Source: a phage. From it: 64,000 bases of DNA. Made by a program: the position numbers and the translations under genes. The stretch is taken from NCBI GenBank assembly GCA_033759635.1, contig GCA_033759635.1_4528.1. One strand, given 5' to 3'. Numbering within the stretch: position 1 is the first letter of the stretch; the number at the start of each line of letters is the position of its first letter. Shown here one piece after another: positions 1 through 64,000 of the stretch. Below the pieces are notes generated by a model. That model made no database searches, had not been told where the DNA came from, and saw nothing but the letters and a program-made list of their open reading frames with translations.

Positions 1-1
1 A

Positions 2-226
2 ATGGCTAAATTGATTATAGAAGGGTCTGAAGATGTTTTAAAATGTTTTGCCGCCTGGTTTAGTTGCTCAGGCGAGCAATCATTCATTGAAGCATTTAGA
101 ATGGGTGATATTACTGGAAACTATCCGACAACTGATATCACTGTACGTGGATATGGTATTAATGAGCCTATCCAATTGGTCGAATATGACCTTGCCACAG
201 ATGAGGAAATTCCTTATGTCGATTGA
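2..226 (+). CDS. hypothetical protein (74 aa; possibly 5'-truncated at window edge)
   Basis: ORF track; ATG at 2 but upstream not visible; stop overlaps next start. Confidence 0.4.
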   Translation: MAKLIIEGSEDVLKCFAAWFSCSGEQSFIEAFRMGDITGNYPTTDITVRGYGINEPIQLVEYDLATDEEIPYVD

Positions 227-482
227 AGATATTAAAGGCTACAAGCCACATACCGACGATAAAATCAGTAAAGTGAACGCTATTAAAGATGCAGAAGTCC
301 GTCTTGGATTGATGTTTGATGCTCTGATTGAAGAAGCATATATCTTAAAAGAAAATGAAACAGAGCAACAAACCAAAGAAGATATGGATGCAGTGCAGGC
401 TCTTAAGTATGCTAAGCAACATCTAAAAGAAGCTAGTATGTGGGCTTGTCGTGCGGTATTTCAACCAGAGGAAAAATACTAA
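216..482 (+). CDS. hypothetical protein (88 aa)
   Basis: Frame of track ORF 48..482; start refined to ATG 216 overlapping upstream stop (ATGTCGATTGA). Confidence 0.5.
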
Positions 483-781
483 TGGCTCAAATCCTATCAG
501 GCTTTGGAACTCATTATGAAGCATCTCGACGCATAACTGAAAGCAATCCTTTTGGCCTTGTTCCGAAGCACAAGAAAATTCAAAGCCTTGATGACTTTGA
601 GAATCGCCTATGGGCCCTCTTTAATGAGTACAAGGCATATCTGAAAGAAGACGCTGACGATTGTCTTGAAGAAGATGAGATTGCGTATTACGAACAACGC
701 CTTGAACAGCTCAAGAACTTCCACCAGGTTCGTGACGAAGTATCTAAAGCAGTTAAAAAGTTAATTCCTTTCAAAGAGTAG
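482..781 (+). CDS. hypothetical protein (99 aa)
   Basis: Frame of track ORF 440..781; start refined to ATG 482 (TAATG overlap with upstream stop). Confidence 0.5.
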
Positions 782-837
782 TTTACTTCTCCTCTAGTTG
801 TGTTACTATAGACCTGTCAACTAGAGGAGAAATCAAA
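781..837 (+). promoter_or_regulatory. early promoter / stem-loop cassette upstream of regB
   Basis: GTTTAC 781-786, 17-nt spacer, TACTAT; 10-bp IR cctctagttg (791-800) / caactagagg (818-827), right arm overlaps SD. Confidence 0.6.
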
Positions 838-1296
838 ATGACTATCAATTCAGACGTTTTTATCCGCCGTAATAAACTCCGTCGAATCTTTGAAACGGAG
901 TTCCGCAAAATAAATGCCGGTATAAAAGATGCTGCAAAGTCTCTTGGACTACCAGGCTTTCATATCAAGTATTCTCAACATCTCTTAGATCGTGCCATCC
1001 AGAGAGAAATAGATGAGAATTACGTTTTTGAATTATTTCGTAAAGTAAAAAATCATGTTAAAGAAGTTGCAGAATTTTTATCAATGCCGGCACGTCCAGA
1101 TGTTGATGAAGATTTTGTCGAAGGTGTCGAATATCGCCCAGGCCGTTTAGAAATAACTGATGGAAATCTTTGGTTAGGACTTACAGTCTGTCGCGAAAAT
1201 CCAGCATTCAAAATGAAGACTCTTCAATGTAGAATGGCTATTATTAACAGTAAACGACTACCAGGAAAAGCTTCTAAAGCAGTGATTAAAATCTAG
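838..1296 (+). CDS. regB: RegB-like sequence-specific endoribonuclease
   Basis: 152 aa; N-terminus MTIN..VFIRRNKLRR and C-terminus QCRMAIINS.RLPGKASKAVIK match recalled T4 RegB; SD GAGGAGAAA upstream. Confidence 0.75.
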   Translation: MTINSDVFIRRNKLRRIFETEFRKINAGIKDAAKSLGLPGFHIKYSQHLLDRAIQREIDENYVFELFRKVKNHVKEVAEFLSMPARPDVDEDFVEGVEYRPGRLEITDGNLWLGLTVCRENPAFKMKTLQCRMAIINSKRLPGKASKAVIKI

Positions 1297-1304
1297 AGGT
1301 AAAC

Positions 1305-1847
1305 ATGAGAAAAGCACTACTCGCTGGTCTATTTGCTCTTTCGTTATCAGCACATAGCTCCGAGCATACTTTTAGTAATGTCCAACTCGATAACTTGAAT
1401 TATGCTTATCAGTTTGGGGAACAGTTTTCTAAGGACGGAAAATTTAAAACGCATGAAAATATGCATAAGAAAGGACTTGGATACATAATGGCCGCAATAC
1501 TATGGCAAGAATCATCTGCCGGTATTAATCTTAAAGATAAGAAAGGTCACCATGCGTATGGAATGTTCCAAAATTATCTACCGACAATGAGGGCAAGAAT
1601 TAACCAGCTTGGTTATAATATGTCTGATGCCCAAATTAAGAAAATGCTATCTAAGCGGTCTAATTCGGCCAGATGGGCTTATATCGAATTTTCTTATTGG
1701 TTAAATATACATAACGGGGATATAAGAAAAGCTATATCCTCATATAATGCGGGGTGGAAGACAAGTGCTGGAAGTAAATATGCTTCTGAAGTCCTAGAAA
1801 AGGCTAATTACCTTAAATCAAATAAACTACTGGAAATAAAAGAATGA
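1305..1847 (+). CDS. secreted lytic transglycosylase-like protein
   Basis: N-terminal signal peptide (MRKALLAGLFALSLSA); SLT-like motifs (WQESS, YNAG); 180 aa. Confidence 0.5.
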   Translation: MRKALLAGLFALSLSAHSSEHTFSNVQLDNLNYAYQFGEQFSKDGKFKTHENMHKKGLGYIMAAILWQESSAGINLKDKKGHHAYGMFQNYLPTMRARINQLGYNMSDAQIKKMLSKRSNSARWAYIEFSYWLNIHNGDIRKAISSYNAGWKTSAGSKYASEVLEKANYLKSNKLLEIKE

Positions 1848-2191
1848 CCAAAATGTTAGCTTTAATAGTTGGCTTGGTTTCATTTAACGCTCTTGCTAAT
1901 ACTACATATACTGATGTAACGGAGTATACAAACAGAACGGCGTCTGATTATTGTGGTAAAAGTCAAGAGTGTAAAGTAGATTTTTCACAAAAATTGTTAT
2001 ATGCGTATAAAGACGGAGAAAAAGATGGGGCGTCTAGTAGGTTCAAGGCGTCTACCTTAATTAAAAGATACTATAAAAAATGGCAAATATTAGAATGCTC
2101 GGTGGCGGAACCTAAAGATAAGGCAGCATGCAATTCTATGGTGGACCGTCTAGTTGACTCTTATACTAGAGGACTTGCAGCAAGTGATTAA
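1844..2191 (+). CDS. secreted small Cys-containing protein
   Basis: Signal peptide MTKMLALIVGLVSFNALA; 115 aa; ATGA overlap with upstream gene. Confidence 0.5.
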   Translation: MTKMLALIVGLVSFNALANTTYTDVTEYTNRTASDYCGKSQECKVDFSQKLLYAYKDGEKDGASSRFKASTLIKRYYKKWQILECSVAEPKDKAACNSMVDRLVDSYTRGLAASD

Positions 2192-2651
2192 AAACTATAT
2201 CAAGGGCGATATTGTCGCCCTGTTTTCTAAAGGTAATAATATTGCTCATGGGTGCAATTGTTTTCATACAATGGGTGCCGGTGTAGCAGGTCAATTGGCA
2301 AAGGCTTATCCAAAAATTTTAGAAGCCGATAAACTTCAAACCGAATTCGGAGACGAGTCTAAACTCGGGACTTATTCGGTTTATGAAAAATATTTTAAGA
2401 CCCATAAAGCTTATTGCTTTAATCTTTATACACAGTTTGAGCCGGGACCTAATTTTGAGTACTCTGCTTTAATGAATTGTATAATAGAATTAAATGAATT
2501 CGGAAAAAATAAGATAACAAAGCCTGTAATTTATATGCCAAGAATTGGTGCAGGTATTGGTGGTGGAAACTGGGATGTCATCGAAGAGATTTTAGATACG
2601 TATTCCACTAAACTAGAAATTGTGATTGTTGATTGGGAACCATTGTTATGA
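2154..2651 (+). CDS. macro-domain-like protein (putative ADP-ribose binding/hydrolase)
   Basis: Glycine-rich motifs NNIAHGCNCFHTMGAGVAGQL and IYMPRIGAGIGGGNW resemble macro domain; start uncertain (TTG 2154 or GTG 2184). Confidence 0.5.
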   Translation: MTLILEDLQQVIKNYIKGDIVALFSKGNNIAHGCNCFHTMGAGVAGQLAKAYPKILEADKLQTEFGDESKLGTYSVYEKYFKTHKAYCFNLYTQFEPGPNFEYSALMNCIIELNEFGKNKITKPVIYMPRIGAGIGGGNWDVIEEILDTYSTKLEIVIVDWEPLL

Positions 2652-2860
2652 ATGTGCATTATCCTCACCCGTATGACCCAAAGAATAAAGCAGTTATTAT
2701 TCGTGAATGGGAAGAAATTCGTCAGACTAAGTGTCCTATTAATAGTCCACATGATGTCGATAAAGACTACATTGGAACATTCGTTGAATATACCTTTATT
2801 GATAAGAAAGGTCGTAAACAGCATGTAGAAGAATACTGCTTAAAGGTGACATGGTTATGA
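2648..2860 (+). CDS. hypothetical protein (70 aa)
   Basis: Start refined to ATG 2648 (ATGA overlap with upstream stop). Confidence 0.5.
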   Translation: MNVHYPHPYDPKNKAVIIREWEEIRQTKCPINSPHDVDKDYIGTFVEYTFIDKKGRKQHVEEYCLKVTWL

Positions 2861-3042
2861 GTTTAAGTAAAGAACAAAAAGACAAACTCTTTTCTCTTAT
2901 CCATGAAGTTATGGATAAAAATAGCGAATTGGAAAAAGTTTGTAATGAATGTGGTCCTTTTAATACTGACGAATACGAAGAACTGTGTAAAGATTTTGAC
3001 GATAAAGAGCAAGAACTTATTGATTATATAAATTCATTATGA
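2851..3042 (+). CDS. hypothetical acidic protein (63 aa)
   Basis: ORF track; SD-like AAAGGTGA before ATG. Confidence 0.5.
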   Translation: MVMSLSKEQKDKLFSLIHEVMDKNSELEKVCNECGPFNTDEYEELCKDFDDKEQELIDYINSL

Positions 3043-3236
3043 TTACTCGCGAACAAAAGAACGAAATATTATTTTTAGTTGGTGAAATTATTAGTTTAGA
3101 AAAGGATTTGTCTTTTGAAATATCTTCTGAATATGGAGATGCCGAAACATATTACGAATTAGTAAAATCTATCAATAAAGCTGAAAATGATTTAGAAACA
3201 TATTTAGAAAATTTAACTAAGGACTCTTATGGCTAG
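3039..3236 (+). CDS. hypothetical protein (65 aa)
   Basis: ORF track; ATGA overlap with upstream gene. Confidence 0.5.
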   Translation: MITREQKNEILFLVGEIISLEKDLSFEISSEYGDAETYYELVKSINKAENDLETYLENLTKDSYG

Positions 3237-3810
3237 TTTAATTTTTACCTATGCCGCTATGAACGCTGGTAAGTCTGCTTCATTACTTACTGCCGCACAT
3301 AACTATAAAGAACGTGGCATGGGTGTATTAGTTCTTAAACCTGCTATTGATACTCGAGATTCAAAAGGTGAAATAGTCTCTCGTATTGGTATTCGTCAGG
3401 ATGCCAATATAATTACAAAAGACATGGACATCTTTGAATTCTATAAATGGGCTGCAGCACAAAAGGATATTCATTGTGTATTTGTTGACGAAGCTCAGTT
3501 CTTAACTACTGAAAAGGTGTATCAACTTAGTCGTATTGTTGACGTATACAATGTGCCAGTAATGGCATATGGACTACGAACAGATTTTAAAGGTAATCTA
3601 TTTGAAGGTTCTCAAGCATTAATGGCTATTGCCGATAAGCTTGTTGAACTTAAAGGTGTCTGTCATTGCGGTAAAAAGGCCACAATGGTAGCTAGAGTCA
3701 CGGAAGATGGACTTCCAATTACAGATGGTGGACAAATTGAAATTGGTGATACCGATAGATACGTGTCATTATGCCGGAAGCATTGGAATGATTTGACAGG
3801 GATGTTATAA
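3229..3810 (+). CDS. tk: thymidine kinase
   Basis: 193 aa; P-loop AAMNAGKS; near-complete match to recalled T4 Tk (MASLIFTYAAMNAGKSASLL...CRKHW). Confidence 0.9.
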   Translation: MASLIFTYAAMNAGKSASLLTAAHNYKERGMGVLVLKPAIDTRDSKGEIVSRIGIRQDANIITKDMDIFEFYKWAAAQKDIHCVFVDEAQFLTTEKVYQLSRIVDVYNVPVMAYGLRTDFKGNLFEGSQALMAIADKLVELKGVCHCGKKATMVARVTEDGLPITDGGQIEIGDTDRYVSLCRKHWNDLTGML

Positions 3811-3837
3811 ATACTAATATCTAACCAAGAGGTATAT

Positions 3838-4050
3838 ATGCAGCAATTAAACGAAAGACAACTTCGTAATCTTACTGTAACCCAATTGGATGAAATCCGA
3901 AGAGAATTAGGACATTCTATTTCTCATTTAAATGAGGATATCCGTCAAACTGGTTCTAAAGCTGATTATACACGCAAGCGCAAGCTGGAAAAATACCTCA
4001 CAGATGTTAAGGCCGTCCAAAGGCGAAAAATAAATACTGGCCAAAATTAA
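3838..4050 (+). CDS. hypothetical protein (70 aa; positional equivalent of T4 rI.-1)
   Basis: ORF track; position between tk and rI. Confidence 0.5.
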
Positions 4051-4062
4051 CAGGAGGCCTAT

Positions 4063-4365
4063 ATGGCCTTAAGAGCGATAGCTGTCATAGCGATGCTGGG
4101 GTTTTTTGCAGCAACAACTCCTATCGTTGGTACTGCACATATTGACCCATATTTTGATAACTTTATGGAATCAGGGATTAAAAACGTATATACTTTGTTT
4201 GAAATTCAAAATGTCGAGAATTCTGAAAAATTCTATAAGTATATGGCAAAGCATTACAAAAATAGCCCCTGTGATGATGCATTTGAATGTCATGAACAAG
4301 GCATAAAAACTGCCAGACAATTTGCTGAGTTCATGAAAATAAAATTAGAGCCTACATCTATCTAA
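4063..4365 (+). CDS. rI: lysis-inhibition regulator RI (antiholin)
   Basis: 100 aa; N-terminal signal anchor MALRAIAVIAMLGF; matches recalled T4 RI (..DPYFD.FMESGI..VY.LFE..); two ORFs downstream of tk as in T4. Confidence 0.7.
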   Translation: MALRAIAVIAMLGFFAATTPIVGTAHIDPYFDNFMESGIKNVYTLFEIQNVENSEKFYKYMAKHYKNSPCDDAFECHEQGIKTARQFAEFMKIKLEPTSI

Positions 4366-4371
4366 TTTACT

Positions 4372-4400
4372 AGCCCCTTCCTTATGGTTGGGGCTTTTTG
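4372..4400 (+). terminator. intrinsic terminator after rI
   Basis: Stem agcccc / ggggct with 12-nt loop followed by TTTTT. Confidence 0.55.
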
Positions 4401-4410
4401 GCATCTATCA

Positions 4411-4466
4411 GTTTACTTCTCCTCAGGTTGTGTTATAGTAGTCCTTACTTACTAGAGGAGAACGTT
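4411..4466 (+). promoter_or_regulatory. early promoter / stem-loop cassette
   Basis: GTTTAC 4411-4416; IR ttctcctc (4417-4424) / gaggagaa (4455-4462) pairs the SD. Confidence 0.55.
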
Positions 4467-4646
4467 ATGACACGTAAAGAAAAGATTTCTAAGTTGATGT
4501 TTTTGATTGAAGAGTACGCTAATGCGGTATCTGATTGGGAAAATGCTCATGGTTGCGAAGATGGAGACATCGACATTAACAGAGCTATGAAAAAGATGGC
4601 CGACGCCCACACTGAATTGCAAATGTATGTTAACGAGATTATGTGA
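4467..4646 (+). CDS. hypothetical protein (59 aa)
   Basis: Start refined to ATG 4467 directly after SD GAGGAGAA of promoter cassette. Confidence 0.5.
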   Translation: MTRKEKISKLMFLIEEYANAVSDWENAHGCEDGDIDINRAMKKMADAHTELQMYVNEIM

Positions 4647-4653
4647 GGATATT

Positions 4654-4860
4654 ATGCTTTACGATTATACTGGAAAATCTGAAGACGGTGTGCTTGAACT
4701 TTTACCTGAAAGCGCTGAAGATGATGATATGGTGGCAATGTTTTGTAAAAATGGTCCTGGGGATAAGGGATGGATTTATCTTCGCCAAGAAAATGACCTA
4801 ATTGTTTTAGACCCAAAACAAGTTGAAGAACTTTATCAACATTTAAAACACAATCGGTAG
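4654..4860 (+). CDS. hypothetical protein (68 aa)
   Basis: Start refined to ATG 4654 with SD GAGGA. Confidence 0.5.
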   Translation: MLYDYTGKSEDGVLELLPESAEDDDMVAMFCKNGPGDKGWIYLRQENDLIVLDPKQVEELYQHLKHNR

Positions 4861-4917
4861 TTTACATCTTGGTAGGACTATGTTATAGTAGTCCTACCAA
4901 AACAAACGGAGAACAAA
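4860..4917 (+). promoter_or_regulatory. early promoter / stem-loop cassette
   Basis: GTTTAC 4860-4865; 10-bp IR ggtaggacta / tagtcctacc bracketing TGTTATAGTA. Confidence 0.55.
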
Positions 4918-5028
4918 ATGAAACTTTTGCTTATCGCTTATGTTGTAGTACAATACAATTATCCGATGTTTACTTATAACATGGTAAACGGCATAGTGAA
5001 TCTTATTGAAACGAGTATGGTAAAATGA
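4918..5028 (+). CDS. small hydrophobic ORF (36 aa)
   Basis: Not in track (below size cut-off); ATG 4918 preceded by ACGGAGAACAAA; read codon by codon to TGA 5026-5028. Confidence 0.35.
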   Translation: MKLLLIAYVVVQYNYPMFTYNMVNGIVNLIETSMVK

Positions 5029-5204
5029 CCCGTGAACAAGCTAATAAATTGATGGACCTTATCCGTGACCTACGTGAAGCCGATTCAGATTTGAATGATG
5101 TAGCTTATCACGCGGTAAATGATAACGGAGACTTTTATGAAAATCAGGTTGATGCGTGCCAGAATGCTTTGGTGAATTTTGTTGAAACTTTAATTGGTGA
5201 ATAA
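5025..5204 (+). CDS. small ORF (59 aa)
   Basis: Not in track; ATGA overlap with upstream ORF; read codon by codon to TAA 5202-5204. Confidence 0.4.
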   Translation: MTREQANKLMDLIRDLREADSDLNDVAYHAVNDNGDFYENQVDACQNALVNFVETLIGE

Positions 5205-5205
5205 T

Positions 5206-5736
5206 ATGAAAATTGTAATTGAAACAACCGAGTTGTTTGGTGATTTATGTATCGAAAAACGTGGTTATGTGTATGTTCTGACACAAGAAGATGATTCTGT
5301 TACTATTCTTCCTATGGAACTGGACAAGATTTTGAAACTCAATCCGCCAGGCCATGCATCTGTAATTAACATCGATGAAGACCTTCAAGTTCGTTTTTAT
5401 CACGGTCTTTATAGTGGGGTTAATATCGAAACAGAAGATGAATGCCTTTCTATTAATAATTGGAAAACATTCGTCACTAAGGTGAAAGAATTAATGGAAT
5501 CTGAAACAGCCAAAAAGGCCAAACTTCAATGGGCTAAATGCCGTAATGCTTTTATTACAAATCAGGACCGCCCTGACTATACAACGGTCCTAGGCGTTAA
5601 TCCTTCTTATGAAGATGGCGATGTTGTAGTTATTCGCCAAATTGATGACCTTCGTCAACATATCGTTACATTAGACAAAGATGAAGCAGTTGCTCTTAAA
5701 GCTTATCTCGATTCTATTATCCCAACTTTGAAATAA
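5206..5736 (+). CDS. hypothetical protein (176 aa)
   Basis: Start refined to ATG 5206 just after upstream stop. Confidence 0.6.
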   Translation: MKIVIETTELFGDLCIEKRGYVYVLTQEDDSVTILPMELDKILKLNPPGHASVINIDEDLQVRFYHGLYSGVNIETEDECLSINNWKTFVTKVKELMESETAKKAKLQWAKCRNAFITNQDRPDYTTVLGVNPSYEDGDVVVIRQIDDLRQHIVTLDKDEAVALKAYLDSIIPTLK

Positions 5737-5745
5737 GGAATTATT

Positions 5746-6219
5746 ATGATTATCAATGAAAACTCTTGGCACTTTAAAATTTATGCCGCGTTTAATAGTA
5801 CATGGAATCGTCCGAAAACGTTGTGTGCTTATTTTTGGAAAACGTTTCTCCCGGTATTGTTTGTTTCGATTATTGGATTTGCGATTTTAGCAGCGGCCAC
5901 AATCGTTGGCCATGAAATTTTAACTAAATTCTTTGTCTTTAGTAGTTTATGGTCATTGGTTCCGGCCTCAATTGGTGTAGGTGTTTTATTCATTGCATTA
6001 TGTGTTGGTATTTCTATAGTTTTAGTATTAGGCATACCGTGGCTAATCGACTTATATAGAGAGCGGAAGTATTATAAAGAAATTGAGCTCATTGCGCAAA
6101 ACCAAGAACGAATTAAAAATGGACTTGAGCCTATTGAACGTAAGAAATCATTAATAGGTGAATACCTTAAAGCTCGTAAAGAAAAAGTCTGTCCTACTCT
6201 TGAATATAAGGCTAAATAA
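5746..6219 (+). CDS. hypothetical membrane protein (157 aa)
   Basis: Three predicted hydrophobic helices (LPVLFVSIIGFAILAAATIV; VFSSLWSLVPASIGVGVLFIALCVGISIVLVLGI). Confidence 0.6.
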   Translation: MIINENSWHFKIYAAFNSTWNRPKTLCAYFWKTFLPVLFVSIIGFAILAAATIVGHEILTKFFVFSSLWSLVPASIGVGVLFIALCVGISIVLVLGIPWLIDLYRERKYYKEIELIAQNQERIKNGLEPIERKKSLIGEYLKARKEKVCPTLEYKAK

Positions 6220-7205
6220 TGAAAACGATTGTTAAGGCTTACTTTGGTAGCCACCTTTATGGAACGTCTACTCCTGAATCTGACGTTGATTTTAAAGAAA
6301 TTTATGTCCCTCATGCTCGTGATATTTTGACCGGTAACGTTAAAGAACATATGAGCAAGAACACGAATAACACATCTTCTAAGAACACAAAAGACGACGT
6401 AGACCATGAGTTGTATAGTCTCAAATATTTCTTTAAACTAGCTGCAGATGGTGAAACCGTCGCATTAGATATGCTTCACACTCCACCGAGTCTAGTAGTT
6501 AAATCTGATTTGCCTGATGTATGGAAGTATATTCAAGATAACAGATCTCGTTTCTATACCACTAACATGAAATCTTATTTAGGGTATGTCCGTAAGCAAG
6601 CTTCTAAATATGGCGTCAAGGGTTCTCGTCTGGCTGTTCTCCGCCAAGCCCTTAAACGTTCTAATGAATGGGGACAATACTTTGACAACGGTGCAGTAAT
6701 TCGTTTATCACATATGAAGAATGTTCTGCCTATAGGTGAATTTGCTTCGTGGATTGAAACCGAAAACGAGAAAACAGGTAAGCAAACATTCTATAATCTG
6801 TTAGACCGTAAATTCCAAGACACGTTAACCAATAAAGAGTTCAATGCCATCCTGGTTAAACTGGAAGAGAACTATGGTGAACGTGCTCGTAAGGCAGAAG
6901 CTAACGAAGGTATTGATTGGAAAGCATTGAGTCATGCATGCCGTGGTGGACTTCAGCTCTTAGAAATTTACAAAACCGGCGACCTGGTTTACCCGCTTCA
7001 GGATGCTCCATTTATTCTCGATGTTAAGCTTGGTAAACATACGTTTAAAACCGTACAGGAATTCTTAGAAGATATCGTTGACCAAGTTGAACATGCCGCA
7101 GAACAAGCCGCTAAGAACGGTATGCAGCAAAAAGTAGATATGAGTTTCTGGGATGACTTCCTTGAGCAAGTCTACTTAGAAAACCACAATTCATACTATA
7201 AATGA
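6219..7205 (+). CDS. Pol-beta-like nucleotidyltransferase-fold protein
   Basis: N-terminal GS-x9-SDVD motif (YFGSHLYGTSTPESDVDF) typical of minimal nucleotidyltransferases; 328 aa. Confidence 0.55.
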   Translation: MKTIVKAYFGSHLYGTSTPESDVDFKEIYVPHARDILTGNVKEHMSKNTNNTSSKNTKDDVDHELYSLKYFFKLAADGETVALDMLHTPPSLVVKSDLPDVWKYIQDNRSRFYTTNMKSYLGYVRKQASKYGVKGSRLAVLRQALKRSNEWGQYFDNGAVIRLSHMKNVLPIGEFASWIETENEKTGKQTFYNLLDRKFQDTLTNKEFNAILVKLEENYGERARKAEANEGIDWKALSHACRGGLQLLEIYKTGDLVYPLQDAPFILDVKLGKHTFKTVQEFLEDIVDQVEHAAEQAAKNGMQQKVDMSFWDDFLEQVYLENHNSYYK

Positions 7206-7208
7206 TAA

Positions 7209-7225
7209 GGGCCTTCGGGCCCTTT
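7209..7225 (+). terminator. intrinsic terminator
   Basis: GGGCC-TTCG-GGCCC then TTT, directly after stop at 7205. Confidence 0.55.
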
Positions 7226-7252
7226 AGGGGGTCAAAATATTTTTAAAAAGTA

Positions 7253-7312
7253 GTGTACATGCTTTTAGGATATGTTATTATAGGACCTATCAAAACAAGA
7301 GGAGAAAACAAA
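7253..7312 (+). promoter_or_regulatory. early promoter-like element
   Basis: GTGTAC 7253-7258, 17-nt spacer, TATTAT 7276-7281, then SD AGAGGAG. Confidence 0.5.
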
Positions 7313-7531
7313 ATGAAAACCAAAATGTTAGAAATGATTCGTGAAGCTGGTGATAAAGGTCTTATGGTTAACACTCGTAATGCAGACCAACGTCAAGCAT
7401 TCGGTGAACTGAAATCTAAAGGTCTGGTTAAAGCATCCTTGGGAATCGGTAATGCATTACGAGTCACTTTGACTCCTGCCGGTAAAGCAGTGTTCTTTCA
7501 ACCTCTTACCAAAAAATCTCGTCGCAAATAA
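7313..7531 (+). CDS. hypothetical basic protein (72 aa)
   Basis: Start refined to ATG 7313 after SD AGAGGAG. Confidence 0.5.
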   Translation: MKTKMLEMIREAGDKGLMVNTRNADQRQAFGELKSKGLVKASLGIGNALRVTLTPAGKAVFFQPLTKKSRRK

Positions 7532-7533
7532 TT

Positions 7534-7601
7534 GTTTACTTTTGCTTTAAACATGTTATTATAGACCTATCGAAACGAAATGAGTAAATTTGGAGAATAA
7601 A
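7534..7601 (+). promoter_or_regulatory. early promoter-like element
   Basis: GTTTAC 7534-7539, 17-nt spacer, TATTAT; shares the TGTTATTATAGACCTATC core. Confidence 0.5.
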
Positions 7602-8582
7602 ATGTTCAACGTTCAGATCAAAAAAGGTATCTATCGTAATAACGAAATCTCTGGTTCTTATGTTGCCACAAAGACATGGTTCCCGGCAAAGCTTAATCCT
7701 GAATGTTCCCACTTAGGTGACGGTAAAATTTTCGTTATGATTGATGGTTCTGAACGTGGAGTATGGGTCTTCAAATCAGACATCGTAATGGAAGGAGTTG
7801 AGACATCACCAGTTGCAGTTGTTGAAAGCACTGAAGATATGAAAACTCGTATCAACAAACGCTTTAAAGTAATGAACATGATGACGAATGGCATTATTGA
7901 TGGCAAAATTCGTTCACTCATTATTTCAGGTGCAGCTGGTATTGGTAAGACGTATTCTCTGGATAAAGCACTTAATAATGCTAATGATAACGGTTTCATC
8001 AAATACAAAAGCATTAATGGTAAAATCTCTGGTATTGGCCTTTACGAACAACTTTGGCTCAACCGTGATGAAGACAGCGTTCTCTTAATCGATGACGTTG
8101 ACGTATTCTCAGATATGGACATCCTGAACCTTCTTAAAGCAGCATTAGATACCGGAGATAAACGCAAAGTTTGTTGGAGCACTGCGTCATCTTATCTCGA
8201 GGATAAGGGTATTGATAAAGAATTTGAGTTTGAAGGTACTATCGTTTTCATTACAAACGTTGATATCGATAAAGAGTTAGAACGGGGTTCGAAACTTGCT
8301 CCACACCTTCAAGCTTTAGTATCTCGTTCAGTGTATCTCGACCTTGGAGTACACTCTAATGAAGAGATTATGGTTCGAGTTGAAGATGTAATATTATCTA
8401 CTGACATGATGCAGAAACGTGGTCTGACGGATGCAGAAACGTATAAAGCATTGTCCTGGATGAAGGCTAACGTATCTCGTCTTCGCAATGTATCATTACG
8501 TACGGCTCTTTATGTAGCAGATTTTATTTCAACTGATAAAGATGGTTGGGAAGAAATCTCGGAAGTTACTTTACTGAAATAA
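7602..8582 (+). CDS. P-loop ATPase (AAA-like)
   Basis: Walker A ISGAAGIGKT, Walker B LLIDDVD; start refined to ATG 7602 after SD GGAGAA. Confidence 0.6.
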   Translation: MFNVQIKKGIYRNNEISGSYVATKTWFPAKLNPECSHLGDGKIFVMIDGSERGVWVFKSDIVMEGVETSPVAVVESTEDMKTRINKRFKVMNMMTNGIIDGKIRSLIISGAAGIGKTYSLDKALNNANDNGFIKYKSINGKISGIGLYEQLWLNRDEDSVLLIDDVDVFSDMDILNLLKAALDTGDKRKVCWSTASSYLEDKGIDKEFEFEGTIVFITNVDIDKELERGSKLAPHLQALVSRSVYLDLGVHSNEEIMVRVEDVILSTDMMQKRGLTDAETYKALSWMKANVSRLRNVSLRTALYVADFISTDKDGWEEISEVTLLK

Positions 8583-8720
8583 GCTTATAGGAAGTTCTGA
8601 GGTAACAAAAGCCATAAAGATGAATAATCATATGGCTTACCTCAAAGAAGGACACCAGGAACCTACTGAGGGCATAGAAATATTTAAAAATAATGATGTA
8701 CAAATCAAAGAGGATATGTT

Positions 8721-9008
8721 ATGGATTTTATGCAAAAAATTAAAGCCGCAGTCGAACTCTATGCACATCGTATGGTTAGTTCTACGATGAAATATAGCGA
8801 GGAAGTTCGCCAGGACTCTTCCTTGAAAGGAAAAACTAAAGCCTTAATTACCTTAGATCGTTTGCAAAAGAATGCCATAGAGATGCTCCAGTACGACAAG
8901 AGTGTATATAAGAAAGAACAGGAAGAGAAACTTAAATCTGAAAAATTACAAAAAATCCCGAAGTCTGTTTGGTTCAGTGGAAAAAATACTGAAAAAAGTT
9001 TCTTTTAG
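8721..9008 (+). CDS. hypothetical protein (95 aa)
   Basis: ORF track; SD AAAGAGGA upstream. Confidence 0.5.
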   Translation: MDFMQKIKAAVELYAHRMVSSTMKYSEEVRQDSSLKGKTKALITLDRLQKNAIEMLQYDKSVYKKEQEEKLKSEKLQKIPKSVWFSGKNTEKSFF

Positions 9009-9010
9009 TT

Positions 9011-9066
9011 GTTTACAAGGTCTATGGTTATGTTATTATAGACCTATCAACTACTGGAGGTAAAAC
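9011..9066 (+). promoter_or_regulatory. early promoter / stem-loop cassette
   Basis: GTTTAC 9011-9016, 17-nt spacer, TATTAT 9034-9039; IR aggtcta / tagacct. Confidence 0.55.
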
Positions 9067-9594
9067 ATGAACGCTAAAGATATTTTCAACCTGGTAAATT
9101 ATAACGACGGTAAATTTAAATCTGAAGCACAAAGCAAGTTCTTTAATGACGTTGCTTATGATAACGAGATTACCGTGGACGGAGGTCAGATTTTCAAATC
9201 TCGCTGGAATTGGATTGTTATCATCGATTCAGTTGGAATTGTGGAAGTCTACAAAAACACTAACAAAAAACGTACATTATTCTGGTCTCGTGAAACTAAC
9301 GAGCAGTACAAAAAGGATAAAGCGTCTCGTTTATCCAAAGTAACCCAGGAAGATATCGAGTTTATCAAGAAAGATATCGAGATGTACGAAAATTTAATCG
9401 CTGAAGACCAGGCAGTACTCGACAAGTTTGATGAAATTAAAGCTTCTCGTGAAATCCCTGACTTCATGAAAGAAACAGTAAACGAACGATACGCTCTCAC
9501 TTCAGAACGTATTGCAAACTATACAAAACAGAAAGCAGAACGTATTAGTACTCTTCGGAAATTTGAAGAACGTTTAAAGACGGTTCACGCATAA
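9067..9594 (+). CDS. hypothetical protein (175 aa)
   Basis: ORF track; downstream of promoter cassette with SD GGAGG. Confidence 0.6.
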   Translation: MNAKDIFNLVNYNDGKFKSEAQSKFFNDVAYDNEITVDGGQIFKSRWNWIVIIDSVGIVEVYKNTNKKRTLFWSRETNEQYKKDKASRLSKVTQEDIEFIKKDIEMYENLIAEDQAVLDKFDEIKASREIPDFMKETVNERYALTSERIANYTKQKAERISTLRKFEERLKTVHA

Positions 9595-9595
9595 A

Positions 9596-9656
9596 CGCTT
9601 TACCCAAGGACGGGTTATAATGGTTTTGAGTTCCAATTCAATCTGAGGAAATAGTT
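9596..9656 (+). promoter_or_regulatory. candidate middle (MotA-type) promoter
   Basis: MotA-box-like cGCTTTA 9596-9602, 13 nt, TATAAT 9616-9621. Confidence 0.4.
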
Positions 9657-10652
9657 ATGAGCATTACATCTGATGCGGTAAAACATGAAATTAACGGTTT
9701 ATGTGCTTCACAGATTAAAGTGTGGTTTAAAGACCATAACGATCGCAGAGCACTTAATTATGAGCAAATTGCTATCCAAGTTCATCAATTACTGACTAGT
9801 AAATTTGATTTTCATATGCCGCCTGAAATCTATACTAATCTGCCGCGAGCACTTATTAAAGCGTGTAAAGGTTATGGAAAATCAATGGCTGATGGAATCT
9901 TCAGCGCGCTGAATAAACTTAACGTTCTGTCGATGATTAACTCTAACAATATCCTGCGTAATCTAGGACGTACTGATTTGTTCGGTCGTGAACAGTGTAA
10001 AATGCCTTTGAAATGGATTGTTGCTCATCTTAACGAGAACCAAACACGTTTTATGGCCGTAACAGCACGTTTACAAATGGGCCTAGATCGTCAGATGAAC
10101 TTTAAAACTCATCCACGTTATTCAGGTTCAACAGACTTTTATAAATGCGAGCTTCAAAAGGTCGCTGGCAAAACTGTCTTAGTAGTTCGTGTAACGTTTG
10201 AAGGACGACGTCAAGGATATTTTGACCTAATCGGCTCTGGTCTTAAACATTGTGGATTTATCGACGAAGTTGATATCAAGCGAGACGGCATTGGATACCG
10301 TATTGGGTATGTTTGTACTCTTAAAGAAGAGATTTCAGGACCAGCTCCAGGACTAAAAGACGTTAGATATAAAGACGAGCTCGTTGAAGAAATAAAAGAA
10401 GTTGAATATGATATCAACCAAGAAGATGCTCTTAAAGACCTTATTGATGAACTGAACCAAGATGTTATTCCTGTTCAGAAATTTGAATCAAAACATGCTG
10501 AGCAAATCAAATACTTTGAAGCTTTGATTAACGAACTTAATGTAACTATTCAACAGACTGACGATGAAATCTCACGATTAGCAGGCTTAAATGGTAAAAA
10601 TAAAACAGAACGAGCTAATCTTATTCAAGTAGTAAAACTTCTTAAGGAATGA
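9657..10652 (+). CDS. hypothetical protein with C-terminal coiled coil (331 aa)
   Basis: ORF track; heptad-like C-terminus; SD GAGGAAA. Confidence 0.6.
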   Translation: MSITSDAVKHEINGLCASQIKVWFKDHNDRRALNYEQIAIQVHQLLTSKFDFHMPPEIYTNLPRALIKACKGYGKSMADGIFSALNKLNVLSMINSNNILRNLGRTDLFGREQCKMPLKWIVAHLNENQTRFMAVTARLQMGLDRQMNFKTHPRYSGSTDFYKCELQKVAGKTVLVVRVTFEGRRQGYFDLIGSGLKHCGFIDEVDIKRDGIGYRIGYVCTLKEEISGPAPGLKDVRYKDELVEEIKEVEYDINQEDALKDLIDELNQDVIPVQKFESKHAEQIKYFEALINELNVTIQQTDDEISRLAGLNGKNKTERANLIQVVKLLKE

Positions 10653-10707
10653 TGTACAACCAAGGATGGTTGGAGTATAATAAATTTTTCAACATGAGGA
10701 ATATAAA
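10652..10707 (+). promoter_or_regulatory. promoter cassette, family B
   Basis: ATGTACAACCAAGGATGGTTGGAGTATAAT; -10 TATAAT 10675-10680. Confidence 0.5.
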
Positions 10708-11667
10708 ATGGCTTTTATTACACGTAGAGAACTTATCAAAGAATTTACCTCGAACGCATATACTCCAGGACCTAATCCTATCCGTATGCCTGTAAAAACT
10801 CCTGAAGAGATTGAGGAAGTCTGTTCGTATTATGGGATTACTTCTCGTATGTTTACTCAATTTGAATGTGTTACTAACACGCCCGTTAAAGAGTTCATTA
10901 AAAATGGTGAGTTCAGCCGTTTACTAGCCAAACAGAAACTTCGTAATTTTTGTATTGGCGGTGAAGGACAATATTTCGCTAAGCAGTTCCGGAATAACCT
11001 TAACAATCTGATGGCCATTGCTTCTCGTATTCGTCCTCAAGCAATTAACATGAAACATTTGAAATATACTTACGATAAGTTGGAAATCATGGTTATCAGT
11101 GAGAACGAGTTCACTCTCACGTATAAACCTAAGAACGATAACGTTGCTCGTGTATTCCACCAAGCGTTAGAAGTTTTAGGTGATAATATCCACCAGATTA
11201 AAGCAATTTATTCTCGTGAGCTTAATATTATCGACCCTATCAAGAATAAGGGCCATATCGCTATCCAGGCTCGTGTATCTATTGGTAAAAAGGTTCCTGC
11301 GCCATGGTGGCACAAAGACTCTGAATACTATCAAAATCTTAAAAAGGAAAATGCAACGTTCGAAGGCAATATCACAGCAACACCAGTCGGTAATGCAGAG
11401 GTTCTAAGCGCATATTCTCCGACACAACCCGGTATGTTTAAAGGTTTGCCAAATGTGTGCAAACTGTCGGCAGTAAAACTAAATGTTTCTAATGACCTTC
11501 TTCCGGCCGAAGATTATCATTACAACCAAATCAAGGCTACTGTAGACCAACTGTCCGTTGAACTTGACAAAGCACAAGCTAAGCTTCGTGATGCTCAAAG
11601 TGTTGTAACGAATCTCCAGTTGCAGTACTCTAAACTTTTTAACGCAATGAATGCGTTAAAATCATAA
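10708..11667 (+). CDS. hypothetical protein with C-terminal coiled coil (319 aa)
   Basis: ORF track; preceded by GTaCAACCAAGGATGGTTGGAGTATAAT cassette. Confidence 0.6.
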   Translation: MAFITRRELIKEFTSNAYTPGPNPIRMPVKTPEEIEEVCSYYGITSRMFTQFECVTNTPVKEFIKNGEFSRLLAKQKLRNFCIGGEGQYFAKQFRNNLNNLMAIASRIRPQAINMKHLKYTYDKLEIMVISENEFTLTYKPKNDNVARVFHQALEVLGDNIHQIKAIYSRELNIIDPIKNKGHIAIQARVSIGKKVPAPWWHKDSEYYQNLKKENATFEGNITATPVGNAEVLSAYSPTQPGMFKGLPNVCKLSAVKLNVSNDLLPAEDYHYNQIKATVDQLSVELDKAQAKLRDAQSVVTNLQLQYSKLFNAMNALKS

Positions 11668-11671
11668 AACG

Positions 11672-11729
11672 GTTTACAACCAAGGATGGTTGGAGTATAA
11701 TGAATCTATCTTAACGAGAGGAAAATATT
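11672..11729 (+). promoter_or_regulatory. promoter cassette, family B
   Basis: GTTTACAACCAAGGATGGTTGGAGTATAAT; -10 at 11695-11700. Confidence 0.55.
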
Positions 11730-12680
11730 ATGACACGTTCACATTACATTGAATACTTTGCCGGTCTTATCGCTAACGTTCATGCCCAGCGTGCTGTTGG
11801 TGCACTAGGATTTGATGTTCCACACCGAGATGTAGTAAGTGGTATTCTTCGCGATTTTGGTACATACACAGGTCAAGAAAATCATATCTGTAAAGATACT
11901 CAGAATGCGTATTCTCATTCATTAGGGACACTGCTTCAATGGTTCAAACGTTCTCGTTTATTATCTTCTACTGTAGCTCGCGATAACATTAAAAACTTTA
12001 TGAAACCGAGCTTTATTAAATCTGTGACATCTAAAACTGATTTGGTTGAATTCACTATTATTAATGATGTTAAAAAGACTCATTTGGCTGATTGGTTATC
12101 TACCATTCCTGAAACTAAATTCGCTGATAAATTTGCTTGTGAATTCAATAACCAAGTGAATATGCTTTTTAAACATTCTCGTAAATTATTCACGGGCGGT
12201 GATGGTCGTACAAATAAAGTTCATGTTAAAGATTGGGTTACTGCAGTATTCAAACCGACCGGTAATGGTAACGCATCATTATCAATTGATATCCAGGTTC
12301 CTTATTACTACTCACGTAATCTCGGTACCATGAAAGCTGAAGAAATTAATAAGCATAACAAAACCGTTCGTTCATTGTCTTATAAACTTATTACATTGTT
12401 AGAGACTATGGATGTTGTTGAAACGTTCGACGAATCCGAAGATAACGGTTCAATGTTATACAGTTCTCGCACCCGAATTAAGCTGAAGAACCCTAACGAG
12501 TATAAACTTAAGACTATTAAAGAACCTAAAGTAGAAAAAGTTGACAACTTGAGCGAAGAACGTGAATATCTCAAATCTCGTCTGAAAGAAGTCGAAGCCC
12601 AGATTAAAGAACAGACTAAATCGTTAAAAGCTCTGAATGCGAAAGCGGACGGTTTACGAAATGCCATTGAGGTGTTATAA
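11730..12680 (+). CDS. hypothetical protein with C-terminal coiled coil (316 aa)
   Basis: ORF track; preceded by GTTTACAACCAAGGATGGTTGGAGTATAAT cassette. Confidence 0.6.
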   Translation: MTRSHYIEYFAGLIANVHAQRAVGALGFDVPHRDVVSGILRDFGTYTGQENHICKDTQNAYSHSLGTLLQWFKRSRLLSSTVARDNIKNFMKPSFIKSVTSKTDLVEFTIINDVKKTHLADWLSTIPETKFADKFACEFNNQVNMLFKHSRKLFTGGDGRTNKVHVKDWVTAVFKPTGNGNASLSIDIQVPYYYSRNLGTMKAEEINKHNKTVRSLSYKLITLLETMDVVETFDESEDNGSMLYSSRTRIKLKNPNEYKLKTIKEPKVEKVDNLSEEREYLKSRLKEVEAQIKEQTKSLKALNAKADGLRNAIEVL

Positions 12681-12985
12681 TGAAACTACGTCTTTTAGAG
12701 GATATTGATATGAGCACTAATCATGGCTTGGTTAAGTTTATTGACGATAGTTCAAAGATTGAATTTGTTCAGCGAGATAAAATCCACGGTGAAGAAGAGT
12801 TCGTTCCTCCAGCATGGAACGAAATAATGAAAATGGTTGAACGACGTGAAAATGCTGCCAAATCAGCAGCAAAACATCCATGCCCGAAATGTGGAACTAT
12901 CCAAGTCCAACTGGTTAACTGGACCACTGATAACTTGAAATTGAAATGCCGTAAATGCTTCCACAAATTTGAGAGAATATTATAA
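12680..12985 (+). CDS. zinc-ribbon protein (101 aa)
   Basis: C-terminal CPKCG..x17..CRKC four-Cys ribbon; TAATG overlap. Confidence 0.5.
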   Translation: MKLRLLEDIDMSTNHGLVKFIDDSSKIEFVQRDKIHGEEEFVPPAWNEIMKMVERRENAAKSAAKHPCPKCGTIQVQLVNWTTDNLKLKCRKCFHKFERIL

Positions 12986-13398
12986 TGAGATATAGCCTTC
13001 GTTGTTTTATCGCAGCTTTAGTTTTTGCCATTATTCCATTCATTTGGAACAGTCAGAATACTTACATGGAAACTAAAGTAATTCCTGTGGAGGTAGTGGA
13101 ATTAATCTCAGGCCAATCTACAGGAAAATATTCTAAATTAGAATTTATTGCAGTCTATAAAGATGAGCAAGGACGAGTTTTTGACAGGCGTGTATCACCG
13201 TCGTTTTATACGCTTCTGAATAAAGGTGATACGATAGCTATAGAAATTCGTGAGATGGATATCAAACAAACTACTAAAGATAACTTGATTTGGTTCTTTG
13301 GTACAGTGTTGTTGGTTTCTATCTGTATCACAGGTTTTATTACATGTATTGTATTTGGCATTGCATATTTAATCGATGAAAGGAAAAATAATGTTTAA
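12985..13398 (+). CDS. hypothetical membrane protein (137 aa)
   Basis: Hydrophobic N- and C-terminal helices. Confidence 0.55.
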   Translation: MRYSLRCFIAALVFAIIPFIWNSQNTYMETKVIPVEVVELISGQSTGKYSKLEFIAVYKDEQGRVFDRRVSPSFYTLLNKGDTIAIEIREMDIKQTTKDNLIWFFGTVLLVSICITGFITCIVFGIAYLIDERKNNV

Positions 13399-13654
13399 AG
13401 TGTACGGGTATGACTCTACTATTCATAAATGCATTTATTGTGATAATGCGAAACGATTGCTGACTGTTAAGAAACAGCCATTCGAATTCATTAATGTTAT
13501 GCCAGAAAAAGGTGTTTTTGATGATGAGAAAATTGCTGAGCTTCTGGTTAAGCTTGGACGTGAATCACAAGTTGGATTGACTATGCCTCAAGTATTTGCT
13601 CCTGATGGAAGTCATATTGGTGGATTTGACCAACTACGAGAATATTTTAAATGA
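13391..13654 (+). CDS. nrdC: thioredoxin (NrdC)
   Basis: 87 aa from ATG 13391; CIYC redox motif; near-identical to recalled T4 NrdC (MFKVYGYDS.IHKC.YCDNAKRLL...). Confidence 0.85.
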   Translation: MFKVYGYDSTIHKCIYCDNAKRLLTVKKQPFEFINVMPEKGVFDDEKIAELLVKLGRESQVGLTMPQVFAPDGSHIGGFDQLREYFK

Positions 13655-13969
13655 GTATTGATTTAACTTTCCCGGGCCCTTATGATCAGGGCGAATTAGA
13701 AGCTTTGTTATATCAAGAAATGCGTTCTCGTGCTAAGAACGATATCCAATATGCTATCGATAATCCATGGGGTGAATTTCATATATTAATGGGTAATCGA
13801 ATCATCGGTGTCCAATGGCGATTCGTTGGCCTTGAGGCTGAGGACTATGAAGAAAACGAGCACGGTGTCTGGATTCCTGTTGGTGAATACCACTGGGAAT
13901 ACGGTGGTCCTGACTTCGAAGTTTCCTGTGCATGGGTAGAACAATAAACTGCGAGAATATTTTAAATGA
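13637..13969 (+). repeat. 18-bp direct repeat pair bracketing ORF 13651..13947
   Basis: CGAGAATATTTTAAATGA at 13637-13654 (end of nrdC plus next start) and again at 13952-13969 (start of next gene). Confidence 0.6.
13651..13947 (+). CDS. hypothetical protein (98 aa)
   Basis: ORF track; bracketed by an 18-bp direct repeat. Confidence 0.55.
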   Translation: MSIDLTFPGPYDQGELEALLYQEMRSRAKNDIQYAIDNPWGEFHILMGNRIIGVQWRFVGLEAEDYEENEHGVWIPVGEYHWEYGGPDFEVSCAWVEQ

Positions 13970-14301
13970 ACGATATTGATTTCGCCAAAGCATATAAATT
14001 TGTAGCAACTCTTCTCGGACCTGACGCTCCTACTAAGCTTGAAGTTTTAAATTCTATTCCGACTTCATTGGTTCGAGATGCTGAAATATGGACATGGGAC
14101 GACTCGGCTGTTTGTGAAGATCTGTACATTCTGATGAATGACATGATGGTTAAAAAGCCTGAAACAATGGTTACTATTACTGTTGAAGAATATAATCGCC
14201 TGCAAGCCATTGAAGAGCTTCTGTGGAACATTGAATGTGACCTGCCGTCAGGGCTAGAATCCTGGATTGATTATGAAGAGCTCAATAAACTCCGGGGTTA
14301 A
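13966..14301 (+). CDS. hypothetical acidic protein (111 aa)
   Basis: ORF track. Confidence 0.55.
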   Translation: MNDIDFAKAYKFVATLLGPDAPTKLEVLNSIPTSLVRDAEIWTWDDSAVCEDLYILMNDMMVKKPETMVTITVEEYNRLQAIEELLWNIECDLPSGLESWIDYEELNKLRG

Positions 14302-14352
14302 ACCGTGGTATTCTGCTCGATGGGAGACTGTCGAGCCAGACGTCGAAACGGT

Positions 14353-14381
14353 TTACAACGACGAAGAACCATGTTATGATG
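14353..14381 (+). promoter_or_regulatory. early promoter-like element
   Basis: GTTTAC 14353-14358, 17-nt spacer, TATGAT 14376-14381. Confidence 0.4.
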
Positions 14382-14429
14382 AACCTTCAATAAATGAATT
14401 AATTGATATGGAAATGGGAAGAGATTATT

Positions 14430-14600
14430 ATGCAAGTTAAATTATTGTACCGTTTATTAAAAAATGGCAAGCATGATTGGTATTTGCTTATTAAAACCGA
14501 TCCGAATTTTTTCTCTGGACAACCATTTACAGTTCGTCCTACTAAACGTCAGCTTCGCAAAGCTAAACGTTCTCATCGTAACTTTTATAGAGAATATTGA
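14430..14600 (+). CDS. hypothetical basic protein (56 aa)
   Basis: Start refined to ATG 14430; promoter-like GTTTAC..TATGAT upstream. Confidence 0.4.
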   Translation: MQVKLLYRLLKNGKHDWYLLIKTDPNFFSGQPFTVRPTKRQLRKAKRSHRNFYREY

Positions 14601-14601
14601 T

Positions 14602-15015
14602 ATGAATATTTCTGAAACTCGCGGTAAATGGTTCAAGATTGTTAAAGAAGACGAAGAACTACAAGACAAGTTTCCTGAATTAAAGAAAGGAACAATCATC
14701 AAGGTAATTGGTACTACTACCGAAGATGGTTATGGCGACCATGGCATTATCGAAGTGATGTTGAACACAGGTGAGAAACTTTGCATCTATGACCGTGATA
14801 CTTCTCTTTGGTGCTTCTGGGAATCCCATTCAATAGATGAACTCGAAGAAATTGACCAAGTAGTTTGTGATGGTGGACTTGTTGAATTCGAAGGTGAACG
14901 TATTTCTTATGCTTTAGCTAAATTAGCTGGTCAAGAAAATAATGACGGTTATGAAGGTAATCTGATGCAAGCCGCAGCGGAATACATTGAATATTTAGAA
15001 AGACGTTTAAGTTAA
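14602..15015 (+). CDS. hypothetical protein (137 aa)
   Basis: Start refined to ATG 14602 adjacent to upstream stop. Confidence 0.55.
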   Translation: MNISETRGKWFKIVKEDEELQDKFPELKKGTIIKVIGTTTEDGYGDHGIIEVMLNTGEKLCIYDRDTSLWCFWESHSIDELEEIDQVVCDGGLVEFEGERISYALAKLAGQENNDGYEGNLMQAAAEYIEYLERRLS

Positions 15016-15050
15016 TAAATACCCTTATCTATTTAAGGTAAGGGTTTATT
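15012..15050 (+). promoter_or_regulatory. gene 49 leader: late-promoter-like AATAAATA plus SD-sequestering hairpin
   Basis: AATAAATA at 15014-15021 (one mismatch to TATAAATA); IR ACCCTTA (15021-15027) / TAAGGGT (15039-15045); right arm covers the SD-like AAGGG 6 nt before ATG 15051. Confidence 0.5.
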
Positions 15051-15524
15051 ATGTTATTATCTGGCAAATTATACAAAGAAGAAAAACAAAAATTTTATGA
15101 TGCACAGAACGGTAAGTGTCCTATTTGCCACCGTGAATTAGACCCTGATGTTCAAGGTAACCATCTTGACCACGACCACGAGTTAAACGGGCCAAAAGCC
15201 GGTAGAGTTCGTGGATTACTCTGTAATCTGTGCAACGCAGCAGAAGGCCAAATGAAGCATAAGTTCAACCGTTCTGGTCTTAAAGGTCAAAACGTTGATT
15301 ACCTCGAATGGCTTGAAGCTCTTCTTGCTTATTTGAAACAAGATTATTCTGATAATAATATCCATCCTAATTTTGTTCCAGACAAAACTAAAGAGTTCTC
15401 AAGACTAGGTAAAGAGGAAATGATGGCTGAGATGCTTCAAAGAGGATTTGAATATAATGAATCTGATACTAAAACACAATTAATAGCTTCATTCAAAAAG
15501 CAGCTTAGAAAGAGTTTAAAATGA
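15051..15524 (+). CDS. 49: endonuclease VII (Holliday junction resolvase)
   Basis: 157 aa; Zn-binding CPICH..x..CNLCN; near-identical to recalled T4 gp49. Confidence 0.9.
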   Translation: MLLSGKLYKEEKQKFYDAQNGKCPICHRELDPDVQGNHLDHDHELNGPKAGRVRGLLCNLCNAAEGQMKHKFNRSGLKGQNVDYLEWLEALLAYLKQDYSDNNIHPNFVPDKTKEFSRLGKEEMMAEMLQRGFEYNESDTKTQLIASFKKQLRKSLK

Positions 15525-17338
15525 AAATTGAAAAAGAAATTGAAGGATTAATTCATAAAACTAATAAAGATCTTTTAAACGAGAATGCTAATAAAGATTC
15601 TCGTGTTTTTCCAACTCAACGGGACCTTATGGCTGGTATTGTGTCTAAGCACATTGCCAAAAATATGGTCCCGTCTTTTATTATGAATGCGCATGAAAGC
15701 GGAATCATTCACATGCATGATATTGATTATTCTCCTGCTCTTCCGTTTACTAATTGTTGTTTAGTCGATTTAAAGGGGATGCTTGAGAATGGATTTAAAT
15801 TAGGCAATGCTCAAATTGAAACGCCTAAATCGATTGGTGTTGCTACTGCAATTATGGCACAAATTACTGCACAAGTTGCTTCCCATCAGTATGGCGGAAC
15901 TACATTTGCGAATGTCGATAAAGTTCTTTCTCCTTATGTTAAACGTACATACGCTAAACATGTTGAAGATGCAGAAAAATGGCAAATACCAGACATTCTG
16001 AATTATGCTCAATCTAAAACAGAAAAAGACGTATACGATGCATTCCAAGCTTATGAATATGAGGTAAATACTCTTTTTAGTTCAAACGGTCAAACTCCTT
16101 TTGTTACCATAACATTTGGAACAGGAACTGATTGGACTGAACGAATGATTCAGAAGGCAATTCTTAAAAACCGCATTAAAGGTCTTGGTCGTGATGGAAT
16201 AACTCCTATTTTTCCTAAACTTGTTATGTTTGTTGAAGAAGGTGTTAATCTTTATAAAGATGATCCGAACTATGATATTAAACAACTTGCGTTAGAATGT
16301 GCAAGCAAAAGAATGTATCCTGACATTATTTCGGTTAAGAATAATAAAGCTATTACTGGTTCTTCAGTTCCGGTTTCTCCAATGGGCTGCCGTAGTTTCT
16401 TGAGTGTATGGAAAGATTCGACTGGTAATGAAATTCTTGATGGACGCAATAATCTTGGTGTTGTAACATTGAATCTTCCTCGCATCGCGTTAGATTCTTA
16501 TATTGGAACACAGTTCAATGAACAGAAATTTGTTGAGCTATTTAATGAACGAATGGATCTGTGCTTTGAAGCCTTGATGTGTAGAATTAGTTCCTTAAAA
16601 GGAGTTAAAGCGACTGTTGCTCCTATTCTTTACCAAGAAGGTGCATTCGGGGTTCGTCTTAAACCTGATGACGACATAATTGAGTTATTTAAAAACGGTA
16701 GAAGTTCAGTGTCTTTAGGATACATTGGTATTCACGAATTGAATATTCTTGTCGGACGTGATATTGGACAAGAAATTTTAACTAAAATGAATGCTCATCT
16801 TAAACAGTGGACCGAAAGAACTGGATTTGCTTTTAGTTTGTATTCTACTCCTGCTGAAAACTTGTGTTATCGTTTCTGTAAACTCGACACAGAAAAATAT
16901 GGAAGTGTAAAGGATGTTACTGATAAAGGCTGGTATACTAATAGTTTCCATGTTTCAGTAGAAGAAAATATTACTCCGTTTGAAAAGATTTCTCGTGAAG
17001 CGCCATATCATTTCATTGCGACAGGTGGTCACATTTCTTATGTTGAACTTCCTGATATGAAAAATAACCTAAAAGGTCTTGAGGCTGTATGGGATTATGC
17101 TGCACAACATTTAGATTATTTTGGTGTTAATATGCCAGTAGATAAGTGTTTTACATGTGGAAGTACCCATGAAATGACTCCTACTGAAAACGGATTTGTT
17201 TGTTCAGTTTGTGGAGAAACTGATCCTAAAAAGATGAACACAATAAGAAGAACATGCGGCTATCTGGGAAATCCGAACGAACGCGGATTTAATCTCGGTA
17301 AAAATAAAGAAATAATGCATAGGGTTAAACACCAATGA
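15521..17338 (+). CDS. nrdD: anaerobic ribonucleoside-triphosphate reductase
   Basis: 605 aa; glycyl-radical region RTCGYLGNP near C-terminus; ATGA overlap with gene 49; continuous ORF. Confidence 0.9.
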   Translation: MKIEKEIEGLIHKTNKDLLNENANKDSRVFPTQRDLMAGIVSKHIAKNMVPSFIMNAHESGIIHMHDIDYSPALPFTNCCLVDLKGMLENGFKLGNAQIETPKSIGVATAIMAQITAQVASHQYGGTTFANVDKVLSPYVKRTYAKHVEDAEKWQIPDILNYAQSKTEKDVYDAFQAYEYEVNTLFSSNGQTPFVTITFGTGTDWTERMIQKAILKNRIKGLGRDGITPIFPKLVMFVEEGVNLYKDDPNYDIKQLALECASKRMYPDIISVKNNKAITGSSVPVSPMGCRSFLSVWKDSTGNEILDGRNNLGVVTLNLPRIALDSYIGTQFNEQKFVELFNERMDLCFEALMCRISSLKGVKATVAPILYQEGAFGVRLKPDDDIIELFKNGRSSVSLGYIGIHELNILVGRDIGQEILTKMNAHLKQWTERTGFAFSLYSTPAENLCYRFCKLDTEKYGSVKDVTDKGWYTNSFHVSVEENITPFEKISREAPYHFIATGGHISYVELPDMKNNLKGLEAVWDYAAQHLDYFGVNMPVDKCFTCGSTHEMTPTENGFVCSVCGETDPKKMNTIRRTCGYLGNPNERGFNLGKNKEIMHRVKHQ

Positions 17339-17805
17339 ATTATGATAGATTTTATCCTTGCGATTTTGTGAATGGCCCTGGTTGCAGGGTCGTTCTTTTC
17401 GTTACAGGTTGTTTGCATAAATGCGAAGGGTGTTATAATAAATCAACATGGAATGCTAGAAATGGTATTCCATTCACTGGTGAAACACTAGAACAATTAA
17501 TTGAATGTTTGAATAATGATTATATAGAAGGATTAACTATAACCGGAGGAGACCCTCTCTATCCTGATAACCGAGATGTTATTCACTCTGTAGTTCAAAC
17601 TATTAAAAATCTTTATCCCAATAAAAGCATTTGGTTGTGGACAGGATATACGTTTGAAGATATTAAACAACTAGAAATGCTTAAATATGTTGATGTTATT
17701 ATTGATGGGAAGTATGAGAAAAATCTTCCGACCAAAAAACTGTGGCGAGGATCAGATAATCAGCGACTTTGGTCAAATACCGATGGGGTGTGGAAACATG
17801 ATTAA
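17335..17805 (+). CDS. nrdG: anaerobic RNR activating enzyme (radical SAM)
   Basis: 156 aa; Cys-rich N-terminal region (FVTGCLHKCEGCYNK) consistent with the activase Fe-S site; ATGA overlap with nrdD. Confidence 0.85.
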   Translation: MNYDRFYPCDFVNGPGCRVVLFVTGCLHKCEGCYNKSTWNARNGIPFTGETLEQLIECLNNDYIEGLTITGGDPLYPDNRDVIHSVVQTIKNLYPNKSIWLWTGYTFEDIKQLEMLKYVDVIIDGKYEKNLPTKKLWRGSDNQRLWSNTDGVWKHD

Positions 17806-17911
17806 ATTGAATTACATTATGGACACTATAAATGATATGATTTTTCATTTTGGCCCAGAATTTTATTCGCAATATAGTTTAGTGCTTATCAATGCTTGGT
17901 TAATTAATTAA
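17798..17911 (+). CDS. small ORF (37 aa)
   Basis: ATG 17798 overlapping nrdG stop; same frame as track ORF 17687..17911. Confidence 0.3.
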   Translation: MIKLNYIMDTINDMIFHFGPEFYSQYSLVLINAWLIN

Positions 17912-17919
17912 GGGTAAAT

Positions 17920-18135
17920 ATGTATAAATTTCGTAAAGGTTTAGCTGATTTTCTTACAACTGTAACGTTCTTTTTGTTTATGGCAGTTGGAGCTATTTTT
18001 CTTATTCCTTTTACTGGTGTATTTTTCGTGATTAGTTTAATTTCTCCAGAAAAGGGCTTATCTTCTAATGAGTTCAATGAGCGTCTGGATAAAATTACTA
18101 ACAAACTGAATTCTGTTCTTGATAAAAAGGCTTAA
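17920..18135 (+). CDS. small membrane protein (71 aa)
   Basis: Hydrophobic core FLTTVTFFLFMAVGAIFLIPFTGVFFVISLI. Confidence 0.5.
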   Translation: MYKFRKGLADFLTTVTFFLFMAVGAIFLIPFTGVFFVISLISPEKGLSSNEFNERLDKITNKLNSVLDKKA

Positions 18136-18137
18136 TT

Positions 18138-18455
18138 ATGATTAGTTTTGAGCGGTATGTAGTAGAGAGTTGGAATGGGTTTGATATGTTCGGTAATGAC
18201 TATTATTTTTACGAATGTAATCTAAATCCTAGTTTTTGGGCTGGACGTGAACGAGATCTCGAAGAAATTAATGCTCGCGCCGAATTGTTAGGTGAACTGC
18301 CTACAGTTTATTTTACATTTGATGAATCCGGCTTCGTTATCCAGGTTTATTTTCCTGAAGAAAACTCTGGTGAGGATTCGGTTAATCCTCCTTATTGGGC
18401 TTACCAAGGAATTATTTCTCGTGGAACAAAACTCGAACTTAAAGAACAAGATTGA
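18138..18455 (+). CDS. hypothetical protein (105 aa)
   Basis: ORF track. Confidence 0.55.
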   Translation: MISFERYVVESWNGFDMFGNDYYFYECNLNPSFWAGRERDLEEINARAELLGELPTVYFTFDESGFVIQVYFPEENSGEDSVNPPYWAYQGIISRGTKLELKEQD

Positions 18456-18744
18456 AATTTATGGCATCCCTGAAGAAGTTGGACGTTGTCCAGGATGTTA
18501 TACTGTTACAAAACTTTTAAAGGAGCTCAATGCTCCTTATACATTTTATAAAGTCCTCACTAATAATGGTAAGATTGAATATGACCGTCCTTTAATCGTA
18601 TCTCTTGCTAAACGTGCAGGATTCACTTCACTTAATATTCGTTATCCTGTCATATTTTTAAATGATAAGAAACAAAAGAATATTGCAGAGTTTAAAAAGT
18701 CCTTGATTTCATTAGGATATGACTCTGATATCATAGAAGATTGA
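18421..18744 (+). CDS. glutaredoxin/NrdH-like redoxin
   Basis: IEIYGIPEEVGRCPGCY (CPGC) thioredoxin-fold motif; start uncertain (GTG 18421 assumed; no in-frame ATG before the motif). Confidence 0.45.
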   Translation: MEQNSNLKNKIEIYGIPEEVGRCPGCYTVTKLLKELNAPYTFYKVLTNNGKIEYDRPLIVSLAKRAGFTSLNIRYPVIFLNDKKQKNIAEFKKSLISLGYDSDIIED

Positions 18745-18767
18745 CCAGGTGCCGCCTGGTCTTCTTT
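18744..18767 (+). terminator. terminator-like hairpin
   Basis: accagg-tgccg-cctggt followed by a weak T-rich tract (cttcttt). Confidence 0.4.
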
Positions 18768-18852
18768 ATCTCATTTCTAATATAATCCATTGGAATCTTC
18801 ACTTCACTATCTCCTTGTGCCCCTCTCAAATCAAAAATATTTTCATAAAACA

Positions 18853-18909
18853 GTTTACATCCTCGATAGATATGTTAAGATTAAACCATCTGCTATAGAG
18901 GAAAACAAA
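18853..18909 (+). promoter_or_regulatory. early promoter-like element
   Basis: GTTTAC 18853-18858, 17-nt spacer, TAAGAT. Confidence 0.45.
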
Positions 18910-19092
18910 ATGACAATTGAAGATAAAGAAATTAAGGTTGACCAGTACTATTCTGTCAACGGTAATGCAGTACAGATAACCAGAGTTTCAAGCCTGGATG
19001 TTTGGTACCGTTCAATCAAATATCCGGAAATTGGTGAAATGCTTTGTGACCGTAGTATCTTCTGTTCAATTGCGAAGGAAATTAAGCCATGA
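18910..19092 (+). CDS. hypothetical protein (60 aa)
   Basis: Start refined to ATG 18910 after SD GAGGAAAA. Confidence 0.45.
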   Translation: MTIEDKEIKVDQYYSVNGNAVQITRVSSLDVWYRSIKYPEIGEMLCDRSIFCSIAKEIKP

Positions 19093-19337
19093 TTAGTTTA
19101 GATTCAAAGAAGGTTGTTCTAACCCTTAAAGTTAATGATGAGCATCCGGTATTCATTACCATTTCTGATTTGCATGTTGAAATTGCTAATGACGTTCGTA
19201 CTTATCAAGCAAATAAAACTCAATGGGACTATATCCCAATGTTGACGCTTACTCAGCGTTTAGAATCAATCGGACTTAAAGACCTTTCAGTAAGTGAAGT
19301 GAATTTTATCAAACGCATTGTATCAATCAACCTCTGA
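19089..19337 (+). CDS. hypothetical protein (82 aa)
   Basis: ORF track; ATGA overlap. Confidence 0.5.
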   Translation: MISLDSKKVVLTLKVNDEHPVFITISDLHVEIANDVRTYQANKTQWDYIPMLTLTQRLESIGLKDLSVSEVNFIKRIVSINL

Positions 19338-19344
19338 GGTACTT

Positions 19345-19638
19345 ATGGGTAAAACATATCGTCGTAAAGATTTGAAAGTTCGCGATTACGACTATTTTGG
19401 TAAGCGTAAAGCTCCTGATGGTGTTAGCCACAAAGACATGGTTGAAAACATCTTCCGCTCAGATAAATGGAAACGTATGAAAGGCGTTGATTCTGAAGTC
19501 AAGAATGAAATGAATCGACAACTCCGCAAAGAAGTTCGTAAGTTGAAAAAAGATGTTTACAGTAAAGAAGATTATGATTATAATACTTCTCATACTGAAG
19601 CCAAACGTAAAGCTAACGAATGTTATCGTTACAGTTGA
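19345..19638 (+). CDS. hypothetical basic protein (97 aa)
   Basis: Start refined to ATG 19345 after SD GAGGT. Confidence 0.5.
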   Translation: MGKTYRRKDLKVRDYDYFGKRKAPDGVSHKDMVENIFRSDKWKRMKGVDSEVKNEMNRQLRKEVRKLKKDVYSKEDYDYNTSHTEAKRKANECYRYS

Positions 19639-19645
19639 GGAAATT

Positions 19646-19780
19646 ATGAATATCAAACGAATGCTTTTTAAGCAGGGATTATATACTTTAAATGTTAATC
19701 CAAAGGGTGATACAACTAAATGGTCTGTAAATGACTGGATTAAGTTCATCGATGAAAATGGGGCATGGAACACAAAATGA
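19646..19780 (+). CDS. small ORF (44 aa)
   Basis: ATG 19646 after SD GAGGAAA. Confidence 0.35.
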   Translation: MNIKRMLFKQGLYTLNVNPKGDTTKWSVNDWIKFIDENGAWNTK

Positions 19781-19977
19781 ATCCTGAAAATATTGTGTCA
19801 TGGCAACTTCGTGAAGAACGTGCAGAATTCTTTGCCAATATGAAACTCAACGGTGTTGAGGATGAAGACTTTTTACGCTGGTTCTGGATTTACAAATACA
19901 AAGAATGCCAACATGCTGTGCTATTGACTTGCGCAATTATGTACGAAGGCTGGAAAGGCGCTAAAAAGTTCGGTTAA
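19777..19977 (+). CDS. hypothetical protein (66 aa)
   Basis: ATG 19777 overlapping upstream stop. Confidence 0.45.
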   Translation: MNPENIVSWQLREERAEFFANMKLNGVEDEDFLRWFWIYKYKECQHAVLLTCAIMYEGWKGAKKFG

Positions 19978-19979
19978 TA

Positions 19980-20032
19980 GTTTATGATGGTAGGAAGATA
20001 ACACTTCTTCCTACCAATTTGAGGAGAATATC
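19980..20032 (+). promoter_or_regulatory. stem-loop cassette upstream of 20033 gene
   Basis: GTTTAT 19980-19985; 10-bp IR ggtaggaaga (19989-19998) / tcttcctacc (20006-20015); SD GAGGAGAA. Confidence 0.45.
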
Positions 20033-20272
20033 ATGGAACAAGAATTAGACATTATTACATCGAAAAAACGTCTTGAAGTTGTAGTGAATGGCTCAACTAT
20101 TAAGTTTGTATATGACACTTTAACTGATGCTATTACCGTTAGTTGTGGTGGAAAGGCTTTTAGTCTAGATTCTACTGAAAACAAATACCCGTTCTATAAA
20201 GGTATCTTTGATATGGGTGTTGATATCAGTGTTCGTCAAGCAAACTATTTACATTATCTTATCACTAAATAA
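20033..20272 (+). CDS. hypothetical protein (79 aa)
   Basis: ORF track; SD GAGGAGAA. Confidence 0.5.
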   Translation: MEQELDIITSKKRLEVVVNGSTIKFVYDTLTDAITVSCGGKAFSLDSTENKYPFYKGIFDMGVDISVRQANYLHYLITK

Positions 20273-20338
20273 CGCACAAACTCTTGAGAGCAGAGTATAA
20301 TGTTCTCATTGGATAATAAAATAACCGAGGAAAATAAT

Positions 20339-20671
20339 ATGTCTACTAAAATCAAAAACGTAGTGAACTCTTTCGCTTTCGATAAAGTTGTTAGTCTTCT
20401 AGAAAAAGGTGGTATTGTTACTCCTCAAGTTCTTGACGCGTGGGAATTCCGTCTTTATGAAATCATGCAAAAACACGACCAGAAAATTGGACGTAATTCT
20501 ATTCGTGAAATTCTAGTACAATATATTCTTTCTGAATTTGACGTTGCTGCATTTGGTGTTGAATCTAAAGCTTATCAGAAACATGAAATCTCTGAAAAGA
20601 CTATCCGTCGTATGAAAAATCAACGTAAGAAAAAATTCGTTGACCTGAAAATTGTTAAGGCGGTAAAATGA
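20339..20671 (+). CDS. hypothetical protein (110 aa)
   Basis: Start refined to ATG 20339 after SD GAGGAAAA. Confidence 0.5.
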   Translation: MSTKIKNVVNSFAFDKVVSLLEKGGIVTPQVLDAWEFRLYEIMQKHDQKIGRNSIREILVQYILSEFDVAAFGVESKAYQKHEISEKTIRRMKNQRKKKFVDLKIVKAVK

Positions 20672-20895
20672 GCGTATTAACAGAAACTTTGATTAATGAC
20701 CTGCGTCTAGCTGGTTACGAAGTTGGTACAAATAGCCTAGGTCTTCCTCAGATTGAAGGGTCTGGATTTATCCTAGAATATGAATTCAAACAATGGTGGT
20801 TATATGCTACGGTTGACGATGCGTTGAATATCGATTTCGTTGACCAATTTGATTCGCTGGATGCTGCCTTATTTGCAGCAAAGGAAATAGAATGA
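20668..20895 (+). CDS. hypothetical acidic protein (75 aa)
   Basis: ORF track; ATGA overlap. Confidence 0.5.
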   Translation: MSVLTETLINDLRLAGYEVGTNSLGLPQIEGSGFILEYEFKQWWLYATVDDALNIDFVDQFDSLDAALFAAKEIE

Positions 20896-20985
20896 AACTA
20901 TCTCGAATCGCTATAACCGAAGAAAAGTTTGGTGAATTTTAAGTCGACAACTTTATAAAAGTTATGTATCTTTGATAGTATCTCG

Positions 20986-21050
20986 TGCTTTAAGATAGGT
21001 CTCTAAATATTATGATATAATAGACCTATGAATTGAGCCAAGAGGTACTT
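20986..21050 (+). promoter_or_regulatory. promoter region of gene 55 (MotA-box-like plus TATAAT)
   Basis: TGCTTTA 20986-20992; TATAAT 21016-21021; IR aggtct (20997-21002) / agacct (21022-21027); SD AAGAGGT. Confidence 0.5.
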
Positions 21051-21608
21051 ATGACTGAACAAAAACCTAAAAATAACTATGTGAATAATAAAGAGCTTCT
21101 CGCCGCTATAATCGAGTGGAAAAAGGAGCTCTTAAATAATAAAGACCCAAACAAAATTATTCGTCAGAATGATACCATCGGTTTAGCAATTATGCTTATC
21201 GCCGAAGGCCTGTCTAAACGTTTCAACTTTTCAGGATATACCCAGTCTTGGAAGCAGGAGATGATTGCAGATGGGATTGAAGCCTCTATTAAGGGACTTC
21301 ATAATTTCGACGAAACTAAGTACAATAACCCACATGCATACATAACTCGAGCTTGTTTTAATGCTTTTGTCCAACGTATCAAAAAAGAACGTAAGGAAGT
21401 TGCAAAGAAATATAGTTACTTCGTTCATAATGTCTACGACAGTCATGACGATGATATGGTAGCGTTGGTAGATGAAACGTTTATTCAAGACATCTACGAT
21501 AAAATGACGCATTATGAAGAATCCGCTTATAAAGCTCCTGGGGCTGAAAAGAAGGAAGTTGTTAGCGATTCGCCTAGTTTGGATTTTTTATATGAGGATG
21601 ACAATTGA
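21051..21608 (+). CDS. 55: late-transcription sigma factor gp55
   Basis: 185 aa from ATG 21051; long identical blocks to recalled T4 gp55 ([52 protein letters not shown]). Confidence 0.9.
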
Positions 21609-21807
21609 TATCTCTAACTACTTAGAAGAACCTTTTGACGAAGCAATCCCTTATTTGGTAAAACTGTTGGGTCGAGAATTTAAAATTAATTTTGACATCG
21701 ACCCTTTGAACCCACATGACGTGTCATTTTCGATAAATGGGACTCCAGTTGAGTACGAGTTCTGTATTGAAGAGGATGGACGTTTTTATTTTAATTTAAT
21801 GAGATAA
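21592..21807 (+). CDS. hypothetical protein (about 70 aa; start uncertain)
   Basis: Frame of track ORF 21514..21807; first ATGs at 21592 and 21598 overlap the end of gene 55. Confidence 0.4.
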
Positions 21808-21808
21808 T

Positions 21809-22132
21809 ATGACTACCGAGATTATTGAAAATAAAGAAGCAGAAGATGCAGTAGCTAAAATGCTACAAGAAATCCAAAAGAAAAATGAAGCTGAAGCACG
21901 TAAAAAATCCGAAAAGATTCTTAAAAAGAATCGTTTTGAACTAAACCGTCTTTATGCACATGCTCAAGAAGCAGCAATTCAAAACAACTTCGAAGCTTAC
22001 GAATATGCTATTAAGAAATCTCGGGATATTCTACGACAACCATACAATGACAAGTTAATTAAAATCCAGTGGGTTACTACTCGTCAGGCTATTGAGGACA
22101 TCATTAATGGCGCTAGTTCAAACAAAGTTTAA
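21809..22132 (+). CDS. hypothetical protein (107 aa)
   Basis: ORF track. Confidence 0.5.
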   Translation: MTTEIIENKEAEDAVAKMLQEIQKKNEAEARKKSEKILKKNRFELNRLYAHAQEAAIQNNFEAYEYAIKKSRDILRQPYNDKLIKIQWVTTRQAIEDIINGASSNKV

Positions 22133-22313
22133 ACGTCTGAAGCTGAACGCAGGGTTCTCCCTTAAATTGGGAGGTCCTCTTTGTGTTAAAATTTCTGAAA
22201 AGGAATATCACGACGGTTCTATTACAGAAATTTGTCCGCCTATTGTAAAGGCAGACCCAAAACAACTCGTGTGGGTCGATTCATTTCAAGTTAAGAAATG
22301 GTGGAAACGATGA
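22107..22313 (+). CDS. hypothetical protein (68 aa)
   Basis: Start refined to ATG 22107. Confidence 0.45.
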   Translation: MALVQTKFKRLKLNAGFSLKLGGPLCVKISEKEYHDGSITEICPPIVKADPKQLVWVDSFQVKKWWKR

Positions 22314-22352
22314 TAGAAATTGATTTAGGCATTTTCTGAGAGGTGCTTATGC

Positions 22353-22526
22353 ATGACGAACATCCCGACTTCTGAAAATTTCGATAAAATCCGTAAAGGC
22401 AAAGCAGAAAGAATGAGACGTTTTAAAGAGACTTATGATAAAGCTAAAGCCGAAGGAACTATTACGTACAAGCCAATTCGATTTAAAAGTTCAAATGAGC
22501 CTCTGTACGGTGTACTATGTGGATAG
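22353..22526 (+). CDS. small basic ORF (57 aa)
   Basis: Not in track; SD GAGAGGTG then ATG 22353; read codon by codon to TAG 22524-22526; followed by strong terminator. Confidence 0.45.
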   Translation: MTNIPTSENFDKIRKGKAERMRRFKETYDKAKAEGTITYKPIRFKSSNEPLYGVLCG

Positions 22527-22550
22527 GAACTCTTCGGAGTTCCTTTTTTG
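22527..22550 (+). terminator. intrinsic terminator
   Basis: GGAACTC-TTCG-GAGTTCC followed by TTTTTT. Confidence 0.75.
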
Positions 22551-22572
22551 CTTTATAAACGGATGATAGAAT
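22549..22572 (+). promoter_or_regulatory. candidate middle promoter upstream of gene 47
   Basis: MotA box TGCTTTA 22549-22555, 11-nt spacer, TAGAAT 22567-22572. Confidence 0.55.
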
Positions 22573-22595
22573 GAATTAACTAATGAGGAAATAAT

Positions 22596-23615
22596 ATGAA
22601 AATTTTGCACTTAGGCGACTTCCATATCGGAGTCAAACAAGACGACCCATGGGTTCAAGATATTCAACGTGATGGTATTCGACAAGCAATTGAATACTCT
22701 AAGAAACACGGGATTAAAACTTGGATTCAGTACGGTGATTGGTTTGATGTCCGTAAAGCAATAACACATCGTACAATGGAATTCAATCGTGAAATCGTTG
22801 ATATGATTTCTAAAGCAGGCATTCACGTTCATGTCACGATAGGAAACCATGACATGGCGTTTAAGAATACAATAACACCTAACACTGTTTCTGAATTGTT
22901 AACTCAATTTGAAAACTTTACTATTTACGAACATCCAACTACTGTAGATTTTGACGGATGTCTGATTGATATCGTTCCATGGATGTGTGAAGAAAATACA
23001 GGTGAAATCTTAGAGCACATCAAGACTTCTTCTGCTGCGTATTGTGTTGGTCACTGGGAACTGAACGGCTTTTATTTCTATAAAGGAATGAAGTCTCATG
23101 GGCTTGAACCCGATTTCTTAAAGACATATAAACAAGTCTGGTCTGGCCACTTCCACACAATCTCTGAAGCTGCTAACGTCAAATATATTGGGACACCATG
23201 GACCCTTACTGCAGGTGACGAGAACGACCCACGTGGATTCTGGGTATTTGACACTGATGTTGAACGTATGGAATTTATTCCTAATGAAACAACATGGCAT
23301 CGACGAATCACTTATCCATTTAAAGGCAAAATCAATTATTCTGATTATACTAATCTAGCCGTACGTGTTATAGTATCAGAAATTGATTCAGAGTTGACTA
23401 AGTTTGAATCTGAACTTGAAAAAGTAGTTCACTCTCTTCGTATGGTTTCTAAAGTTGATAACAGTGTTGAATCTGATGACGACCAGGAAATCGAGATTAA
23501 ATCACTTCAAGATATCATTAAAGAATATATTGACGCGATTCCAGATATCTCAGACGAAGACAGAGAAGCGCTGGTCAAATATTCCAACGAACTTTATATT
23601 GAGGCAACACAATGA
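22596..23615 (+). CDS. 47: recombination endonuclease subunit gp47 (Mre11/SbcD-like)
   Basis: 339 aa; phosphoesterase motifs (LGD.H, GNHD, GHFH); strong match to recalled T4 gp47. Confidence 0.9.
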   Translation: MKILHLGDFHIGVKQDDPWVQDIQRDGIRQAIEYSKKHGIKTWIQYGDWFDVRKAITHRTMEFNREIVDMISKAGIHVHVTIGNHDMAFKNTITPNTVSELLTQFENFTIYEHPTTVDFDGCLIDIVPWMCEENTGEILEHIKTSSAAYCVGHWELNGFYFYKGMKSHGLEPDFLKTYKQVWSGHFHTISEAANVKYIGTPWTLTAGDENDPRGFWVFDTDVERMEFIPNETTWHRRITYPFKGKINYSDYTNLAVRVIVSEIDSELTKFESELEKVVHSLRMVSKVDNSVESDDDQEIEIKSLQDIIKEYIDAIPDISDEDREALVKYSNELYIEATQ

Positions 23616-23869
23616 CTTTAGATGAATTTAATAATGCTGGGCTCGGGCTTGAAGTTGAAATAGACGTTAAAGATGATGATGGATTCGAGAACACTATCAA
23701 GTATTGGATTGAGCCATTACGCGTTGAAGGCAATGAAGTTAAAGCCGTTCATGTCTGTACCGACTGGGCTATTGAATTTAGCTTTAATATAATGGACAAC
23801 GATACTCCTGGCTCTATTCTTAAAATGGCTGAAGCATGTATCAAGGATGCGTATAATGACGAAGACTGA
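23612..23869 (+). CDS. hypothetical protein (85 aa)
   Basis: ORF track; ATGA overlap with gene 47. Confidence 0.5.
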   Translation: MTLDEFNNAGLGLEVEIDVKDDDGFENTIKYWIEPLRVEGNEVKAVHVCTDWAIEFSFNIMDNDTPGSILKMAEACIKDAYNDED

Positions 23870-24095
23870 TTATGAAATCCATCGTCATGAATTTAGTATT
23901 GGTGACGGTTATATTGGTATCGTTGAATGGACTGAGAATTACGAGGAGACAACTCCTCGTTTCTTTGGAACAATGTATGTTACCTGTGAGTACGCACCGG
24001 GTGTTGTTATGTATGCAGAACTAGATGAATATTTTGCTGATAGAGATGACATGTTAAAATATGTAGAGGACTTCATTCGAAGAGAATACATATGA
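23856..24095 (+). CDS. hypothetical protein (79 aa)
   Basis: Start refined to ATG 23856. Confidence 0.5.
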   Translation: MTKTDYEIHRHEFSIGDGYIGIVEWTENYEETTPRFFGTMYVTCEYAPGVVMYAELDEYFADRDDMLKYVEDFIRREYI

Positions 24096-25780
24096 AATCA
24101 TTTAAATTAAATCGTGTTCGTTATCAAAACATCATGTCGGTAGGTGGGAATCCTATTGATATCCAATTAGATAAAGTCCAAAAGACATTAATCACCGGTA
24201 AAAATGGCGGTGGTAAATCTACGATGTTAGAAGCCATCACTTTCGGACTTTTCGGTAAACCATTTCGTGATGTTAAGAAAGGACAAATCATTAATAGCAC
24301 GAACAAGAAAGAGCTCTTAGTTGAGCTTTGGATGGAATTCGATGATAAAAAATACTTCATTAAACGTGGCCAAAAGCCCAATATTTTCGAAATCTCCGTT
24401 GACGGTGTTCGTCTTGATGAATCTGCCAGCAGTCGTGACTTCCAAGAAGAATTTGAACGTAGCATCGGAATGTCATACGCGTCTTTTAAACAGATCGTTG
24501 TGCTTGGGACGGCAGGGTATACCCCTTTCATGGCTCTTAGCACCCCTGCTCGCAGAAAACTTGTCGAAGACCTTTTAGAAGTTGGCACACTCGCTGAAAT
24601 GGATAAAATCAATAAGTCTCAAGTTCGAGAACTTAATTCCCAGGGACAAGTTCTCGATGCCAAGAAAGATGGTGTTATCCAACAAATTAAGATTTATAAT
24701 GAGAATATCGAACGTCAAAAGAAATTATCTGGTGATAATGTAGCGCGTCTACAGAATATGTATGACGACCTAGCCAAAGAAGCTCGTTCATTAAAATCAG
24801 AAATTGAAGAAGCTAACGAGCGTCTACTTAATATCGTTCTTGACGAAGACCCTACTGAGGCATTCAACAAGATAGGACAAGAAGCATTCTTGATTAAATC
24901 TAAAATTGACTCATATAACAAAGTTATTAAGATGTATCATGATGGCGGTACATGTCCTACTTGTGCATCACAGTTGCACCAGGGTGATCCTATTGTCTCT
25001 AAGATTACCGATAAGCTTCATGAATGTAATCACTCATTCGAGCAACTTACCTGTCACAGAGATAATCTGAGTGTCCTAGTGGACGAATATAGAGCTAATG
25101 TTAAGACTAAGCAGGACCTTGCATCTGATATTCGTACCAAGAAACAAGCAATGATTGCCACTATTGATAAAGCTAAGAAAGTTAAAGCTGCAATAGAGCA
25201 AGCCTCGGCAGAATTTATCGACCATGCCGATGAGATAGCTTTGCTTCAAAAAGAACTTGATAAAATCATTAAAACAAAATCAGATATCGTTCTTGAAAAA
25301 TACCATCGTGGTATTATCACAGATATGTTAAAAGATTCTGGTATTAAAGGTGCTATCATTAAAAAATATGTGCCTCTGTTCAACAAGCAGATTAACCATT
25401 ATCTTAAAATCATGGAAGCTGATTACGTGTTTTCTATTGATGAAGAATTCAATGAATCTATAAAATCACGTGGCCGTGAAGAGTTCAGTTATGCTTCATT
25501 TAGTCAAGGTGAAAAGGCACGTATCGATATCGCATTGTTGTTTACATGGCGAGATATTGCTGAAAAAGTCTCTGGTGTTAGAATCAATACATTAATTATG
25601 GACGAAGTCATGGATTCCGCGACTGATTCTGAAGGTATTAAAGCTATTTCAACAATTCTTAACTCTCTAACCGATGCAAACGTGTTTATAATTAGTCACA
25701 GAGACCATGACCCACAAGCTTATGGACAACATCTTCAAATGAGCAAAGTTGGACGATTTACTGTGATGACTGTTTCATAA
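24092..25780 (+). CDS. 46: recombination endonuclease subunit gp46 (Rad50/SbcC-like ATPase)
   Basis: 562 aa; Walker A GKNGGGKST, central coiled coil with CPTC zinc hook, C-terminal LIMDEV Walker B. Confidence 0.9.
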   Translation: MKSFKLNRVRYQNIMSVGGNPIDIQLDKVQKTLITGKNGGGKSTMLEAITFGLFGKPFRDVKKGQIINSTNKKELLVELWMEFDDKKYFIKRGQKPNIFEISVDGVRLDESASSRDFQEEFERSIGMSYASFKQIVVLGTAGYTPFMALSTPARRKLVEDLLEVGTLAEMDKINKSQVRELNSQGQVLDAKKDGVIQQIKIYNENIERQKKLSGDNVARLQNMYDDLAKEARSLKSEIEEANERLLNIVLDEDPTEAFNKIGQEAFLIKSKIDSYNKVIKMYHDGGTCPTCASQLHQGDPIVSKITDKLHECNHSFEQLTCHRDNLSVLVDEYRANVKTKQDLASDIRTKKQAMIATIDKAKKVKAAIEQASAEFIDHADEIALLQKELDKIIKTKSDIVLEKYHRGIITDMLKDSGIKGAIIKKYVPLFNKQINHYLKIMEADYVFSIDEEFNESIKSRGREEFSYASFSQGEKARIDIALLFTWRDIAEKVSGVRINTLIMDEVMDSATDSEGIKAISTILNSLTDANVFIISHRDHDPQAYGQHLQMSKVGRFTVMTVS

Positions 25781-25782
25781 AC

Positions 25783-25834
25783 GCTTTAACACGATGTGGT
25801 TATAATGACCACATCAAATTAAATGGAGAACAAC
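25783..25834 (+). promoter_or_regulatory. candidate middle promoter with IR around -10
   Basis: cGCTTTA then TATAAT 25801-25806; IR gatgtggt (25793-25800) / accacatc (25808-25815). Confidence 0.4.
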
Positions 25835-26023
25835 ATGGAGTATTCAACCGGACAACATCTTCTCGTTGTCCCTGAAATTAAAAAATATGTTTTGACCAAT
25901 ACGTTTTCAGGTGAAGAACATATTGTTACTGAACAAATGCTCAAATCTGCTTTTAAAGATGAGTATAATAAAATAATGTCTAATCGCAATTCCGCATGGA
26001 CAGTTACTGACTTCTACGAATAA
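25835..26023 (+). CDS. hypothetical protein (62 aa)
   Basis: Start refined to ATG 25835 after SD GGAGAA. Confidence 0.5.
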   Translation: MEYSTGQHLLVVPEIKKYVLTNTFSGEEHIVTEQMLKSAFKDEYNKIMSNRNSAWTVTDFYE

Positions 26024-26035
26024 GAGAGAAATAAT

Positions 26036-26452
26036 ATGTTTACTACTGCTAAAGGTTTCACTGCTGCTGATCTGAAAGTTACTTCTATCCGTACTGACGC
26101 TAACCCGCATAACCATAATCGTGTTCGTAAAGCATGGGTCCTGCATTGTGATGACGCAAGTGCTAAAAAGCTTCAATCTTTGCCACAAGAAACTCGTTTT
26201 ATGATTTATGGTTTTATTGATAACGATGTATCTGATATGTGGATTCATCTGATGCGTAAGCACTATAAAGATTCTATTGAAGCCGGCGGGAAAATCGTTC
26301 TTGATAAAGACGGTTCTGAGCGTCTAGAAGATTTCTATTGTGTTGATGCCGACGAACAACTAATCGCAGCCGGCGAAATTGTTGCTTCTAAAATTCCAGA
26401 ATATATTGAATCACTGCCTGAAGCTATTAAAAAGCAGATGGTTGCTGCTTGA
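26036..26452 (+). CDS. hypothetical protein (138 aa; positional candidate for RpbA)
   Basis: ORF track; located between gene 46 and gene 45 as T4 rpbA; sequence identity not verified. Confidence 0.5.
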   Translation: MFTTAKGFTAADLKVTSIRTDANPHNHNRVRKAWVLHCDDASAKKLQSLPQETRFMIYGFIDNDVSDMWIHLMRKHYKDSIEAGGKIVLDKDGSERLEDFYCVDADEQLIAAGEIVASKIPEYIESLPEAIKKQMVAA

Positions 26453-26457
26453 TAATT

Positions 26458-27347
26458 ATGAATTTAATATATCTTATAACCTTTTATAATCGTGAGATTA
26501 AAAATGAATACCCTTGTTATTATATAGGTTCTAAAGTTTCGTGTCATTTTAATGGAAAGGATATTATTGAAGATTCTACCGGTAAAATATATACCGGTAG
26601 TGTTAATTCCTCGTATTCTCCTTTATATAACAGATTAATAGACCAAGGCGAATATTCTGTAAAATTTTAGGCGAAACCACATTAGACCCTAGAAGAATAG
26701 AAAGACTATTCCAACTCAATGTTAAAGCCGTTTCAAATGAAAAATATTTTAATAAGGCTTATGCTAACGAGAAGTCTAGAATATCAGCTAAAGGATATGC
26801 ACCGTATAAAAATTTAAAAACAGGCAAAATAGTAAAACTTTCTAAAAACGAAATAAACGAAGATTACGTCGGTGTTAGAAAAAATTGCAAATTGTCGGAG
26901 AATCATTTAAACGCAATTAGAGAATTTCAAAAAACATATTGGACCAAAGAACGAAGAGAGAAAGTTTCTATTCGTTCTAAAAAAATGTTTAGCGATAGAG
27001 ATTTTGCTTTAAAATTTAAAGATATAATGAATTCTCCTAATGTTAAAGATAAAATAAAAATATCTAAAACATTGTATTGGTCTAAACCTGAAAATAGAGC
27101 AAAGGCCTCTATCGCAGCTTCGAAAAGAAATGCAACCAAAGAATTTAAGGATAAATTCAGAAAATCTAAAGCTAGAGGTACATGGATATTTCATGAACAA
27201 AAATTAAAGGAATTGTGGATTGCTTTAGGAAAACCAAGTTATATTACATTTAGAAAACATGCAATTCAGCATGGTTTTAATGATGAATCATACCAAGGTG
27301 CTATCCGGTCTTGGACAAATTATTATGCTAATAGGAAACCTAAATGA
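26458..27347 (+). pseudogene. GIY-YIG homing endonuclease-like gene (seg-like), reading frame disrupted
   Basis: N-terminal fragment (26458..26670) has IYLITF..YYIGS..YTGS motifs; a different frame is open from 26631 to 27347 and encodes a basic Lys-rich C-terminal region; the frames overlap without a single continuous ORF. Confidence 0.45.
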
Positions 27348-28030
27348 AACTTAGTCGTGAAACCGTAAATATTCTGAAAAACTTCGCTTCTATTAACTCT
27401 GGCATTCTGCTGAGTCAAGGTAAATTTATTATGACTCGTGCAGTTAATGGCACCACTTATGCGGAAGCAAATATCTCTGATGAAATTGATTTTGACGTAG
27501 CACTTTATGATTTGAATAGCTTCTTAAGCATTTTGAGTCTAGTGTCTGACGATGCTGAAATTTCAATGCACACTGATGGTAATATTAAAATTGCAGATAC
27601 ACGTTCCACAGTTTATTGGCCTGCCGCTGACAAGAGCACCATTGTTTTTCCTAATAAGCCAATTCAATTCCCAGTGGCTTCTGTGATTACTGAAATTAAA
27701 GCCGAAGACCTTCAACAATTGCTTCGAGTTTCACGTGGTCTCCAAATTGATACAATTGCTATTACAAATAAAGATGGTAAAATTGTTATCAATGGTTACA
27801 ATAAAGTTGAAGATTCTGGCTTGACTCGTCCTAAGTATTCTTTGACTCTTACCGATTATGATGGTTCTAACAACTTTAACTTCGTAATCAATATGGCTAA
27901 TATGAAAATCCAGCCAGGTAACTATAAAGTAATGCTGTGGGGAGCTGGTGATAAAGTTGCAGCCAAGTTTGAAAGCTCTCAAGTAAGTTATGTTATTGCA
28001 ATGGAAGCCGATTCTACTCACGACTTCTAA
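27344..28030 (+). CDS. 45: sliding clamp gp45
   Basis: 228 aa; near-identical blocks to recalled T4 gp45 (FIMTRAVNGTTYAEANISD..., LRVSRGLQIDTIAIT). Confidence 0.9.
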   Translation: MKLSRETVNILKNFASINSGILLSQGKFIMTRAVNGTTYAEANISDEIDFDVALYDLNSFLSILSLVSDDAEISMHTDGNIKIADTRSTVYWPAADKSTIVFPNKPIQFPVASVITEIKAEDLQQLLRVSRGLQIDTIAITNKDGKIVINGYNKVEDSGLTRPKYSLTLTDYDGSNNFNFVINMANMKIQPGNYKVMLWGAGDKVAAKFESSQVSYVIAMEADSTHDF

Positions 28031-28062
28031 GTCAAAGCTTTACGTTTAATGTAGTACGATTA

Positions 28063-28080
28063 TGGAGGAGAAATCCTCCA
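28063..28080 (+). other. GNRA-tetraloop hairpin between genes 45 and 44
   Basis: TGGAGGA-GAAA-TCCTCCA (7-bp stem, GAAA loop), no following T-tract. Confidence 0.5.
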
Positions 28081-28105
28081 GATTAATGATAATGAGGAAA
28101 ATTAC

Positions 28106-29068
28106 ATGATTACTATCAATTCCAAAGAACACATTCTAGAACAGAAATATCGTCCTTCTTCCATTGACGAATGTATTCTGCCTGCGTATGACCATGAAAC
28201 ATTCAAGTCTTTAGTATCTAAAGGAAAACTTCCTCATATTATTTTACACTCTCCATCTCCTGGTACAGGTAAAACAACCGTAGCAAAAGCATTATGTAAT
28301 GATATCAATGCCGAAATGATGTTCGTCAACGGTTCTGATTGTAAGATTGATTTTGTGCGTGGTCCGTTAACTGCATTCGCTCGTTCAGTCTCAATGGAAG
28401 GCAAGCCTAAAGTTATTGTTATTGATGAATTTGACCGTAGTGGCCTCGCCGAATCACAACGTCACCTTCGTACATTCATGGAAGAATTCTCTAGTAACTG
28501 CTCTATTATTATCACTGCTAACAATATTGATGGAATTATTGAACCATTACGTAGCCGTTGTCGAGTTATCGAATTCGGACGTCCGACTGAAGAAGATAAA
28601 ATCTCGATGATGAAGAAAATGATTCATCGTATGGTTGAAATCTGTAAGAACGAAAATATCGAAATCGCTGATATGAAAGTTGTTGCAGCTCTGGTTAAAA
28701 AGAATTTCCCGGACTTTCGTCGTACAATTGGCCAATTAGACCAGTACTCGTCTAAAGGTGTTCTTGATGCAGGTATTCTGTCTATCGTAACTAATGACCG
28801 TGGCACAGTCTCTGATGTTATCGAAGCAATGAAGAACAAAAATATCAAACAGCTTCGTGCATTAGCTCCAAAATATGCTGCAGATTATTCATGGTTCATC
28901 GATAAATTAGTTTCAGAATGTTACGACCAAGTTGCACCTGGTAAAAGTATTATTTCGCTTTACGAAATTGCAGGCGAAAATAATAAGTTTCATGGACTAG
29001 CAAGTAATATTGAATTACATGTTATGTATATGCTTCTTCAACTGACCTGTGAACTGACTTGGAAATAA
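28106..29068 (+). CDS. 44: clamp loader large subunit gp44 (AAA+)
   Basis: 320 aa; Walker [11 protein letters not shown], Walker [12 protein letters not shown] motif. Confidence 0.9.
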
Positions 29069-29069
29069 T

Positions 29070-29633
29070 ATGAACTTATTCGATGATGACGTCCAGCTTA
29101 ACGAGCACCAAATTGCATGGAAGTCTAATGACGCTGATGCGATTCAAAAATGTGCTGATATGTTTAAAGAAAAACCTGAGAATGAATTCTTTAAAATCAT
29201 TAATGCTATTAATGAAAAGAAATCTATGTCAATTGCTCAGGTCGACTACTCAAAATTTATGGTTGAGAACTCATTATCCCAGTTCCCAGAATGTATGCCA
29301 GCCGTTTACATGATGAACTTAGTCGGTTCTGAATTAAGTGATGAAGCGCACTTCAACTATATGATGGCGGCAATTCCACGTGGTCGTCGATTCTCTAAAT
29401 GGGCTAAACTAGTCGAAGACACTTCAGAGTTACTAGTTATCAAACTGTTGATGAAACATTACACAATCAACATGAACGATGCTACCGAGTATAAGCGGCT
29501 CCTTGAAAAAAATAACAAGTTGCCAATAGTCCTTAAAGAACTGAAGGCCATGGTCACTGATGAATTTCTCAAAGAAGTTACTAAAAACGTAAAAGAACAA
29601 AAACAATTTAAAAAATTAGCATTGGAATGGTAA
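29070..29633 (+). CDS. 62: clamp loader small subunit gp62
   Basis: 187 aa; immediately after gene 44 as in T4. Confidence 0.8.
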
Positions 29634-29635
29634 AA

Positions 29636-30004
29636 ATGATTGAAATTAAATTGAAGAACCCTGAAGATTTTCTTAAAGTCAAAGAGACTTTGACCCGTAT
29701 GGGCATCGCTAATAACAAAGATAAAGTCCTTTACCAGTCTTGTCATATCCTCCAAAAGCAAGGTAAATATTACATCGTCCACTTTAAAGAAATGCTGCGT
29801 ATGGACGGGCGTCAGGTTGATATTGATGGTGAAGACTATCAGCGACGTGATTCGATTGCTCAGTTGCTTGAAGACTGGGGATTAATTGTTATTGAAGACT
29901 CTGCTCGTGAAGATCTGTTTGGCCTGACTAATAACTTCCGTGTTATCTCTTTTAAACAGAAAGATGACTGGACTTTGAAAGCAAAATATACAATTGGTAA
30001 TTAA
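29636..30004 (+). CDS. regA: translational repressor RegA
   Basis: 122 aa from ATG 29636; near-identical to recalled T4 RegA (KVKETLTRMGIANNKDKVLYQSCHILQK..YYIVHFKEMLRMDGRQV). Confidence 0.85.
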   Translation: MIEIKLKNPEDFLKVKETLTRMGIANNKDKVLYQSCHILQKQGKYYIVHFKEMLRMDGRQVDIDGEDYQRRDSIAQLLEDWGLIVIEDSAREDLFGLTNNFRVISFKQKDDWTLKAKYTIGN

Positions 30005-30008
30005 AGCA

Positions 30009-30030
30009 ATGGGACTTCGGTCCCATTTGG
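30009..30030 (+). terminator. hairpin after regA (weak terminator or processing structure)
   Basis: aatgggac-ttcg-gtcccatt followed by only TT(T)G. Confidence 0.4.
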
Positions 30031-30085
30031 AGTATAATAATTTCATCAACAAACAAAAGACAATAACTCGTCTAAAGGAAATTAA

Positions 30086-32797
30086 ATGAAAGAATTTTAC
30101 TTAACGGTTGAACAGATTGGTGATTCAATTTTTGAACGTTACATCGATTCTAATGGCCGTGAACGTACTCGTGAAGTAGAATATAAACCATCACTGTTTG
30201 CTCATTGTCCAGAAAGTCAGGCTACGAAATATTTCGATATCTACGGTAAGCCGTGTACTCGTAAGTTGTTCGCTAATATGCGTGATGCCTCCCAATGGAT
30301 TAAACGCATGGAAGATATAGGACTTGAAGCACTTGGCATGGACGATTTCAAATTGGCGTATTTGTCTGACACTTATAACTATGAAATCAAATACGACCAT
30401 ACAAAAATTCGTGTGGCTAACTTCGACATCGAAGTAACATCTCCGGATGGGTTCCCTGAGCCGTCACAAGCAAAACATCCGATTGATGCTATCACCCATT
30501 ATGACTCAATTGACGACAGGTTCTACGTATTTGATCTATTGAATTCTCCGTATGGTAATGTAGAAGAATGGTCTATCGAAATTGCGGCTAAGCTTCAAGA
30601 ACAAGGTGGTGATGAAGTTCCATCCGAAATTATCGATAAAATCATTTATATGCCGTTCGATAACGAAAAAGAATTGTTGATGGAATATCTCAACTTCTGG
30701 CAACAGAAAACTCCTGTCATTTTGACTGGATGGAACGTTGAGTCATTTGATATTCCATATGTGTATAACCGAATCAAGAATATTTTTGGCGAATCTACTG
30801 CGAAACGTTTATCACCACATCGTAAAACTCGTGTTAAAGTTATCGAAAACATGTATGGTTCTCGTGAAATCATTACATTGTTCGGTATCTCTGTTCTTGA
30901 TTACATTGACCTTTACAAAAAATTCTCTTTTACCAATCAACCGTCGTATTCTCTGGATTACATTTCAGAATTTGAATTGAACGTTGGTAAACTGAAATAT
31001 GACGGCCCTATTTCTAAGCTTCGTGAAAGCAATCACCAACGATATATTTCTTATAACATTATCGACGTGTATCGTGTATTGCAAATTGATGCTAAGCGTC
31101 AGTTCATCAACTTGAGTTTGGACATGGGTTATTATGCTAAGATACAGATTCAATCTGTGTTTAGCCCAATTAAAACATGGGATGCTATTATTTTTAATAG
31201 CCTTAAAGAGCAGAACAAGGTGATTCCACAAGGTCGTTCTCACCCGGTTCAACCTTATCCTGGCGCTTTTGTTAAGGAACCTATTCCAAATCGATACAAA
31301 TATGTAATGAGTTTCGACCTTACATCTCTGTATCCAAGTATTATTCGCCAAGTGAATATTAGCCCGGAAACAATAGCAGGAACGTTTAAAGTAGCTCCAT
31401 TGCATGATTATATTAACGCAATCGCTGAACGTCCTTCAGATGTGTACAGCTGCTCTCCTAATGGCATGATGTATTATAAAGACCGTGATGGTGTAGTTCC
31501 AACTGAAATCACTAAGGTCTTTAATCAACGTAAAGAACATAAAGGTTATATGCTTGCGGCTCAACGTAATGGTGAAATAATTAAAGAGGCATTGCATAAT
31601 CCTAATCTTTCTGTTGACGAACCATTAGATGTTGATTATCGTTTCGACTTCAGTGATGAGATTAAAGAAAAGATTAAAAAGTTGTCTGCTAAATCTCTTA
31701 ATGAAATGTTGTTTAGAGCTCAACGTACTGAAGTTGCAGGTATGACTGCACAGATTAACCGTAAATTGCTCATCAACTCGCTTTATGGTGCACTTGGAAA
31801 CGTTTGGTTCCGTTATTATGATTTGCGTAATGCTACTGCAATCACAACATTCGGGCAAATGGCTTTACAGTGGATTGAACGTAAAGTTAATGAATATCTG
31901 AATGAAGTTTGTGGTACAGAAGGTGAAGCTTTCGTTCTTTATGGTGATACAGACTCTATTTACGTATCTGCTGATAAAATTATCGATAAGGTTGGTGAAT
32001 CTAAATTCCGTGATACCAACCATTGGGTAGACTTCTTAGATAAGTTCGCACGTGAACGTATGGAACCGGCTATTGATAGAGGTTTCCGTGAAATGTGTGA
32101 ATACATGAATAATAAGCAACATTTGATGTTCATGGACCGAGAAGCTATCGCTGGTCCTCCGCTCGGTTCTAAAGGTATTGGTGGATTCTGGACTGGTAAG
32201 AAACGTTATGCATTAAACGTGTGGGATATGGAAGGAACCAGATACGCTGAGCCTAAACTTAAAATCATGGGTCTAGAGACTCAGAAATCTTCGACCCCTA
32301 AAGCAGTACAGAAAGCTCTTAAAGAATGTATTCGTCGTATGCTTCAAGAAGGTGAAGAATCATTACAAGAATATTTTAAAGAGTTTGAAAAAGAATTCCG
32401 TCAATTGAATTATATTAGCATCGCGTCGGTATCTTCTGCGAATAACATTGCTAAATATGATGTAGGTGGATTCCCTGGTCCCAAATGCCCGTTCCATATT
32501 CGTGGAATTCTGACATATAACCGAGCTATCAAAGGTAATATTGATGCTCCACAAGTTGTAGAAGGTGAAAAAGTATACGTTCTGCCTTTACGTGATGGAA
32601 ACCCGTTCGGTGATAAATGTATCGCATGGCCTTCTGGTACGGAAATCACCGATTTAATCAAAGATGATGTACTTCATTGGATGGACTATACTGTTCTCCT
32701 TGAGAAGACATTTATTAAACCACTTGAAGGATTCACAACAGCAGCTAAACTCGATTACGAGAAGAAAGCATCTCTGTTCGATATGTTTGATTTTTGA
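30086..32797 (+). CDS. 43: DNA polymerase gp43 (family B, RB69-type)
   Basis: 903 aa; exonuclease motifs (FDIEV, YNIIDV), polymerase motifs (DLTSLYPS, KLLINSLYGALG, YGDTDS); N-terminus MKEFYLTVEQIGDSIFERYIDSNGRERTREVEYKPSLFAH matches recalled RB69 gp43. Confidence 0.95.
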   Translation: MKEFYLTVEQIGDSIFERYIDSNGRERTREVEYKPSLFAHCPESQATKYFDIYGKPCTRKLFANMRDASQWIKRMEDIGLEALGMDDFKLAYLSDTYNYEIKYDHTKIRVANFDIEVTSPDGFPEPSQAKHPIDAITHYDSIDDRFYVFDLLNSPYGNVEEWSIEIAAKLQEQGGDEVPSEIIDKIIYMPFDNEKELLMEYLNFWQQKTPVILTGWNVESFDIPYVYNRIKNIFGESTAKRLSPHRKTRVKVIENMYGSREIITLFGISVLDYIDLYKKFSFTNQPSYSLDYISEFELNVGKLKYDGPISKLRESNHQRYISYNIIDVYRVLQIDAKRQFINLSLDMGYYAKIQIQSVFSPIKTWDAIIFNSLKEQNKVIPQGRSHPVQPYPGAFVKEPIPNRYKYVMSFDLTSLYPSIIRQVNISPETIAGTFKVAPLHDYINAIAERPSDVYSCSPNGMMYYKDRDGVVPTEITKVFNQRKEHKGYMLAAQRNGEIIKEALHNPNLSVDEPLDVDYRFDFSDEIKEKIKKLSAKSLNEMLFRAQRTEVAGMTAQINRKLLINSLYGALGNVWFRYYDLRNATAITTFGQMALQWIERKVNEYLNEVCGTEGEAFVLYGDTDSIYVSADKIIDKVGESKFRDTNHWVDFLDKFARERMEPAIDRGFREMCEYMNNKQHLMFMDREAIAGPPLGSKGIGGFWTGKKRYALNVWDMEGTRYAEPKLKIMGLETQKSSTPKAVQKALKECIRRMLQEGEESLQEYFKEFEKEFRQLNYISIASVSSANNIAKYDVGGFPGPKCPFHIRGILTYNRAIKGNIDAPQVVEGEKVYVLPLRDGNPFGDKCIAWPSGTEITDLIKDDVLHWMDYTVLLEKTFIKPLEGFTTAAKLDYEKKASLFDMFDF

Positions 32798-32837
32798 TAT
32801 AATGCCAAGGACGGCCAACTAATTAAATGAGAGAAAT

Positions 32838-33473
32838 ATGAAAACTACTCCTATTACTATCGCTATTGACGCAATCATAAAACAAGCTTCTTCTTTGGCC
32901 GCTATGGCCAAAGTAATTAGTCAAAACCCTGCTCGTTATAATGCTATTCTAGAAACTCTTCGACGCCCAGGACTGAGTAATTATGAAAGTCGTGTAATTA
33001 TTACAGGTGTCGGTAAGAATGCTAATATCGCAACTAAAGCTTCCGAGACTTTTGCTTCATTGGGTATTCCTAGCATGTATTTGAACACCGGGCATTATTC
33101 TCATGGTGACGCAGGATTTATTGCACCTAATGATGTATTAGTTCACATCAGTCGTTCTGGTAAGACTGAAGAAATGATAGGTGTTGCTAAACATCTTCGT
33201 ATGATTCGTCCTCAGGTTAAACAGATTCTGTTACATTGTAACCCTGACATTCCACAAGAATACGAAGCTCTTTTTGATTATACGTTCTGTACCGGTATCG
33301 CGGTAGAAGTTGACGAGAACTCTTTAGCTCCGACAATGTCCACTACATTGTTGTTAGCGCTTATCGATACGTTCGCTATCAACCTTTCGTCTGAACGTGG
33401 ATTTACCTCTAATGATTTCCTTAAGTTCCATCCAGGCGGTGCACTAGGTGCCATGTTACGAGGCGAGCAATGA
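32838..33473 (+). CDS. SIS-domain sugar-phosphate isomerase, arabinose-5-phosphate isomerase-like (no CBS domains)
   Basis: 211 aa; VIITGVGKNANIA...FASLGIPSMYLNTGHYSHGDAGFIAPNDVLVHISRSGKTEE...SLAPTMSTT...HPGGALG closely parallels the KdsD/KpsF SIS domain. Confidence 0.7.
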   Translation: MKTTPITIAIDAIIKQASSLAAMAKVISQNPARYNAILETLRRPGLSNYESRVIITGVGKNANIATKASETFASLGIPSMYLNTGHYSHGDAGFIAPNDVLVHISRSGKTEEMIGVAKHLRMIRPQVKQILLHCNPDIPQEYEALFDYTFCTGIAVEVDENSLAPTMSTTLLLALIDTFAINLSSERGFTSNDFLKFHPGGALGAMLRGEQ

Positions 33474-33613
33474 AAGCAATAACAATAGGACTTTTACTAT
33501 TGATGCTTGTCATGACTATCTACTGGAGCTTAACGGCTCCAGTAATGATTCCGACTCTTATAATCGGATGGATTATGATTGGACTACAAGCAAAGTATGA
33601 ATGCTTTAACTAG
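33470..33613 (+). CDS. small membrane protein (47 aa, two hydrophobic helices)
   Basis: Not in track; ATGA overlap with upstream gene; read codon by codon to TAG 33611-33613. Confidence 0.35.
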   Translation: MKAITIGLLLLMLVMTIYWSLTAPVMIPTLIIGWIMIGLQAKYECFN

Positions 33614-33654
33614 AATAGTGTACAATACTCCTACTTACCAATGAGGACCACAAC

Positions 33655-35343
33655 ATGAAAAAAGCTGTTATTCTTGGTGCTGGATTAGCAACTCGTTTAT
33701 ATCCAATTACTCACCATATTCCTAAGGTGCTTGTTAACTATAAACAAGACACTATTCTGAGCAATTTGTATACAATTTATTCTGACCTTGGCGCAGATGA
33801 AATTATTGTAGTAGTTCATTCAAAATTTGCTGAAACTGTTCGAGCTTATTGTGAGCAAGAAGGGTTCAATGTGACTATTCGTACAGTTGATGAAGCGTAT
33901 GGTTCTGCTTATGCTCTTGCTAAATTACACAAAGATTTAGACGGCCATAACGTAATTGTTAACTGGTGTGATATTATTCCTGATTTTGGTTCATGGTCTT
34001 GGAATGTTAACGCAATCTATGTTAAGGGTGATGAATGTCGATATAATTTCGATGGTGAAAATATCACTAACGTAGGTTCAACTGGTGGTAATGTTGTAGG
34101 AATTTATCAGTTCAAAGACTGGGAATTCTATATGGGTTCTACTGATGAGGAAATTCATGAATACTGCAAAGGACGTGATTTCGTAGAATTCCTTTACAGC
34201 GGCGCATTCAATAAATCAGAGCTTATGAATATCATCGACCTTGGTGATATGCCTAAACTTGAAAAAGCTCATGAAGTTCGTGAACTTAATCGTAGTTTTA
34301 ATGCAGTTGAAATTGGTGAAGAAACGGTAACAAAGATTGCTTTAACAGAACAGGGCGTTGCACTTCAAAAAGATGAAGTCAATTGGTATAAGAAAGTTAA
34401 ATCAGATTCAGTTCCACGGATTGTAAGTTATCATCCTGGCGGCCACTTTATTATGGAACGCATTAAAGGTAAGCCGGCATTTGAATATATTAAATCCAAA
34501 TCAAGTCTTGCTCGTCCACAAATTGTTGATGCAATTTTAGATGCACTGAAATTCAGCACAGACATGTATTTTGTAAGTCCTGAAACTGTTCGTCGTGATT
34601 TCACTAAAGAATTCTATACGAAAGTTATTGATCGTTGTGAAAGTATTCAACCATTGATTGATTCATTTGGTAAAATCACACATGTGAACTACACTAAGAT
34701 TGGACGTCTGAAGCCAATGCTGAAGCAAGCTTTAGAACATCTTATTCGTTATCATACCCGTTCTCAGGGACAGTACTCTGTTATTCATGGTGACCCGAAC
34801 TTCAGTAATACTATGATTACTGATAACGGCGAAGTCAAGTTTATCGACCCTCGTGGATATTTTGGCGAAACCAAGATTTACGGGCCAAAATTGTACGATG
34901 AAGCTAAAGTGCTTTATGCTGTTTCAGGTTATGATGAATTCAATGCTAATCCGACCTGGGGACAGTTTACTATTGATGAAACAACTTGTAATGTGACTAT
35001 TAACATCAATCCATTAATTTACAAATATGGAAAGATGAGTTCGTTTAACGAGTATCATCATTTGGCGGTGGCAATTATCTGGATTGCATTAGGTGGTTAT
35101 TTCAAGAATAATCCACTTAAAGCGGTAGCCGCATATTATAAAGGTATGGAACTTCTGACTAAGCAATTACGCAACATGGGCCGTGTACTTCAAGACGGCT
35201 CTATTAGTTATGACGTAGCAGGACCTGTAACGGCTACTCTGATTACAAAAAATCCTGGTAAATGGGTACTAACTGATAAAGAAACTGGTGTTTCCTATCG
35301 TCCAATCGGTGGCGATATCACTCATCAATGGGAACGAATCTAA
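33655..35343 (+). CDS. bifunctional sugar-1-phosphate nucleotidyltransferase / APH-fold anomeric sugar kinase
   Basis: 562 aa; N-terminal ILGAGLATRLYPIT..PKVL NTP-transferase motif; C-terminal Brenner motif VIHGDPNFSNTMI and IDPRGYFG kinase motif. Confidence 0.7.
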   Translation: MKKAVILGAGLATRLYPITHHIPKVLVNYKQDTILSNLYTIYSDLGADEIIVVVHSKFAETVRAYCEQEGFNVTIRTVDEAYGSAYALAKLHKDLDGHNVIVNWCDIIPDFGSWSWNVNAIYVKGDECRYNFDGENITNVGSTGGNVVGIYQFKDWEFYMGSTDEEIHEYCKGRDFVEFLYSGAFNKSELMNIIDLGDMPKLEKAHEVRELNRSFNAVEIGEETVTKIALTEQGVALQKDEVNWYKKVKSDSVPRIVSYHPGGHFIMERIKGKPAFEYIKSKSSLARPQIVDAILDALKFSTDMYFVSPETVRRDFTKEFYTKVIDRCESIQPLIDSFGKITHVNYTKIGRLKPMLKQALEHLIRYHTRSQGQYSVIHGDPNFSNTMITDNGEVKFIDPRGYFGETKIYGPKLYDEAKVLYAVSGYDEFNANPTWGQFTIDETTCNVTININPLIYKYGKMSSFNEYHHLAVAIIWIALGGYFKNNPLKAVAAYYKGMELLTKQLRNMGRVLQDGSISYDVAGPVTATLITKNPGKWVLTDKETGVSYRPIGGDITHQWERI

Positions 35344-35729
35344 TGCACCGTGTAGAAAACATGCTTAATCTTTGTTTTGATGTCGATGATTGTATAACAG
35401 AGTGGAATAACAATCGTGATTACGTGAACTTCAAACCAGACGTCGAAATGGTGTCTGCCATTAATGCCCTGTATGATGCAGGGCATACCATAACGCTTTA
35501 CACTGCTCGTGGTATGAAGTCAGTAGGTCCTGGTCGTATAGCAATTGACATTCTCCCAAGTCTGATTCAGAACTTGGCAAACATTGGCTTGAAGTACCAT
35601 AATTTGCTAACACATAAACCAGTATATGATTGGATTATCGACGACAAAGCTATGCGTCCTGACGAATTCAAAGCTCTTATGAATAAAGGCGAATTCGAAA
35701 CATTTAAATCATATAAACCGAATCTATAA
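35343..35729 (+). CDS. HAD-superfamily phosphatase-like protein
   Basis: 128 aa from ATG 35343; motif I-like FDVDDCIT, TLYTAR, WIIDDKA. Confidence 0.45.
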   Translation: MHRVENMLNLCFDVDDCITEWNNNRDYVNFKPDVEMVSAINALYDAGHTITLYTARGMKSVGPGRIAIDILPSLIQNLANIGLKYHNLLTHKPVYDWIIDDKAMRPDEFKALMNKGEFETFKSYKPNL

Positions 35730-35783
35730 TAATTTAAGTAAGACCTGCAAAAACCATCGCATCAATTAACGCGAGATGCAAAA

Positions 35784-36944
35784 ATGAATACTTTTAAAAT
35801 CGGAACGAATTTTGATTTAGCTCTTCTTGATAAAATCGTAGAGCTCAATAAAACTTATCCTAATAGCTTGATAAACGAAGTATACGGCTCTACAAGAGAA
35901 ATGGCTTTTGTAGCAGCCAGACCTGATTTTAGGCTTCCTGACGTTGACAAAAAGATGTTAGAAGATTACGTTAAACGTTGTAACGAATTAGGTATTTGCT
36001 TTAACTATACACTCAACACGATAAATCCTGGTTCAAAAAGAGAACTAGTCGAGTGGAAGAAGAAAGCTATTCAGGATTATGTTCAGTATCTTTGGTCAAT
36101 AGGCGTATGGCGTATTACTATCGCTAACCCTGTTGTTATGGAAATTGTTCGTGAAGTCAATAAAGACATTGAGATTGAAGTTTCAACAATTCTACATGTC
36201 GATGCTGTAACTCAAATAAAATACTTACATGACCAATACAATATCAAAAAGGTCTGCTGTGGAATTCATAAGAACCGTTCAGTTTCTTTCCTGAAGCGTG
36301 CAGCAGAGTTTTGCAATAAGAACAATATAATATTTGAAGTTCTTGTAAATGAGTTCTGTTCTAATGCTGGTAAAGGGTATACAACACATTGTAGTTATCG
36401 TGACTCTTGCTATATTTTCCATAGTACTGATGTTACAGCTGATGATGCTAAATCCTTAAATGGATATCCAATGCAACACTGCATTAAAGCTCGTGATACA
36501 GACCCATTTAACTGGTTGAGAACTCGTTTTGTTCGTCCTCAAGATTTGAAACTTTATAATGATATTGGTATCACTCAATTCAAAGTTTCAGGACGTACAG
36601 GTAGCACAGACTACATTTTGAAAGTTCTTGAAGCATACGCTTCTGAAAAGTTTGAAGGTAATTTGTTAGAACTGTGGAAGCCTTTAGAGACTATTTTCAC
36701 TCTTGAAAATGAAACTGAGTTTTCACATACAGTAAATATTGAAACCTCTTTGTTAGATGGCTTTTTAGAAAAAAGGTGGTTCAGACATCCAGATTTTGAT
36801 TGTGCTAATGAAATCTGTGGATCAACGTGTACATATTGTGAAAGATATTATAAACGTCAATTATCTAAAAACGGGTTAGCAGAAAACTCTATATCTATTA
36901 TTGATATAACTAACTCTGATGACGCTCTGAGGTACCCGGAATGA
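35784..36944 (+). CDS. U32-family (peptidase U32 / RlhA-TrhP-UbiU-like) protein, putative Fe-S enzyme
   Basis: 386 aa; FNYTLNT and ITIANPVVMEIVREV..DIEIEVST resemble the U32 barrel; C..SYRDSCY resembles the U32 Cys signature; extra C-x4-C-x3-C-x2-C cluster near C-terminus; recalled motifs only. Confidence 0.5.
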   Translation: MNTFKIGTNFDLALLDKIVELNKTYPNSLINEVYGSTREMAFVAARPDFRLPDVDKKMLEDYVKRCNELGICFNYTLNTINPGSKRELVEWKKKAIQDYVQYLWSIGVWRITIANPVVMEIVREVNKDIEIEVSTILHVDAVTQIKYLHDQYNIKKVCCGIHKNRSVSFLKRAAEFCNKNNIIFEVLVNEFCSNAGKGYTTHCSYRDSCYIFHSTDVTADDAKSLNGYPMQHCIKARDTDPFNWLRTRFVRPQDLKLYNDIGITQFKVSGRTGSTDYILKVLEAYASEKFEGNLLELWKPLETIFTLENETEFSHTVNIETSLLDGFLEKRWFRHPDFDCANEICGSTCTYCERYYKRQLSKNGLAENSISIIDITNSDDALRYPE

Positions 36945-37180
36945 TTTCTAGAAAAACTTTTAATCACCAACTTAATGAAGAGATTTTGACTATTAAACTG
37001 AACACTAACGAACAAATTCTTAAAAAGGCCCTTATGGGCCTGTTTGAAACTAAAGCGGCTAAAGCGATTAAAGAACCTGTTCAACTAGAATACTATGCCG
37101 ACGCATTCCTTCATAGTGTCCTTGGAAGTATTGATGCCGAAGCTCTACGTTATATCAACATCGCTAAGAAATTCAAATAA
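36941..37180 (+). CDS. hypothetical protein (79 aa)
   Basis: ORF track; ATGA overlap. Confidence 0.5.
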   Translation: MISRKTFNHQLNEEILTIKLNTNEQILKKALMGLFETKAAKAIKEPVQLEYYADAFLHSVLGSIDAEALRYINIAKKFK

Positions 37181-37203
37181 GCTTTATGAATTGAGTATAT
37201 AAT
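37179..37203 (+). promoter_or_regulatory. candidate middle promoter upstream of gene 42
   Basis: MotA-box-like AAGCTTTA 37179-37186, about 11 nt, TATAAT 37198-37203. Confidence 0.4.
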
Positions 37204-37221
37204 AACTGTATTGAGGTAAAC

Positions 37222-37938
37222 ATGGGAAAACATAACACAATGAAATATATTAAAGCCGCAGATTTTCAATCCGCATTTAAAGCTGTCAATCGTGAAATTT
37301 TAGAAAACCCGGAATTCGTAACTGATTCTCGTATTGGACGTTGTAATGAAATTGGGTCTATGACAGTAGTTGTTGACACTCCATCATCATTCAAAATGAC
37401 CGACCCACGTATTAATCGCATCTCTTATGAATATGCTGAAGATTTCTGGAAGTTTATGATTTCTGGTGGTACTGATGCAGAAGAAGCATTTAAGGCATAT
37501 CCTAATGTCGCTAAATTTATTTCTAAACCAAAATCAGATGTTTTGCCTGCAAACTTCAACACTTTCTACGGTCCTCGCATTGCGGCCCAATTACCAGCTC
37601 TTCTAAAAGAACTTAAAGAGAAACCTAACTCTCGAAGAGTTGTGTTCCAAATTCTAGAAAGTTCTGATCAGGCTTTGCTTGATTCGGACGAAACACTTGA
37701 ATATCCATGTACTGACTCGGTAACTTATTATATTCGTGATGGTAAGCTTTATACTCACTGTCATATGCGTTCCCAGAACTGTGCTGTTGTTATGCAGTTG
37801 GATTTTTATCTCCAAGGAAAATTACTTCATTATATCGCTAACGAATGTGGTGTAGAAGTTGGTGATTATACTCATACCATGGTAAGTGCCCATGTGTTTG
37901 AACGTGATTTTGATTATGTTAAAGGATTCCTTGACTAA
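37222..37938 (+). CDS. 42: dCMP hydroxymethylase (thymidylate synthase fold)
   Basis: 238 aa; active-site region YPCTDSVTYYIRDGKLYTHCHMRSQN parallels recalled T4 gp42 (MCTNTVQYLIRD..NMRSND); position between 43 and uvsX. Confidence 0.75.
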   Translation: MGKHNTMKYIKAADFQSAFKAVNREILENPEFVTDSRIGRCNEIGSMTVVVDTPSSFKMTDPRINRISYEYAEDFWKFMISGGTDAEEAFKAYPNVAKFISKPKSDVLPANFNTFYGPRIAAQLPALLKELKEKPNSRRVVFQILESSDQALLDSDETLEYPCTDSVTYYIRDGKLYTHCHMRSQNCAVVMQLDFYLQGKLLHYIANECGVEVGDYTHTMVSAHVFERDFDYVKGFLD

Positions 37939-38837
37939 TGGCTATTTTCCGCGTACCAATCTTGAGTATGCGGTCTTATGAAACTGGACAGTATGCTATC
38001 CTTAAGGATGGCAACTTCCAACTTCATTTGCACCGTGCTAATCCAGGCGATGTGATTACATATCCACGTAATGCATCTGATATTAAAGAATGTGAACGTC
38101 TTTTCCCAGAATTTAAGTTTGTTCCATTATGGTATAAAGATAACGCGTATAACACTCGTAAATATTTCTGGTCTGAAAATGAATTTGTGGTTGATTCATT
38201 AATTGCTTATTATGATTGTGATTTTCTAATCACAGATATCACTGGATATGATGGCGCTTTTGACGTAGAATTCAATTTCAATATCACTGCAGACCCTAAT
38301 AAACCACGTTTTTATATTGATGAATTCTTAAAAACCGACATGTTGTCTGTTAATCGTTCACTTCAAACTACTGTGTTGAATGAACGTCAAAAAGAAGTGC
38401 TGGTTAACGCAGGTGCAGATGGTAATAAGATTATCGTAACGCAGAAAGTTATACGTCCTTCCGTCATGCAGCGTCTTGTAGGTGATTTGGCTCCTATTCA
38501 TCTAGATGGTATTTTTCATCCATTTCGAATTAGTGACCCATGCTATCGTTTTGAACAAGTTGTTGAATGCGCAATTCAATTAGGTCAACCGCTTTATATA
38601 ACTGATCCAAATAATAGCTTCGACAGAAATAAGTATCCTGAAGAAGCGCTGATTCGAATTTTTAATCCAACTAAAACTGAGTACTATCAAATTCTTAAAG
38701 GACGTCCGAAGATTCAATATTTCGAAAATCCTGAAGAAGTATTCCATCCAGGTCTTGGTGAGTTCATCTACTTTAATGCTTTAATTTCTTCGCCGTATAA
38801 TATACCTAAATACGAAGATGTCGTAATCGAGGAATAA
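37938..38837 (+). CDS. hypothetical protein (299 aa) at the position of T4 beta-gt
   Basis: ORF track; no resemblance to recalled T4 beta-glucosyltransferase. Confidence 0.6.
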   Translation: MAIFRVPILSMRSYETGQYAILKDGNFQLHLHRANPGDVITYPRNASDIKECERLFPEFKFVPLWYKDNAYNTRKYFWSENEFVVDSLIAYYDCDFLITDITGYDGAFDVEFNFNITADPNKPRFYIDEFLKTDMLSVNRSLQTTVLNERQKEVLVNAGADGNKIIVTQKVIRPSVMQRLVGDLAPIHLDGIFHPFRISDPCYRFEQVVECAIQLGQPLYITDPNNSFDRNKYPEEALIRIFNPTKTEYYQILKGRPKIQYFENPEEVFHPGLGEFIYFNALISSPYNIPKYEDVVIEE

Positions 38838-38838
38838 A

Positions 38839-39387
38839 ATGGCTAAAATTATTTTAGTAGATGGCCCGGATAATGCCGGTAAAACAACTTTCATTAATGA
38901 CATAATGGAAATTAGTGAAAGATATGTAAAGATTGATTTCCCTAAACGAACAGTTGATGGACGTTTCGATGTTAAGTCTCGAAATGAAGTTGGTTGTTTC
39001 GAAACGATGTTGAATTATTTAGACCCTACTAAGATTTATCTGTTAGACCGTGGATATATTAGTAACTGGGTTTATGGACGTATTCGACAAGATGCGGACT
39101 CGGTTCTTGACGTTTATGAACAGGACTATGTTCGTCTTTGCCAAAACCATGATGTGTTCACAATTATTTTAACACGTAACGAAATGACTGAAAGTTTTGA
39201 AGACGACCTTATTACTTTGTCTTCATTCGGTTTTAATACAGTCATTTCACATTTTGAAGAGTTTGCAATTCATAACAAAATCCAAACATATCAATTACTT
39301 AATCATGATGGTGCTAACAAAGTTATAGGATTTAATGCAAGCGAACGTAATGGTTTGATTACAGAAATCATCAAATGGGCTCGTTAA
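38839..39387 (+). CDS. P-loop nucleoside/nucleotide kinase-like protein
   Basis: 182 aa; Walker A LVDGPDNAGKTT; LDRGYIS resembles the DRY/DRS motif of dNK/TMPK kinases. Confidence 0.5.
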   Translation: MAKIILVDGPDNAGKTTFINDIMEISERYVKIDFPKRTVDGRFDVKSRNEVGCFETMLNYLDPTKIYLLDRGYISNWVYGRIRQDADSVLDVYEQDYVRLCQNHDVFTIILTRNEMTESFEDDLITLSSFGFNTVISHFEEFAIHNKIQTYQLLNHDGANKVIGFNASERNGLITEIIKWAR

Positions 39388-39400
39388 GAGCCATTTAAAG
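39373..39400 (+). terminator. terminator-like imperfect hairpin before uvsX
   Basis: atgggctc-gtta-agagccat with a one-base bulge, followed by an A/T-rich tract. Confidence 0.3.
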
Positions 39401-39485
39401 TTTTAAATGCTGTATAACCCTTAGTATATAATCATCTTATCTTTTAAACATGAGTAAAATATAATGATGCCTATGGAAAAATACA

Positions 39486-40658
39486 ATGTCTGATTTAAAA
39501 TCTCGTCTGATTAAAGCTTCTACTTCTAAAATGACTGCAGACTTGACTAAGTCTAAGCTGTTTAATAATCGTGATGAAGTCCCTACTCGTATTCCGATGT
39601 TGAATATTGCACTAGGTGGTGCTCTGAATGCAGGATTGCAATCAGGCTTGACTATTTTTGCTGCACCTTCTAAACATTTTAAAACATTGTTTGGACTAAC
39701 TATGGTTGCAGCTTATATGAAGAAATATAAAGATGCAATCTGTTTGTTCTATGACTCAGAATTCGGTGCTTCAGAATCTTATTTTCGTTCAATGGGTGTC
39801 GATTTAGACCGTGTAGTTCATACTCCTATTCAATCTGTCGAACAACTTAAAGTTGATATGACTAATCAGCTTGACGCTATTGAACGCGGTGATAAAGTTA
39901 TTATCTTTATCGATTCAATCGGTAATACTGCATCTAAGAAAGAAACCGAAGATGCATTGAACGAGAAAGTCGTAGGTGATATGTCTCGTGCTAAGGCACT
40001 TAAATCTCTTTTCCGTATTGTAACTCCTTATCTGACTATTAAAGATATTCCATGTGTTGCAATCAACCATACAGCAATGGAAATCGGCGGATTGTATCCT
40101 AAAGAGATTATGGGCGGTGGTACAGGTATTCTTTATTCTGCCAACACGGTATTTTTTATCTCTAAACGTCAGGTTAAAGAAGGTACAGAATTGACCGGTT
40201 ATGACTTCACGTTGAAAGCGGAAAAATCTCGTACAGTTAAAGAGAAATCTACTTTCCCGATCACGGTTAATTTTGATGGCGGTATTGACCCATTCAGTGG
40301 CTTGTTAGAAATGGCAACTGAAATTGGTTTTGTAGTTAAGCCTAAAGCCGGGTGGTATGCTCGTGAATTCCTTGACGAAGAAACAGGCGAAATGATTCGT
40401 GAAGAGAAATCATGGCGTGCTAAAGCTACTGATTGTGTAGAATTCTGGGGACCTTTGTTTAAACATAAGCCTTTCCGAGATGCAATTGAAACTAAATATA
40501 AACTAGGTGCTATCTCTTCTATTAAAGAAGTTGATGACGCTGTTAACGACCTTATTAATTGCAAAGCAACAACTAAAGTTCCTGTTAAAGCTTCTGATGC
40601 TCCGTCTGCAGCAGATATTGAAAACGACCTTGACGAAATGGAAGATTTCGATGAATAA
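39486..40658 (+). CDS. uvsX: RecA-like recombinase UvsX
   Basis: 390 aa; N-terminus MSDLKSRLIKASTSKMTADLT matches recalled T4 UvsX. Confidence 0.9.
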   Translation: MSDLKSRLIKASTSKMTADLTKSKLFNNRDEVPTRIPMLNIALGGALNAGLQSGLTIFAAPSKHFKTLFGLTMVAAYMKKYKDAICLFYDSEFGASESYFRSMGVDLDRVVHTPIQSVEQLKVDMTNQLDAIERGDKVIIFIDSIGNTASKKETEDALNEKVVGDMSRAKALKSLFRIVTPYLTIKDIPCVAINHTAMEIGGLYPKEIMGGGTGILYSANTVFFISKRQVKEGTELTGYDFTLKAEKSRTVKEKSTFPITVNFDGGIDPFSGLLEMATEIGFVVKPKAGWYAREFLDEETGEMIREEKSWRAKATDCVEFWGPLFKHKPFRDAIETKYKLGAISSIKEVDDAVNDLINCKATTKVPVKASDAPSAADIENDLDEMEDFDE

Positions 40659-40992
40659 TCTCGATGATTTAAATCTAGAAATCGTTGATGAATCCCCTTC
40701 TTCGGAAGGGGAAGACATTCGCAAAGAACGAGTGTTTAATGAATCTCTTAAAATTATCCGTTCAGCAATGGAAAATGTCATTCAAGAGATTCTGATTACA
40801 CTTGAAGACGGTTCTCATCATATAGTCTATATTACAAAACTAGACTGGGTTGATGGTAAAATCGTAATGGACTTTGCAGTTCTTGACCAGGACAGAAAAG
40901 CAGAACTTGCACCACATGTTGAAAAATGTGTTACAATGCAGGTACAACAAGCTTTTAATGAACGAACCAAGAAAAAATTTAAATTCTTTTAA
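40651..40992 (+). CDS. 40: gp40-like head vertex assembly protein
   Basis: 113 aa from ATG 40651 overlapping uvsX end; position between uvsX and 41. Confidence 0.55.
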   Translation: MNNLDDLNLEIVDESPSSEGEDIRKERVFNESLKIIRSAMENVIQEILITLEDGSHHIVYITKLDWVDGKIVMDFAVLDQDRKAELAPHVEKCVTMQVQQAFNERTKKKFKFF

Positions 40993-41001
40993 GGAGTTAT
41001 C

Positions 41002-42444
41002 GTGGTAGAAATTATTTTGTCTCATCTCGTATATGACCAGGCTTATTTTTCTAAGGTCTGGCCTTATATGGATTCTGATTACTTTGAGCGTGGACCGGCA
41101 AAAAATGTCTTTAAAATTATAAAGAACCACGTTAACGAATATAACGCAATGCCATCCATTAATGCATTAAAGGTGGCTTTAGATAACAGTTCTTTAACTG
41201 AAGCCGAATATAAAGGAACTTCAGACTTAATTGAAAAATTGGCTGATACTCCTGAAGACCACGAATGGTTGGTTAAAGAAACTGAGAAATATGTCCAGCA
41301 AAAAGCGATGTATAATGCTACATCCAAAATCATTGAGATTCAGTCTAATGCTGAACTACCTCCAGAACAACGTAACAAGAAAATGCCTGATGTAGGAGCT
41401 ATTCCTGATATTATGCGTCAAGCACTTTCAATTTCGTTCGATAGTTATGTTGGACATGACTGGATGGAAGACTACGAAGCACGCTGGCTTTCTTATCTAA
41501 ATAAAGCACGTAAGGTCCCGTTCAAATTAAACATTTTGAATAAAATAACCAAAGGTGGTGCAGAAACAGGTACACTAAACGTTTTAATGGCCGGTGTTAA
41601 CGTCGGTAAATCTTTAGGCCTTTGTTCACTTGCTGCAGATTATCTTCAAACAGGTCATAATGTTCTTTATATTTCCATGGAAATGGCTGAAGAAGTTTGT
41701 GCTAAGCGTATAGATGCAAACATGCTTGACGTATCACTCGATGATATCGATGATGGTAACGTATCTTATGCTGAATATAAAGCCAAGATGGAAAAATGGC
41801 GTTCAAAAACAACATTAGGACGTTTAGTAGTTAAACAGTATCCTACTGGTGGAGCTAATGCTAATACATTCCGTGCGTTGCTTAATGAGTTAAAACTTAA
41901 GAAGAACTTTGTGCCATCTGTAATCATGGTTGATTACTTAGGTATTTGTGGGTCTTGTCGTATCAGAGTTTACACTGAAAATAGCTACACATTAGTTAAA
42001 GCTATCGCAGAAGAACTTCGTGCATTAGCAGTAGAATCTGAAACAGTTCTATGGACTGCAGCTCAAGTAGGACGTGCAGCATGGGATGCTTCAGACATGA
42101 ACATGAGTGATATCGCAGAATCAGCAGGTTTACCAGCAACGGCAGATTTCATGTTGGCCGTAATTGAAACCGAAGAACTTGCACAAGCTGAACAACAACT
42201 TATCAAACAAATCAAATCACGATACGGTGATAAGAATAAGTGGAACAAGTTCTTGATGGGTGTACGTAAAGGCAATCAGAAATGGGTTGAGATTGAGCAA
42301 GAAGGCATGAATACACCTAACACAGTAAATGAAAACGCAGGTGCTCAGATGCGTCAGGCAGAGGTGAATCGTACGGAACGCGTAGGTAAAGCCAAAGCAA
42401 CACGTGCTGACCTAGATAGCTTAGCCAATGAGTTAAAATTTTAA
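41002..42444 (+). CDS. 41: replicative DNA helicase gp41 (DnaB-like)
   Basis: 480 aa; GTG start after SD AAGGAG; Walker A GVNVGKS; strong match to recalled T4 gp41. Confidence 0.9.
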   Translation: MVEIILSHLVYDQAYFSKVWPYMDSDYFERGPAKNVFKIIKNHVNEYNAMPSINALKVALDNSSLTEAEYKGTSDLIEKLADTPEDHEWLVKETEKYVQQKAMYNATSKIIEIQSNAELPPEQRNKKMPDVGAIPDIMRQALSISFDSYVGHDWMEDYEARWLSYLNKARKVPFKLNILNKITKGGAETGTLNVLMAGVNVGKSLGLCSLAADYLQTGHNVLYISMEMAEEVCAKRIDANMLDVSLDDIDDGNVSYAEYKAKMEKWRSKTTLGRLVVKQYPTGGANANTFRALLNELKLKKNFVPSVIMVDYLGICGSCRIRVYTENSYTLVKAIAEELRALAVESETVLWTAAQVGRAAWDASDMNMSDIAESAGLPATADFMLAVIETEELAQAEQQLIKQIKSRYGDKNKWNKFLMGVRKGNQKWVEIEQEGMNTPNTVNENAGAQMRQAEVNRTERVGKAKATRADLDSLANELKF

Positions 42445-42450
42445 TAAAAA

Positions 42451-42469
42451 GGAGACTTCGGTCTCCTTT
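42451..42469 (+). terminator. intrinsic terminator after gene 41
   Basis: GGAGAC-TTCG-GTCTCC then TTT. Confidence 0.6.
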
Positions 42470-42473
42470 CGGG

Positions 42474-42532
42474 GTTTACATCTTCCTCTAGGCATGATAT
42501 GATGTACTTACACTAACCAAGAGGAAAACATT
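42474..42532 (+). promoter_or_regulatory. early promoter-like element
   Basis: GTTTAC 42474-42479, 18-nt spacer, TATGAT 42498-42503; SD AGAGGAAAA. Confidence 0.5.
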
Positions 42533-42907
42533 ATGAATATGTCTCAAGCAATTTTTACTGCAATCACCGAAAACACAACTGTTGAAGTAGTTTCTCCGCT
42601 GGCAACCTACGTTATTCTTGCTCCTAAATCTATTGTATCTCGTATGGAAAACATGGGCAAACGTATCGTACAAATCGTTGGATCCGGAAATCAAAAACTT
42701 GATTATCTGCGAACCATCAAAGCTTATGAACATTTCCAACTCGAAAAAGGTTCTCCTATCCAGGTAGAACTCGTAAATGGTGATATCGTTCGAGCAATGT
42801 TCCATCATTTCTATGCATTGAATGACCCATCTAAAGCGGTTCGTTTAATTGCATATGACGCAAACCAAAGTGAAATCAACGCAGATGTATCTAAATTACA
42901 TTTTTAA
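42533..42907 (+). CDS. hypothetical protein (124 aa)
   Basis: ORF track; SD AGAGGAAAA. Confidence 0.55.
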   Translation: MNMSQAIFTAITENTTVEVVSPLATYVILAPKSIVSRMENMGKRIVQIVGSGNQKLDYLRTIKAYEHFQLEKGSPIQVELVNGDIVRAMFHHFYALNDPSKAVRLIAYDANQSEINADVSKLHF

Positions 42908-42962
42908 GTTTACTTCTCCAGTAGTTGTGTTATTATAGACCTATCAACTACTGGAGAACAAA
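42908..42962 (+). promoter_or_regulatory. early promoter / stem-loop cassette
   Basis: GTTTAC 42908-42913, TATTAT 42931-42936; perfect 12-bp IR ctccagtagttg (42916-42927) / caactactggag (42946-42957), right arm overlaps SD. Confidence 0.6.
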
Positions 42963-43280
42963 ATGAAAACCATCGATTGTAAAGCAAAATTTAAGATTTT
43001 TTATCACGGTTCAAGTAGTTCAGCTAACATCGAAAACATGCTTTGTCCTCCTGAAGAAACAGGAGTTCTGTCTGAAACTGGACGTAAGAAAAACTTGGAT
43101 CGTGTATTCTTTACTGAAGATATCGGTTTAGCAAAGATTTATGCAGGACGAGCAGCACGCTCTTATGGAGGTGAACCACGTCTCTATCGAGTAATTTCTC
43201 CGGTAGATGTAGTTCAAATGAATGATACTAAAGGTGCTACAGTTTATCACGCTGAATGGGCATTTTGCGAGGAAATATGA
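42963..43280 (+). CDS. hypothetical protein (105 aa) with H-G-S motif
   Basis: ORF track; FYHGSSS near N-terminus. Confidence 0.5.
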   Translation: MKTIDCKAKFKIFYHGSSSSANIENMLCPPEETGVLSETGRKKNLDRVFFTEDIGLAKIYAGRAARSYGGEPRLYRVISPVDVVQMNDTKGATVYHAEWAFCEEI

Positions 43281-43465
43281 GCAAATTAACTAAAATTACT
43301 TTTATTGGCTGGTTTAAAAGCGGTGAGATGTTCACTAAAGATATCATGTTATCAGGTGATCGTGAAGAAATCGAGTGGGTTGCGGTGCAACTCGCCGAAG
43401 TGAACAGTGCACTTGTTAAAGCATTTGTTAATGATGAGAAAGTTTTTGAAGCTGATTTTCGATAA
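43277..43465 (+). CDS. hypothetical protein (62 aa)
   Basis: Start refined to ATG 43277 after SD GAGGAAAT. Confidence 0.45.
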   Translation: MSKLTKITFIGWFKSGEMFTKDIMLSGDREEIEWVAVQLAEVNSALVKAFVNDEKVFEADFR

Positions 43466-43478
43466 TTTTAAAATAACT

Positions 43479-43536
43479 GTTTACAAGCACCACATACTGT
43501 GTTACTATCTTTTTATCAACTACAGAGGAAATTGAA
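43479..43536 (+). promoter_or_regulatory. early promoter-like element
   Basis: GTTTAC 43479-43484, TACTAT 43504-43509; SD AGAGGAAA. Confidence 0.5.
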
Positions 43537-43905
43537 ATGAAAAAATTAATCGCTTTAGCAATGGTATTTGGATTAACCGGATGTGGTGCTCATGGCTTTA
43601 TCCCTAATAACGTTGGCCAACTGATTTACAATCCGAATGTTAAACAGTACAACCAACCTAAAGTTGAAGTGGAAGACCCGGTTACTGTAGGTAATCGAAT
43701 GATTCAAGCTGATGCTCATGCTCAACGTTATCGTGACTCTGATACTGTAGCTATGTCAAAAGAACAACGCGTTAAAGAACATTGTCTACAGGCTACTGAA
43801 ATCGCATTTATTCGCTATGTTGAAACAACTGGTAAAGAGCCTACCCAGAAACAAATCGCGAATAACTACGTCCAGTGTATTGAACGTTTAAACAAATTTA
43901 ATTAA
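43537..43905 (+). CDS. putative lipoprotein (122 aa)
   Basis: Signal peptide with lipobox LTGC (MKKLIALAMVFGLTGC). Confidence 0.6.
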   Translation: MKKLIALAMVFGLTGCGAHGFIPNNVGQLIYNPNVKQYNQPKVEVEDPVTVGNRMIQADAHAQRYRDSDTVAMSKEQRVKEHCLQATEIAFIRYVETTGKEPTQKQIANNYVQCIERLNKFN

Positions 43906-43908
43906 TTG

Positions 43909-43966
43909 GTTTACACCAAAGTTAAACCAAGATACTATAAACATAACAAATCAAGAGGAAATTAAC
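43909..43966 (+). promoter_or_regulatory. early promoter-like element
   Basis: GTTTAC 43909-43914, TACTAT 43933-43938; SD AAGAGGAAA. Confidence 0.5.
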
Positions 43967-44215
43967 ATGGAATTATTCGTGGCTAGTTCAGTAGCAGTTT
44001 TAATCGCAGGTATTGGTTCAATCATCATTTACATGTTGCCTTGGGTAATCGCACTTATTCGTGGCACAAAAAGCACAACAGCAATCTTCTTTGTATCTTT
44101 ACTCTTTAACTGGACGATGGTTGGTTGGATTGGAACTTTAATTTGGTCTATCGTTGCCGAAAAGAAATCGGCTCAGCAGCCTCAACAAGTAATTATTATT
44201 CGCGAAAAAGAATAA
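43967..44215 (+). CDS. small two-helix membrane protein (82 aa; possibly Imm-like)
   Basis: Two hydrophobic segments; adjacent to sp. Confidence 0.5.
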   Translation: MELFVASSVAVLIAGIGSIIIYMLPWVIALIRGTKSTTAIFFVSLLFNWTMVGWIGTLIWSIVAEKKSAQQPQQVIIIREKE

Positions 44216-44219
44216 ACTT

Positions 44220-44278
44220 GTTTACATTATAGATGGACTATAGTATAGTAGTCCTATCAAATCAACTAAGGAGTTAAA
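44220..44278 (+). promoter_or_regulatory. early promoter / stem-loop cassette upstream of sp
   Basis: GTTTAC 44220-44225; IR ggacta / tagtcc bracketing TAGTATAGTA; SD AAGGAG. Confidence 0.5.
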
Positions 44279-44572
44279 ATGAAAAAGTTATCATTGGCAG
44301 CAATCCTACTTGCAGTATCATGTGCACCGGCTCCAGTTACGGCAGGTTATGATAAAGACCTCTGTGAGTGGTCAATGACTGCAAATCAAGAAGATGTTGA
44401 ACAACAAATCTTCTCTGATATCATGAACATCACTAAACGAGACCGTCCTAATATGGTTAATAAAGTTGTTGAACAACTTAAGTCTGGCGGTATCATGCAG
44501 TACAACTATGTTTTGTATTGTGACCCTAATTTCGATAACAAAGATATCGTAACCGAAATCACAGGTGAATAA
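44279..44572 (+). CDS. sp: spackle periplasmic protein (superinfection exclusion / lysozyme inhibitor)
   Basis: 97 aa with signal peptide; AGYDKDLCEWSMTA...KRDRP...LKSGG.MQYNYVLYCD matches recalled T4 Sp. Confidence 0.7.
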   Translation: MKKLSLAAILLAVSCAPAPVTAGYDKDLCEWSMTANQEDVEQQIFSDIMNITKRDRPNMVNKVVEQLKSGGIMQYNYVLYCDPNFDNKDIVTEITGE

Positions 44573-44573
44573 T

Positions 44574-45224
44574 ATGATTTATTATATGCACAAAAACGCG
44601 CCATTTAAATATGGTAAATTTCCTAATGCACAATGTTATAATATAACGCCGAATGAAAATAATAACGGATACCATATTGGTGTAATTTTTGTAATTGTTA
44701 AAGATAACGAAATCGTTGCCTGGGCAGATTTTAAAGGTACAACATATGATGTTAATCCTGTGCCTTTCACATATTACAATATAATGGATTTGGCATATGA
44801 TTATAATTGGTTTACTCATGACACGTTGGCTCATATTGAAGGTGTAGGATTTGACATCTCTTATTCTAGCTATTCGTTATGTCCTATGAGCCGAGCTCAC
44901 GGTAAAGATGTATCATATCTTTCAATTCGGAAACGTGTAAACTTCAAACGTAGTACAGAGTATGTTGGTGGACTCTTTGTTAAAGATAATAAAATAACCC
45001 GTATTAGTTATCCTTTAAGTGTAGATCAAAAAGATGTTGATGTTGATTTAGACTTAACTGAAAGTAACATTAATCGTATTGCTTCTGTATATTTTGATAT
45101 CGATGAAAAAATTGTAGTGTGTGGATACGAATTACCACTTGAAGAAAAGGCTGAAGCAATTGAAGTCGAATTAGAAATTTCTGTTGATGACCAAATATTT
45201 AATGCATTTATGAATCGAGGTTAA
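44574..45224 (+). CDS. hypothetical protein (216 aa)
   Basis: Start refined to ATG 44574. Confidence 0.55.
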   Translation: MIYYMHKNAPFKYGKFPNAQCYNITPNENNNGYHIGVIFVIVKDNEIVAWADFKGTTYDVNPVPFTYYNIMDLAYDYNWFTHDTLAHIEGVGFDISYSSYSLCPMSRAHGKDVSYLSIRKRVNFKRSTEYVGGLFVKDNKITRISYPLSVDQKDVDVDLDLTESNINRIASVYFDIDEKIVVCGYELPLEEKAEAIEVELEISVDDQIFNAFMNRG

Positions 45225-45225
45225 A

Positions 45226-45423
45226 ATGACTACTGCAATTTGCACTGGTTCTAAAATTAGTGTTTTTACAAGTTTTGAAGATTATGAAGTTGTTTCAAAA
45301 CACCAATGTCATATTAGCGTAAAAGCTAATGACGGTGTAATTTGGAATATTCCGCACTATGAAGACACTACATATGAAGTCACAGATGCGAACGGTGATA
45401 AAGCGATCTTTGTGATTGATTAA
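45226..45423 (+). CDS. hypothetical protein (65 aa)
   Basis: ORF track. Confidence 0.45.
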   Translation: MTTAICTGSKISVFTSFEDYEVVSKHQCHISVKANDGVIWNIPHYEDTTYEVTDANGDKAIFVID

Positions 45424-45442
45424 ATATACTCAGGAGGTACCT

Positions 45443-45910
45443 ATGGGTATTATTAACACTGCAATAGATTCAGTTTATGCATATAAGTTTATTCGACTAA
45501 TGCAAAAACCTTTTACAGAATGGAAAGCGTACGAAGCCAAAATCATCGATGAACGTGGAAGTGTTCTTAAACGTCCTTCTACTCCCGAAGAGAAAGCGGC
45601 TTATACACCTTTTCATGCTTCAGTTCGTTCAATGAAGCGAATGATGAGTACTGTTCCAGGTCTTAATGGAATGGCCTCAATGATGTCTGCCTGGAGTGCC
45701 GTAGCATCCCGCTATAACATTACAGAAGAACAGCAGAAAGAAATATTTAAAGAACTCCCTTTATTTGAGGATATGGTGGCCGGTGATTCAGGTGGCAGCC
45801 CTCAAGCTATTGCATCAGGAACAACTACAGGTGCAGTCGTAAATAAAGGTCCAGAACAAATTCCTTCCAAGAAAAGAAAGCGAATTAAAGTAAATATCAA
45901 TAAGTTGTGA
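45443..45910 (+). CDS. hypothetical protein (155 aa)
   Basis: Start refined to ATG 45443 after SD AGGAGGT. Confidence 0.5.
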   Translation: MGIINTAIDSVYAYKFIRLMQKPFTEWKAYEAKIIDERGSVLKRPSTPEEKAAYTPFHASVRSMKRMMSTVPGLNGMASMMSAWSAVASRYNITEEQQKEIFKELPLFEDMVAGDSGGSPQAIASGTTTGAVVNKGPEQIPSKKRKRIKVNINKL

Positions 45911-45949
45911 TATGATGGCCTTATTAATTTAAGGCCTCTGGAGAATACT

Positions 45950-46972
45950 ATGGCTGAATGGATAGATAATGAATTTGCTTATCGTGCGTTTTCTCACCTC
46001 CCTCGTTTTAGACAAATCAATAATTCAAGCACATTTAAATTAACATTTCGTTGTCCAGTTTGTGGCGACTCTCAGACAGATGCAATGAAAGCCCGCGGAT
46101 GGTATTACGGTGGTACTCCAGGTAATGTGCATTGCTATAACTGCCAATATCATAATACGATTTCCGGATACTTAAAAGAGTATGACGAAGAGCTTTATCG
46201 TGAATATCTAATGGAAGTTCGTAAAGAAAAAGCTAGAATGGAACCAAAGATTGAAAAGGTTCCTGAACATAAACCAGAACCGGAGAAAAAGACTATAAAT
46301 TCTTTGCCGTCTTGTTCTCGTCTGGACAAGCTGCCTGAAGAGCATCCTATTGTGAAATATGTTAAGTCTCGGTGTATTCCTAAAGAATCATGGAACAGAT
46401 TATGGTTCACATTAGAATGGCCTAAATTGGTCAACAAGATTCAACCAGGCACGTATAAGAAAGAGATTCCAGAACCGCGTTTAGTGATTCCTATTTTTAA
46501 TAAAGACGGGAAGGCTGAGTCATTTCAAGGACGTGCACTTCGCAAAGATGCTCCTCAGAAATATATCACTATTAAAGCGTTTGAGTCTGCAACAAAAATT
46601 TATGGTGTTGAACGTGTTAAGGAAGGAGACGTCTGGGTAATGGAAGGCCCTATTGATAGTTTATTCATACCCAATGCAATCGCTATTACAGGCGGCTCAA
46701 TAGATTTAGATGTGGTACCATTTAAAGAACGTCGGGTATGGGTAATGGATAATGAACCTAGGCATCCGGATACTATAGCTCGCATGAAGCGATTAGTTGA
46801 TGCAGGCGAACGTGTCATGTTCTGGGATCGAGCTCCATGGAGATCAAAGGATGTGAATGATATGGTAATGAAAGAAAATGCAACACCACAAGAAATTTTA
46901 GAATATATGAAACAGAATATTTCAAGTGGGTTGCATGCTAAAATGAGATTGTCTCGTTATTCGAAGATTTAA
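45950..46972 (+). CDS. 61: DNA primase gp61
   Basis: 340 aa; N-terminal zinc ribbon CPVCGDS..CYNC; strong match to recalled T4 gp61. Confidence 0.9.
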   Translation: MAEWIDNEFAYRAFSHLPRFRQINNSSTFKLTFRCPVCGDSQTDAMKARGWYYGGTPGNVHCYNCQYHNTISGYLKEYDEELYREYLMEVRKEKARMEPKIEKVPEHKPEPEKKTINSLPSCSRLDKLPEEHPIVKYVKSRCIPKESWNRLWFTLEWPKLVNKIQPGTYKKEIPEPRLVIPIFNKDGKAESFQGRALRKDAPQKYITIKAFESATKIYGVERVKEGDVWVMEGPIDSLFIPNAIAITGGSIDLDVVPFKERRVWVMDNEPRHPDTIARMKRLVDAGERVMFWDRAPWRSKDVNDMVMKENATPQEILEYMKQNISSGLHAKMRLSRYSKI

Positions 46973-47166
46973 ACAAGCCCTATAATAGCAAAGGCCAAAT
47001 CAACTACAGTATCCAATGGAACAGAAGGAACTATAATACCATGGGCAACTAACAATGGTGCGATCCCGAAGTTCCATGAAATAATGCCACCTACAACTAT
47101 TGCAGCGATAGCAGTTTTCTTTTTATTGCCTTTAATAGCGTTGATTAACGATGGAAGTTTAAACAT
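46969..47166 (-). CDS. small membrane protein on opposite strand (65 aa)
   Basis: Only plausible minus-strand gene: SD AAGGAGA 5 nt upstream of ATG on minus strand; hydrophobic helices; sits in the 61-56 intergenic gap. Confidence 0.4.
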   Translation of the reverse strand: MFKLPSLINAIKGNKKKTAIAAIVVGGIISWNFGIAPLLVAHGIIVPSVPLDTVVDLAFAIIGLV

Positions 47167-47254
47167 AATATCTCCTTAGTTACCTATTATTTATTACGCT
47201 TTATAAAATTAATGTTAGAATTAACTTTCTTATACTGAATTGAAAGGAAAAATA

Positions 47255-47776
47255 ATGGCACACTTTAACGAATGTTCACAACTTATTTCTGGTGTTGATA
47301 AAGCAGAAGAAGCTTATTTTAATGCTCTGATTCACGAAGATAAAGACCCACTGCAGGTAATGCTTGATATGCAGAAATCTTTACAGGTTCGTCTGGCTAA
47401 TGACAAACCTGAACATAACAAACATCCTGATGAATTGGCCACTGCTGGTGATGTTGTTGATTGGCTGCGTAATCAGAAAGATTATATTGATGATGAATTC
47501 CGTGAACTGTTGACTTCACTTGGTGGTATGAGCAATGGTGAAAAAGCCGCCAGCAGTGTATGGAAGCCTTGGAAAGCACAACATGCTGAATATCGAAATC
47601 GTCGTATCGATGAACTGTCTCCTGAAGACCAGCTTGAAATTAAATTTGAAATGATTGATATTCTGCATTTCGTTCTAAATATGTTCCAGGGTCTAGGTCT
47701 TTCGGCTGAAGAAATCTTTAAACTTTACTACTTGAAAAACCAACACAACTTTGAACGTCAGGATAATGGGTACTAA
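47255..47776 (+). CDS. 56: dCTPase / dCTP-dCDP pyrophosphatase gp56 (MazG-like)
   Basis: 173 aa from ATG 47255; MAHFNEC...DPLQVMLDMQ...ETAGDVV.W.R.QKD.IDDEFRELLTSLG matches recalled T4 gp56. Confidence 0.85.
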   Translation: MAHFNECSQLISGVDKAEEAYFNALIHEDKDPLQVMLDMQKSLQVRLANDKPEHNKHPDELATAGDVVDWLRNQKDYIDDEFRELLTSLGGMSNGEKAASSVWKPWKAQHAEYRNRRIDELSPEDQLEIKFEMIDILHFVLNMFQGLGLSAEEIFKLYYLKNQHNFERQDNGY

Positions 47777-47782
47777 TTAAGT

Positions 47783-47790
47783 TATAAATA
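47783..47790 (+). promoter_or_regulatory. late promoter for soc
   Basis: Exact TATAAATA 32 nt upstream of soc ATG, followed by SD AAGGAG. Confidence 0.6.
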
Positions 47791-47821
47791 CACCTGTAAT
47801 TAAACAACAAAGGAGTTAATT

Positions 47822-48058
47822 ATGGGTGGTTATGTAAACATCAAAACCTTTACGCATCCTGCTGGTGAAGGTAAAGAAGTTAAAGGTATGGAAGTTTCTG
47901 TACCGTTTGAGATTTATTCAAACGAACATCGGATTGCTGATGCTCATTATCAGACTTTCCCATCTGAAAAAGCTGCTTACACTACTGTGGTGACTGACGC
48001 AGCAGATTGGCGTACTAAGAACGCTGCAATGTTTACCCCTACACCAGTAAGTGGTTAA
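47822..48058 (+). CDS. soc: small outer capsid protein Soc
   Basis: 78 aa; GYVNIKTF...AHYQTFPSEKAAY.TV matches recalled T4 Soc; exact late promoter TATAAATA upstream. Confidence 0.8.
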   Translation: MGGYVNIKTFTHPAGEGKEVKGMEVSVPFEIYSNEHRIADAHYQTFPSEKAAYTTVVTDAADWRTKNAAMFTPTPVSG

Positions 48059-48067
48059 ATAATTTAA

Positions 48068-48091
48068 GGAATCCTTCGGGATTCCTTTTTT
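48068..48091 (+). terminator. intrinsic terminator after soc
   Basis: GGAATCC-TTCG-GGATTCC followed by TTTTTT. Confidence 0.8.
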
Positions 48092-48101
48092 CGTTTCTAG
48101 A

Positions 48102-48159
48102 GTTTACATCCACTAAAAACTATGTTAAGATATTCTTACTTACTCAAGAGGAGAACATT
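48102..48159 (+). promoter_or_regulatory. early promoter-like element
   Basis: GTTTAC 48102-48107, TAAGAT 48126-48131; SD AAGAGGAGAA. Confidence 0.5.
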
Positions 48160-48387
48160 ATGTTAAATCGTTGGATTAAACCTAATAACACATTAGGCGC
48201 TTTGATTGCACAAGAAGTTTCGCTGAAATACGGTCTTGGATATTATGATGACGTAGTCGTACACTCATTCATGATGGATGGCGAAGACGTCAAATTTAAT
48301 GCCGAAATCCGTTGGGATGATGGTGGTGTTCGTTTTGTTCGAGGAACAATTAATGCTTACGATACTGAAGAAGTTATTTGCTGTTAA
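48160..48387 (+). CDS. hypothetical protein (75 aa)
   Basis: ORF track; SD AAGAGGAGAA. Confidence 0.5.
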   Translation: MLNRWIKPNNTLGALIAQEVSLKYGLGYYDDVVVHSFMMDGEDVKFNAEIRWDDGGVRFVRGTINAYDTEEVICC

Positions 48388-48400
48388 ACCAGGCGAAGGT

Positions 48401-48589
48401 ATGATGCCTATTCCTGATACACACGAAAAAAGTTGGGAATACATTGGTGACGGCATGATGGAAGAAGTTATTCGTCCTAAGTCTGCTTCAAACTCTTCAA
48501 GTTATAATCATTCTTACGTATCATCCTGGTCTGGAGATTCTGGTTCAAGTTATTCCGATTGTAGTTCGGACTCTGGGAGTTGTGATTAG
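48401..48589 (+). CDS. hypothetical Ser-rich protein (62 aa)
   Basis: Start refined to ATG 48401. Confidence 0.4.
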   Translation: MMPIPDTHEKSWEYIGDGMMEEVIRPKSASNSSSYNHSYVSSWSGDSGSSYSDCSSDSGSCD

Positions 48590-48767
48590 TGAACAGAATA
48601 GTAAAATGGTTTAAAAGCTGGAATGATGGAGTCGGACCAGAAGATTGGTTAGATGTTCTTGAAGAGAATATGGCTAAAGAATTCCAGAAACATGAAGAAA
48701 AGCTCGTCGAAGATGAAGGCGAACGTATTGTAAAACTTTATATGGGTGAACCATCGAGGAAATTATA

Positions 48768-49232
48768 ATGGATGCTATGTTATTTAAAATGTATTTGCTT
48801 GAAGCCAAGTCGTTTAAACATATACCAGTAGAAGATAAGACTCCACTAGAAATAGCTATTCTCATTAACAAAAGTCTAAATAATCCGCAATATATCGTAG
48901 AAGAATTCTGTAAATTGCAGATTCCTAAAGGTTACAAAATTCGTGTAGAGCGAGTTGGAGCTATTACTCGTTCTAAAAATTCTCCGTTTAGTCTTGAAGA
49001 AGGCATAAAGGACTTAGGGTATGAATCCACAGAAAATGCGGTTTATGTGAATCCTGAAAAGCGTTTAGACCTGTTTGAAAAGCGAGACCATACGTATTTT
49101 GCCAAAAAATACTTTATTACATCATTAGCAGATTTAATCCATTTGCAACGAGCTATTTGGAAATTTTTTAAGACAAAAGGTGTAGCACTAGAAACATTCT
49201 CTGAACCTGCTAGTTTTTATTTAGGTGAATAA
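48768..49232 (+). CDS. hypothetical protein (154 aa; positional candidate for Mrh)
   Basis: ORF track; position between soc and the ART genes. Confidence 0.5.
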   Translation: MDAMLFKMYLLEAKSFKHIPVEDKTPLEIAILINKSLNNPQYIVEEFCKLQIPKGYKIRVERVGAITRSKNSPFSLEEGIKDLGYESTENAVYVNPEKRLDLFEKRDHTYFAKKYFITSLADLIHLQRAIWKFFKTKGVALETFSEPASFYLGE

Positions 49233-49233
49233 T

Positions 49234-49413
49234 ATGGACCTTATGAGTATGTTTGATGAGCCTGAAGTCAAGGCTCCTAAAGTGCATCGTAGTGAACTTG
49301 TTGATGAACTAGATAGTATTATACAACGACACGGCTTTAGTTTACCTGTTGAAGCCCTGAAAGACCTTGCATCTTATTATGACGACCCTCCACCATGGAG
49401 TCCTTGGAAATGA
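49234..49413 (+). CDS. hypothetical protein (59 aa)
   Basis: Start refined to ATG 49234 after SD AGGTGA. Confidence 0.45.
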   Translation: MDLMSMFDEPEVKAPKVHRSELVDELDSIIQRHGFSLPVEALKDLASYYDDPPPWSPWK

Positions 49414-49574
49414 AAGAGAAATTTAAAGAGAAATTCTTACTAGAAATCAAGGAAAAAGACTTTGAGACATGGTACCGAATGGTGAAAGGGTTGACATTGC
49501 TTTTTAAAGCATCCTTATTCATGTTAGAACAACCCGGTCCTGATGGACCTTTAGTAGGAAAGCTTAAAAAGTAG
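49410..49574 (+). CDS. small ORF (54 aa)
   Basis: Not in track; ATGA overlap; read codon by codon to TAG 49572-49574. Confidence 0.35.
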   Translation: MKEKFKEKFLLEIKEKDFETWYRMVKGLTLLFKASLFMLEQPGPDGPLVGKLKK

Positions 49575-49629
49575 TTTACATTCCCTCCTCTCGTGTTATG
49601 ATAGGCTTATCTTTAAATGGAGGTCTATC
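49574..49629 (+). promoter_or_regulatory. early promoter-like element upstream of ModB-like gene
   Basis: GTTTAC 49574-49579, 17-nt spacer, TATGAT 49597-49602; SD AATGGAGGT. Confidence 0.5.
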
Positions 49630-50211
49630 ATGACATGTCAATCTGAACTTCAAGAACGTGAATATCTCGCAGCACTAATTGATGATAAATTCACTAAACA
49701 AGAACAAAACATTCTCTGGGCTTGCACTGATTATAAGGAAGACCCAGATTTCCACTATGAATTAGACCATCTTGTTCGTAAGCATATGACTTCTACAGTA
49801 CCAGTAGAACTCTATCGTGGTGTAACTCCAGAAGAAGTAGAACGTCTTTCCCTTCTTTCTGTTGGATGCCATTGGTCTCCTGGACGAGTAACATCGTTCA
49901 CAACTGATTTCAGTACAGCTCGTCAATTCTCTGGGAGATGGGAATATCAGACGTACACTATTCTTAGTCTCAGGAATGCTCCATTCATTTTTGATTACTA
50001 CCAAAACATGGTTAACATTGTACTCGCCGGAAAGAACCCTAAGCATGTTATGGAAGAAAAACGTGTTGACGTCCTAGATATGATTGAATCTGAACAAGAA
50101 TACATGGTCTCAGGTATCTCTAGATTTGAGATTGTAGAAATTGAAGACTTAGAATATGACCCTTTATCTCGACTATACAAAATCATTCATTTAAAAATGT
50201 TGAATTTTTAG
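49630..50211 (+). CDS. ADP-ribosyltransferase (R-S-E type), ModB-like by position
   Basis: 193 aa; LYRG (Arg), SFTTDFSTA (STS-like), EQEYMV (catalytic Glu) motifs; paralogue of next gene. Confidence 0.6.
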   Translation: MTCQSELQEREYLAALIDDKFTKQEQNILWACTDYKEDPDFHYELDHLVRKHMTSTVPVELYRGVTPEEVERLSLLSVGCHWSPGRVTSFTTDFSTARQFSGRWEYQTYTILSLRNAPFIFDYYQNMVNIVLAGKNPKHVMEEKRVDVLDMIESEQEYMVSGISRFEIVEIEDLEYDPLSRLYKIIHLKMLNF

Positions 50212-50268
50212 TGTACAAACTCTACCGACGATGATACTATACCTTTATCAACCACAGGAGAAACCTAA
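50211..50268 (+). promoter_or_regulatory. early promoter-like element upstream of ModA-like gene
   Basis: GTGTAC 50211-50216, TACTAT 50235-50240; SD ACAGGAGAAA. Confidence 0.45.
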
Positions 50269-50877
50269 ATGTTTATGCCGTATAATGAATGTGAAATTGA
50301 GGAAATGGTTCGACGTGCTCAATGTCCAGACTATCAGGACGAACTTCAGTACAAAATAGATGAGCAATTCAGCGACATTGAACAAAGTGTACTATGGCAA
50401 TGTATGGAAAACAAGCCTGGTAGCATTCAACAAGATTTAAGTGCAATTGTTCGTAGAAATTGGACTTCTTCTGTTCCTGAGACAATGTATCGTGGAATCT
50501 CTAAGAAAACTATGGCCACACTCGATGATAAAGGCATTGGTAGTATTATTAAATTTGATAGAGTAATGAGCTTCAGCCCGGTGTTTGGTGTAGCACGTAA
50601 CTTTGCTTCATATAATTTTTATGGAACATTTAATATGTTCTGCATCAAAGATGCACCATTTGCTTTCAACTTCCGTGAACATATGCTTAACATGATTCTG
50701 GCTGCGCCATCTTGTGAGTTCAATGGAGCTTTCCCTGAAGCGACAAGACGGTCTAATGCTAGACTTATATCTGACGAATGCGAATTTATGCTCCCTATAG
50801 GGACTACACTGCGTGTAGATTCTATTATTCAAGATGGGCGTTATACAATCTGGAATCTGTCTATTGTCGGTTACTGA
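50269..50877 (+). CDS. ADP-ribosyltransferase (R-S-E type), ModA-like by position
   Basis: 202 aa; MYRG, SFSPVFGVA, ECEFML motifs. Confidence 0.6.
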   Translation: MFMPYNECEIEEMVRRAQCPDYQDELQYKIDEQFSDIEQSVLWQCMENKPGSIQQDLSAIVRRNWTSSVPETMYRGISKKTMATLDDKGIGSIIKFDRVMSFSPVFGVARNFASYNFYGTFNMFCIKDAPFAFNFREHMLNMILAAPSCEFNGAFPEATRRSNARLISDECEFMLPIGTTLRVDSIIQDGRYTIWNLSIVGY

Positions 50878-50951
50878 CTGAATTGGAATAACCGGATGGA
50901 ACTCAGAACCATTATAACACATAAAAAATTAAAGCATTTTACGAAAAAAGA

Positions 50952-51029
50952 GTGTACACTACCTGAGGGCATGATATTATAAGCTTATCAGCTAAATGAC
51001 CTAACGTCCGTAAGACAGAGGAAAATATT
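50952..51029 (+). promoter_or_regulatory. early promoter-like element
   Basis: GTGTAC 50952-50957, 17-nt spacer, TATTAT 50975-50980. Confidence 0.45.
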
Positions 51030-51776
51030 ATGTTATCAAATAATAAAATTAACAAAATCAATCGTCGTCTTGACCACACCAGAGCTTCTGCGAAGAGACG
51101 CTCTAAGGATTTTAACTTAGACTTTAATTACCTTAAAAACATTCTTGATCAAAAGGTCTGCGCTTATTCAGGTGAATCTTTTAATAACTCTGTTGAAGGT
51201 GAGAAATTATCCTTAGAACGTTTTAATAACGATATCGGCTACATTAAAGGTAATGTTATCCCAGTTAAGAAAAAATATAACACGGCTCGTTCTGATTTAA
51301 CATTAGAAGAACTTATTGAGAAACGTGATGCCATTGCAAGACGTATCGCTAATCCTTCTGCCCGTAAAGTAGAGAAACTTAATCTCGACGAGAAGAAATG
51401 GGCCCAAATCAAAAAGGTTTATGGTACTATTTTAAAAATCCGAGCAAAACGTGAAAATCGTGTTAAGCATATGGCGAACATGATGAAAAATCAACCTTTA
51501 TCTAATGAATCTAAACTTAGAATTGTTGCTTTGAAAGCACGCATTAACGGCTCACATCAAGCAGAAGGCCATGAACTTACTAAACTCAACGTTCTTCTTA
51601 AAGGCTCTGACTGGAAAACTAAAACTAAATTAACTGACGCTGAATCGCTTTTCGATACATATGATAAAGTTATCCAAGGTCTGCAACGTTTTGAAAAGAT
51701 TGGTTTCATTGGTAAATTAAAATTGAAACGTGGCTTACCACTTAGCGCATCATTATTCCAACTGATTAAAGGTTAA
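51030..51776 (+). CDS. hypothetical basic protein (248 aa; positional equivalent of T4 srd)
   Basis: ORF track; position upstream of dda.1/dda; sequence identity not verified. Confidence 0.5.
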   Translation: MLSNNKINKINRRLDHTRASAKRRSKDFNLDFNYLKNILDQKVCAYSGESFNNSVEGEKLSLERFNNDIGYIKGNVIPVKKKYNTARSDLTLEELIEKRDAIARRIANPSARKVEKLNLDEKKWAQIKKVYGTILKIRAKRENRVKHMANMMKNQPLSNESKLRIVALKARINGSHQAEGHELTKLNVLLKGSDWKTKTKLTDAESLFDTYDKVIQGLQRFEKIGFIGKLKLKRGLPLSASLFQLIKG

Positions 51777-51778
51777 TT

Positions 51779-52090
51779 ATGGTTTATGTATATGCAATAG
51801 TTTATCGAGATATGGAAGGATTTACTGTCCCGGTTCCACTTGATGAGCATCGTCCTGCAGTATTTTTTAGAAAGGATATTGCAGATAAAGTTTTCGATAC
51901 TTTGAAAACACAGTATAAAACAGATTTAAAAATGGGAGTTCTAAGAATGGTCGAAACTCCGCGTAAGTTCTGGTTTAATAAGCTTGAAATGAAACACATT
52001 AAACTAGATGCGGAGACGCAAAGATTGTATCAACGAATTCTAGATACTGGCCGTATTATTAGTATTCCAATTGCAGGGACTTTACGATGA
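51779..52090 (+). CDS. hypothetical protein (103 aa; dda.1 position)
   Basis: ORF track. Confidence 0.5.
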   Translation: MVYVYAIVYRDMEGFTVPVPLDEHRPAVFFRKDIADKVFDTLKTQYKTDLKMGVLRMVETPRKFWFNKLEMKHIKLDAETQRLYQRILDTGRIISIPIAGTLR

Positions 52091-53400
52091 CATTTGATGA
52101 TTTGACCGAAGGCCAGAAAAACGCCTTCAACGTTGTTATGAAAGCTATTAAAGAAAAGAAACATCACGTAACTATTAATGGGCCTGCCGGTACAGGTAAA
52201 ACAACCCTTACTAGATTCATCGTTGAAGCCCTTATTTCTTCTGGAGAATCAGGTATTATTTTAGCAGCCCCTACACACGCTGCTAAAAAGGTTCTAAGCA
52301 AACTTGCAGGTCAAGAAGCATCGACTATTCATAGCATTCTTAAAATCAACCCAACTACATACGAAGAAAACGTGTTATTTGAACAGAAAAAGGTTCCCGA
52401 CTTAGCCTTGTGTCGTGTACTGTTATTTGATGAAGCATCAATGTGTGACCGTTCTCTGTTTAAAATAATGTTAGCTAGTATCCCTAAATGGTGCACAGTA
52501 ATTGGAATTGGCGACCGATGTCAGATTAGACCTGTAGACCCAGGCGAATCAACTGCGTATCTAAGTCCTTTCTTCACTCACAAAGACTTCGTGCAATGCA
52601 ACCTTACAGAAGTTAAACGTAGCAATGCGCCAATTATTGATGTTGCGACCGATATTCGTAATGGCAAATGGATTTACGATAAAGTAGTTGATGGGCACGG
52701 TGTTCATGGATATACAGACCTTAAATCGTATATGATGAACTATTTTAACGTCGTTAAAACTCCTGAAGACCTTTTCGAAAATCGAATGATGGCATTCACA
52801 AATAAGTCGGTGGATAAGTTGAATTCAATTATTCGCCGAAAACTTCTCGAAACAGAAAAGCCATTTATTAAAGATGAAGTCATTGTTCTACAAGAGCCGT
52901 TTACCAAGACGTATAAGCTAGATGGCAAAAATATGACCGAAATGCTTTTCAATAACGGGCAATTCGTTCGTATTCGGGATGCTGTAGAAACGTCTACATT
53001 CGTTAAAGCACGTGGTGTTTCAGGCGAATATATGATACGATACTGGAATCTTACAGTAGAAACATATGGCGACGATGATGAATACGTCCGCGAGGATATA
53101 AAGGTTATTTCTTCTGAAGAAGAGCTTTATAAATTCAATTTGTTTTTGGCTAAGACTGCAGAAACATACAAATTCTGGAATAAAGGTGGTAAAGCTCCAT
53201 GGAGTGAATTCTGGGATGCTAAACGTATGTTCACTAAGGTGAAGGCACTACCAGTATCAACCTTCCATAAGGCCCAGGGTATGTCTGTTGGCACGGCCTT
53301 TGTTTATACACCGTGTATCCATTATGCCGATTCAGAATTAGCTAAACAGTTATTGTATGTCGGCACAACTCGTGGTCGTTTTGACGTCCATTTTATTTGA
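52087..53400 (+). CDS. dda: DNA helicase Dda (SF1)
   Basis: 437 aa; Walker A GPAGTGKTT; extensive match to recalled T4 Dda. Confidence 0.9.
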   Translation: MTFDDLTEGQKNAFNVVMKAIKEKKHHVTINGPAGTGKTTLTRFIVEALISSGESGIILAAPTHAAKKVLSKLAGQEASTIHSILKINPTTYEENVLFEQKKVPDLALCRVLLFDEASMCDRSLFKIMLASIPKWCTVIGIGDRCQIRPVDPGESTAYLSPFFTHKDFVQCNLTEVKRSNAPIIDVATDIRNGKWIYDKVVDGHGVHGYTDLKSYMMNYFNVVKTPEDLFENRMMAFTNKSVDKLNSIIRRKLLETEKPFIKDEVIVLQEPFTKTYKLDGKNMTEMLFNNGQFVRIRDAVETSTFVKARGVSGEYMIRYWNLTVETYGDDDEYVREDIKVISSEEELYKFNLFLAKTAETYKFWNKGGKAPWSEFWDAKRMFTKVKALPVSTFHKAQGMSVGTAFVYTPCIHYADSELAKQLLYVGTTRGRFDVHFI

Positions 53401-53409
53401 GAGAAAATT

Positions 53410-54087
53410 ATGAGCACTGATGTTATTATAGATTTTGAAACATTCGGCAATACGTCAAAAGCTGCTGTTATTGACCTTGCGGTTATTGCATATAATTCGG
53501 ACCCTGAAGTTGTTGAAACATTTGAAGAACTTGTTCAACGAGGTAAGCGAATTAAATTTAATTTAGCTTCTCAAAAAGGGAAGCGAGTTTTCGCTAAATC
53601 CACTATGAAATGGTGGAAAGAACAATCAGCAGAAGCACGTAAAAACCTGGCCCCGTCTGAAGACGATGTCACTACGCTTGAAGGCATTAAAATCTTTTTA
53701 GATTATTGTCGAGCTAATAAAGTTGACCAATGGAAATCACAGATGTGGTGCCGTGGTATGAGCTTTGACTTCCCGATCTTGGTCGATTTGATTCGTGACC
53801 TCTATCGTGATGAAGGTGTTCTTGAACCAGATATTGATACCGATAAATTAGAACCTGTTAAATTCTGGGCTCAACGTGATATTCGTACGGCAATCGAAGC
53901 TTACTCGTTGACACGAGGATTAAGTATGTGTCCATTACCGATGGGTACGCTAAAAGGATTCGTTGCCCATGATAGTATTCACGATTGTGCTAAAGATATT
54001 TTGATGTTAAAATATGCTCAGCGTTATGCGCTTGGCCTTGAAGATGTCCCTGAGAATCCTGACCCGTTAAGTGTAAAACAGCGATAA
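53410..54087 (+). CDS. dexA: exonuclease A (DEDD family)
   Basis: 225 aa; N-terminal IIDFETFG exonuclease motif; position after dda. Confidence 0.8.
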   Translation: MSTDVIIDFETFGNTSKAAVIDLAVIAYNSDPEVVETFEELVQRGKRIKFNLASQKGKRVFAKSTMKWWKEQSAEARKNLAPSEDDVTTLEGIKIFLDYCRANKVDQWKSQMWCRGMSFDFPILVDLIRDLYRDEGVLEPDIDTDKLEPVKFWAQRDIRTAIEAYSLTRGLSMCPLPMGTLKGFVAHDSIHDCAKDILMLKYAQRYALGLEDVPENPDPLSVKQR

Positions 54088-54092
54088 AAACA

Positions 54093-54152
54093 GTTTACAA
54101 CCAAGGATGGTTGGAGTATAATGAATCTATCTTAACCAAACAGGAAAACATT
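54093..54152 (+). promoter_or_regulatory. promoter cassette, family B
   Basis: GTTTACAACCAAGGATGGTTGGAGTATAAT (TATAAT 54117-54122). Confidence 0.55.
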
Positions 54153-54647
54153 ATGAATATCAATACCACGGCTACTTACATCCTGAAAGATGAAAAACAA
54201 ATCAACTGGTACGGTGCTTCAGTGCGAGCTTATGAAAAGTTTTGTGAAATTTTAGGTGCCACTCAAGGTAATAGTTTCACTATTGTTAACTTCATCAAAC
54301 AAGTTGAAGGCCCTTGGTTATTCTTAGAAATTAAAAATTCATATGGTACAATTTCTACTACCGCCATTCCAAGCACCGACTTTGAACTGTTGATTGAAGA
54401 AGTAGAACCCGTTAAAGATATCTGTATTGATATGGATATCACTTGTATGTACGGTACTCTGATTAAGCCTATTGAGCCTACTGATTTGTTGTGTAAATAT
54501 GTTTCAATTCGACGCCCATTCGCTGGTCCAGTAAATGGATGGGTAACTGACCAATGGATTGAAGACGGTGTTGAACTTCTGAACGTTGTTCATGCAGGTG
54601 ATTTTAGTGTAGTTCCACGTAGTGCTGTGGTTAATATCCTTAATTAA
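54153..54647 (+). CDS. hypothetical protein, member 1 of tandem paralogue family (164 aa)
   Basis: C-terminal GWVTDQWIEDGVELLNVVHAGDFSVVP shared with the next two genes. Confidence 0.55.
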   Translation: MNINTTATYILKDEKQINWYGASVRAYEKFCEILGATQGNSFTIVNFIKQVEGPWLFLEIKNSYGTISTTAIPSTDFELLIEEVEPVKDICIDMDITCMYGTLIKPIEPTDLLCKYVSIRRPFAGPVNGWVTDQWIEDGVELLNVVHAGDFSVVPRSAVVNILN

Positions 54648-54650
54648 TGT

Positions 54651-54709
54651 TGTACATCCAAGGACGGATGGAGTATAATGAATTCAACTTAAACAAAGAG
54701 AGAGAAATT
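54651..54709 (+). promoter_or_regulatory. promoter cassette, family B variant
   Basis: TGTACATCCAAGGACGGATGGAGTATAAT (TATAAT 54674-54679). Confidence 0.5.
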
Positions 54710-55165
54710 ATGATTACTATTGGTGAAATTAAGCGTGTATCATCTGCATCTCGTTCTAAAGCTGCAGGTCGTCTGGTTGAAGTTGTCGGACTTCGTACTA
54801 ATGGTACTGGACGTGTTAAAGAAGTTAAAGTTCGAATCATTCCTAGTTCCGGAAAAACTGAAACTCAGTACGCTTACGTAAGTCCTAAATTCTTGGAAAC
54901 TCATGTGAGCGCTCATTTTGCTTCTACTGAACCTAATGTACAGTTCAAATGGGCCTTGTGTAAAGGTGTTGAATTCCAGACTGATAAAGAATTTGACTTC
55001 ATCGATGAATACGGTTATCCAAGCAAAACTGATACTATGTGCGGCTTCATTAGTGACCAATGGGTTGAAGATGGTGAAAAGTTATACAATATCGTATTCT
55101 TAGGTGACTTCCGAGTTGTTAAAGAATCTGAAATCACTCGCTATGTGTCTCCTCGTAAAGCTTAA
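54710..55165 (+). CDS. hypothetical protein, member 2 of tandem paralogue family (151 aa)
   Basis: SASRSKAAGRLVEV and FISDQWVEDGEKLYNIVFLGDFRVV shared with member 3. Confidence 0.55.
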   Translation: MITIGEIKRVSSASRSKAAGRLVEVVGLRTNGTGRVKEVKVRIIPSSGKTETQYAYVSPKFLETHVSAHFASTEPNVQFKWALCKGVEFQTDKEFDFIDEYGYPSKTDTMCGFISDQWVEDGEKLYNIVFLGDFRVVKESEITRYVSPRKA

Positions 55166-55174
55166 GGAATTATT

Positions 55175-55594
55175 ATGAATATTGTAAATCTCTCTACAGG
55201 TGATTACGTATATGTATCTGTTGCTTCTCGCTCTAAAGTTGCCGGGAAGTTGGTTGAAGTTCTTTCTGTGAGTGATCCGGTTTTTGGTCGTAACCAAGTT
55301 AAAGTTCGTGATGCTAATGGTAATATTGGCTACGTCTCAAGTCAGTTCATTGAACCAGAAGAAAAAGCGTTCAAATGGAAACTGTGCAGGTCTGTTTTAG
55401 TTGTAAAAGACCATGAATTCACTATTGCTGCGGCAACTGATGGAACGCCATGGAAAACTAAGCAAATCGCCGGATTTATTAGCGACCGTTGGGTAGAAGA
55501 TGGTGTTAAGCTTTATAACATCGTTTTCGCTGGTCAGTTCATGGTAGTTCCTGAATTCCAAATTAAAAAATATTGTCCAGCATCTTTTGCATAA
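55175..55594 (+). CDS. hypothetical protein, member 3 of tandem paralogue family (139 aa)
   Basis: VASRSKVAGKLVEV and FISDRWVEDGVKLYNIVFAGQFMVV. Confidence 0.55.
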   Translation: MNIVNLSTGDYVYVSVASRSKVAGKLVEVLSVSDPVFGRNQVKVRDANGNIGYVSSQFIEPEEKAFKWKLCRSVLVVKDHEFTIAAATDGTPWKTKQIAGFISDRWVEDGVKLYNIVFAGQFMVVPEFQIKKYCPASFA

Positions 55595-55598
55595 AGTT

Positions 55599-55655
55599 GT
55601 TTACTTCTCCTCTGGTTTTGATATTATAACCCCATATCAACCAGAGGAGAATAAT
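55599..55655 (+). promoter_or_regulatory. early promoter / stem-loop cassette
   Basis: GTTTAC 55599-55604; perfect 13-bp IR ttctcctctggtt (55605-55617) / aaccagaggagaa (55639-55651) that includes the SD. Confidence 0.6.
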
Positions 55656-56180
55656 ATGTTAGTTTACCGCGTAGAACGTAGTTTTTGCACTCAACGTGAA
55701 TCTTTACCGGGAGTTGCTATCGAAGATGGTAAAGCCGTCAGAATTTGGGAAACCTCCTGGAATAAAGAACCTCGTTCGCCATACGGTTGGTCGGGCACCG
55801 ACAACTCTGAAGAAACATGGGAGTTCCTTGATAAGCATGGAATACTCTCAGGTAACTTCTACCATCACGGCGACAACTATAATGTCCCTAATCGTCCTAC
55901 AGTAAATGAAGACAAACTCCTTGAACAAAATATCTTAAGATACTATAGAATTGAGCACACATTTGAATTGAACGAAGATTGGGCTCAAGGGTTCTATTTT
56001 GGATTTGAAAGTGTTGACGCGGTTTATGCATGGTTTGATGACCAGGTGGATGTTGAACTCTTGAAAGCTAAAGGATACTACATCGCGGTCTATGAAGCAC
56101 CTGATTTCATCCTCGGAAGTTGTCAATTAATGTTTAGACGTTCATTGGCAGAACAAGTTGATTTTATTTTGCTAAAATGA
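55656..56180 (+). CDS. hypothetical protein (174 aa)
   Basis: Start refined to ATG 55656 after SD AGAGGAGAA. Confidence 0.55.
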   Translation: MLVYRVERSFCTQRESLPGVAIEDGKAVRIWETSWNKEPRSPYGWSGTDNSEETWEFLDKHGILSGNFYHHGDNYNVPNRPTVNEDKLLEQNILRYYRIEHTFELNEDWAQGFYFGFESVDAVYAWFDDQVDVELLKAKGYYIAVYEAPDFILGSCQLMFRRSLAEQVDFILLK

Positions 56181-56237
56181 TGTACAACAACTATGGTCTA
56201 TGATACTATAGACCTATCAAAACAAGAGGAGAATATT
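56181..56237 (+). promoter_or_regulatory. early promoter / stem-loop cassette
   Basis: TGTACA 56181-56186; IR ggtcta / tagacc around TGATACTA; SD AGAGGAGAA. Confidence 0.45.
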
Positions 56238-56465
56238 ATGAAACGTCAAATCATTAAAAACGTAACTACTGATTCAAATATCGATGAGTTTGAAGATGTT
56301 CTGTTTAATCCTGATTTAGTTGTTGTACAGAAAAACTGGACCGAATTTTTATGCTACACCGAAGTGGTTTACGTTTACGAAAAACTCGGCGATGAAATGC
56401 CTATCTATGGTATCTTCCGTGAAATCACTGAAAACGGTACAACTTATTGGAAGGAAACTTACTAA
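56238..56465 (+). CDS. hypothetical protein (75 aa)
   Basis: Start refined to ATG 56238 after SD AGAGGAGAA. Confidence 0.45.
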
Positions 56466-56875
56466 TGGCTAATAAATTCCGCGTTAATTCATGGTACCAA
56501 TTTAAAGATAAACGTATCCAAGAAGAGTTTATTAAAAACCACACTGATAATGGGATTTATGCACGACGTCTTGGCCTGGAACCATTTAAAGTATTAGATG
56601 TTGACCATCTTGGCCGTCCTACTAAAATTGTGACATCTACTGGCATGGTTGGATACGCAACAGGCGGTGATATTCTTGATGAAAACTTTATCTGGCTCTC
56701 TACTAGTGAAGCAGAGTTTTTTGATGAAGTGGGAAATCCGTATCAAGCGTCCGAAGAGCAAGATTCTGGTGAACTTGACGAATTGTCTGAATTTCCGGTG
56801 ATGACAATTACTATCGAAAATAACGACCAGGCATGGTCTTTGTATCAAATGTTGAAAGCACATTTTAAGGAATAA
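56465..56875 (+). CDS. hypothetical acidic protein (136 aa)
   Basis: Start refined to ATG 56465 (TAATG overlap). Confidence 0.5.
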
Positions 56876-56877
56876 TA

Positions 56878-57057
56878 ATGCCGTTATACGACTATAAATG
56901 CCAATCTGAAGATTGCGGACATGAATATGAAAAAATTAAAAGAATTTCTGAACGAGAAAACGATGTTTGCCCTGAATGTCATCGTCTGTCTACTCGTCGG
57001 GTTTCTGCTCCTAAACATGTGAACGGTGGTTTTTACGACTTACTTAAGAAGGGTTAA
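56878..57057 (+). CDS. FmdB-like zinc-ribbon protein (59 aa)
   Basis: Not in track; MPLYDYKCQSEDCGHEYE...CPECH pattern typical of FmdB-family Zn ribbons; SD AAGGAATAA. Confidence 0.5.
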   Translation: MPLYDYKCQSEDCGHEYEKIKRISERENDVCPECHRLSTRRVSAPKHVNGGFYDLLKKG

Positions 57058-57059
57058 TT

Positions 57060-57485
57060 ATGGCTTTTAAAGGTTTTGAAGTTGGTAAGAAATATCGTAT
57101 TATCAAAGGTCAAGAAGATAATTTCTTGAGAATTCTTAATACGACTGGTAAACGTCTTAATACTAATCTGCATACTACTTTATTGTCCAAAGATTTTATT
57201 GTGGAAGAGATGATTGGTTACGGTGTTTCAATGATTGCTGTAGAAGCCGTAGGCGATTATGGCCGAACTATTCATAGTATGCAAGGTGATATTCTGCTTT
57301 ATGGTGCAGAATTTAAATTCTTTGAAGAAGTTCAGGAACCAGATACAGCTGTCGATTTCAAAAAAGGCTCTATAGAATTTGTTGATGGTTCGGTGATCGT
57401 ATCAGGCGATGTGGTCATTACAGTTAAAAGTGAACAAGGGCGTTTGGCTGCAATTGATGCACTTCAGAAAATTAAATTTAAATAA
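57060..57485 (+). CDS. hypothetical protein (141 aa)
   Basis: ORF track; followed by intrinsic terminator. Confidence 0.55.
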   Translation: MAFKGFEVGKKYRIIKGQEDNFLRILNTTGKRLNTNLHTTLLSKDFIVEEMIGYGVSMIAVEAVGDYGRTIHSMQGDILLYGAEFKFFEEVQEPDTAVDFKKGSIEFVDGSVIVSGDVVITVKSEQGRLAAIDALQKIKFK

Positions 57486-57502
57486 GGGCTTCGGCCCTTT
57501 TT
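57484..57502 (+). terminator. intrinsic terminator upstream of gene 39
   Basis: AAGGGC-TTCG-GCCCTT followed by TTTTT. Confidence 0.75.
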
Positions 57503-57548
57503 GCTTTAGATTTCGGATGATAGAATACCTTCATAACGAGGAGACAAC

Positions 57549-59369
57549 ATGATTAAAAATGAAATTAAGGTATTGTCAGATGTAGAACATATTAAGAAAC
57601 GTAGTGGTATGTATATTGGTTCTTCTGCTAAAGAAGCCCACGAGCGTTTTTTGTTTGGTAAATATCAACAAGTTGAATATGTTCCAGGTCTGGTTAAATT
57701 AATCGATGAGATTATTGACAACTCGGTTGATGAAGCTATTCGTACATCATTTAAGTTTGCAAATAAAATTGATGTGCAAATTAAAAATAATCAAGTTTCG
57801 GTGGAAGATAATGGACGTGGTATTCCTCAAGGTTTAGTTACCGACCAAACAGGTGAACAAATTCCTGGGCCTGTAGCAGCCTGGACTATTCCAAAGGCCG
57901 GTGGTAACTTTGGCGATGACTCTGAACGCAAGACTGGTGGTATGAACGGCGTCGGGAGTAGTTTAACTAATATCTTCTCTACGTTGTTTACAGGCATTAC
58001 GTCAGATGGCGAAAATGAAATCACTGTTAACTGTTCAAACGGAATGGAAAACAAATCATGGTCTTCTAAGAAATCTAAAGGTAAAGGCACTAAAGTAATC
58101 TTCACTCCTGATTTCACTTCATTTGAAGAGCATAATTTATCTCAAATTTATTTAGATATTACTTTAGACCGACTTCAAACATTGGCGGTCGTTTATCCTG
58201 ATATCAAGTTCACATTTAATGGTAAAAAGGTTGATGGTAATTTTAAACGATTTGCTAAACAATTTGGTGAAGATAACATCATTCAAGAAAATGATAAAGT
58301 CTCTATAGCATTCACAACATCACCAGATGGCTTCCGTCATTTAACTTATGTGAATAACATCCATACTAAAAACGGCGGTCATCATGTTGAATGTGTAATG
58401 GATGATATCTGTGAACATCTTTTGCCTGGTATTAAAAAGAAATATAAGGGTATTGAAGTCACTAAAGCTCGTGTTAAAGAATGTCTCACAATGTTGATGT
58501 TTATTAGAGACATGAGCAACATGCGTTTTGATTCTCAGACTAAAGAACGTTTAACGTCAACGTATGGTGATATTCGTAATCATATCCAATTAGATGCTAA
58601 GAAAATTGCTCAGGCACTTCTTAAAAATGAAGCCTTGATTATGCCTATTGTTGAAGCAGCATTAGCTCGTAAATTGGCGGCAGAAAAGGCTGCAGAAACT
58701 AAAGCGGCTAAAAAGGCAACTAAAGCTAAGGTTCATAAGCATATTAAAGCTAACCAATGTGGTAAAGATGCAGATACGACATTGTTCTTAACAGAAGGTG
58801 ATTCGGCAATTGGTTATCTCATTGATGTTCGTGACCGTGAACTACATGGTGGATTCCCATTACGTGGTAAGGTGATGAATAGCTGGGGTATGTCATATGC
58901 TGATATGATGAAGAACAAAGAGCTCTTTGATATCTGTGCTATCACAGGTCTTATTCTTGGTGAAAAGGCAGAGAATACGAACTATCGTAATATTGCAATT
59001 ATGACTGATGCCGATCATGACGGCCTTGGAAGTATTTATCCGGCTTTGCTTGCTTTCTTTAGTAATTGGCCTGAATTGTTTGAACAAGGACGTATTCGCT
59101 TTGTTAAAACGCCTGTAATTATTGCACAAATTGGCAAAACTCAAAAATGGTTTTATACTGTAGCTGAGTATGAAGAAGTTAAAGATACACTGCCTAAGCA
59201 TAGTATTCGATACATCAAGGGATTGGGCTCACTTCAGCGGGATGAATATAAAGAAATGATTCAAAACCCTGTGTACGACGTAGTTAAACTTCCTGAAAAT
59301 TGGAAAGAACTATTTGAAATGCTCATGGGTAACGACCCTGAACTCCGTAAAGATTGGATGCTTGGTTAA
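57549..59369 (+). CDS. 39: DNA topoisomerase II large subunit (GyrB-like ATPase plus Toprim; gp39 with gp60-equivalent region fused)
   Basis: 606 aa continuous ORF; GHKL ATPase motifs (IDNSVDEA, GGNFGD), Toprim (LFLTEGDSA, IMTDADHDG); T4 splits this into 39 and 60. Confidence 0.9.
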   Translation: MIKNEIKVLSDVEHIKKRSGMYIGSSAKEAHERFLFGKYQQVEYVPGLVKLIDEIIDNSVDEAIRTSFKFANKIDVQIKNNQVSVEDNGRGIPQGLVTDQTGEQIPGPVAAWTIPKAGGNFGDDSERKTGGMNGVGSSLTNIFSTLFTGITSDGENEITVNCSNGMENKSWSSKKSKGKGTKVIFTPDFTSFEEHNLSQIYLDITLDRLQTLAVVYPDIKFTFNGKKVDGNFKRFAKQFGEDNIIQENDKVSIAFTTSPDGFRHLTYVNNIHTKNGGHHVECVMDDICEHLLPGIKKKYKGIEVTKARVKECLTMLMFIRDMSNMRFDSQTKERLTSTYGDIRNHIQLDAKKIAQALLKNEALIMPIVEAALARKLAAEKAAETKAAKKATKAKVHKHIKANQCGKDADTTLFLTEGDSAIGYLIDVRDRELHGGFPLRGKVMNSWGMSYADMMKNKELFDICAITGLILGEKAENTNYRNIAIMTDADHDGLGSIYPALLAFFSNWPELFEQGRIRFVKTPVIIAQIGKTQKWFYTVAEYEEVKDTLPKHSIRYIKGLGSLQRDEYKEMIQNPVYDVVKLPENWKELFEMLMGNDPELRKDWMLG

Positions 59370-59383
59370 TTGATAGATGTCCT

Positions 59384-59412
59384 AAGCTCCTTCGGGAGCT
59401 TCATTTTAATTT
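59384..59412 (+). terminator. intrinsic terminator after gene 39
   Basis: AAGCTCC-TTCG-GGAGCTT followed by a T-rich tract (cattttaatttt). Confidence 0.6.
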
Positions 59413-59427
59413 TAATAAGGCTTAATT

Positions 59428-60528
59428 ATGAAAGTTATGTTTATCCCATCTCGCGCAGTCCCATTTAACCCAGAACGTGTACAAGGTGGTCTTGAAGCAG
59501 TACATTTAAATGTGTTGAAATATCTTGTGTCCATCGGTGCTGATATTGATTATATCGGCTTTGATAATGACACATTTGGTGATTGGAAGGTTAATCATCA
59601 TCCTGTTGGTCATCTGACTAAATTCAGTCTAGGTATGAGTTATACTATGGCTCGTAAGATTGTTGAACTAGCCGGCATCCATGAATACGATTTCGTTGTT
59701 ACTATGGAACCGACTAAACTAACCGTTCAGGCAATTAAAGACGCAGGTCTCTCTAAAGTTCATAAGAATTTTATGGCAACACCATTTGAACCGGTATCTC
59801 GTGGCATTGTTCAAATTTGGGACCAGACTATTCAAATTCATAAGAACGGTGGTAAGAGTTATGCTCCTACTAAAGCCTTCCGTGAATTTGAACGTAAATA
59901 TTGTTATATGACTTCAGGTCTGACTGACAAAATTGATTATGATTATTGGCGAGCAAATCCGTTGTTTGAAGCCGAAGATTATCCGGTTATTTGTTTGAAT
60001 GAGAAACATGAAGTTCTTCCGGCGACTGATCTGATTATTAGTGCACAACGTTATGACACTAAAATGCGTCGTACTGATGTTGCTCTTGAAGCGATTAAAG
60101 CACTAGGCGAAAATGGTATTGGTTATTGTCCTAGTAAATGGGCACCACCGGCTAAGTATCCTGTTATTATTGATGCTCCACACAGTGAAATCATGGAACG
60201 TCTTAAAACAGCTAAAGCACTTATCAATACGTGTCCTGACACGGGTACGGTAGAGAATAGTTCTATTGAAGCCATCTCTAAAGGTGTCCCTGTGATTCAG
60301 TTAGTTTTTAAGGATTATCCGCACGCGACATTCGAATATGACCCAGATACTGTGCGTGTAGAAATTGATTCCTCTACTCCTAAGAAAGAAGTAGTTGCGC
60401 TTTACACAAAAGCTGTATTAGAATTCACTGACACATACGAAGCTCGAGTTAAACGTGCTGAAGCAGTATGGAAGAAGTATAACCGAGATGCGGTTGTTGC
60501 GATGTGGGATAAAATCTTCACAGCGTAA
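59428..60528 (+). CDS. GT-B fold glycosyltransferase (GT4-like), candidate DNA hydroxymethylcytosine glycosyltransferase
   Basis: 366 aa; N-terminal MKVMFIPSRAVPFNPERVQGGLEAV resembles the GT4/GT5 GGL(E/A) motif; lies between gene 39 and rIIA.1/rIIA. Confidence 0.65.
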   Translation: MKVMFIPSRAVPFNPERVQGGLEAVHLNVLKYLVSIGADIDYIGFDNDTFGDWKVNHHPVGHLTKFSLGMSYTMARKIVELAGIHEYDFVVTMEPTKLTVQAIKDAGLSKVHKNFMATPFEPVSRGIVQIWDQTIQIHKNGGKSYAPTKAFREFERKYCYMTSGLTDKIDYDYWRANPLFEAEDYPVICLNEKHEVLPATDLIISAQRYDTKMRRTDVALEAIKALGENGIGYCPSKWAPPAKYPVIIDAPHSEIMERLKTAKALINTCPDTGTVENSSIEAISKGVPVIQLVFKDYPHATFEYDPDTVRVEIDSSTPKKEVVALYTKAVLEFTDTYEARVKRAEAVWKKYNRDAVVAMWDKIFTA

Positions 60529-60544
60529 ATCCTGAATCGCCTGA

Positions 60545-60595
60545 GGCACTATTACACATAAGATGATAGATTATATGGTCTTTAGTAATAGTGCC
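60545..60595 (+). other. 11-bp perfect inverted repeat between the glycosyltransferase gene and the rIIA.1-position ORF
   Basis: GGCACTATTAC (60545-60555) / GTAATAGTGCC (60585-60595) with 29-nt spacer. Confidence 0.5.
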
Positions 60596-60620
60596 CTAGG
60601 AATCTACTGAAGAGAATATT

Positions 60621-60821
60621 ATGAGAACATATAACGTGGACTTGGAACTTTTTGATAAAGCAGTGCTCCGGGAATTCCGGCTTATCCAAAGATTTTTTGA
60701 TATCGAGTCAGCAGAGTCCTTTAAAGAACGCTTTAAAGAAATTCGATATAAAATACAAACCGATACAGCTACTAAAGAAGAACTTCTTGAAGTAGCAGAA
60801 ATTTTTAAACGTAACTTGTGA
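60621..60821 (+). CDS. hypothetical protein (66 aa; rIIA.1 position)
   Basis: ORF track; SD GAAGAGAA. Confidence 0.5.
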   Translation: MRTYNVDLELFDKAVLREFRLIQRFFDIESAESFKERFKEIRYKIQTDTATKEELLEVAEIFKRNL

Positions 60822-60833
60822 TGAGAGAAAAAT

Positions 60834-63047
60834 ATGATTATTGAAACGGCTAAAGAAACGATTATTGGTTCTGGTGGTAAGAGCACAGCATTCACTATTC
60901 AAGGCAATAGCAAAGTTTATAAGATTTTGTCTAATGACCTTTATACAAACAAAGAATTGGCTTGTGTACGTGAATTAATTACAAACTGTATCGATGGGCA
61001 AATTCTTAATGGTTGCACTGATAAGTTTATTGTTCAGGCTCCAGGTCGTTTAGACCCACGTTTTGTAGTTCGAGACTTTGGACCTGGTATGAGTGATTTC
61101 ACCATTCGAGGTAATGACGAAGAGCCAGGAATCTATAACTCATATTTTGCTTCAACTAAAACATCGAGTAACGATTTCATTGGTGGATTCGGACTCGGCT
61201 CTAAAGCTCCACTAGCATATACCGATACGTTTAACCTTACGTCTTATCACAACGGTGAAGTTCGTGGTTACGTAATCTACCAAGATGACACAGGTCCACA
61301 AATTAAGCCAACCTTTGTAGATAAGATGGGCCCTGATGACCGTACGGGTGTAGAAGTAGTTGTACCGGTTAACCCAGAAGATTTTGAAAAGTTCGCATCT
61401 GAAATTGCATATGTTATGCGTCCTCTAGGTGATATTGCAGAAGTTCGTGGTGTTAAAGATATTAAATACTTTCCTGAATTTGACGATGTATATTTGGCCA
61501 AGGAAGCTCCATGGGGTGAACGTGGTAATATCATGGCTGTTTATGGTGGTATTGTATATCCAATCGGAAGTGTTATTAAAGAACAAACATGGATGATGAC
61601 ACGATGCACTACAGCTTATATTAAATTCCCTATGGGTGAACTAGACGTAGCTCCGTCTCGTGAAGCATTGTCATTTGATAAACGTACAGTAGCAAATATC
61701 CATAAACGCGTTGCAGAAATCGATGCTAAATTGTTCGCTGAAGATTCTAAGAAATGGATTGATTGTAAATACCCGCGTCATGTGTTCCGTGAAATTGATT
61801 CTCTTGGCTATACCGCTCGTAAATACATGGAAAAGGCCGGGTCTAATATTGAATCACTGAAATACTCTAAAGAACAACTAACTTATTCTGAGTTGTACAA
61901 ACGTTTTAAAATGGGGCCTGAGTGGTGTAATCTTGGCGTCGTATACGATATCGTTGAATCCCCTCGTCTTCGTCGTATTCGTGAAAGTGGTAGCTCAACG
62001 GCAACCATTTCAATTAACAGTCTGATTGGCATTAACATTAAAAATGTTGAAATTGTTATTGACGACGTTAAGGGACGCGTTCCATTAATGCGAGCTCTTA
62101 ATTCAATTGAAATGTCTAAAGACGAGGTTAAATTAACTGGTAAAGTTCCACGCGGTTTTGGTAAAAGCGTACTATTCGTTGACCCTACAGACGAAGATGC
62201 AATGAAACTTCTGGAACGCCTTAAAGTTATCTTTGATGGCGACAACATTAACATGTACAAGACTTCAGAGCTTTTACAAATCGTTAAGCCATGGATTGAA
62301 GTCAGGAAACGGACTAATGAGCCTCGTCCTAAATCACCAAGTGCTCATCGGTTCTTTAAGAATGAAAACGATGTTTGGGTATCAGAAGACCTCTTTATTC
62401 CGGCAAGTGAAGCAGATGAAATCCAAGGATATGCTATAGTTCGTAATCGTTCTAATGCTGAATGTCTTGACGCAGATAAAGGTTGGTTGAACTATGACTC
62501 CAATTTCTTGACCCGTATTGCTGATTTGTCAGGTATTAAAGAGTTCACTGTAGTTCGTCCACAGATTGCTAAGAAAGTTCGTAAACTTGGTGAAGTAGAA
62601 TGCTTGTTCGAAAAATCAATTAATGACTATATTACGCTAATCGATAAAGTGGATTATGATGAGTATGTATCACCAAGTCGTAGAGCACAGCCTTATTTGA
62701 ATCATATTACTCGTAATGAAGAGCTTAACTTCCTTAGTAAGTATTTTAGCTCTAAGAACAAAGAAATCAGTAAAGACTTTGCAAAACTCTCAACAGTAAA
62801 TAATCGTTGGGGATGGAATCGATTCGCAGGTGCTACTAATACAGACCTGAATAAGAAGTTAGAATTGTGTGCTAAAATTTTCGATAAGCTTAAAGATAAT
62901 GCTTACGATAATGATGATAAAATGGTTATTGAATTCGAAACCAATTATCATATTGTGTCAGACTACATGGGACGACGTGGTACTCTTTCTAAAGAACAAG
63001 TCGCTCAAATCGTTAAATTCATGAAGGCTGTGGAAGCAGCCAAATAA
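60834..63047 (+). CDS. rIIA: rIIA protein (GHKL ATPase-like N-terminus)
   Basis: 737 aa; VRELITNCIDG and GGFGLGSKAP ATPase motifs; matches recalled T4 rIIA blocks (PGRLDPRFV.RDFGPGMSDF). Confidence 0.85.
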   Translation: MIIETAKETIIGSGGKSTAFTIQGNSKVYKILSNDLYTNKELACVRELITNCIDGQILNGCTDKFIVQAPGRLDPRFVVRDFGPGMSDFTIRGNDEEPGIYNSYFASTKTSSNDFIGGFGLGSKAPLAYTDTFNLTSYHNGEVRGYVIYQDDTGPQIKPTFVDKMGPDDRTGVEVVVPVNPEDFEKFASEIAYVMRPLGDIAEVRGVKDIKYFPEFDDVYLAKEAPWGERGNIMAVYGGIVYPIGSVIKEQTWMMTRCTTAYIKFPMGELDVAPSREALSFDKRTVANIHKRVAEIDAKLFAEDSKKWIDCKYPRHVFREIDSLGYTARKYMEKAGSNIESLKYSKEQLTYSELYKRFKMGPEWCNLGVVYDIVESPRLRRIRESGSSTATISINSLIGINIKNVEIVIDDVKGRVPLMRALNSIEMSKDEVKLTGKVPRGFGKSVLFVDPTDEDAMKLLERLKVIFDGDNINMYKTSELLQIVKPWIEVRKRTNEPRPKSPSAHRFFKNENDVWVSEDLFIPASEADEIQGYAIVRNRSNAECLDADKGWLNYDSNFLTRIADLSGIKEFTVVRPQIAKKVRKLGEVECLFEKSINDYITLIDKVDYDEYVSPSRRAQPYLNHITRNEELNFLSKYFSSKNKEISKDFAKLSTVNNRWGWNRFAGATNTDLNKKLELCAKIFDKLKDNAYDNDDKMVIEFETNYHIVSDYMGRRGTLSKEQVAQIVKFMKAVEAAK

Positions 63048-63056
63048 GGAAACATT

Positions 63057-63992
63057 ATGTACAATATTAAATGCTTGTCTCAAGAAGAACAGTTAGAAGC
63101 TTACGGTCTGGTTAAATCAGGCCAATGGACCCGTCGGGAAATTGCTGATTACTTCAATATTTCCACTGACACTCTTCGTAAGATTGTTAAGAACTTTAAA
63201 GCTGAAGAGAAAGCAGCTGAATTTGAAGACGAAGAACAGGTCCAAGAAAATAATGAACCTATTATCGGCGGACATCGTCCTGAAATCGTATGGAACGCGT
63301 CATCTAAATTTATTTCAATTATTGAAGGACGCGTAGCATACAATGCGACTCCATCAAGTCATGCAAATTTTGAAGAAATTAAAGCTAATCTGGTCGCAGG
63401 AAACCTTAGTAAAGCTGTCGAACTTATTAACATCAAGAAAGCTATTACTAAGTTTGTTGACGGTAATGTTACTATTGAAGGTGGTAGTTTATTTTATCAA
63501 GGTATAGAAATTCGTTCAGGACTGGTTAATCGTATTATTGATTCCATGGAAAAAGGCGAAGACTTTAAATTCTATCTGCCGTTCCTTGAAAACCTGTTAG
63601 AAAACCCAAGCGAAAAAGCTGTACAACGTTTATTCGACTTCTTGGTTGCAAACGATATTGAAATCACTGAAGATGGGTATTTCTATGCGTGGAAAGTAGT
63701 TCGTAAGGACTATTTAGACTGCTATAGTGGTACATTTGATAACTCCCCAGGTAAAGTTGTTTCAATGCCTCGTACTCGAGTTAACGACGATGATACTCAA
63801 ACCTGTTCTCGCGGTCTCCACGTTTGTGCTAAATCTTATATTCGCCACTTTGGTTCAAGCTCAGATAAAGTTGTGAAGGTTAAAGTTCATCCACGTGATG
63901 TTGTATCCATCCCAGTTGACTATGGTGATGCTAAGATGCGTACTTGTCGTTATGAAGTAATTTCAGACGTTACTGAATTATTTGCAGAATAA
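63057..63992 (+). CDS. rIIB: rIIB protein
   Basis: 311 aa; MYNIKCL... and C-terminal TRVNDDDTQTCSRGLHVC.KSYIRHFGSS match recalled T4 rIIB. Confidence 0.85.
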   Translation: MYNIKCLSQEEQLEAYGLVKSGQWTRREIADYFNISTDTLRKIVKNFKAEEKAAEFEDEEQVQENNEPIIGGHRPEIVWNASSKFISIIEGRVAYNATPSSHANFEEIKANLVAGNLSKAVELINIKKAITKFVDGNVTIEGGSLFYQGIEIRSGLVNRIIDSMEKGEDFKFYLPFLENLLENPSEKAVQRLFDFLVANDIEITEDGYFYAWKVVRKDYLDCYSGTFDNSPGKVVSMPRTRVNDDDTQTCSRGLHVCAKSYIRHFGSSSDKVVKVKVHPRDVVSIPVDYGDAKMRTCRYEVISDVTELFAE

Positions 63993-64000
63993 TAATTGGG

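Follow-up and report, generated by a model that had tools for sequence, protein, structure and literature searches.

A probable, recently inactivated homing endonuclease pseudogene of the SegG-like GIY-YIG type at the rpbA-gene 45 junction of an RB69-like Mosigvirus

The rpbA-gene 45 junction and its split reading frame

The window (the whole 64,000-nucleotide stretch of DNA analyzed here, from contig GCA_033759635.1_4528.1 of GenBank assembly GCA_033759635.1) is part of a T4-like genome and, by megablast against 50,697 phage records, belongs to an RB69-like Mosigvirus. Its genes near the locus follow the order gene 46, 45.2, rpbA, gene 45, and gene 44, with genes 62 and regA beyond (Table 1). 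The original prediction placed a frame-disrupted endonuclease gene between genes 46 and 45; the right flank is gene 45, encoding the sliding clamp, but the left neighbor is rpbA, encoding the RNA polymerase-binding protein, and not gene 46. The cassette starts 5 nt past the rpbA stop codon. The last sense codon and stop codon of rpbA read GCT TGA in the window versus GCA TAA in RB69, and at the other end of the cassette the stop codon of the endonuclease and the start codon of gene 45 share bases (ATGA). No obvious Shine-Dalgarno sequence accompanies the start of the endonuclease ORF.

Two reading frames cover the region, and the coordinates originally given for them, a 70-codon ORF with GIY-YIG motifs and a second frame at 26631-27347, proved right throughout. 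The 70-residue product (MNLIYLITF...YYIGS...IYTGS...SVKF) holds Y5, R12, Y22-I-G-S-K26, Y45, G47, and S51-S52; it is without the invariant residues E82 and N99, both of which are encoded only past the frameshift. The second frame follows a stop codon at 26628-26630 and stays open from 26631 to a TGA at 27345-27347, giving 238 Lys-rich codons. Its earliest start codon is a TTG at 26892, with no evident Shine-Dalgarno sequence.

The frames part at a run of four A's where all ten insert-carrying relatives have five, in agreement with the proposed frame disruption; a one-base deletion at this run shifts the frame by −1. With one A restored, the gene becomes an 891-nt ORF of 296 codons that is 98-99% identical to the intact genes of five GenBank phages and three metagenome/SRA contigs. 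Because a single added A restores an ORF matching intact relatives, the frame pattern is not a product of chance. The lesion cuts the GIY-YIG motifs off from Glu82, Asn99, and the whole putative DNA-binding half of the protein. The missing A aside, the window copy differs from that of AV109, one of the intact relatives, by only a few scattered substitutions (pS 0.006, pN 0.003).

Table 1. Positions of genes, fragments, and sequence motifs at and around the rpbA-gene 45 junction of the window
Feature	Position	Strand	Remarks
Gene 46	24092-25780
45.2	25823-26023
rpbA (RNA polymerase-binding protein)	26036-26452	+	Left flank of the insertion; PF10789 Phage_RpbA
Low-diversity block	26440-27540		Insert plus short, putatively co-converted flanks; pi ~0.003 among 11 carriers
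Endonuclease region	26458-27347		Between rpbA and gene 45
N-terminal fragment	26458-26670	+	70 codons plus TAG (26668-26670); PHROG 7504, 4e-9
Lesion	26661-26664	+	A4 run versus A5 in 10/10 insert-carrying relatives (alignment)
Remaining endonuclease gene, second frame	26664-27347	+	End of catalytic domain (E82, N99), small beta region, helical Lys-rich, putative DNA-binding half
Middle-promoter-like motif 1	27005-27028	+	TGCTTTA-11-TATAAT, inside endonuclease gene; kept in TH15 ortholog
Middle-promoter-like motif 2	27221-27245	+	TGCTTTA-12-TATATT, ~100 nt upstream of gene 45
Gene 45 Shine-Dalgarno sequence	27333-27338	+	AGGAAA, in last endonuclease codons; same AGGAAA before gene 45 in RB69 and T4
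Gene 45 (sliding clamp)	27344-28030
Recoded gene 45 codons 3-9	27350-27370	+	CTT AGT CGT GAA ACC GTA AAT, versus CTG TCT AAA GAT ACT ATC GCT in RB69
Gene 44	28106-29068
Genes 62 and regA			Downstream, beyond gene 44

Assignment to the GIY-YIG endonucleases

Sequence comparison and a structural model lead us to predict that the intact protein is a free-standing, Seg-type (SegG-like) GIY-YIG homing endonuclease with its own DNA-binding half, as had been proposed for this locus. It matches PHROG 7504 (“homing endonuclease”) at 2e-16. In a tblastn search of phage records, T4 SegG was, among the matches listed, the closest with a named seg annotation (36% identity, residues 1-136, E = 6e-8); the alignment with T4 Seg proteins that the original prediction suggested gave, by pairwise BLASTP against SegG, 38% identity over 138 amino acids (E = 4e-16), and all motifs were spanned. 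Both matches span the entire N-terminal catalytic domain. T4 SegG (formerly 32.1) has been reviewed as a GIY-YIG homing endonuclease (PMC2988022).

Neither the intact protein nor either of the fragments had a GIY-YIG match in Pfam (PF01541 included) or NCBIfam at E ≤ 1. A lack of GIY-YIG similarity in profile searches had been put forward as grounds for dropping the assignment, yet this outcome is uninformative for Pfam and NCBIfam: T4 SegG, itself annotated as a GIY-YIG protein, is likewise unmatched by both. We therefore attribute the absent match to low profile sensitivity for this clade, and reject it as evidence against membership. A single-protein phmmer search yielded only one PDB match, to a Na/Ca exchanger, which is spurious.

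Conservation was assessed in a family set of 52 relatives obtained by profile search. Y22-I23-G24-S25, Y45, E82, and N99 are invariant (52 of 52), and Y5 (50 of 52), P19, K26 (51 of 52), G47, S51, S52, F98, and A103 are nearly so. In the resulting Y..YIG..E..N pattern, the GIY motif corresponds to LIY5 and the YIG motif to Y22-I23-G24, both within the 70-residue fragment encoded in the window. The Tyr-to-Tyr spacing of the two motifs is 17 residues, the same as in T4 SegG and longer than the 11 residues of I-TevI; the spacings Y22-E82 and E82-N99 are 60 and 17 residues, compared with 58 and 15 in I-TevI, whose catalytic residues are Glu75 and Asn90. As for Arg27 of I-TevI, no invariant Arg follows the YIG motif among the 52 relatives; judging from their conservation, K26 and R12 (44 of 52) might act as substitutes.

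An AlphaFold2 model built on the family alignment (mean pLDDT, 87) had as its best Foldseek match the catalytic domain of I-TevI (1LN0; E = 1.3; TM = 0.58, target normalized), and the modeled protein has the GIY-YIG alpha/beta fold. In the C-terminal half, NUMOD3 (PF07460) occurs in many relatives and the I-TevI DNA-binding domain (PF20987) in one; the family profile matches the structure of the I-TevI DNA-binding domain, 1I3J (8e-5). When the family was aligned with I-TevI by hhalign, only the NUMOD3 segment aligned and not the catalytic domain. The C-terminal half of the window's protein is all-helical and Lys-rich, and it falls below every Pfam threshold.

T4 SegG and the window gene share the motif pattern IVY..F, YYIGSK, Y.S, and ER.QL.V.A..N..YFN, and both are free-standing cassettes immediately upstream of an essential replication gene. 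They differ in site (between genes 59 and 32 for segG, between rpbA and gene 45 here), in presumed target (gene 32 versus the start of gene 45), and in length (210 versus 296 amino acids for the intact protein), and their C-terminal halves are unrelated. SegG is listed as active (PMC2988022), whereas activity is predicted for the rpbA-gene 45 family, whose copy in the window is frameshifted. I-TevI, the td intron endonuclease and structural prototype, is intron encoded, whereas the window gene is free-standing; its catalytic domain has no significant sequence similarity to that of the window protein, in which, besides the longer spacer, we saw no clear equivalent of Arg27 and no evident zinc finger. 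No named endonuclease at the rpbA-gene 45 site was found in the searchable literature; apparently, this is an ordinary, uncharacterized Seg-type gene.

Distribution, signs of homing, and promoter motifs

The whole 1.66-kb query is carried by ten Mosigvirus records at 98.3-98.7% identity (megablast). The insert is missing from RB69 and from ~140 other Mosigvirus records, in which rpbA and gene 45 alone match; in RB69 the two genes lie 42 bp apart. This comparison with insert-less relatives, also suggested at the outset, upholds the proposal of a mobile insertion in a block of replication genes. The gene is annotated as intact in five of the ten carriers (AV109, AV114, AV118, AV116, and FL31), and three metagenome/SRA contigs have it intact in the same gene context, with A5 and a single frame. 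GenBank mostly labels its product “hypothetical protein” or has the gene split into two.

Alignment of the ten carriers with the window showed that six of these 11 copies, the window's included, are broken, by five independent lesions in four A runs (A5, A6, A7, and A5). JM17 and FL18 have one A more in the A6 run, G2285 has one A less in the A7 run, AV115 has four A's more in that same A7 run, and AV111 has one A less in an A5 run. The gene is 41% A and contains 11 runs of five or more A's. In another phage, vB_EcoM_G2469 (MK327934.1), gene 45 is annotated as two coding sequences (1360-2101) owing to a 55-nt tandem duplication that neither RB69 nor the window has. The duplication is probably an assembly artifact; since G2285 comes from the same study, its lesion must be viewed with caution.

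AV109 also has a paralogous, 273-aa endonuclease with NUMOD3, located between nrdD and endonuclease VII (33875-34696) and 48% identical to the rpbA-gene 45 endonuclease over the first 51 residues, as well as a 267-aa ORF upstream of gene 47 (26746-27549); neither is present in the window (region 22135-22600). A further endonuclease gene occurs between gene 46 and 45.2 in G2285 and FL31. Homing endonuclease gene content differs greatly among these near-identical phages.

Full-length orthologs with ~58-62% identity occupy exactly the same rpbA-gene 45 junction in Tequatrovirus (SholemSchwarzbard, EC121, and others) and in Gaprivervirus (TH15); the T4 site is empty. The EC121 ortholog (MF001359.1, 886-1773) is annotated only from 1027, as a 248-aa product, and is either an N-terminally disrupted or a misannotated copy. 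Between the three lineages dN/dS is 0.14-0.23, a rough value because dS is saturated, and indicates long-term purifying selection on the protein.

Gene 45 starts with the identical ATGAAACTGTCTAAAGATACTA in T4 and RB69, neither of which has the endonuclease gene at this site. In all three carrier lineages, codons 3 to 9 of gene 45 are recoded, partly by synonymous changes, and the Mosigvirus variant of gene 45 is found in the ten carriers only. Because such recoding is a classic signature of an altered self-immunity target, the start of gene 45 is likely the site of recognition or cleavage. Nucleotide diversity, calculated over the 11 carriers, is 0.0027 for the insert and 0.0036 for the initial 200 nt of gene 45; rpbA, 45.2, and the remainder of gene 45 have values of 0.017-0.036, which makes the insert ~6-13 times less diverse than its flanks. 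Such a trough, reaching ~200 nt into gene 45, fits a recent spread in which one cassette entered different backgrounds along with short, co-converted flanks. If it acts as T4 SegF and SegG do, an intact enzyme present in a mixed infection would cut the insert-less allele within or close to the opening codons of gene 45, after which recombinational repair would carry the endonuclease gene, with short flanking stretches, over to the cut genome; the recoded gene 45 start would shield carriers from being cut.

The insert may also bear on the expression of gene 45. The T4-type middle-promoter pattern (TGCTTHA, 11-13 nt, TANNNT) has 19 matches in the window, versus 2.75 ± 1.66 expected from shuffles, and two of them lie upstream of gene 45 within the insert (Table 1). 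TH15 also keeps the second, which is nearer to gene 45, and SholemSchwarzbard and EC121 keep part of it. The empty rpbA-gene 45 spacer of T4 bears the same pattern. The insert displaced the spacer and, to judge from these motifs, appears to have brought replacement promoters for gene 45. The same embedded-promoter arrangement is found at segG/gene 32, where it was argued to favor retention of the cassette; the segG ORF has promoters for its downstream gene (PMC2988022), and the window gene has motifs only.

A weaker middle-promoter-like motif, TGCTTGA-12-TAATAT, extends across the rpbA stop and the endonuclease start (26446-26470). A transcript from it would begin inside the endonuclease ORF, without the start codon, and the motif may be what is left of the gene 45 promoter that the insert displaced. 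No late promoter (TATAAATA) was found near the endonuclease gene, and a scan for generic sigma-70 promoters found 6 versus 8.7 expected. Inside the endonuclease ORF, at 26576-26600, lies a perfect 9-bp hairpin (CTACCGGTA-7 nt-TACCGGTAG; −14.9 kcal/mol with flanks) that stems from repeated Thr-Gly codons; as the orthologs in Tequatrovirus and Gaprivervirus do not have it, it is probably no conserved regulatory element.

Readings of the frame disruption and their meaning

We favor the reading that this SegG-like GIY-YIG gene, having gone from A5 to A4, is a recently inactivated, non-mobile pseudogene, and consider it likely that the A4 lesion is a real mutation. Loss of the A would end translation after 70 residues, before Glu82, Asn99, and the putative DNA-binding half, and as far as its sequence tells, the window copy is most probably inactive and no longer able to home. 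The evidence bearing on real mutation versus sequence error comes from assembled sequences and is indirect. Over the ~50 kb homologous to AV109, 81 of 91 AV109 genes are full-length and single-frame in the window. The endonuclease gene is the only substantial one that is split relative to AV109, the other genes that are not full-length being absent, truncated, or highly diverged; thus, the window sequence is not generally error-prone. The only other frame split relative to AV109 is at 4537-4538, where a G run reads GGG versus GGGG in a doubtful, 37-codon hypothetical ORF. The AV phages were sequenced by Illumina MiSeq (2x250; PMC10844046), and for this reason the lesions in AV115 and AV111 are probably genuine.

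That the true sequence is A5, with an intact and functional gene from which one A was dropped in the consensus, is unlikely, although we give this reading some weight. A wrong homopolymer length is the most frequent kind of consensus error, and the lesion is just such a change, of one base; apart from it, the sequence departs from AV109 by only a few scattered substitutions. The suspicious duplication in gene 45 of G2469 suggests that errors do occur in this group. Besides the window, only one Logan contig (SRR24392125) is recorded with the 70-aa product; the two sequences match without a difference over 6.2 kb, and the contig, probably of the same source, is thus not independent support for A4. 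Against an error stand the lack of any other substantial split gene in ~50 kb of the window, the shortness of a 4- versus 5-base run for a short-read homopolymer error, and the comparable lesions that MiSeq-sequenced relatives bear in the same gene; in addition, a 42-kb, k-mer-based Logan contig would imply accurate reads.

A homing endonuclease gene that is dead in one phage and intact in relatives, and so at the degeneration stage of homing, has a parallel in I-TevIII, an intact form of which exists in a relative, RB3. The T4 I-TevIII is called “defunct” in the title of one report (PMC2790892). Unlike that gene, the window gene has lost one base from a homopolymer and is otherwise undecayed, and the damage is therefore either very recent or artifactual.

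It is quite improbable that the phage population tunes the cost of the nuclease, either through on/off slippage in A runs or through a trickle of enzyme made by −1 slippage on A4. If this were true, the nuclease being tuned would be one aimed at the start of the phage's own essential clamp gene, and the cassette would be retained for the gene 45 promoters and ribosome-binding site that it supplies. The original prediction had left open whether the gene is decaying or requires a frameshift; decay fits, but a required frameshift does not, given the single-frame relatives with A5 and the lack of both a slippery heptamer and downstream structure. Programmed or leaky −1 frameshifting on A AAA (26661-26664) would still let some full-length endonuclease be made, at a low and perhaps regulated level, and slippage of tRNA-Lys one base backward on AAAA would give the exact wild-type ...SVKILGET.... 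There is also an AAGG ~13 nt upstream, and many T4 homing endonucleases are held at low expression (PMC2988022). We nevertheless consider such frameshifting very improbable, because the two-frame layout is unique to the window: all ten relatives have A5, five of them are single-frame throughout, and the Tequatrovirus ortholog reads GTC AAA ATT in frame. Moreover, GT A AAA TTT TAG does not conform to X XXY YYZ; the P-site Lys codon alone can re-pair and the A-site TTT cannot, so the site is not a slippery heptamer. The downstream segment (26665-26760) has a minimum free energy of −12.4 kcal/mol (z = −1.1), and 28 of 200 shuffled versions fold equally well or better. The other broken relatives, finally, are broken at unrelated A runs.

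A contingency locus, in which A-run lesions reversibly switch the endonuclease on and off rather than record one-way decay, is hardly credible: the number of independently broken carriers, the two length changes within one A7 run, the absence of other damage, and the abundance of A runs would all suit it, but simple mutational decay of a gene rich in A and freed from selection (when fixed or propagated alone) should leave the same picture, and runs of 4 to 7 A's are short for efficient switching.

To return to the favored reading, a recently inactivated pseudogene, a knocked-out gene is an ordinary stage in the life of homing endonuclease elements. The DNA of the insert is probably still useful to the phage, in that it holds the two middle-promoter motifs and the ribosome-binding site of gene 45; as at segG/gene 32, the putative gene 45 promoters of the cassette would account for the retention of a dead copy in its entirety. 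The rpbA-gene 45 endonuclease adds one more free-standing Seg-type enzyme to the T-even repertoire and brings no new mechanism, and the target inferred for it, the opening codons of the sliding-clamp gene, is well defined. The “hypothetical protein” and split annotations that it has in GenBank can be corrected. Together, the intact copies, the five independently broken alleles, and the empty sites form a natural series in near-identical backgrounds, which is usable for studying the cycle of homing endonuclease invasion and decay as well as the retention of dead, promoter-bearing cassettes.

Follow-up and report, generated by a model that had tools for sequence, protein, structure and literature searches.

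The gene at 33655..35343 (+) is, with a probability of about 90%, the gene for an AfhE-type bifunctional enzyme of the phage UDP-D-arabinofuranose pathway. It lies in a 64,000-nt stretch of phage DNA (contig GCA_033759635.1_4528.1), called the window here, whose source is a Mosigvirus, an RB69-like T-even phage. In this analysis, the evidence came from the two folds of the 562-aa protein, the integrity of its catalytic residues, the genes around it and its near-identity to a characterised protein.

The initial annotation had described a single 562-aa ORF, and the ORF finder returned exactly this frame, with an ATG start. A Shine-Dalgarno sequence, GAGGA (33643..33647, +), was read from the sequence 7 nt 5' of the ATG, and the TAA stop (35341-35343) shares bases with the ATG of the next gene (TAATG). 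Over this gene the window and phage HY126 differ at 43 nucleotides, 33 of them at the third position of a codon, and the encoded amino acid changes in only 8 codons. A tblastn search found homologues of the protein in 374 of 50,697 phage records, and PHROG 4098 covers its full length (E 6e-293). Because the differences from HY126 fall mostly on third positions and homologues occur in 374 phage records, the ORF is, judged by sequence, a genuine gene and no chance ORF. A scan of 32600-39600 for promoters and terminators gave 22 promoter-like sites, compared with 27.8 expected by chance, using a sigma-70 model that leaves T4-type early and middle promoters outside its range.

The protein aligns over its full length with XAN60479.1 of HY126, which has the same length, and 554 of 562 residues are identical (98.6%). 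The HY126 protein differs by eight substitutions (S182G, G183S, M304T, T368N, G392C, T448S, I455V and G523E), none of them at an invariant position. The neighbouring genes and their order are the same in HY126, where each gene of the cluster is at least 98.4% identical to its window counterpart. XAN60479.1 is probably AfhE of HY126, as deduced from the architecture that PMC13326640 describes without an accession number. The same paper cites enzyme assays of HY126 AfhE and AfhF by He et al. (Nat Chem Biol 2026), in which Ara5P was converted to Ara1,5P2 and then to Ara1P, and it equates AfhE with RB69 gp52:53 and AfhF with RB69 gp51.

In RB69, the 562-aa ORF corresponds to RB69p053 (aa 1-218) plus RB69p052 (aa 219-562), i.e., ORF053c and ORF052c. 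One extra C splits the gene in two in the RB69 GenBank record, whereas the reading frame in the window is intact; the split is a sequencing error in the reference record. The RB69 gene (ORF53_52c or gp52:53) lies at the corresponding locus, between the DNA polymerase gene and uvsX, with ~95% nucleotide identity, and the window protein is one codon longer than the RB69 version (562 vs 561 aa). The fusion had initially been regarded as unusual in a T-even backbone. It is instead the usual layout in Mosigvirus and in numerous other Straboviridae, with 374 phage records carrying it, and was noted in 2018 (PMC6024577), when Thomas et al. also proposed UDP-arabinose synthesis for the RB69 gene. The gene is already known, having been flagged in 2018, with a 99%-identical protein reportedly characterised biochemically in 2026; the window contributes just one more allele of a known UDP-arabinose enzyme.

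The sugar-1-phosphate nucleotidyltransferase (NT) domain spans aa 1 to ~205 (33655..34269, +), with Ara-1-P + UTP → UDP-arabinofuranose as its reported role. The Pfam profile PF00483 (NTP_transferase) matches aa 3-99 only, at 38.9 bits against a gathering cut-off of 21.2, and structural comparison gave a fold of the sugar-1-phosphate nucleotidyltransferase type, similar to RmlA and MurU. The signature residues G10, R14, K24 and D106 do not vary among 66 homologues, the most distant of which share 25% identity; in the xDxG motif, D195 is found in 58 of the 66 and G197 in all of them. By analogy with RmlA, we take the nucleotide-binding GxGxR...K signature and the acidic residues to have catalytic roles. 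When the whole protein was searched against the PDB by sequence, the NT domain alone gave matches, the best being LicC (E 2e-5), and this search returned no solved structure of the 562-aa protein or a close relative. The NCBIfam MurU equivalog NF045761 scored 25.1 bits, far under its cut-off of 250, so identity as MurU was dropped; the protein is related to MurU, yet it is not MurU.

The C-terminal part contains a protein-kinase-like phosphotransferase domain of the choline kinase/APH type (aa ~209-518; 34279..35208, +), with Ara-5-P + ATP → Ara-1,5-bisphosphate as its reported role. Its Pfam matches all fall under the gathering cut-offs: APH at 16.8 bits (23.2), Fructosamin_kin at 16.8 (22.4) and EcKL at 15.6 (22), with RIO1 and ABC1 also below threshold, and no sequence profile scored high enough to assign the domain to a curated family. 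Run against the PDB, a profile built from the domain gave marginal matches around the catalytic loop, the best to RIO2 (E 0.02) and another to APH(3') (E 0.4). As sequence alone cannot place the domain, fold comparison was required, and the structural matches listed were all protein-kinase-like, with no GHMP kinase among them. The catalytic loop H-x-D-x4-N, the downstream Mg-binding Asp and the N-lobe Lys/Glu pair are all there; K227, E241, H378, D380, N385 and D398 each occur in 66/66 homologues. Further invariant basic residues (R213, R327, R400 and K418) would fit a doubly anionic phosphosugar substrate. The domain is followed by a C-terminal tail of ~45 aa (35209..35340, +), which is present in T4-like phage members, absent from distant homologues and carried by 43 of the 66 aligned sequences; it was modelled as short strands with a pLDDT of 82-91.

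Profiles and fold comparison thus agree with both domains assigned in the initial annotation, an N-terminal sugar-1-phosphate nucleotidyltransferase and a C-terminal APH/choline-kinase-like domain, and every motif cited there was located: ILGAGLATRL at aa 6-15, PK at aa 23-24, HGDPNFSN at aa 378-385 and IDPRGYFG at aa 397-404. Recovery by profile searches, whose failure would have counted against the initial annotation, was achieved above the Pfam cut-off for the NT domain, but only below it for the kinase domain.

The neighbouring genes were analysed in the same way. Upstream lies a SIS-domain D-arabinose-5-phosphate isomerase, the RB69 gp55 equivalent (32838..33473, +), predicted to form Ara-5-P from ribulose-5-P. 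It matches Pfam SIS (E 1e-9) and PHROG 5670, 'arabinose 5-phosphate isomerase' (E 3e-116), as well as the NCBIfam models KpsF/GutQ (E 9e-32) and KdsD (E 4e-30), though it does not reach the cut-off of either; its HY126 counterpart shares 98.6% identity. The isomerase is followed by a small hydrophobic ORF of 47 aa, MKAITIGLLLLMLVMTIYWSLTAPVMIPTLIIGWIMIGLQAKYECFN (33470..33613, +), which precedes the 562-aa gene, is 100% identical in HY126, is annotated as 'hypothetical' in related phages and had no match in a Pfam search. Immediately downstream, with its start codon in the TAATG overlap, a 128-aa HAD-type phosphatase (35343..35729, +) is equivalent to AfhF and RB69 gp51, with the reported role Ara-1,5-P2 → Ara-1-P (PMC13326640). 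It has a DVDD motif near the N-terminus, is 100% identical to its HY126 counterpart and matches the capsule-biosynthesis phosphatase model TIGR01689 of NCBIfam (E 4e-13) below the cut-off.

The next gene (35784..36944, +) encodes a 386-aa Fe-S protein of the peptidase U32 family, equivalent to RB69 gp50 (Pfam PF01136, E 7e-11), with the U32 protein 5d88 as its top Foldseek match and ten invariant cysteines. We assign it no part in the arabinose pathway; a possible function is O2-independent 5-hydroxylation of pyrimidines, and the protein may be a more interesting lead than the 562-aa gene. It is followed by a 79-aa ORF (36941..37180, +; RB69 ORF049c equivalent) of PHROG 8601, a family of unknown function, which is annotated as 40 aa in HY126, and by a thymidylate-synthase homologue (37222..37938, +; RB69 gp48 equivalent; Pfam Thymidylat_synt, E 2e-15), 98.7% identical to that of HY126. 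Homologues of the gp48 type are reported to be flavin-dependent 5-hydroxy-dCMP synthases (PMC13326640). The 299-aa product of 37938..38837 (+) belongs to PHROG 3891, had no Pfam match and corresponds in position to RB69p046+p047; it is the putative first DNA arabinosyltransferase, the role proposed for the gp46:47-type gene in PMC13326640. A 182-aa thymidylate-kinase-like nucleotide kinase (38839..39387, +; RB69 gp45 equivalent) was assigned from PHROG 761, 'thymidylate kinase' (E 6e-45), and the RB69p045 annotation. The candidate second DNA arabinosyltransferase, equivalent to RB69 ORF003c/gp3, lies between the topoisomerase gene and rIIA (59428..60528, +). It is identical to RB69p003 at 362 of 366 residues by direct comparison and had no match in a Pfam search, and its role was proposed in PMC6024577 and PMC13326640.

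The arabinose-5-P isomerase, the AfhF-type HAD phosphatase, the ThyA-like synthase and the DNA glycosyltransferases are therefore all in the window, and their order is the same in RB69. A distant T4-like phage from metagenomic data, with an NT-kinase of 36% identity, keeps the gene order SIS, NT-kinase, small HAD, ThyA-like, GT and Tmk-like, and a probably archaeal contig groups a 127-aa ORF with SIS and NT-kinase.

In the pathway proposed for these genes, the SIS isomerase would turn host ribulose-5-phosphate into D-arabinose-5-phosphate, which the C-terminal kinase domain would phosphorylate with ATP at the anomeric C1 to give arabinose-1,5-bisphosphate. The HAD phosphatase, translationally coupled to the 562-aa gene, would then strip the 5-phosphate, and the N-terminal NT domain would join the resulting arabinose-1-phosphate with UTP to form UDP-arabinofuranose. 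The GT-B transferases (37938-38837 and 59428-60528) would use this donor to arabinosylate 5-hydroxycytosine in the phage DNA, which would shield it from host nucleases. The substrates, the order of the steps and the use of UTP are taken second-hand from the literature.

This scheme retains the logic proposed initially, namely C1 phosphorylation followed by formation of an NDP-sugar as the donor for DNA glycosylation, which matches the account of the 99%-identical AfhE in PMC13326640. The same source replaces free D-arabinose as the kinase substrate with D-arabinose-5-phosphate from the upstream SIS isomerase. For the acceptor base, PMC13326640 gives 5-hydroxycytosine instead of hydroxymethylcytosine. 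The comparison with AmgK/MurU or FKP salvage gave way to the logic of ADP-heptose synthesis (GmhA/HldE/GmhB), because a separate HAD phosphatase would act between the two steps: arabinose-1,5-bisphosphate needs to be dephosphorylated at C5 before the NT domain can act.

The alternative order of steps is a salvage of the free sugar, in which the HAD protein would convert Ara5P to free D-arabinose, the kinase domain would add the C1 phosphate, as in AmgK or FKP, and the NT domain would form the NDP-sugar. Table 1 of PMC13326640 does list it, with Ara5P → Ara for the HAD protein and Ara → Ara1P for the kinase, and the initial annotation had likewise drawn on AmgK/MurU or FKP logic, whereas the text of the paper, citing the HY126 AfhE/AfhF assays, gives the route through the bisphosphate and likens the HAD protein to GmhB-type bisphosphate phosphatases. 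The many invariant basic residues of the kinase domain would likewise suit a phosphosugar, and we consider the free-sugar order unlikely.

Two further roles for the protein are far less probable, and both were rejected. The pairing of domains recalls LicA/LicC, where a kinase for choline or another alcohol and a CTP:phospho-alcohol cytidylyltransferase yield a CDP-activated head group. However, the gene lies between one for an arabinose-5-phosphate isomerase and another for a HAD phosphatase of the sugar-phosphate type, the DNA of such phages bears arabinose and not phosphocholine (PMC6024577, PMC13326640), and the protein is 99% identical to AfhE, which PMC13326640 reports to make UDP-arabinose; activation of phosphocholine thus has hardly any probability left. 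The protein might also be a DNA glycosyltransferase itself, as the Thanatos study suggested for TH1_060, a 55%-identical homologue in the Shewanella phage Thanatos, from the CDD label 'glycosyltransferase family A'. CDD places the N-terminal domain in the GT-A-like superfamily (PMC6024577, PMC12838424), and TH1_060 is essential for propagation, its loss abolishing phage growth (PMC12838424), a result that also fits a role in UDP-arabinose synthesis. In contrast, the GxGxR...K signature matches sugar-1-phosphate nucleotidyltransferases and not GT-A transferases, TH1_060 transferred nothing to DNA in vitro (PMC12838424), and the cluster has separate GT-B transferases, which makes this role equally improbable. 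Purified TH1_060 also had no pyrophosphorylase activity on xylose-1-phosphate, whichever of five NTPs was supplied (PMC12838424); as xylose-1-phosphate is the wrong sugar, this assay is only weak evidence against a role in UDP-arabinose synthesis.

For the phages, the AfhE-type function matters because UDP-arabinose is no normal metabolite of Enterobacteriaceae, so the phage must make its own donor, and the 562-aa enzyme, with two of the four pathway steps, would fix the sugar that is put on the DNA. Arabinosylated 5-hydroxycytosine guards the genomes of Mosigvirus and many other T4-like phages from restriction enzymes and modulates their sensitivity to other defence systems.

The NT-kinase module is also found outside these phages. 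The kinase-domain family comprises 492 representatives at 50% identity (E ≤ 1e-30). Among the best 150 matches, 94 have the NT+kinase architecture and 14 are proteins of ~890-1011 aa that carry the kinase domain at their very C-terminal end; the long examples inspected (P0081, P0083 and P0094) combine HAD, SIS, NT and kinase in single proteins of ~900 aa. A SIS+NT+kinase fusion was found in P0091, and one had been noted in Butyrivibrio (PMC6024577). These Rosetta-stone fusions also speak for the AfhE-type pathway. The four-domain proteins are located on 21%-GC contigs that also carry genes of eukaryotic type, an XRN exonuclease among them, and may derive from giant viruses; P0083 comes from one eukaryotic transcriptome. 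P0104 is a variant fused to a cupin-type isomerase, and such fusions may activate a different sugar. The multi-domain fusions and the non-phage gene clusters suggest uses of the module far outside DNA modification. That it is central to a widespread and mostly overlooked route that leads from sugar-omega-phosphates to NDP-sugars without a phosphomutase is a tentative proposal, to which we give slightly less than even odds. If it is true, the four-domain proteins would make NDP-D-arabinofuranose from ribulose-5-phosphate in one polypeptide, presumably for glycans and not for DNA.

The proposed pathway was compared with known activation systems. AmgK/MurU, which serve MurNAc salvage, and LicA/LicC, unlike the phage fusion, are each two separate enzymes that take an unphosphorylated substrate and involve no phosphatase step. 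FKP of Bacteroides, an L-fucokinase/GDP-fucose pyrophosphorylase, has an anomeric kinase and a nucleotidyltransferase in one polypeptide, a plan that the phage protein shares. The kinase domain of FKP is of the GHMP type and works on the free sugar; no GHMP kinase was among the structural matches listed for the C-terminal domain, and membership in the FKP family was rejected. ADP-heptose synthesis in Gram-negatives (GmhA/HldE/GmhB) has the same four steps as the phage pathway, with a SIS isomerase, a C1 kinase, a HAD phosphatase and a nucleotidyltransferase, and in both the C1 kinase acts on a sugar already phosphorylated at its far end, where the HAD enzyme later takes the phosphate off. HldE, like the 562-aa protein, has the kinase and the transferase fused in one polypeptide. 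HldE combines a kinase of PfkB/ribokinase-type fold with a cytidylyltransferase-type transferase, whereas the phage kinase is protein-kinase-like and the phage transferase RmlA/MurU-like. With neither HldE domain type found in the phage protein, membership in HldE was rejected, and since the folds differ, the two fusions are analogous and not homologous. The pathway would thus repeat the logic of ADP-heptose synthesis with a kinase and a transferase of unrelated fold, which would make it a clear example of convergence in pathway design.

The window belongs to an RB69-like phage (genus Mosigvirus, T4-like). Over 24 kb around the gene under study it matches many Mosigvirus records at about 97% identity, and the locus is ordered gp45, gp44, gp62, regA, gp43, an eight-to-nine-gene insert and uvsX. 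The ORF finder gave a 562-aa ORF at 33655..35343 (+), with a ribosome-binding site (GAGGA) 7 nt 5' of the start and a TAA stop overlapping the following gene's ATG start (TAATG). Third codon positions hold 33 of the 43 nucleotide differences from phage HY126 and 18 of the 23 from phage SHSML-52-1; judged from sequence comparison, the gene is evolving under purifying selection. The interval between the SIS isomerase gene and this ORF holds a very hydrophobic 47-aa ORF (33470-33613, +) that overlaps the isomerase stop codon; no family match was found for it, the HY126 copy is 100% identical, and relatives are annotated as hypothetical.

The initial annotation had read the ORF, from four motifs, as a fusion of a C1 sugar kinase with an NDP-sugar-forming nucleotidyltransferase (NT). 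The motifs were located at aa 6-15, 23-24, 378-385 and 397-404. Profile searches bore out this reading for the NT domain, Pfam NTP_transferase covering aa 3-99 at 38.9 bits (curated cut-off 21.2), but not for the kinase domain, where Pfam gave sub-threshold matches only (APH, fructosamine kinase, EcKL, RIO1 and ABC1). NCBIfam matched distant nucleotidyltransferase models only, all far under their cut-offs, and a kinase-domain profile matched solved kinases only at E values of at least 0.02, always near the catalytic loop. An AlphaFold2 model built from 66 homologues had a mean pLDDT of 94.3 and a pTM of 0.91. Sequence profiles gave a clear answer for the NT domain only, and comparison of the modelled fold was decisive for the predicted domain assignment. 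The two-domain fusion was confirmed.

In the alignment of 66 sequences, with identity down to 25%, the invariant residues are G10, R14, K24 and D106 in the NT domain and K227, E241, H378, G379, D380, N385 and D398 in the kinase domain, together with the basic kinase-domain residues R213, R327, R400 and K418. Since the catalytic hallmarks of the two domains do not vary, both halves are predicted to be intact enzymes. The last 45 or so residues (35209-35340, +; aa 519-562) form a C-terminal tail with conserved K/W/D/E/T positions, which 43 of the 66 homologues (the T4-like phage members) share and which distant and multi-domain relatives lack. It was modelled as short strands with fair confidence and could serve to dock the HAD phosphatase encoded next (35343-35729, +). 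The latter has the DxD motif of HAD enzymes and hits a model for capsule-biosynthesis phosphatases; phage records and PHROG 1238 widely mis-annotate it as 'phosphoheptose isomerase'.

The protein is identical to HY126 XAN60479.1 at 554 of 562 positions, and HY126 counterparts are at least 98.4% identical for every cluster gene (100% for the downstream HAD protein). In RB69, ORF053c corresponds to aa 1-218 and ORF052c to aa 219-562. The RB69 reference record has one extra C at their junction, shown by re-sequencing to be an error (Thomas et al. 2018, PMC6024577), and because of it RB69p052 and RB69p053 are split in NC_004928 (28094-29780; locus L014). RB69p046 and RB69p047 are likewise split, their window counterpart being a single 299-aa ORF, so annotation copied from NC_004928 will miss both full-length proteins. 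In the 2018 study, ORF53_52c (the joined frame) and ORF055c (the SIS isomerase) were put forward as candidates for UDP-arabinose synthesis, and SIS-fused bacterial homologues were noted (PMC6024577). Lee et al. (NAR 2026, PMC13326640) reported mono- and di-arabinosylated 5-hydroxycytosine in RB69 DNA and described the ThyA homologue as a flavin-dependent 5-hydroxy-dCMP synthase. The same paper equates RB69 gp52:53 with AfhE, the bifunctional enzyme of HY126, and gp51 with AfhF, a Mg2+-dependent phosphatase converting Araf-1,5-P2 to Araf-1-P according to He et al. as cited there. That AfhE is XAN60479.1 rests on the architecture described in that paper. The gene is therefore already known: it was flagged in 2018, and characterisation of a protein 99% identical to it was reported in 2026. 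The earlier interpretation was essentially right.

The SIS isomerase (32838-33473) would convert ribulose-5-P to arabinose-5-P, which the kinase domain would phosphorylate to arabinose-1,5-bisphosphate; the HAD phosphatase would then yield arabinose-1-P, from which the NT domain would form UDP-arabinofuranose. Two transferases, one encoded at 37938-38837 and the other, 99% identical to RB69 ORF003c, at 59428-60528, would attach arabinose to 5-hydroxycytosine in DNA. The enzymology is second-hand, from He et al. as cited by PMC13326640. The main rival order, in which the phosphatase acts first and the kinase uses free arabinose (the free-sugar scheme of the initial annotation), is still listed in Table 1 of PMC13326640 but is contradicted by the assays quoted in its text, which argue for the kinase acting on arabinose-5-P.

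The initial annotation had considered the fusion unusual in a T-even backbone. By tblastn the fused gene is present in 374 of 50,697 phage records, with hosts including Escherichia (177), Acinetobacter (57), Klebsiella (25), Vibrio (17) and Shigella (15). The kinase-domain profile, run against 1.84 billion proteins, found 492 representatives at E <= 1e-30. Of the best 150 of these, 94 are NT-kinase proteins (480-600 aa) and another 14 are of the four-domain type (~890-1011 aa), with the kinase at the far C-terminus. This wide distribution makes the fusion the rule for the family and not an oddity of the window phage. The three long proteins inspected (P0081, P0083 and P0094) join HAD, SIS, NT and kinase domains in one chain, which would place the entire predicted pathway from ribulose-5-P to NDP-arabinose in a single polypeptide. 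Their HAD belongs to the larger HAD_2 type, in contrast to the 128-aa phage HAD. Four-domain proteins lie on 21%-GC contigs (L003-L005) that also encode an XRN exonuclease, contain many orphan genes and may belong to giant viruses; one such protein comes from a eukaryotic transcriptome. In other relatives (P0104-P0106, ~779 aa, locus L006) the NT-kinase carries a C-terminal mannose-6-phosphate-isomerase-like cupin and is followed by a gene for an epimerase-HAD fusion, which suggests the same kinase-phosphatase-transferase scheme for another sugar. A metagenomic contig (L007) that is probably archaeal, judging by its diphthamide synthase and L10e-type ribosomal protein, groups SIS and an NT-kinase (28% identical) with ORFs of 127 and 312 aa. 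It has no ThyA homologue, so the module seems also to be used outside phage DNA modification. A metagenomic T4-like phage with a 36%-identical NT-kinase keeps the order SIS, NT-kinase, small ORF, ThyA-like, GT and Tmk-like, and the Thanatos phage homologue is essential (PMC12838424). The kept gene order, the adjacency in the probably archaeal contig, the four-activity fusions and this essentiality support the pathway independently.

Two genes downstream lies a 386-aa peptidase U32 family protein (35784-36944, +), equivalent to RB69 gp50; ten of its cysteines are invariant, among them those of a C-terminal Cx4Cx3Cx2C. Its gene end is overlapped by a 79-aa ORF (36941-37180, +; PHROG 8601, RB69 ORF049c), a small gene that is variable or decaying, since the annotated HY126 product has just 40 aa. 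Between arabinosylating phages the U32 protein changes far less than AfhE, with 79-88% identity against 55-72%. It occurs in 222 phage records, 0 from Acinetobacter, and none of the 57 Acinetobacter phage records with AfhE carries it. Relatives (48-58% identical) in other phage-like contigs neighbour deoxynucleotide metabolism genes (dCMP deaminase, Tmk, NT5C, dNK), not sugar genes. PMC13326640 labels gp50 a 'sugar or heterocycle reductase' and draws no link to U32-type O2-independent hydroxylation. In RNA, the C5-hydroxylation of cytidine and uridine that needs prephenate but no O2 requires two U32 members, RlhA and TrhP (PMC5727448; PMC6599085). By analogy with that role, the phage U32 protein may provide an anaerobic 5-hydroxycytosine route parallel to the O2/flavin-dependent ThyA homologue, a testable hypothesis.

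By homology, the NT domain is of the same type as MurU and LicC, and the kinase domain of the same type as AmgK and LicA (choline kinase/APH). Membership of MurU, FKP and HldE was rejected, the NCBIfam MurU model scoring 25 bits against 250, and none of the matches listed by Pfam, NCBIfam and structural comparison was of PfkB or cytidylyltransferase type. The arabinose pathway shares its logic with ADP-heptose synthesis, which runs through GmhA isomerase, HldE kinase, GmhB phosphatase and HldE transferase. There the kinase and transferase are also fused, in HldE, with folds unrelated to those of the phage protein.

Follow-up and report, generated by a model that had tools for sequence, protein, structure and literature searches.

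The locus analyzed here lies in a window of 64,000 nucleotides of phage DNA and consists of a U32-family gene surrounded by genes for sugar activation, cytosine hydroxylation and DNA arabinosylation (Table 1). The earlier note had placed the gene within a DNA-modification locus, which agrees with the neighbours found. Its reading of the ThyA-family neighbour as a dCMP hydroxymethylase has to be given up, since the product is nearly identical to RB69 gp48, for which activity, 18O2 labelling and bound flavin have demonstrated a flavin- and O2-dependent 5-hydroxy-dCMP synthase (PMC13326640, NAR 2026). In RB69-type phages every cytosine is replaced by 5-hydroxycytosine and subsequently arabinosylated; RB69 DNA carries arabinosyl-5-hydroxycytosine and not arabinosyl-hmC (PMC13326640). 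The window also holds genes for an anaerobic ribonucleotide reductase, which indicates that anoxic replication is part of the lifestyle of the phage. A PADLOC search gave no defence-system match for the U32 protein, the 79-residue ORF behind it or the partners in the cassette, apart from a weak methyltransferase match, and a scan of the cluster for sigma-70 promoters and terminators found 21 where 25.8 were expected, which is not above chance.

Table 1 Positions in the window of the U32 gene, its putative metal sites, the surrounding modification genes and the anaerobic ribonucleotide reductase.
Feature	Position	Strand	Basis
NrdD (15521-17338) and NrdG (17335-17805), anaerobic ribonucleotide reductase	15521..17805	+	PHROG 487 (1012 bits), PHROG 626 (241 bits)
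SIS-domain arabinose-5-phosphate isomerase, RB69p055 type	32838..33473	+	Pfam SIS; PHROG 5670; PMC13326640
Bifunctional sugar kinase/nucleotidyltransferase, AfhE-like, intact, 562 aa	33655..35343	+	Pfam NTP_transferase, weak kinase-family matches; PMC13326640
Small phosphatase, AfhF-like, RB69p051 type	35328..35729	+	PHROG 1238, no Pfam match; HAD-like according to PMC13326640
U32-family protein, RB69p050 orthologue	35784..36944	+	ATG start, 386 aa
Putative metal site 1 in the U32 core, codons C192, C203, C209, C233	36357..36482	+	Conservation; RlhA alignment
Putative metal site 2, C340-x4-C345-x3-C349-x2-C352	36801..36839	+	Conservation of the C-terminal motif
79-aa ORF, conserved small helical protein	36941..37180	+	Start overlaps the U32 stop (ATGA); PHROG 8601
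ThyA-family 5-hydroxy-dCMP synthase, flavin-/O2-dependent	37222..37938	+	236/238 identical to RB69 gp48; PMC13326640
DNA arabinosyltransferase 1, RB69p046:47 type, intact, 299 aa	37938..38837	+	PHROG 3891; RB69 synteny; PMC13326640 Table 1
Thymidylate-kinase-like nucleotide kinase, RB69p045 type	38839..39387	+	PHROG 761; PMC13326640 Table 1

Membership of the U32 family, which the earlier note had proposed from sequence motifs, was confirmed by a profile search and by the predicted fold. The only Pfam match in the protein is PF01136 (Peptidase_U32), covering residues 94-286 with 42.2 bits (gathering cut-off 22.4; E = 7.3e-11), and PHROG 5757, annotated as "peptidase", aligns across the full length. 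The AF2 model (pLDDT 91.3, pTM 0.90) has the U32 barrel fold of the solved U32 structure 5d88. A sequence search of the PDB gave no match at E <= 1, and the protein in 5d88, Mk0906 from Methanopyrus kandleri, shares only 14% identity with the phage protein and is shorter (247 residues), lacking the C-terminal cysteine motif. All 222 phage records with the gene have it in intact form, at least 80% of the query being covered at a single place. Taken at face value, the database annotations "peptidase" and "collagenase-like protease" would make the product a collagenase-type protease. These names are inherited from the name of the family, however, while the characterized relatives RlhA, TrhP and UbiU/V are hydroxylation factors, and neither the eight conserved Cys/His ligands described below nor the nucleotide-metabolism context fits a protease, which makes this reading scarcely credible.

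Cysteine motifs and relation to characterized U32 enzymes

In an alignment of 41 sequences the FNYTLNT segment (residues 73-79) has F73, T76 and N78 as invariant positions, and the four cysteines of site 2 are likewise invariant. For the cysteines we used a set of 120 distant representatives with 24-47% identity, in which the site 2 positions C340, C345, C349 and C352 are conserved at 93-95%. The extra cysteine cluster pointed out in the earlier note is thus real and a hallmark of the subfamily. Site 1 includes two cysteines of the HCSYRDSCY motif (residues 202-210), and its conservation in the 120 representatives is 98% for C192 and 100% for both C203 and C233, while position 209 holds Cys in 60% of them and His in another 39%. 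The remaining cysteines C158 (58%) and C177 (14%) are not conserved. Judged from these alignments the conservation of the cysteines at both sites is far above chance, and the protein appears to belong to a distinct, largely phage-borne U32 subfamily with two conserved four-ligand metal sites. Site 2 is presumed to be a second Fe-S site, although it could bind Zn. The CX3CX2C part of site 2 could also be read as a radical-SAM motif; we rejected this, as there was no match to PF04055 (Radical_SAM) at E <= 0.1, the motif lies at the extreme C-terminus, and a conserved fourth cysteine is found four residues upstream.

Of the four U32 proteins of E. coli, RlhA (YdcP), the 23S rRNA 5-hydroxycytidine C2501 synthase, matches best, with an hhalign E value of 8e-6 over 195 columns and a probability of 83.5%. 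The two proteins share the U32 core, and the phage pair C203/C209 aligns with the conserved U32 cysteine pair C169/C176 of RlhA (C169/C176 also in UbiU), both residues being essential in RlhA (PMC5727448). Both also have further essential or conserved cysteines towards the C-terminus, and the chemistry of RlhA, a C5 hydroxylation of cytosine that needs prephenate and Fe-S, is the one we propose for the phage protein. The phage protein does not belong to the RlhA subfamily as such: RlhA has 653 residues including DUF3656, whereas the phage protein lacks DUF3656 and has only the barrel and the compact CX4CX3CX2C tail (386 against approximately 650 residues), and the alignment spans only core residues 46-258 of RlhA. 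Two of the site 1 ligands, the third and the fourth, are also placed differently from those in RlhA, and RlhA acts on a ribosomal precursor while the context of the phage gene points to deoxynucleotides.

The other relatives are more distant. TrhP (YegQ) was matched with an hhalign probability of 10% and only in the N-terminal residues 10-157. UbiU gave 18.5 bits with its NCBIfam model NF047963, where the cut-off is 440, and an hhalign probability of 4%. UbiU and UbiV resemble the proposed phage enzyme in being small U32 proteins with [4Fe-4S] clusters and a small-molecule substrate, but the phage protein has no meaningful profile match to them, no UbiT-like partner and another cysteine arrangement: the four ligands C192, C203, C/H209 and C233 are conserved, with the third and fourth in other places than in UbiU/UbiV. 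For UbiU/UbiV, which are paired with the aerobic flavin hydroxylases UbiI/H/F, prephenate has been proven by 18O labelling to be the oxygen donor (PMC10990095), and prephenate is required by RlhA (PMC5727448) and TrhP (PMC6599085). So far no U32 hydroxylase has been reconstituted in vitro (PMC10990095).

The homology to RlhA and TrhP could suggest that the phage protein is itself an RNA hydroxylase, introducing ho5C or ho5U into tRNA or rRNA of the host or the phage and in this way tuning translation during infection. RlhA and TrhP are already present in E. coli, though, the Pfam search detected no RNA-binding or accessory domains in the phage protein, and its gene is consistently found within clusters for dNMP metabolism and DNA glycosylation, so that an RNA target is highly improbable.

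Chorismate mutase linkage and distribution of the U32 gene

The U32 gene is repeatedly found next to genes for prephenate synthesis. A Pfam CM_2 chorismate mutase gene is the next or next but one gene in 15 of the 18 Straboviridae U32 loci examined, and this chorismate mutase is present in 51 phage records; all 40 among the matches listed are located in, or adjoining, the slot between U32 and ThyA in Straboviridae. In unrelated metagenomic phages, fusions of DAHP synthase and chorismate mutase (PF00793 with 85-89 bits, PF01817 with 72-86 bits) lie one gene away from U32, and stand-alone chorismate mutases adjoin it in Erysipelotrichales and Romboutsia contigs. A chorismate mutase or a DAHPS-chorismate mutase fusion therefore adjoins U32 in three unrelated phage lineages. 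Mosigvirus, the genus of the phage analyzed here, has the 79-residue ORF only and no chorismate mutase, which means that the prephenate link in this phage rests on its relatives; prephenate would have to be supplied by host PheA/TyrA.

Outside the Straboviridae there are 34 dereplicated U32 loci. None of these has a 5hodCMP-synthase-type ThyA within 10 kb on either side of U32, and yet a homologue of RB69 arabinosyltransferase 1 is present in 19 of them, a Tmk-like kinase in 21, an AfhE-like enzyme in 11, a SIS isomerase in 9 and a dCMP deaminase in 7. By this missing-enzyme argument, U32 appears to fill the place of the hydroxylase in these loci. Other neighbours of U32 are NT5C, deoxynucleoside kinase, nucleoside deoxyribosyltransferase and guanylate kinase-methyltransferase fusions.

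These loci also bear on the suggestion that U32 assists the ThyA-type hydroxylase as an accessory or redox protein, for instance as an Fe-S flavin reductase feeding gp48. The adjacent position of the two genes in Straboviridae, the two putative Fe-S sites, and the loosely bound flavin of gp48 together with its need for reducing equivalents (PMC13326640) would all suit such a role, but a partner for ThyA is hard to reconcile with 34 loci that have no ThyA-type enzyme within 10 kb, and gp48 together with a dNMP kinase is sufficient in E. coli (PMC13326640). As it also leaves the linkage to chorismate mutase unexplained, we find this role very unlikely.

Another reading is a role in sugar chemistry, with U32 acting, for example, as a reductase, dehydratase or epimerase on the sugar or on some other small compound in the pathway to arabinosylation. 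The gene lies between sugar-activation genes and a glycosyltransferase gene, the TIM-barrel fold is common to many sugar enzymes, and the gene has been listed as RB69p050 with the label "Sugar or heterocycle reductase", derived from fold matches only (PMC13326640, Table 1). Nevertheless, the steps from ribulose-5-phosphate to UDP-arabinofuranose are fully covered by the other three enzymes (PMC13326640), and tri-arabinosyl-5hoC is made by Acinetobacter phages that have no U32. Furthermore, U32 is accompanied by a glycosyltransferase and a kinase but no sugar-activation genes in four loci (L028, L032, L041 and L048), and by only a dCMP deaminase in two (L001 and L005). The chorismate mutase linkage is again left without explanation, and we regard sugar chemistry as unlikely.

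The distributions of the ThyA-type synthase and of U32 were compared across phage records. The synthase is present in 374, with 57 phages of Acinetobacter and 20 of Rhizobium among them, and U32 in 222, counts that are not phylogenetically independent. Neither Acinetobacter nor Rhizobium is among the ten commonest genera of U32 matches, where the lowest count is 3. U32 is missing from Acinetobacter phage Maestro and Pseudomonas phage PspYZU05, where the HAD gene abuts ThyA and the cluster is otherwise intact. In species-representative genomes all eight U32 matches are in anaerobic lineages. A strict rule by which U32 would occur in all phages of facultative anaerobes and in no others is ruled out by two phages with such hosts, Dhakavirus JS98 and Kosakonia phage 305, the latter a congener of the U32-bearing Entb_45, neither of which has U32; the gene must therefore be dispensable under at least some conditions. 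What survives is a one-way pattern: no U32 was seen in the sampled phages of obligate aerobes that retain the other cluster genes.

Proposed oxygen-independent hydroxylation of dCMP

On comparative grounds, namely the match to RlhA, the chorismate mutase linkage, the missing-enzyme argument, the phyletic pattern, the NrdD/NrdG genes in the window and the nucleotide-level neighbours elsewhere, we consider it fairly probable that the U32 protein hydroxylates C5 of cytosine independently of O2 and with prephenate, the likeliest substrate being dCMP, and that it serves as the anaerobic twin of gp48. The earlier note had pointed towards O2-independent hydroxylases, the reading that the comparative evidence favours, and had left it open whether a sugar or a base is modified; here the context favours C5 hydroxylation of the base with prephenate, and speaks against the sugar. 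In the proposed reaction prephenate would donate the hydroxyl group, as has been proposed for U32 enzymes, and 5-hydroxy-dCMP, phenylpyruvate and CO2 would be the products. Two electrons would be carried off by the two metal sites, presumably Fe-S clusters. With dCMP as the most likely substrate the reaction would precede phosphorylation and incorporation into DNA, and 5-hydroxy-dCTP, the sole cytosine nucleotide used by the phage and the acceptor for arabinosylation, could still be made in the anoxic gut.

The same prephenate-dependent chemistry could instead be directed at dC in newly made DNA. Polynucleotides are the substrates of both characterized pyrimidine-hydroxylating U32 enzymes, RlhA and TrhP, and RlhA is the best profile match. 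On the other hand, the Pfam search finds just the U32 core in the phage protein and none of the additional domains that RlhA (DUF3656) and TrhP have, and the neighbours of U32, with the Tmk-like kinase, dCMP deaminase, NT5C, deoxynucleoside kinase and Gmk fusions, work at the dNMP level. In addition, the phage appears to encode an NTP pyrophosphohydrolase of the dCTPase type (RB69p028 is a dCTPase, PMC13326640), which would leave no dC in the DNA for U32 to act on. Hydroxylation of the polymer is for these reasons unlikely, and dCMP is the preferred substrate.

A twin of gp48 would have precedent in the tRNA modification ho5U34, which is made both by the prephenate-dependent U32 enzyme TrhP and by the unrelated O2-dependent enzyme TrhO; the two are found together in organisms of oxic and anoxic niches, and anaerobes need TrhP (PMC6599085). 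The pair of U32 and gp48 would follow the same dual-route logic, and the distribution in phages mirrors that of TrhP and TrhO. The difference is that TrhO is a rhodanese whereas the O2-dependent partner in the phage is a flavin-binding ThyA homologue, and that the substrate is tRNA in one case and, as proposed, a DNA precursor in the other. RB69 gp48 and DLP3 gp80 of the ThyA superfamily make the very product proposed for U32 and are encoded in the same cluster, and the kinase, the polymerase and the arabinosyltransferases downstream would be shared. Their fold is unrelated to that of U32, their cofactor is flavin, and their oxygen comes from O2 as seen by 18O2 labelling.

The sole enzyme shown to make 5-hydroxycytosine needs O2, yet RB69-type phages infect gut bacteria and carry an anaerobic ribonucleotide reductase, a gap that an O2-independent hydroxylase would close. 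If our proposal is correct, it would explain how RB69-like phages replicate in the oxygen-free gut, and it would add the first DNA-precursor substrate to the class of prephenate-dependent U32 enzymes. It predicts oxygen- and prephenate-dependent phenotypes, of relevance for phage therapy in the gut. As a soluble enzyme of 386 residues with a simple nucleotide substrate and a linkage to chorismate mutase, the phage protein would moreover make the mechanism by which U32 enzymes use prephenate as oxygen donor accessible in vitro for the first time.

More generally, phages may have recruited prephenate-dependent U32 chemistry for 5-hydroxypyrimidine deoxynucleotides, as the sole route to glycosylated 5hoC or 5-hydroxyuracil DNA in phages of obligate anaerobes, and as one of two pathways, next to the ThyA-type enzyme, where the host is a facultative anaerobe, as for RB69. 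This wider reading is about as likely as not. If it is true, hypermodification of 5-hydroxypyrimidines would be expected to be common in uncultured phages of anaerobes. The obligate-anaerobe hosts concerned belong to Bacteroidales, Clostridia and Erysipelotrichales, and some of their phages have DAHP synthase and chorismate mutase, which would feed the U32 enzyme. Literature searches on U32 with phage 5hoC, and on chorismate mutase with U32 and bacteriophage, gave nothing relevant; two papers that possibly cover the gene, by He et al. (Nat Chem Biol, 2026) and by Mahler et al. (Cell Host Microbe, 2025), were outside their scope.

The small ORF following the U32 gene

The single-sequence AF2 model of the 79-residue ORF product is a helical hairpin of low confidence (pLDDT 69). 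We considered whether this could be a chorismate mutase, possibly a degenerate one, and rejected it: there is no CM_2 or NCBIfam match even at E <= 10, the hhalign probability against phage chorismate mutases is 0.15%, and four genera hold both the 79-residue gene and a chorismate mutase gene. Homologues of the ORF are located between U32 and chorismate mutase in L013, L019, L022 and L026. The genes in the corresponding position in Entb_45 and LC53 do encode chorismate mutases according to the CM_2 profile, with 40.9 and 44.6 bits, respectively, against a cut-off of 27.

Genetic context of the U32 gene

Sequence comparison makes it reasonably probable that the 386-residue U32 protein, the orthologue of RB69p050, is a prephenate-dependent, O2-independent cytosine C5 hydroxylase, which would be the anaerobic counterpart of gp48. 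Its gene lies among T4-like phage open reading frames (gp46, gp45, gp44/62, RegA, the gp43 polymerase, UvsX and gp41 in our ORF survey), with DNA 98.7-99.6% identical to the best-matching Mosigvirus genomes (Shigella phage Shf125875 and Escherichia phages), and the protein is identical to RB69p050 at 383 of 386 positions. The U32 membership that an earlier note had suggested was borne out by a profile search with Pfam Peptidase_U32 (42.2 bits; gathering cut-off 22.4), and the motifs named there are present and are conserved in a 41-sequence alignment. PHROG 5757 matches the protein along its full length; sequence searches detected no solved structure, and an AlphaFold2 model with the 41-sequence alignment as input is confident (pLDDT 91.3, pTM 0.90).

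According to Lee et al. 2026 (PMC13326640), the modified base of RB69 DNA is 5-hydroxycytosine bearing one or two arabinoses through an ether link, and not arabinosyl-hmC. The 5-hydroxy-dCMP is made by the ThyA homologue gp48, which binds flavin, takes its oxygen from 18O2 and is enough for hydroxylation in air (PMC13326640). The window homologue is identical to gp48 at 236 of 238 positions, so the U32 gene does have sugar-activation genes on one side, as had been proposed, but the supposed dCMP hydroxymethylase on the other is a 5-hydroxy-dCMP synthase of the gp48 type. The route from ribulose-5-P to UDP-arabinofuranose is covered by a SIS isomerase, a bifunctional kinase/nucleotidyltransferase and a small phosphatase (PMC13326640). 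The kinase/nucleotidyltransferase and arabinosyltransferase-1 are intact in the window, whereas the RB69 RefSeq record breaks both genes (RB69p052/053 and RB69p046/047), consistent with the sequencing errors that PMC13326640 describes. A 366-aa ORF at 59428-60528 (+), matching PHROG 8302, is found in the expected place of a second arabinosyltransferase (RB69p003 type), and a 178-aa NTP pyrophosphohydrolase at 47240-47776 (+) is probably a dCTPase. The phage also encodes an anaerobic ribonucleotide reductase (NrdD, 605 aa; NrdG, 156 aa).

Coordinates of the U32 gene and associated features (L-numbers denote homologous loci collected from viral, genome and metagenomic sequence)
Feature	Location	Strand	Remarks
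NrdD/NrdG	window 15521-17805	+	anaerobic ribonucleotide reductase
Bifunctional kinase/nucleotidyltransferase	window 33655-35343	+	single intact ORF, 562 aa
U32 protein	window 35784-36944	+	ORF, 386 aa
79-aa ORF	window 36941-37180	+	PHROG 8601; ATG overlaps U32 stop (ATGA)
ThyA homologue (gp48 type)	window 37222-37938	+	
Arabinosyltransferase-1	window 37938-38837	+	single intact ORF, 299 aa
DAHP-synthase-chorismate-mutase fusion	L036 8411-9433		phage-encoded, bifunctional; one gene from U32
DAHP-synthase-chorismate-mutase fusion	L039 7302-8357		phage-encoded, bifunctional; one gene from U32
DAHP-synthase-chorismate-mutase fusion	L040 8332-9387		phage-encoded, bifunctional; one gene from U32
Four-gene U32 cassette	L067 3044-7137		Phocaeicola faecalis, amid ordinary chromosomal genes

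Cysteine sites and relation to characterised U32 enzymes

Searching 1.84 billion cluster representatives with a profile gave 465 clusters at E <= 1e-30, and conservation was counted in 120 full-length representatives that share 24-47% identity with the window protein. The extra C-terminal cysteine cluster remarked on earlier (C340-x4-C345-x3-C349-x2-C352) proved to be 93-95% conserved even at this distance, and a second set accompanies it, consisting of C192 (98%), C203 (100%), position 209 (60% Cys, 39% His) and C233 (100%), while C158 and C177 are unconserved. An exchange between Cys and His at one position is the expected behaviour of a metal ligand. From this conservation we infer two putative four-ligand metal sites in the subfamily, both of which may bind Fe-S clusters.

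When the four E. coli U32 proteins were each compared with the subfamily profile, RlhA alone matched substantially (probability 83.5%, E = 8e-6, 195 columns); TrhP aligned over the N-terminal half only (probability 10%), UbiU and UbiV gave no meaningful alignment, and the NCBIfam UbiU score of the protein is far under the cut-off. The protein is therefore a U32 member, yet orthologous to no characterised subfamily. In the RlhA alignment the phage HCSYRDSCY pairs with LCVAYSGQCY, placing C203 and C209 on Cys169 and Cys176. RlhA is the 23S rRNA cytidine C5 hydroxylase, and both of these residues are essential for ho5C formation; the enzyme needs C-terminal cysteines as well (PMC5727448).

Genes for prephenate supply

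Prephenate is the product of chorismate mutase. In Enterobacter phage Entb_45 and Serratia phage LC53 the ORF overlapping the U32 stop codon is annotated as this enzyme, with Pfam CM_2 scores of 40.9 and 44.6 bits (cut-off 27) and matches to many NCBIfam chorismate mutase models. Among 22 Straboviridae loci U32 is found in 18, and in 15 of these a chorismate mutase separates it from the ThyA homologue. By tblastn 51 phage records carry this chorismate mutase, and the 40 listed belong without exception to Straboviridae of Enterobacterales or Shewanella, with the gene always in or beside the U32-ThyA slot. Unrelated metagenomic phages with PolIII-alpha replicases show the order SIS, AfhE-like enzyme, Tmk-like kinase, DAHP-synthase-chorismate-mutase fusion, HAD, U32; both fusion domains score well over threshold, the mutase being C-terminal, and it appears as if these phages (L036, L039, L040) drive the shikimate pathway toward prephenate. 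A DAHP-synthase-family gene adjoins U32 in two more loci, and stand-alone chorismate mutases do so in Erysipelotrichales and Romboutsia contigs.

RlhA and TrhP need prephenate to function (PMC5727448, PMC6599085), 18O labelling has identified it as the oxygen donor in UbiU/V-dependent hydroxylations, and one mechanism has been proposed as common to all U32 proteins (PMC10990095). By our own rough arithmetic a genome of ~168 kb with 37% G+C has ~62,000 cytosines, so that a burst of ~100 phage would consume several million prephenate molecules, a demand that gives a rationale for phage-borne supply enzymes.

In the window the chorismate mutase slot is filled by the 79-aa ORF, which is conserved in Mosigvirus and which its ATGA overlap couples in translation to U32. 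We ruled it out as a chorismate mutase, since it matches neither CM_2 nor the NCBIfam models and a profile comparison with phage chorismate mutases was negative. Pectobacterium phage PM2, Yersinia phage TG1 and others have both genes, with the 79-aa gene between U32 and the chorismate mutase, and Mosigviruses therefore appear to have lost the mutase. They would rely on host PheA/TyrA for prephenate, which weakens the prephenate argument for this phage and was counted against it. The 79-aa protein, a helical hairpin by prediction, may act as an accessory factor for U32; its N-terminal motif INHxxNEL is apparently fused to chorismate mutase in LC53/EcS1-type phages. At 37181-37204 (+), between this ORF and the ThyA homologue, AAGCTTTA with TATAAT ~10 nt further on resembles by eye a T4 MotA-box middle promoter; sigma-70 predictions across the region did not exceed chance.

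Proposed reaction, distribution and loci lacking the ThyA-type enzyme

Following the scheme of PMC10990095, the pyrimidine ring would be oxidised by two electrons, which would exit via the metal sites, the extra C-terminal site lengthening the relay to the acceptor, and prephenate would then decarboxylate, delivering hydroxide to C5 and releasing phenylpyruvate. We favour dCMP as substrate because the surrounding genes encode dNMP-level enzymes and the protein has none of the accessory domains of its RNA-acting relatives; action on DNA instead of dCMP is kept as a rival. A dCMP hydroxylase paired with gp48 would follow the same logic as TrhP/TrhO and UbiUV/UbiIHF, each a prephenate-dependent U32 enzyme alongside an O2-dependent one. 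TrhP is needed in anaerobes, and having TrhP and TrhO together is useful to organisms that inhabit oxic and anoxic environments (Sakai et al., PMC6599085).

The ThyA-type synthase occurs in 374 phage records, 57 of them from Acinetobacter phages and 20 from Rhizobium phages. U32 occurs in 222, all at >= 80% identity, with hosts in Escherichia, Klebsiella, Shigella, Serratia, Proteus, Yersinia, Enterobacter, Providencia, Edwardsiella and a few more, Shewanella among them; none of the ten listed host genera has fewer than 3 records, and Acinetobacter and Rhizobium therefore have at most 2 U32 records each. Acinetobacter phage Maestro and Pseudomonas phage PspYZU05 keep the cluster intact but with HAD directly abutting ThyA, and Dhakavirus JS98 and Kosakonia phage 305 (a congener of Entb_45) are without the module. 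These absences identify U32 as an accessory module, consistent with the sufficiency of gp48 in air. U32 was not seen in phages of obligate aerobes among the phage records and loci examined, a host-lifestyle correlation that is one-way and phylogenetically confounded.

Our wider sample comprised 44 viral loci, 8 loci from species-representative genomes and several long metagenomic contigs. A census with iterative profiles of the 34 dereplicated non-Straboviridae loci found no ThyA-type 5hodCMP synthase within 10 kb of U32 (0/34), and a canonical thymidylate synthase at one locus only. Neighbours within that distance were a Tmk-like kinase (21/34), a homologue of RB69 arabinosyltransferase-1 (19/34), an AfhE-like enzyme (11/34), a SIS isomerase (9/34), DAHP synthase with or without chorismate mutase (8/34) and dCMP deaminase (7/34). 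Several loci have the order kinase, glycosyltransferase, U32, as against ThyA, glycosyltransferase, kinase in Straboviridae. Such clusters hold all functions for a glycosylated 5-hydroxypyrimidine but the hydroxylase, U32 being the conserved gene left without an assignment. All eight genome matches fall within anaerobic lineages (Erysipelotrichales, Lachnospiraceae, Romboutsia twice, a Bacillota MAG, BRC1, Tannerella and cultured Phocaeicola faecalis).

If our assignment is right, the DNA-precursor substrate class, the viral setting, the physical link with the chorismate mutase and DAHP synthase genes, and the subfamily's second Cys site are new. The gene itself, its annotation and its fold similarity to U32 are already known: RB69p050 is in Table 1 of PMC13326640, outside the text and experiments, as "Sugar or heterocycle reductase" with fold matches to 5d88. 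A literature search, with subscription articles partly outside its reach, found no paper tying the gene to prephenate or anaerobiosis.

Two uncultured-phage loci, L007 (6474-14179) and L033, share the order Tmk-like kinase, Aat1-like glycosyltransferase, U32, TAGT-like glycosyltransferase, dUTPase/dCTP deaminase, with UDP-galactopyranose mutase farther on, and their gene content predicts galactofuranose-type glycosyl-5-hydroxypyrimidine DNA, although a ThyA-type hydroxylase is absent from the vicinity. The gene directly upstream of U32 encodes a dCMP deaminase in L001 (9447-11086, on a 466-kb contig), L005 (7504-9083) and L047. These are very large phage contigs of the PolIII-alpha type that also have Tmk, UDG and MazG-like genes close by, and some members might hydroxylate dUMP instead of dCMP.

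A chromosomal cassette of GP88 (PF17338), a guanylate-kinase-methyltransferase fusion, a ~265-aa protein and U32 recurs in anaerobes (L064, L066, L062/L002 and L046 besides L067). It suggests a nucleotide that is hydroxylated and then methylated, perhaps to a 5-methoxypyrimidine; PADLOC matched the four proteins to no known defence system, except for a weak methyltransferase match. An island in L002 (10001-17428) combines U32, NT5C, a PnuC-like transporter, a deoxynucleoside kinase, an AlaRS-like fragment, a radical-SAM/SPASM protein, a second U32-like protein and a nucleoside deoxyribosyltransferase, and resembles a pathway for modification or salvage at the nucleoside level. A radical-SAM/SPASM gene is also found near U32 in L001.
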